From Macrostomum lignano (lineage: Eukaryota): 29,837 bases of DNA. The notes below the pieces were generated by a model, which saw only the letters and a program-made list of their open reading frames with translations, was not told the DNA's origin and did not search any database. This document shows, in pieces, positions 1-29,837 of this stretch. Position 1 is the stretch's first letter, and every line of letters starts with the position of its first letter. Both the position numbers and the translations under genes were made by a program. The stretch lies in NCBI GenBank assembly GCA_002269645.1, contig NIVC01002402.1, positions 1-29,837 on the forward strand, read 5' to 3'.

Positions 1-199
1 TTAATGGAAAACAATTAAAAAAAGCACATTTTCTTAAACACCAATTCTTCTTAACTTTTAAAAATCACCTTATTCATGTAAAATTGTCACGGACAATGAT
101 ATTTGCTATGAATCTATTTTTTTCTAAAATTAACAAATATACAACAAAATATAACTTTCACAAAGATAACAGACATTACCCCTAAATAGAAAATATTCC

Positions 200-530
200 C
201 AAGACAGCAAGCATCCCTCCAGATAGCAAGCACCCCCTCCAAAAGTAAGCAACCGCAGATAGCAAGCATCCCCTAATACTCGTAGCAAGCATCCACCCAG
301 ATAGCGAGCATCCTGCAGACAGCAAGCATTTCCCAAATATTGTAGAAGCATCCAGCTAGATAGCAAGCATCCCCCAAATATTGTAGAAGCATCCACCCAG
401 ACAGCAAGCATCTCCAGATAGCAAGCATCCACCAGACAGCAAGCATCCTGCAGATACCAAGCACCACCCAAATATTGCAGAAGCATCAACCCAGTTAGTA
501 AGAATCCATAAAAAGCAAACATCCCTAGAT
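200..530. repeat. Degenerate tandem repeat (core AGATAGCAAGCATCC)
   Basis: About 12-14 imperfect copies of (a/g)ga(t/c)agcaagcatcc with variable spacers. Confidence 0.75.
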
Positions 531-554
531 AGAAAGAATCCCATACATATAGCC

Positions 555-2430
555 AAGCTTATCAAGCGCAGTAATCCTTTGTTTGCCAAGCGCAGTAATC
601 ATTGCGTTTATCAAGTGCAGTAATCCTTGGCTTATCAAGTGAAGTAAGTTCTGGTCTATCAAGTGCAGTAATCCTTGGTTTATCAAGTGCAGTAAGTCTT
701 GGTTTATCAAGTGCAGTAAGTCTTGGTTTATCAAGTGCAGAAATCCTTGTTTATCAAGTGCAGAAATCCTTGGTTTATAAAGTGCCGTAAGTCTTGGTTT
801 ATCCAATGCAGTAGTCTTGGTTTATCAAGTGCAATAATCCTTGGTTAATCAAGTGCAGTAATCCTTGGTTTATGAAGTGCAGTAATCCTTGGTTTATCAA
901 GTGCAGTAATCCTTGGTTTATCAAGTGCAGAAATCCTTGGCTTATCAAGTGCAGTAATCCTTGGTTTATCAAGTGCAGTAACCCTTTGTTTATCAAGCGC
1001 AGTAGTCCTTGGTTTATCAAGTGCAGTAATCCTTGGCTTATCGAGTGCAATAATCCTTGCTTATCAAGTGCAATAATCCTTGGTTTATCAAGTGCAATAA
1101 TCCTTGGTTTATCAAGCGCAGTAATCTTTGGCTTATCAAGTGCAATAATCCTTGGTTTATCAAGTGCAGTAATCCTTCGCCTATCAAGTGCAATAATCCT
1201 TGGTTTATCAAGCGCAGTAATCCTTGGCTTATCGAGTGCAATAATCCTTGGCTTAGCAAGTGCAATAATCCTTGGTTTATCGAGTGCAGTAATCCTTGGC
1301 TTATCAAGTGCAGTAATCCTTGGTTTATCAAGTGCAGTAATCCTTGGTTTATCAAGTGCAGTAAGTCTTGGTTAATCTAGTGCAGTAATCCTTGGTTTAT
1401 CAAGTGCAGTAACCCTTTGTTTATCAAGCGCAGTAGTCCTTGGTTTATCAAGTGCAGTAATCCTTGGCTTATCGAGTGCAATAATCCTTGGCTTATCAAG
1501 TGCAATAATCCTTGGTTTATCAAGTGCAATAATCCTTGGTTTATCAAGCGCAGTAATCTTTCGCTTATCGAGTGCAATAATCCTTGGCTTATCAAGTGCA
1601 ATAATCCTTGGTTTATCAAGTGCAATAATCCTTGGTTTATCAAGCGCAGTAATCTTTGGCTTATCAAGTGCAATAATCCTTGGTTTATCAAGTGCAGTAA
1701 TCCTTGGCCTATCAAGTGCAATAATCCTTGGTTTATCAAGCGCAGTAATCCTTGGCTTATCGAGTGCAATAATCCTTGGCTTAGCAAGTGCAATAATCCT
1801 TGGTTTATCAAGTGCAGTAATCCTTGGCCTATCAAGTGCAATAATCCTTGGCTTAGCAAGTGCAATAATCCTTGGTTTATCAAGTGCAGTAATCCTTGGC
1901 CTATCAAGTGCAATAATCCTTGGTTTATCAAGCGCAGTAATCCTTGGCTTATCGAGTGCAGTAATCCTTGGCCTTATCAAGTGCAATAATCCTTGGTTTA
2001 TCAAGCGCAGTAATCCTTGGTTTATCAAGTACAATAATCCTTGGCTTATCAAGTGCAATAATTCTTGGTTTATCAAGTGCAGTAATCCTTGGCCTATCAA
2101 GTGCAATAATCCTTGGTTTATCAAGCGCAGTAATCCTTGGCTTATCGAGTGCAATAATCCTTGGCTTATCGAGTGCAATAATCCTTGGCTTATCGAGTGC
2201 AATAATCCTTGGCTTATCCAGTGCAATAATCCTTGGTTTATCAAGTACAATAATCCTTGGTTTATCAAGTACAATAATCCTTGGTTTATCAAGCGCAGTA
2301 ATCCTTGGCTTATCGAGTGCAATAATCCTTGGCTTATCGAGTGCAATAATCCTTGGCTTATCCAGTGCAATAATCCTTGGCTTATCCAGTGCAATAATCC
2401 TTGGTTTATCAAGTACAATAATCCTTGGCT
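555..2430. repeat. 24-bp minisatellite (TTATCAAGTGCA(G/A)TAATCCTTGG(T/C)), about 75-80 copies
   Basis: Period 24 read directly (e.g. tggtttatca at 1081 and 1105), with occasional 23/25-bp units; explains all long ORFs between 525 and 2435. Confidence 0.97.
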
Positions 2431-2537
2431 TCTAATCCATAATCCAGGTCTTTTTAATTAGTTTTTTTAATAAAAGCTTTCAATAAAAAATTTATGCTAC
2501 TTTTATTCTTTTATACACTACTAAGATTCGAACCCAG

Positions 2538-3600
2538 TGTAGAGTGTTCTACCTTTCGTAAAAAAAGACATAAAAGTGTTAACGTACTACTCACACATTT
2601 TATTCAGTAGTAAGTTGAAGAGCATGAATAAAGGTAGGCTTTGAATTATAAGTATATTCTGACTAACCAATAGAAAAAGAGAGACCTTGAGCATGCTAAA
2701 TTTAGAAATCACCCAATCACGTGTAACCTGTACGGGTCGAACGCAAACCCCAGGAGAGATGCATCATTCAACCGTACGCACGTGACCCAATCAAATGTAA
2801 CTAAAAATAACTCGAATGCGATGACCAATCACGCGCTTTTACACTGAACCAATGGAGTAACTTTCTACCCTGCCAAGTTTGACAGCAACCAAACCGTGAC
2901 CTTTTTGACAGCTGAAGAGTTGGACCCACGTGATCTCATGGGGGTCCATTTGCCTATAAATACAAGTGGTCCGGAACGGACCCGGAGCCACAAAATCTCT
3001 GAGAGAGAAAGCTCCGAAGAGGAAGCTCTGCAGCAGACTTCCTGAAGCAACTCGAAGACGTGGTCGAGTTCTTGCGGTGAGCCTTACTCATTTGCGCCTG
3101 TTGGCTGAGACGTCTCGCTCAAGTCCAAGAGTGACTTGAGTTTATTGTGAGTCGGTTGAAGACTCCTGAGTCTGGTTAGACTCTACTGGTTGCAGTCTCC
3201 AGAAGGACTGCCCCTGATAGATCTTAGAAGACTATCAGTGGTTTCCGGAGCTATACCTAGAGTGCATAGAGGCACTACTAGAAGGAGTAGGCTTATACTA
3301 AACCGCAGTTTGGCGCAGGGTACCCATTGTTGATTTGGAAGCATCCCATTGGTCCGCACTACAGATACCGGCCGGAAACGACTTCAGTGGAAGTAAAGGA
3401 ACGCGGACCTGGTGACGAACATCGACGTCTAGCGAAGTTCGAGAGTCAAAGGAAATCCGAGAACTACAGAACAAGGAAGAGCTCTCCGAGACAGGACTCA
3501 AGGTAATATATACCTTCATTTGATTACTGGGTTGCCTAGCTATAGAGCTAGAAGTGATTGTTCTTCGATTACCGAAAGTCGGGTAATAAGGAACACATCA
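2538..3600 (+). mobile_element. Solo LTR (1063 bp) of an LTR retrotransposon
   Basis: Starts TG (2538), ends CA (3600); flanked by a 4-bp direct repeat CCAG (2534-2537 / 3601-3604); imperfect terminal inverted repeats (TGTAGAGTGTTC / GAACACATCA); internal CCAAT cluster and TATA box; removing it restores a contiguous tRNA-like sequence. Confidence 0.8.
2667..2960 (+). promoter_or_regulatory. LTR U3-like Pol II promoter
   Basis: CCAAT at 2667, 2713, 2787, 2825 and 2849, then TATAAA at 2955-2960. Confidence 0.6.
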
Positions 3601-4403
3601 CCAGGTTGCTGCATTAGCAGTCCAGTGTGTTCACATCTAGGCTAGCTCTCATTGAAATTGTAAATGAATTTGTAGCACTTATAATTCAACACTCACACCA
3701 AGTCAATAGAGTAAAAGTTACACGAGGCAGTTATGACATAATCAATTTCTTAGGCAAGTCAGTACCAGTGTCTATTAAAGTTAGCAATATGGTTACGCAA
3801 GATAAATCAAGTATTGTGCTATGCTTCCACACTGCGTTTTCGATACTGTGACGTAATTCAATTCAGTGTCAAAATTCAGCCAGTACAGAGACGATAAATA
3901 AAAGCCTATTGTTATGATGCAATCTATTTCAGAATCAGAATTCAACCAGTCAGTTTTTTCTCTAGCATTCTTACAATGCATTTCAAGTCGAAAGAGCTGC
4001 TTGACCTTTGCAAAAAAGCATGTTTTTCGAATATTTAATCCCTTTAGCATCGAGCAATTTCTTAGCCAAGATGCATGTACCGTCACGGGCAAATTTCTGA
4101 TCGAACAGTGCAAGTTCGAAGAAAATCGGTCCAGCCATTCAGGAGAAAATCGATTTAGGGTTTAGTATATTTAAGATTAGCTAGTGGCCGTATGCTGTTG
4201 ACTTTTTATAGCTAGAATTGCGTCTAACATGTATGTCTGTTGGTTTGGGGACAAAGTAGGAAAACACGTCTCCAAACTATAACACGAGCAGGGGCGTCGC
4301 CATGGATTTTATGGTGGGGGGGAACAAAGCCGAGAATTCTACTGTAGATGTACATGACTAAATTCCTACATGTACATTATTTCTGAATTGGTGTTGTCAT
4401 CGG

Positions 4404-4738
4404 TCATTTTAGCGCTGCAGGCACTCATTTTAGCGCCGCAGGTACTTATTTTGGCGCCGCAGGCACTCATTTAGACGCCGCAGGTACTCATTTAGGCGCC
4501 GCAGGCACTCATTTACGCGCCGCATGCACTCGTTTAGGCGCCGCAGGCACTATTTTAGCGCCGCAGGCACTCATTTTTGCGCCGCAGGTACTTATTTTGG
4601 CGCCGCAGGCACTCATTTTGGCGCCGCAGACACTCATTTAGGCGCCGCAGGCACTCATTTAGGCACCGCTGGCACTCATTTAGGCGCCGCAGGCACTCAT
4701 TTAGGCGCCGCAGGCACTCATTTTGACGCCGCGAGCAC
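4404..4738. repeat. 21-bp minisatellite (GCGCCGCAGGCACTCATTT(T/A)(A/G)) inside the hAT MITE
   Basis: About 15 copies, period 21. Confidence 0.93.
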
Positions 4739-4763
4739 TATTAGTTTGGTGCTGCATGCACTC

Positions 4764-4992
4764 GGAATCTCGGCTTGGCTCTGCTCGTGCAATTAACGGT
4801 CTTGAGAGCCAAACCCCCCAAGGCGCAGTGAAGTGTACATGCCTAACGATAAAATAAATTTAGGGCCGCTGTACACTCCTGTGTGAGTGTGTGCCTGCGT
4901 ACGTATCCGCGCGCTTGTGTGCCTGCTCAGGGGAGTCGGCGGAATGGGCAGTAATGCCTCTCGCCGGTTGTGTGCCTATGTCGCTTAAAGTG
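4764..4992 (+). repeat. Interspersed ~200-bp repeat, copy 1
   Basis: GCTTGGCTCTGCTCGTGCAATTAACG...CGCTGTACACTCCTGTGTGAGTGTG...GGCGGAATGGGCAG...GTCGCTTA shared with 9345-9557 and 25346-25553. Confidence 0.92.
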
Positions 4993-5622
4993 CGCCAGGG
5001 TGCACACAACCCCCCTGCCTCTAATAAAAAAACGGGTCAACAAGGTGGGGTGGGGGGGACAAAGCATTGTCATGTCCCCCCTATAGCTTTTACTGTGGGG
5101 ACATGCCCCTCTGTCCCCCCCGGTAGCGACGCCCCTAAACACGAGGCTGAGTCTGAGTCTAGGAGGCGCCAGGAGTCCTGCGTGTGCACGAGAAGTGCCG
5201 TCAGTGCTGGCTTTGAGACAATGTCGAAGAATGCGTCGCACCAGCTAAGGAACCCTGGCCTCTGTTGTCAGCAGTAACTATTGTACCTTCGTTCCTGTTC
5301 ACTAATAATATCAACACAATCATACTTTTCAATTTTTTATTTGCTAAGCGTTTGTACCAATTTATGTAGCTCAAAGTTTATTACAAAGCATCTTGGATAT
5401 ATTTGAGCGAAGCAAACATGCAATAAGGTCATTCTACGAGCGTACGTTAGAAGCAAAGTGGCTCTTCATCCGAAACCATGATTGTGTCAGCGTTTTTTGC
5501 TAGTTTGTGATTGTGCGCGGATACTTTGAAAAAATAAAAAGGGAACATCGATTGGGTTCTTTTACAAGGTTTGCGATTTTGTTTGCAGTTCTGAAACATT
5601 AAAAAACAATACTACCGTGTAT

Positions 5623-5910
5623 TGTCTGTCTGTCTGTCTTAGTGTCTGTCGGTCTTAGTGTCTGTCTGTCTTAGTGTCTGTTGGTCTTAGTGTCTGTTGG
5701 TCTTAGTGTCTGTCTGTCTTAGTGTCTGTTGGTCTTAGTGTCTGTCTGTCTTAGTGTCTGTCTGTCTGTCTGTCTGTCTGTCTTAGTGTCTTAGTGTCTG
5801 TCTGTCTTAGTGTCTGTCTGTCTTAGTGTCTGTCTGTCTTAGTGTCTATCTTTCTTAGTGTCTGTTGGTCTTAGTGTCTGTCTTAGTGTCTGTCTGTCTG
5901 TCTGTCTGTC
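5623..5910. repeat. Compound microsatellite (TGTC)n interspersed with TTAG
   Basis: Direct reading; lies 23 bp beyond the NCKX stop codon, in the inferred 3' UTR. Confidence 0.95.
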
Positions 5911-5933
5911 TCAAGCAAAAGCAAGCAGATCAT

Positions 5934-16165
<10,232 letters not shown>

Positions 16166-17191
16166 CTGAATAATTAGAAAAATGAGCAAAAAACCACAGT
16201 AGAGTAAAGACAGTGCTCCAAGTGCAAACAGAACCCTGCCTCTTTATTCAGCATAATTATCAAACTATGCAAAAAGAACTTTAGAAATTTTTATCTACTC
16301 AGAAAGTTTCTGTGCGTCATGAGAATTTGTGTGCTTAGCCTGCATAGCTAAATAATTAGCCATCATCTACTCAAGCAGCGCACCTGTCCAGAGACCAATT
16401 CTCGCTGGAGTACCCGTTGAAGACTAATTTTAAGTAAAAAAGGTTCCACTAATGACGCTGCTAATTCTTTGGAAAATGCGTCGCATTATCGACTGTAGCA
16501 ATGCTTAGCTGTGTTTAATAGAATAATAGAATAACGTCTATTTCTTTGCCACTTTCAGATACTTCCAGGTACGGCAGTGCCTTGCACCTGCTAACATTTT
16601 GTAATGAATCGCATTAGGAAACTTTTACTTTAGCTAGCAGAAGCTGGTTTCTTGGAAATAGCATTCGCACCTTGAACTTCTGGTCGTTATGCAATCTCTT
16701 GACAACAAATAGAAAGCAAGTCAAGAAGGTACACGGGCGCTTTCACTCTAGTCTGACTTAGAGCTGCAAATCTCTACTGAACTGCTCCGCCCCTGCTCAA
16801 AAAAAGTTTTGCATAACTCAATAGTTTTACGGCTAAAAATACTCGTTGCTATGTTGGTTGCAGACAAAGAGCCTCATATAGTTCTATGCTAGCCAAGTTG
16901 CGCTAAATCAAAAAAGAGCGACAGAAGGAAGAACAGAGCAGTTTGAGCAAACCAGACTCGGACATGCTTGTCATTGCTAACAAACGAACGCCCCATCAAT
17001 CGGGCTCTCAGCTCTCAGTAGACAAGATGAAATACCGTTGGCAGCGCCTGCCTATCCCAAATGAACTAATTTACTCACGAATGCCGCGTGACAACCCGTG
17101 TTTGCTTTCGTTTCCAATCTGAAAAGCACATTTCTTTTGAACTCTAGAATATCTATTAATATACATGTGCCTGTTGGAGCCAGATTGTAAA

Positions 17192-17493
<302 letters not shown>

Positions 17494-18824
17494 TTGTCTG
17501 TATTTCGAATTTCCAGAGCGCCCTACTTTCTCAGAAGACTGAATAGTAGTATCTTTGGCATTAAAAATATATAACTCTACGAATTTTATTCAAAACAAAA
17601 GGAAAGAAAGCGAAATCGAAACTGCTACTTGTTCTTTGAGATCATCATCATTCTCCGTAGACTATACTTGGAAATGCATCACATACTTGAATACATTGCC
17701 ATCGTTACATTCATGTCGCAATTGCTTTGCTCCAATTGCCCTTTAATTAATGCCAGAGTGTACTATTATTATTAATTCAACTATTTACAAACAGCTATGA
17801 TAGCAGGGACAAGGAACTTTGGCAGCTGCGTATCGCAAATCGTTCTTAATCTTAAGGCTTATTGTCTTCTCAAAGGCATTTTGGTGGTACATACGGCCTG
17901 GGCTCGCACCCCACTGCTGTAGCTGTGTTCCCAACCCGCTGTAGCTGTCTCCCCCAGCTATAGCCGACCCTCTGTTGCTACAGGACTGTAGAACGACTCA
18001 TTTTAGATAAAATGGCAACTCAAATAAATCGGTTGGCCGCCCACAAAACTGACAAGGAGAATGAACTTCCATTTTTTCGTGAGCAAGCGAGCTTCGTAAA
18101 TCTGTCAGAACAGAGTCTGAATGTTTTACAGAGGCTCTCTTGTGACGTCTTTTTAAAGCTGGCTACTCACGAGATCCTGAATATTTTGTGAGCCTCATCC
18201 AGGCAGGCAGATAGGTAGACAGGCGAGCAGTTGTCATCGGCAACTCAAGTAGAAAGGTCGCGATTCTCTCGCAAAATCGTGCGACTCTTACTTTGCCTAA
18301 AAATCACTAGCTACAGTAAGAACTCCCAATCTCGCTACTGAATTTTACAGGTAAACCTTGCCTCATTTATCCGGATTAAGAATTAATTGTGCTCATCATA
18401 GTGTAAATTTGTTACCAAACAAAATACATTTGTATTTAGTTAGGTAAATAAGCATGTCAAGCAGAGAAGTACAATATGCCATTTAAATGATTGCTATCTT
18501 TCACATTAACCCACTGCTGATCGATATATTTACTTTGTTTATTTAAATGTCACACAAATCTAATTAAAAAATTTCCAGAGTCGCAGACTTTTAGGATCTT
18601 TTAAAAAATAAAGCCAAAAGAAACGGTCGGTCGCTGCTTGCATTAGGATGGCACGTAGCCCTCGGTTAAACATGCGCCAACTTTTCTGTTTTTAAACCCG
18701 GGGAGACTTGTTATTTTTGGTTAACAAGCATTAAAGATAAACAAATTGCGATGGATATTATCGTAGGATTTCTCGCTGACTTCATTCATAAACGGTGTTG
18801 GCTCGAGTTGCGCATGGCAACTAC

Positions 18825-19205
18825 CTACTGCGGCCGCTCATGCATGGCTCGCAGTTTCCAATAGAAATTTGAGCAGCCGCACTGGCAGGGCAGCTGCTGG
18901 TTGCCATAGTTATACCAGCTCGACTTGCACTTGAAAGCCGCCAGACAGAAGTGCCGGCAGATCATGCGCCAGTGGGCGATCACCTTGGCTGTAATCGGGG
19001 GGGGGGGCAATTCAGAGATGGTACACCTGCGTCAATTTAGAAGACACATGTGGCTAAGCCAGGACTCACCGTGCGCCGACGGTATAAACGACACGCGTTT
19101 GCTAGCGATTGAAAGGTTGTCGGTGTTAGTTGAATCTGCAGCGCCGTCCACTGCCACAGCGACAGCGCAGGCAAGAATGAAGCAGATGCCAACCAGGACT
19201 TGCAT
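18825..19205 (-). CDS. Small secreted cysteine-rich prepropeptide, 99 aa, two exons (19205-19070, 18988-18825); candidate antimicrobial/defensin-like peptide
   Basis: MQVLVGICFILACAVAVAVDGAADSTNTDNLSIASKR-VSFIPSAH|AKVIAHWRMICRHFCLAAFKCKSSWYNYGNQQLPCQCGCSNFYWKLRAMHERPQ*; GTGAGT donor (19069), C-rich tract + TTACAG acceptor (18990-18989), in-frame 81-bp intron; TATAAA upstream at 19315-19310. Confidence 0.72.
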
Positions 19206-19309
19206 TTCTGTCTCTATTGATCTATCGAGTAGCAGCTAAGGCCTTTGACTGATTCCAAATTTCCAAGTTTGCGCAGCAAAATCAGGCGCAGGGCAGCACG
19301 GGCGCTCAA

Positions 19310-19315
19310 TTTATA
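19310..19315 (-). promoter_or_regulatory. TATA box upstream of the cysteine-rich peptide gene
   Basis: TATAAA on the minus strand, 105 bp upstream of ATG 19205. Confidence 0.4.
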
Positions 19316-19747
19316 CTATTGATTTTCATCGATGCAGCCAATGAGAGCGCTAATGGGATGGCTGAAGGACGACTAATCGCAAGTGGGAGGAGCAAAGGAG
19401 AGACTGGCGGGGGCGGACTTCAATGAGGGCATGGACAACTACAGTAGAAAGACGTTTTACTCGCAAATCGTCCAAGTCACATTTGGAGGTTGGCTTTCAC
19501 ATTGCAAAACGGATGACAGACTTAGGAAGTGGGTTTAGTTTCTTTGCACCAAATTTCCTAAACCTCACCTTTACAAGTTTAGGTATATTTATTCCTGACT
19601 TATAATTTTTATTGCTTGTGCATATTACAAACTAATTTTGCTTCGTTTAAAAAATGTCCGAATTGTTATCCTTGCCACTGTAGGGTAGCAAGGCTGCCCT
19701 ACGTACCCGTCTGTGCGACGCGATTCTCAACGAGCGTTTAGCTGCTG

Positions 19748-20690
19748 ATGCCGCGAGCAGGACTTCCCACAGAGAGCCACGGATGGGGTTCTGACGACTC
19801 GTCCGATGGAGGGAGCAGCCGGCGGTCCAAGAGGGGTGGCACCTCTTTGGGTGGCGCGGCTCTGGATGTGGAGATCGAGCTCACCCGACGACGCATTGAA
19901 CTGCTAAGGCTGCAGAAAGAAGAGGCAGAGCTGCGACGGTCGGTGGACAAGGCACCAGATAATCGCGGTAAGCTACGAGAATTTTTTAGCCAGTCTGCTT
20001 GCGCTGAGTCTGATAGGTGGTCCAATGATGGTGAGCTTGATGCTGCCAATTTTGCTCCAAGCAACGCTAGAGTTTCATCTGGGCGGCTGCTCCGTATTTG
20101 CGACTTCATTGATGCCCCTGGCCAGGCTGATGAGCTTCTTTCGCAGGGTGAGACAGCAAAGCAGAATCTCAAGAGCGTTAGACCGAAATCTGTAGACTCC
20201 GTGACAGTCGGCCAATGGATTTCTGCCAATGCTAAAATCATGTATGCCATGCTGCAATCCGGACAGCTAGCGTCTCATGACACCGATAGTGAGCCAAAAA
20301 GTCTCTTGGACTACTTGCAGCACGTTATCCACATCGGCGATCTGCTTGATGGGGGGGTACGACTGGCAAGTCCTTCTTCGTTATGATGACGACCTGCGTA
20401 AGTTCCAGCATGCACACGGCTCCAAGTGGTCCCAGCCGCCTTTGTCTCTGATCTGTAAGCACCTGACGCGTGACGGCCCCAAAGAACCTTCATAGTCGGC
20501 AAGCCAGCCAGACTGGCCGCGGTGACCGCCGACAATTCGCTTCGCGAGGCCAAGCGGTCTGTGGACTGTTTAACAGCTCCACTGGATGTCAGAGACACCT
20601 GCAACTATCTGCACTGCTGTCGGATCTGTGGTGGCTCACATGCTGCTGCTAGCCACACCAACCGTGCTAATCAAGCAAAAAACTGAAAGA
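19748..20690 (+). pseudogene. gag-like ORF with three frameshifts
   Basis: Segments: ...WISANAKIMY...YLQHVIHIGDLLD / GGYDWQVLLRYDDDLRKFQ / ...VCGLFNSSTGCQR / DTCNYLHCCRICGGSH. Shifts near 20351-20357 (G7 run), about 20490 and about 20592. Confidence 0.75.
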
Positions 20691-20698
20691 AGCGCCGC

Positions 20699-23680
20699 AT
20701 GCGGATCCCATGCCTGCCTGCCTCCGACGTCGCTCAACCTGCCTGCCTGCCTGCCTCCGACGTCGCTCAACCTGCCTGCCTGCCTGCCTCCGACGTCGCT
20801 CAACCTGCCTGCCTGCCTGCCTCCGACGTCGCTCAACCTGCCTGCCTGCCTGCCTCCGACGTCGCTCAACCTGCCTGCCTGCCTGCCTCCGACGTCGCTC
20901 AACCTGCCTGCCTGCCTGCTTCCGACGTCGCTCAACCTGCCTGCCTGCCTGCCTCCGACATCGCGCAACCTGCCTGCTTGCCTGCCTCCGACGCTGCCAA
21001 ACCTGCCTGCTTGTCCGCCTCCATAATCGATCCTGCCTGCCGGCTAGCAAACGGCTGTCCTCCGGTCGATCCTCGTCGGAGCGGTGACCTCGTCGTGGCT
21101 GCTTGGGAGGAGCGTCTTCGTGGAGATCCGGACGAGAATTTCCTTGTCGACAGTCTTCGTGCTGGTTTTTCTTTAATCGACGACGGTTCTAAAGTGCCCG
21201 CCTTTGAGTCTGATAACTACCCGTCGGTGGAGGAGTTCAGACAGGAGGTCGAATGCCTGCTGCTTGAGGAAATTCGCAGGGGTAGAGTCGTGGTGGTTCC
21301 GGATCCGCCTAGCTTGGTGAGCCCGCTTGGGGCTATTCGCCAATCATCTGGTGGCGTCAGACTCATTCACGACTGCTCCGTCCCCCATAATGCGTCCCTC
21401 AACGACTGTTTCACCGCCGACCGCAAGCTTCGTTTTGCATCTGTCGAGGATTTCGTGCGTCTTCTTCGGCCAGGTCACTTCATGGCCAAAGTTGATATTG
21501 CTTCGGCGTATCGGTCCATCGCCTGCCACCCCAGCTGCTGGCCTCTTCTTGGTCTGAAGTTTAAGTTTTCCGGCGACGATCACGATACTTACATGGAAGA
21601 CCGACGCCTTCCCATGGGTTCTGCCGGCTCTGTTCCTAGCTTTCACCGTGTCTCTCAAGCCATTCGTCGCTTCATGGTCAAGGACGGCTATACCGCTGTA
21701 GTTAACTATCTGGATGACTTTGCTGTCACTGCCGCTACCTACAGAGATTGCTTCAAGGCCTATGACCACCTGCTAAGTCTTCTGGAGCACCTTGGCTTCG
21801 AGGTCAACCGTAAAAAGTGCACCCCGCCTTGTCAGGACATTGTCTTCCTCGGTATCCAGACAGACATCGGAGTCATGTCTCTGCCTCCGGAAAAGCTGCA
21901 GGAGCTGCGTCAGTTGCTCACTGATTGTCTTGCCGCTAGACAAGTCTCTGCTTCTTTCTTGCGTCGCCTCACCGGAAAGTTGAGCTGGTTTTGTCAGGTG
22001 CAGAGACAAATTCGCATGTTCCTTCGCCCCATCATCGAGTTTACCGAGAAGCTTAGTCGTGAAAATCGTCGAGTGCGCATTTGCGAGAGTTTGCGGCATC
22101 TTTTACAATTGTGGGAATCGGCCGTCAGGTGTTATCACGATCGTCTTATCTGGCCCATCTTCTCCGACGCTTTGGCCGTGGAAACTGACGCCTGCATCAG
22201 TGGCGGCGCTGCAATTCTCAGCAGTTGCTGCTTCCGCGATTGGTTTTTCGTTTATTTTTCCTCGGACTTGGATGGCCGTTTGGCCGATCTGCACATCAAT
22301 TACAAGGAGGCGGCTATCGCTCCTCTCACTCTGCTGCGGTTTCGTGACCAGCTTCATCAGGCCCAGGTGGTTTTCTACAGCGACAACCAAGCAGCTGTCG
22401 GCATGTTCAACCGGGGCTCTGCTAAGTGTCCTATCGTGAATGATCTTCTGATGCAGGCTGGGCTTGTCTGCATGCAGCAGCAGATCACTTTCAAGGTCTT
22501 TTACATGCCCGGTTGCCGCCAGTTCCTCGCTGACCCCGCCTCTCGTCTCCTGACGGGAGACGCTGCTCTGATTGATTTTGCCTCTCGTTTCTACGGTCAT
22601 TTGTTGATTGATCCCTCTGAATTTGCTTCGCATGCGCTGGGTCCTGCTTCCGCTTCCACCCTGTTTTTCAGGTGCCGCCTCCTTTGGGCTGCCAACCGAG
22701 CTGCTCCCTCTAGTTCGCGCCGCCTTCGCACCGGCGTCGCTGCGGTCGCTGGAAAGCAAATGGAGGATGTGGAGCGCTTTCTGCAGCGAGGCAAAGATCA
22801 ACGCTCTGAAGCCGACTCCGACTCAGATTTGCCAGTTCATCAACTTCCTCATGCACCATCGCTTGTCGCGGCAATCGAGCCTGCAGGCATACGTCAGCTC
22901 GATCGCCACTCTGTTGCGACTCAGCGACTCTCCGGTTACGACAGACTCTGGACTCGTGCGCTTGGCTCTTCGAGGTGCGAAGCGGCTGCTGGCCGCAACG
23001 CCCACTTGCCGCAAGGCTGCGGTGGGGCCGAGTCATCTTCTGCGACTGCGGCGCTGCCTGCAGCTGCAGACCGGCATTGGAGCTTCTCTGTGGAGCCTCA
23101 TCTTAGCCGGCTGGTGGGCGATGCTGCGGGCGGCCAATCTCTGCTCTGTCAGCCGGGCAAACGTCGGCACGGCGGTGCTGATCAGCGATCTTCGCCTGGG
23201 CGTCAAGGAGGCTCGGATTTCTGTTCGCCTATCCAAGACGAATCAATTCGGCGAGCACCGTCATGTCGTTCTTCTGCCCTGCATCTGCAAGAGTGCGACT
23301 GCTCCGCTGTGTCCGCTTTGTGCGCTCCATCATCATTTCAGCCGGAACTCTCTAGACATTGCCCCTCTTTCGCAGCCTCTGTTCTCTACCCTGCAGTCAG
23401 CAGGAAGCTGGATGAGCTTAACTGCAGCGCATGTCCGGCGCGAGTTGTCCCAGCTTTTTTACCAGGCTGGCCTTCCAAGAGACCGCTTTTCAATGCACAG
23501 CCTGCGCCGAGGCGGCGCCAGCTTTGCCAGGCGTTCAGGCATCGCGAGCGAGGATATCAAAGCCATTGGCGACTGGAAGAGCGATGCGGTTCATCTCTAT
23601 GCGGGCCGGCAGCCGCAGGTGGCCAGCCGTACTGTTCGTCGCATCGGGGCGGCGGTTCAGGCTGCGTTCTAACTGTTTAG
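20699..23680 (+). CDS. pol: Pol: reverse transcriptase + RNase H (993-aa ORF; the C-terminal ~357 codons overlap the YR frame)
   Basis: SPLGAI...GVRLIHDCS, MAKVDIASAYR, LPMGSAGS, YLDD (21707-21718); RNase H acidic motifs ETDAC, YKEAA, YSDNQ, LADPASR. Confidence 0.93.
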   Translation: MRIPCLPASDVAQPACLPASDVAQPACLPASDVAQPACLPASDVAQPACLPASDVAQPACLPASDVAQPACLPASDVAQPACLPASDIAQPACLPASDAAKPACLSASIIDPACRLANGCPPVDPRRSGDLVVAAWEERLRGDPDENFLVDSLRAGFSLIDDGSKVPAFESDNYPSVEEFRQEVECLLLEEIRRGRVVVVPDPPSLVSPLGAIRQSSGGVRLIHDCSVPHNASLNDCFTADRKLRFASVEDFVRLLRPGHFMAKVDIASAYRSIACHPSCWPLLGLKFKFSGDDHDTYMEDRRLPMGSAGSVPSFHRVSQAIRRFMVKDGYTAVVNYLDDFAVTAATYRDCFKAYDHLLSLLEHLGFEVNRKKCTPPCQDIVFLGIQTDIGVMSLPPEKLQELRQLLTDCLAARQVSASFLRRLTGKLSWFCQVQRQIRMFLRPIIEFTEKLSRENRRVRICESLRHLLQLWESAVRCYHDRLIWPIFSDALAVETDACISGGAAILSSCCFRDWFFVYFSSDLDGRLADLHINYKEAAIAPLTLLRFRDQLHQAQVVFYSDNQAAVGMFNRGSAKCPIVNDLLMQAGLVCMQQQITFKVFYMPGCRQFLADPASRLLTGDAALIDFASRFYGHLLIDPSEFASHALGPASASTLFFRCRLLWAANRAAPSSSRRLRTGVAAVAGKQMEDVERFLQRGKDQRSEADSDSDLPVHQLPHAPSLVAAIEPAGIRQLDRHSVATQRLSGYDRLWTRALGSSRCEAAAGRNAHLPQGCGGAESSSATAALPAAADRHWSFSVEPHLSRLVGDAAGGQSLLCQPGKRRHGGADQRSSPGRQGGSDFCSPIQDESIRRAPSCRSSALHLQECDCSAVSALCAPSSFQPELSRHCPSFAASVLYPAVSRKLDELNCSACPARVVPAFLPGWPSKRPLFNAQPAPRRRQLCQAFRHRERGYQSHWRLEERCGSSLCGPAAAGGQPYCSSHRGGGSGCVLTV
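20711..21010 (+). repeat. 33-bp tandem repeat (CCTGCCTGCCTGCCTGCCTCCGACGTCGCTCAA), about 9 copies, in frame in pol (PACLPASDVAQ)n
   Basis: Direct reading. Confidence 0.95.
22608..23672 (+). CDS. Tyrosine recombinase (YR) of the retroelement; start codon uncertain
   Basis: Catalytic set appears complete: MLR, SKTNQ, HSLRRG (about 23496-23513), GDWKS and the HLY tyrosine (23598-23600). Confidence 0.93.
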   Translation: MIPLNLLRMRWVLLPLPPCFSGAASFGLPTELLPLVRAAFAPASLRSLESKWRMWSAFCSEAKINALKPTPTQICQFINFLMHHRLSRQSSLQAYVSSIATLLRLSDSPVTTDSGLVRLALRGAKRLLAATPTCRKAAVGPSHLLRLRRCLQLQTGIGASLWSLILAGWWAMLRAANLCSVSRANVGTAVLISDLRLGVKEARISVRLSKTNQFGEHRHVVLLPCICKSATAPLCPLCALHHHFSRNSLDIAPLSQPLFSTLQSAGSWMSLTAAHVRRELSQLFYQAGLPRDRFSMHSLRRGGASFARRSGIASEDIKAIGDWKSDAVHLYAGRQPQVASRTVRRIGAAVQAAF

Positions 23681-24767
23681 CTGTTGAACTGTGTCTGTGG
23701 GGGCGTTAGCTTTTTCGTTCTTTTTTACCCCTGCGCTCTTGCCACCCCTTGTCTTGCCTCGTTCCTTTCCCCGCGGTTTAATTGAAGTAGAAAATTCGCT
23801 GAAACTGTACTTGCGTCCAATTCTCATTGACAGGATAAAGGGGGTTAACAAATCGAGATCCTGTCTAACGGAAACCGGAGACAAACAAGCTATAGTTTCA
23901 GCGTAAAATCTCAGCTACTCCTGTCTGTCTGGTGAATTTTTTCTAGAAGTATTTTACCGTGATCGAATTTGTCTATGGTGAAAGCCCATCCATCCAGAGC
24001 TATATAAAAACAGCGAATCTTTGCAAAATCTTTGACTAACTTGTGAGCACACCTCGAACTAAACCGCGCAAGTAGGTGATTTATTGGGAGTTGAGTGCAA
24101 AAGGAACTAAAAAACATCCTACTTTGCTAATGCGTTTTACAGCAAAAAAATCGAGCCTCCAGCAAAATTTACTCGATTTGCTGATTGCAGCTTCACGTGA
24201 TTACTTAGAGAGACATGAAAAATTACCTGTTCATGTGGCCCCATCCATATCTTTTCAGCGGGATTCTTTAGGTTAAAATCCAGCATTTTTAAAAGTCACA
24301 CAGATACTTGTCAGTTTTTGCGTCTTTCATCTTCGGTAGTTAACGAATATTTAATCAAATTAATCCGCATCTGGTGTGTCGGATGAGCAGGTCGGCAAAA
24401 CAGTCCATCAATAAGAAAATTGATTTTAAAAAATACTAATTTTTGAAATGGAGATTAACATGCCTGCAGGCTGTTCTTATGAGTTATTTTTCGGTTCAGC
24501 CTTTCAATCTTTCCTACCACCCAGAACAATTGACGTCATTGACTTGTGAGCCCGATCGTCAAATAGAGAGCAGTTTTTTTCAAAGGCAAAAAACTAACTT
24601 GTTGCAAACATCTAGCTAGCTTCACCGCTCCACCGAAGAGAAGCTAAGCAAGACTATTTGCGATTCCGAATAGCGGTTGAAGGAACTGCGAGCTTTGAAG
24701 AGTGCCGTCACCTCTTTGCATCAGGGGTGTGGCCTTCATCAACGTGTATTTGAGGTAGGCACCAGGG

Positions 24768-24897
24768 GCTTTAGCAACAGGGGCTTTAGCACCAGGGGCT
24801 TTAGCACCAGGGGCTTTAGCACCAGGGGCTTTAACACCAGGGGCTTTAGCACCAGGGCTTTAGCACCAGGGGCTTTAGCACCAGGGGCTTTAGCACT
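24768..24897. repeat. 15-bp minisatellite (AGCACCAGGGGCTTT), about 8 copies
   Basis: Direct reading. Confidence 0.93.
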
Positions 24898-25345
24898 AGT
24901 TGCTATATTAATAATTATAACTTTATTCGTTAGTGCTAAGCCGATCTTAAGAACTCCGTCTCCGGTTATTTTCTATTTGTTTAGACAGCGGAAGGAATCA
25001 CTGAGACATTTTATAAAGATTTTCGCATTGTCTATTGCTTAATTCTTCTTTGAAATCTGTGACTAGTTTCAGGTGGCGGAAGTACGAGCGTAGTTTGGTC
25101 ATTTAATTACCTCCTAATGGACAAAAAAACTGCTGCAGCAGAACGTTAAGGAGGATTTCGCTGGCCTTTAAAGGCATCTTCACTTTTGTAACGATTTTGA
25201 AGTTCTGTAAAAACTCTTAAAAGCGCCTGACTGATAGTCTAATGCGAAGAGGAACTGCTTTATCCTAAGGCCGTATCCGGCCATGCAGTATCTGGTTAAA
25301 AATAGAACGATTCCCACACCTGATCAGACGGACGCAACAGTGCTT

Positions 25346-25553
25346 GCTTGGCTCTGCTCGTGCAATTAACGCCCAGCTTTGCCTAACGATAAATAAATTT
25401 AGGCCCGCTGTACACTCCTGTGTGAGTGTGTGCCTGTGCGTATGACTGCGTACGTATCCGCGCGCTTGTGTGCCTGCTCAGGGGAGTCGGCGGAATGGGC
25501 AGTAATGCCTTTCGCCGGTTGTGAGACAATGTCGCTTACAGTTCGCCAGGGGG
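25346..25553 (+). repeat. Interspersed ~200-bp repeat, copy 3
   Basis: Near-identity to 4764-4992; lacks the GAGAGCC...GTGTACA segment. Confidence 0.9.
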
Positions 25554-25928
25554 CCACACAGTAAAAAAGTTTACCAAAAGGTGTGAGATCGGACGAGACG
25601 AGAAATTAGGCAGGAAATTATTCGAGATTTTCGCCTTTAAGGCGAGACTTGAGGACTCTGCACAGGTAAGATGATTTGATTGATTGCTCAATGAGAACCA
25701 TGCGGGTTAGCTCATTTTAAAAAATAGACCTAGCGTAAGGCCTTATTATGAAGGATAAAAGACACTGTATAAACAGTAATCCTAAATAAGAGACTTTATT
25801 AACTATACGAATGGCAAAGTACGAGCGTAGGTTGGCAATTTTGGCTGCAAAAAAACAAGCCAAAAACACGTGACCGATAGGCAGCCAATTTCCAGATCGC
25901 AGCTGGATATAAGAATACACATATTCTT

Positions 25929-26095
25929 ACCATAGACAAAATTTCTCGAGTCACGAAGGAAGAGAAGAGAGAATCTCGCTTATTTAGATACATACAATAA
26001 TCCTTGCAATATGTCCGGGAAAGTGATCGATTAAATCCCGCAAAATAACATCTATGTCAATAACCTCCCTGAAAGTGAGCTTTAAAGTGGTTTAA
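25929..26095 (-). mobile_element. Partial copy or end of a TTAA-flanked MITE family
   Basis: Reverse complement of about 28961-29140; ends TTAAAGTGGT|TTAA (26082-26095); the other end was not found. Confidence 0.8.
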
Positions 26096-26944
26096 AGCTC
26101 GTTTCGGCCCGATGCAGCCCATCCATATTAGTGTAATAATTAGCGAGCGAGAAACCGCGTTTCACGGCCCGCTGAAAATGTCTATGGCAAAGTCAGAAGA
26201 CAGCGGGGTCAAGGGGGCGCCACCAGCACTCACTCTAGAGAAATCAAGAAAGAAATGAAATCTAAGAAATTGTCTATGGCCAAAACTATAGCTCCTTATT
26301 TTGTGAATATATAAATATATATGCTCTAGTTGGGTCGAAATAACCTCTGGAGCGTATTGCAAGGCCGCTCAATTGTAATGTTAACAAAGTAGCACTGAAG
26401 CTAACCATTCGAAATTCCAAAACTGAAGGAGCAGCAACGTACTATTTATGCTGCAGTCTATTCAGAAATTTTTACATGTTGTGCCTCAATTAGCTTTGCT
26501 TTGCAGGCTTTTTTGTTGCATTTACACTCGTGTACTTATTCCACGATTGGCGATAATTATAGCTATTAAAAATACTACCTTACATAATGTTCTTCTAACA
26601 ACACGTTCGTCTACGAGTGTTTATTCCGCATAAATTTACATGCATATCTGAATATTAATTCAGGTTTAGCTACTAGACTAGAAGTAAATCTACATGTACC
26701 TGTAATATTATTTAATCAGATTCAATAATTAGATCCCAAAAATCGGCCTTTCTAAATCATTCGAGTATACTACTTAAATGTTGCTAGTAGTGTATTTATT
26801 GATGAGTAAACTATACTAACGATAGTAATTGATTTAAAACTGTGCTTAAAGAAGGTAAGAGTATAGGATCGAGTGCAAATTTTGTGACCGCGAATTACTC
26901 TCCAAGTTAAAGATGGACTGCGGTCTCCAAGCACCTGTCAACAG

Positions 26945-29627
26945 CTACAGTAGGCTTTCGCTGCCATAGAGAATATACCTGACCACCTGGCCAAACATGG
27001 AATTCAGTCTGCGAACTGAAGTCTCGTTAATCGCTGGACGACTAAATCGCCACAGGTGTAGCAGATGATTGTTGCGCCAATTCCACCTGGGTATTTTTGT
27101 GTTATTGGTGAGATCGCCGTACAGCATGCTCAGCTCCCGTTCGGTCCAACCCGGACGCGCAAAGGACTGGTTCTCCACTCGGCACAGATACGGATATCGC
27201 TGCCAAATCTGCTGGGGCAGCAGCACCGAATGCTGAGCCCACTGCCTGTCATCAAAAGTCTGGTAGAGCATGTACCACAGCATTAGGAAAACGTCTCCCG
27301 GCTTGGTCATGAAGGCACCGATGGTCAGACCGATGGACGACTCGCGGCCGATCACGCAGTCAAAACTGCAAAGTTTAATTGAAGATATATCATCTAGTTG
27401 TCTAGTAAATACAGTAGTCAATTAGTTAATAAACTCTTGGAAAACATGAACCAGGAAGTAATATCCTTCAGGCTTGTTCGCACAGCCGTCAAATAAGAAA
27501 TCAAATGAAACAACCGATGTTCGAGCTACGTACAAAGCATATGTGTCTACTTGTTTACAAGCAGGATGATTACGCGAAAAATGGCCTGGTGGCGGTGTGA
27601 ACTTGTCCTAGAGCCCTAAGTTCTCAGTCCTTAAGCTGTCCAACTCTCATAAAAGTCATTGGATTCGATTCCGCACAAAGTCACTTTGGGGGAGTCGTGT
27701 ACGTCGTACGATTCATAAGAACCAATCTACTTGACACAGAGCTATAGAGTGTGTACTTGGTGACATCAAGAAAGTCACAACTGCTCTACAACCCTGTGTG
27801 CTTTCGTGTACGAACTTACGTGTCTGTGCCCCATAGTCAAAAACGTTTATACTACTGTCCAATAGTATTATCTACTTTCACTTTCAGCACCACCCAAAGG
27901 CTCGTCGAGTCCGCGACTAGCTGCAGACTGTTACCGCTCATTTTGAGTTCAAATTTACTCACCGTCTCAGTGGTTGCAGAGAGCGCAAAGTCAATACGTC
28001 AGTGTCCAAAATAATACCACCGATGGTGATGCCAGTTTCCAGCTTCATCACGTCCACCTGATGCTGGATGACTCGCACGTTTCGATTGAACACTCGTTTA
28101 GGCAGCGGTCTCGTTGCTAGCAGCAGCTGGTTCTGCTTGCCGTGCGCAGTCAGATTACTTTTCAACTGGTGCCAGTAGTGCCCATCGGGCATAGCGCTGC
28201 ACCAGATGATGACGAAATCAGTTCCGGATAACCAGGCTGCGCTGAGGAGAGCCACGTAGTGGTGAAATTCTAATTCGACGTAGCGCTGCCTCGGATAGAA
28301 CAAGAAAAAATGTACAGCATTTGGAATTGGTTGCAGTTGGCTGCTACTCGCCCGAATTGCTGAGACGATCCGGTAAGCGCTGAGCTCACGACCGTCCATG
28401 GTTCGAAACTGGTGACCAGCTAGGTTCAGCCCGTCCGGATAGTACTCCGACAGCAGAGGAGCCACTTCAATCGAAAGAATAGGAAAATTATAATCTTTTA
28501 GAGCTATCAACACAGTAATACTTAAAGTACTCCATGTATAGCTATGCGTGTAAAGACGTAGCTTTTATGCTCAGTTGAAAAATACCCCCCACCCCTATTT
28601 TAAGAATCGCTGTACAAGGCTTTCCAGACACTAAAGGCATGCACATCTCTATTGGCCCAAACTTTTAAATTTTGCGTTCAGTAAAAAAGTCGCTGTCTGA
28701 GGCATATATAGTATAGGTTTCTACGCTCGTACTTACTCAGCGTGTTGGTTACAACGTTAAAATCTGGTGCAGTAGAGACTGGCAATGCTGCAGTGTAATT
28801 GCTGCTCAAGCTCAGTCTTACCTCATCGCACTGAAGGTGTCAGCCTACATGACTTTAACTATTACTGTTCCTGCGTTTCTGGTTTTACAAAATGTGAGCA
28901 TTGGCATATTTCTTCAACTGAGCGCAAAAGATATTGTTAGTAAAAAATAGTTATATACTCTTAAACCACTTTAAAGCTCACTTTCAGGTAGGTTATTGAC
29001 ATAGATTTTATTTTGCGGGATTTAATCGATCACTTTCCCGGACATATTGCAAGGATTATTGTATGCATCTAAATAAGCGAGCTTCTCTCTTCTCTTCCTT
29101 CGTGACTCGAGAAATTTCTTAATGAAATTTTTTCTATGGTAAAAAGGGGGGCTTCGCCCCCACACCCACAGCAGGGGCTTCGCCCCCACACCCCCATCAC
29201 CAACTTCAACCATAGACATACAAATATGGCTCCGGGATTTATCTGAATACATCCCGCAAAATTAAAGTAGTTTAAATAAGATATTCTATGGTATTCTATG
29301 ATATTCTATCTATCTATATCTATATCTATATTAGAGTTACTTGCCTTTATTACTAGGTTTTACCGTGTTTGCGAGCTCCAGAAAGACGCCCGTTTCGAAG
29401 AGGTGACGCAAAATCTCTCTCGAGGAATTTTGATGCAATGGCTCGTTTAACAAAGTCAATTCACCTGTGTTGCTGTTGATGCTTGAAAAGTTTGAGTCTG
29501 CGTACCAAGTCAGCAGGTTTAGCTTCTTGTAGTGCAGTCTTTTGATCAACACAGTCGCTATGGCGCTTATTACCAGCACGGCTGTAACTAGCTTTAGTCG
29601 TGACAGAAGGCGAAACTCTTGCGGCAT
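26945..29627 (-). CDS. Type II membrane glycosyltransferase with DXD motif (Gly_transf_sug/GT32, alpha-1,4-GlcNAc/Gal transferase-like); exons 29627-29345, 28503-27963, 27365-26945; 414 aa
   Basis: N-terminal TM segment LVTAVLVISAIATVLI; IPNAVHFF; HQVDVMKLE; GGIILDTDV (DXD); R|FDCVIGRES...WAQHSVLLP. Intron 2 is GT-AG phase 2; intron 1 is in frame only with a GC donor. Confidence 0.85.
28965..29271 (+). mobile_element. 307-bp MITE with TTAA target sites (piggyBac-like), in intron 1 of the glycosyltransferase
   Basis: TTAA|ACCACTTTAA (28961-28974) ... TTAAAGTAGT|TTAA (29262-29275); subterminal inverted repeats ATTTTGCGGGAT / ATCCCGCAAAAT. Confidence 0.82.
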
Positions 29628-29837
29628 CCCGGAACTTCAATATTTCATAAACTGTTAAACAAATCAGAAAGAGAATTTATGACGGTTTTTCCAGAACAGC
29701 AAGGCGTATATAGATTATGATGACGGATGCAACGATTGTATGAGGGCTGCTACGGAGGCACCCTAGTAAAAAATGTCAATTGTCAATTGTCAGCCATTTT
29801 GATTTGTGCGACTTATAACTTCACCTCCACTCTCGAG

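Follow-up and report, generated by a model that had tools for sequence, protein, structure and literature searches.

A two-exon gene for a predicted secreted, cationic six-cysteine peptide from the flatworm Macrostomum lignano

A short minus-strand segment of the genome of Macrostomum lignano, a free-living marine flatworm (Platyhelminthes, Macrostomorpha), appears in a prokaryote-style list of open reading frames as two separate ORFs of 57 and 61 amino acids. Do these two frames belong to one spliced gene, and if so, what does the gene make? The segment lies within a window of 29,837 nt, the whole stretch of DNA analyzed here (contig NIVC01002402.1 of assembly Mlig_3_7, GCA_002269645.1, positions 1 to 29,837), to which all coordinates refer. 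A preliminary description of the window had read the segment as a hidden gene for a secreted peptide and as the candidate first member of a new antimicrobial family. We examined the gene model, its genomic copies, the predicted product and the search for relatives, and weighed the proposed function against other readings.

A spliced and already annotated gene

When 19205-19070 (136 nt) and 18988-18825 (164 nt) of the minus strand are joined, the resulting 300-nt frame translates into a 99-aa precursor, MQVLVGICFILACAVAVAVDGAADSTNTDNLSIASKRVSFIPSAHAKVIAHWRMICRHFCLAAFKCKSSWYNYGNQQLPCQCGCSNFYWKLRAMHERPQ*. Coding exon 1 (19070..19205, minus strand) opens with ATG at 19205, comprises codons 1-45 plus 1 nt, and ends at 19070, where GTGAGT follows. 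It encodes the predicted signal peptide, an acidic spacer, a KR site and the beginning of the C-terminal domain, and it equals the annotated CDS of PAA58189.1. The intron (18989..19069, minus strand; GTGAGT...AG) is 81 nt long and of phase 1, splitting the codon for Ala46. Its 3' end consists of a C11 polypyrimidine tract and then GATTACAG, giving the full form GTGAGT...(C)11GATTACAG. Coding exon 2 (18825..18988, minus strand) supplies what remains of the 62-aa cationic domain, including its six cysteines, and closes with the stop codon TAG at 18827-18825.

Other ways of reading the transcript truncate the product. A message that retained the intron would stop after 57 aa, and one spliced at the alternative acceptor at 19028-19027 (exon start at 19026) would stop after 60 aa, the early stop foreseen in the preliminary description. 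The two-exon structure proposed there is borne out: we reproduced both the 99-aa frame and the 81-nt GT-AG intron, and the same exons are annotated and occur in three genomic copies.

The gene is hidden solely relative to the prokaryote-style ORF list, and the earlier word "hidden" does not otherwise hold. An identical 99-aa protein is deposited as GenBank PAA58189.1 / UniProt A0A267EBK7 under the title hypothetical protein BOX15_Mlig016917g3, called at exactly 18825-19205 of NIVC01002402.1, and both GenBank and UniProt have listed the gene ever since the 2015-2017 assemblies. Because the identical protein is annotated at the same coordinates, the spliced reading is more than chance. The sole inputs to the assembly annotation were RNA-seq assemblies guided by the genome and a transcriptome assembled de novo (StringTie, TACO, MLRNA150904; PMC5730564), with ORFs called by TransDecoder (PMC5730564). 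Since it is transcript-derived, the 19070/18988 junction already has transcript backing. The gene model is correct.

Several further database entries surround this one. In UniRef, A0A267EBK7 shares one entry with another M. lignano record whose sequence is the same, and related A0A1I8 entries in UniProt are separate M. lignano predictions, which we take to stem from an earlier assembly. One frameshifted UniProt prediction, the first 41 residues of which are the same as those of the precursor, is named "Secreted protein".

Elements expected of a short transcription unit flank the coding exons. An inverted CCAAT box (ATTGG; 19338..19342, minus strand) sits in a block that is near-identical across the three copies and, judging from its position, would act as a putative element of the proximal promoter. 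A TATAAA box (19310..19315, minus strand) lies 105-110 nt 5' of the ATG and is invariant in 3/3 copies. The annotated transcript of the copy designated g1 starts 60 nt 5' of the ATG, ~45 nt downstream of the TATAAA box, and from that gene model we set the 5' limit of an approximate 5' UTR at 19206..19265 (minus strand). An in-frame TAG occurs 11 codons before the ATG (upstream translation WKFGISQRP*LLLDRSIETE), and the start codon stands in the context GACAGAAATG, with A at -3. Downstream, ~285 nt past the stop codon, an AATAAA (18538..18543, minus strand), kept in 3/3 copies, is a putative poly(A) signal.

Three copies, their surroundings and constraint on the frame

Two loci elsewhere in the genome carry the gene: g2 (PAA88211.1 on NIVC01000199.1; annotated gene length 383 nt) and g1 (PAA94439.1 on NIVC01000010.1; annotated gene length 440 nt, including the 60-nt 5' extension). 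We compared window positions 8825-29205, as reverse complement, with both. The g2 locus shares 98-99.9% identity with the window across about 12 kb; for the g1 locus, identity is about 94-96%. In g1 and g2 the frame is intact and the exon junctions are the same, and the annotated gene lengths agree with those junctions. The ATG, the GT/AG sites, the KR site, all six cysteines and the stop codon are invariant in the three-way alignment, as are the TATAAA box, the ATTGG box and the AATAAA. Variation in the size of the poly-C tract accounts for the differing intron lengths (81 nt in the window copy, 83 nt in g2, 80 nt in g1). No further paralogues were found by tblastn in the window or in the g1 and g2 loci. 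Three copies fit with the genome of M. lignano, which two papers describe as duplicated and neopolyploid (PMC5730564; PMC10733133).

The differences among the copies are few and unevenly distributed. Exon 2 differs at 1/164 nt from g2 and at 3/164 nt from g1. Across the coding sequence, where non-synonymous sites make up ~78% of the total, we counted 11 substitutions, 7 synonymous and 4 non-synonymous; pairwise dN/dS comes to about 0.1-0.2. Divergence from g1 is 1.3% in the CDS versus 4.2% in flanks and intron (Fisher p = 0.016). Two of the four amino-acid changes fall inside the pro-region and one lies six residues after the KR site. This pattern fits a constrained coding sequence, on small counts (n=11) and with gene conversion possible; the copies duplicated recently and are still 94-99% identical, which leaves the signal of selection resting on those 11 substitutions and liable to blurring by gene conversion.

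These data also bear on the most deflationary reading, that the locus holds a young ORF that is transcribed but has no function, its frame kept only through the recent duplication of the three copies. Copies this similar (94-99% identity) have had little time for decay, no homologue was found outside M. lignano, and we found no expression or phenotype records. Nevertheless, the synonymous excess (7 versus 4) and a CDS less diverged than its flanks argue against a functionless frame, as does a coherent design of signal peptide, pro-region and six cysteines behind a TATA promoter. We consider a functionless ORF improbable, and favor a lineage-restricted gene under coding constraint.

The surroundings are repetitive. 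Micro- and minisatellites abound in the window, and a search of it against Rfam returned no matches. Oriented divergently to the gene, a 4.7-kb retroelement (window about 19578-24249) starts 373 nt upstream of the ATG. Its ORFs comprise a 212-aa gag-like frame and a 993-aa frame with a reverse-transcriptase match; by eye, a tyrosine-recombinase-like C-terminal motif (HSLRRGGAS...GDWKSDAVHLY) is present as well, on which basis we regard the element as DIRS-like. It is present in the window and g2 loci and absent from the g1 locus, which has the gene together with its 370-nt promoter block. The gene is thus independent of the retroelement, and we rejected the idea that it is a by-product of it. 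A Na+/Ca2+-exchanger gene is found downstream on the same strand, with large minisatellite arrays in its introns.

A predicted pre-pro-peptide and the search for its relatives

In its layout the product resembles a classical secretory pre-pro-peptide that carries a cationic six-cysteine domain. Residues 3-19 are hydrophobic, with Kyte-Doolittle values of 2.2-3.0 over residues 1-17, and hydropathy together with the -3/-1 rule predicts a signal peptide of residues 1-19 (coding region 19149..19205, minus strand). The -3/-1 rule is satisfied at several sites, with candidate cleavage after residues 18, 21 or 23, and the n-region has no basic residue. The spacer spans residues 20-37, contains three Asp and, in the window copy, an N-glycosylation sequon. 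It ends in the dibasic pair Lys36-Arg37 (AAA CGC; 19095..19100, minus strand), a candidate pro-peptide cleavage site conserved in 3/3 copies. Cleavage there is a guess, as the sequence ASKR is not a furin consensus. The 62-aa C-terminal part holds 4 K, 4 R, 4 H and 1 E (net +7, pI 9.5), along with 3 W, 3 Y and six cysteines spaced 3, 5, 13, 1, 1. Our recomputation from the sequence returned the composition given in the preliminary description (hydrophobic N-terminus, spacer with 3 Asp, KR, 62-aa cationic part), and the translated product confirms the spacing C-x3-C-x5-C-x13-C-x-C-x-C.

These features suggest a route from gene to peptide. A TATA-box promoter would drive a short mRNA. The hydrophobic 17-residue N-terminus is predicted to target the protein to the ER and then to be removed, and a subtilisin-like pro-protein convertase may cut off the acidic spacer at Lys36-Arg37. 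Such a cut would free a 62-residue peptide of net charge +7 with three disulfides. The most economical pairing would join C56-C80 and C60-C82 as a CxxxC-to-CxC staple, plus C66-C84, and the peptide would act extracellularly. From the sequence we infer secretion, KR cleavage, disulfide pairing and function alike.

Database searches place the precursor among no known proteins. In a word-indexed search of 5.8 billion protein clusters, the matches were all M. lignano entries. Full HMMER over 1.84 billion representative proteins found no accepted relative outside M. lignano; it matched the protein itself, two frameshifted M. lignano predictions, which we assign to the older assembly, and one 6209-aa bacterial repeat protein, which we discarded as a compositional artefact because of its W/Y/N/G-rich repeats. 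Pfam searches with any copy at E <= 10 gave nothing significant and no defensin, toxin or macin family. A phmmer search against all PDB chains, a space that would include deposited defensin-type peptides, gave 0 matches at E <= 10. The gene is an orphan as far as these protein, Pfam and PDB searches reach. Of the earlier proposal of a new antimicrobial family, the lack of a known family holds in the HMMER, Pfam and PDB searches; what speaks for the antimicrobial label is generic architecture.

One database name points elsewhere. UniRef calls g2 and A0A1I8IHM5, copies 97-99% identical, "WSC domain-containing protein", which would make the peptide a truncated or degenerate carbohydrate-binding domain. 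By eye, ICRHFC...WYNYGNQQLPCQCGCSNFYWK resembles KREMEN1 TCISFC...FAGMESGYACFCGNNPDYWK: CQCGCSNFYWK and CFCGNNPDYWK are identical at 6/11 positions, a CxxxC lies upstream in both, and BLASTP of the peptide against the KREMEN1 WSC domain aligned 11 residues at E = 0.07 for a single comparison. Yet no copy matches PF01822 at E <= 10. A profile HMM that we built from 7 real domains (KREMEN1 and a fungal chain from the PDB, and PF01822-annotated proteins) scored the peptide at 0.6 bits, a value equaled or exceeded by 1465/5000 composition-matched shuffles (29%), and hhalign, aligning 16 columns, put the probability at 0.4%. Both the N-terminal GC strand and the half of the domain with the C-terminal C..C.G....CGG are missing from the peptide, and nothing WSC-like is encoded downstream. 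On the results from Pfam, the profile HMM against shuffles and hhalign we reject WSC membership, and we give a degenerate WSC protein almost no weight. The UniProt name for these near-identical copies is unsupported and looks like a borderline automatic profile match.

A second lead came from the KR site: pro-hormone convertase substrates typically have such a dibasic pair, which would suit a hormone or neuropeptide precursor cut at that position. Pfam Somatostatin matches g1 weakly (CPNFYWKL versus CKNFFWKT; 13.8 bits, E = 0.057), and the motif is located close to the precursor's C-terminus, as it is in somatostatin. However, 13.8 bits falls short of the 20.3 bits that Pfam sets as its cut-off, and no match appears for the window copy. 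There is no second cysteine after the motif to close a somatostatin ring, no basic cleavage site directly before it, and no amidation signal. Flatworm neuropeptides are short and amidated, and a 62-aa product with six cysteines is unlike them. We therefore treat the somatostatin-like motif, which is below threshold and wants the ring cysteine, as chance, and rate a neuropeptide precursor as quite unlikely.

The reading we prefer is that of a genuine, transcribed and already annotated two-exon gene, lineage-restricted so far as seen, that encodes a secretory pre-pro-peptide; we put its probability at about 0.8. The gene is an ordinary lineage-restricted secreted peptide gene, an orphan among secreted cationic cysteine-rich peptides.

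Candidate functions and likeness to known systems

What might such a peptide do? The leading single guess is host defence, in its fullest form an antimicrobial peptide that founds a new flatworm family and whose disulfide ladder is mytilin-like or CS-alpha-beta-like. The order of its parts, from signal peptide through acidic spacer and KR to a cationic cysteine-rich domain, is in favor. There are also parallels in known systems: the pro-segment of insect defensin precursors ends in KR, and mytilin carries a CxxxCxxxC...CxCxC ladder. Both halves of the diagnostic motif are present here, CxxxC as C56-RHF-C60 and CxC as C80-Q-C82, in a combination that is short and common.

We used AlphaFold2 to model the 62-aa part. 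The model has a helix at 7-27 that holds the CxxxC, a beta-hairpin at 33-36/39-42, the CxCxC, and a helix at 47-59; it is weak (pLDDT 63.8, pTM 0.39) and drew on what was effectively a single-sequence alignment. A CxxxC in a predicted helix, followed by a hairpin and CxCxC, would be the order suited to a helix-to-strand staple. However, a Foldseek search of the model against the PDB found no CS-alpha-beta match (best E = 4.2, unrelated), and its extra C-terminal helix is foreign to that fold. The predicted helices are no more amphipathic than shuffled controls, and the cysteine count and spacing are unlike both mytilin and the canonical six-cysteine CS-alpha-beta pattern. Neither the PDB (E <= 10) nor the Pfam defensin, toxin and macin families offered a sequence match, and our search of the literature on Macrostomum antimicrobial peptides found nothing relevant.

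The earlier likening to mytilin and CS-alpha-beta folds thus comes down to the CxxxC...CxC motif: PDB, Pfam and Foldseek are negative, the cysteine framework differs, and the structural comparison relies on a low-confidence model (pLDDT 63.8). A CS-alpha-beta fold is compatible with the data yet unsupported. Given the negative PDB, Pfam, fold and amphipathicity results, antimicrobial function is one plausible guess among several. From sequence features we would call host defence in general plausible but tentative, and its combination with a mytilin-like or CS-alpha-beta-like ladder and a new family slightly more doubtful still. Less likely again is the narrower proposal that the 62-residue domain founds a flatworm-specific three-disulfide host-defence family whose ladder is independent of mollusc mytilins and arthropod defensins.

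About equally likely as host defence is a glandular or reproductive secretion unrelated to immunity, for example a product of seminal-fluid (prostate), shell- or cement-gland, rhabdite, mucus or pharyngeal gland cells. A small orphan protein that is predicted to be secreted suits this possibility well, and 3/4 amino-acid changes among the copies lie at or near the pro-region. M. lignano has many lineage-restricted, fast-evolving, reproduction-related secreted transcripts, according to two studies (PMC5977470, PMC7336406). Against a gland role, Mlig016917 was not found in the supplementary tables searched of reproduction-gene papers, which may be truncated or use other identifiers. In the texts and supplements searched of M. 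lignano papers, we found no mention of Mlig016917 and no expression, tissue or induction record for it.

If the peptide is antimicrobial, it would add a gene-encoded, disulfide-stabilized defence peptide to a phylum with poorly catalogued effectors; to our knowledge, few gene-encoded antimicrobial peptides have come from platyhelminths. Were the founder-family reading true, platyhelminths would gain a cysteine-stabilized effector of their own. M. lignano is a model with transgenesis and RNAi, which makes the function of the peptide directly testable.

Comparison with known systems sets the peptide apart to different degrees. Somatostatin and cortistatin (PF03002) share a local motif with it, C-[SP]-N-F-Y-W-K-L in the peptide against C-K-N-F-F-W-K-T, but here the motif is embedded in a six-cysteine domain, with neither a ring-closing cysteine nor a preceding processing site. 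The likeness to WSC domains (KREMEN1, PDB 5FWS; yeast Wsc1, PDB 7PZ2) extends to a helix-type CxxxC, an aromatic/Gly stretch and CxCG, and with KREMEN1 in particular to a local CxCGxxx[DF]YWK. WSC domains, however, span about 80-95 residues with eight conserved cysteines, and the peptide misses half the domain and four cysteine positions. It resembles the lineage-restricted secreted proteins of Macrostomum in being short, with a putative signal peptide, no detected homologues outside the genus and duplicated copies; unlike gland proteins of Macrostomum, Mlig016917 is tied to no gland by an expression pattern.

The comparison with mytilin and the defensins is the most extensive. Mytilin has eight cysteines spaced 3/3/4/11/1/1/2, whereas the peptide has six spaced 3/5/13/1/1. 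Canonical CS-alpha-beta peptides follow C...CxxxC...C...CxC, with one cysteine before the CxxxC that the peptide lacks. The peptide is 62 aa long, against 34-40 aa in mytilin and CS-alpha-beta peptides, and has the additional predicted C-terminal helix. Its acidic segment is N-terminal, in contrast to mussel precursors, where it is C-terminal. Like mytilin and the defensins, though, it would derive from a precursor that includes a signal peptide and an extra, putatively removable segment; like mytilin and the CS-alpha-beta peptides, it has a CxxxC in a predicted helix and then CxC(xC); and like mytilin and the insect defensins, it is small, cationic, disulfide-rich and predicted to be secreted.

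Divergence among the gene copies

The window copy of the peptide gene and its g2 counterpart (PAA88211.1) differ in a patchy pattern at window positions 19040-19150. No differences are found in the 400 nucleotides upstream, compared with six of 136 in exon 1, three of 81 in the intron and one of 164 in exon 2. Wherever g2 departs from the window copy in exon 1, at each of the six sites, the third copy, g1 (PAA94439.1), carries the same base as the window copy, and the amino-acid changes around the g2 pro-region are N30D, S32P and S43L. This pattern suggests that the stretch around the pro-region of g2 either is a gene-conversion tract or has changed faster than its surroundings.

The intron of the peptide gene also varies in length. 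Its acceptor is preceded by a polypyrimidine tract of pure poly-C (18997-19007), which reads C11, C12 and C9 across the three gene copies, and it is the variation of this run that gives intron lengths of 81, 83 and 80 nt.

A retroelement upstream of the peptide gene

A 4.7-kb retroelement occupies approximately 19578-24249 on the forward strand and begins 373 nt before the ATG of the peptide gene, in divergent orientation. It encodes a gag-like ORF of 212 amino acids (19748-20386, forward strand) and an uninterrupted ORF of 993 amino acids (20699-23680, forward strand) that matches RVT_1 with E = 9.5e-10. We consider the element DIRS-like because a tyrosine-recombinase-like motif, HSLRRGGAS...GDWKSDAVHLY, was spotted by eye in its sequence. 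A search for terminal repeats, with the settings applied, detected none. The element is present at the window locus and at the g2 locus but missing from the g1 locus, and we therefore regard it as a recent insertion.

Within the 5' part of the 993-aa ORF, a 33-nt tandem repeat (20711-21022; 9.5 copies, 95% match) codes for the repeated peptide PACLPASDVAQ. Colipase-like and Mucin-like Pfam matches in this ORF are spurious products of that repeat.

The exchanger gene, tandem arrays and other ORFs

Downstream of the peptide gene, and on the same minus strand, lies a gene of the Na+/Ca2+-exchanger family (PF01699) that spans window positions 1 to ~15731, with one exon, for example, within 7887-8351. 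Its annotated product of 654 amino acids extends past the fetched locus, and the g2 locus also has an exchanger neighbour. Very large tandem arrays punctuate this side of the window: 78 copies of a 24-nt unit (559-2428), 258 copies of (AGAT)n (10222-11255), ~122 copies of a 17-nt unit (12000-14039), 39 copies of another 17-nt unit (14761-15443) and 75 copies of (ATCT)n (17192-17493). The last separates the exchanger gene from the peptide gene, and the arrays up to ~15731 fall inside the range of the former. In the six-frame list, such arrays give long spurious ORFs.

Two further minus-strand ORFs, of 158 and 184 amino acids, lie at 26945-28513. The second weakly matches the DXD sugar-binding region (PF04488) with E = 0.004, its score of 18.3 bits falling short of the 23-bit cut-off, and the pair may represent glycosyltransferase exons. 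A forward-strand ORF of 104 amino acids that overlaps the peptide gene in antisense (18925-19239) most likely arises as a side effect of that gene's coding-strand composition.

Automatic names and a somatostatin-like motif

UniProt names two gene copies (A0A267GQ91 and A0A1I8IHM5, 97-99% identical) automatically as 'WSC domain-containing protein', unlike the window copy, which is an 'Uncharacterized protein'. None of Pfam, hhalign and the profile and shuffle tests supports the WSC name.

Residues 84-91 of the peptide (18840-18863) form the motif C-S-N-F-Y-W-K-L, which is C-P-N-F-Y-W-K-L in g1. A short match to the WSC domain of human KREMEN1, CGNNPDYWK, overlaps these residues. The motif also resembles the somatostatin core, C-K-N-F-F-W-K-T, and the g1 variant alone gives a Pfam somatostatin match, at a sub-threshold score.
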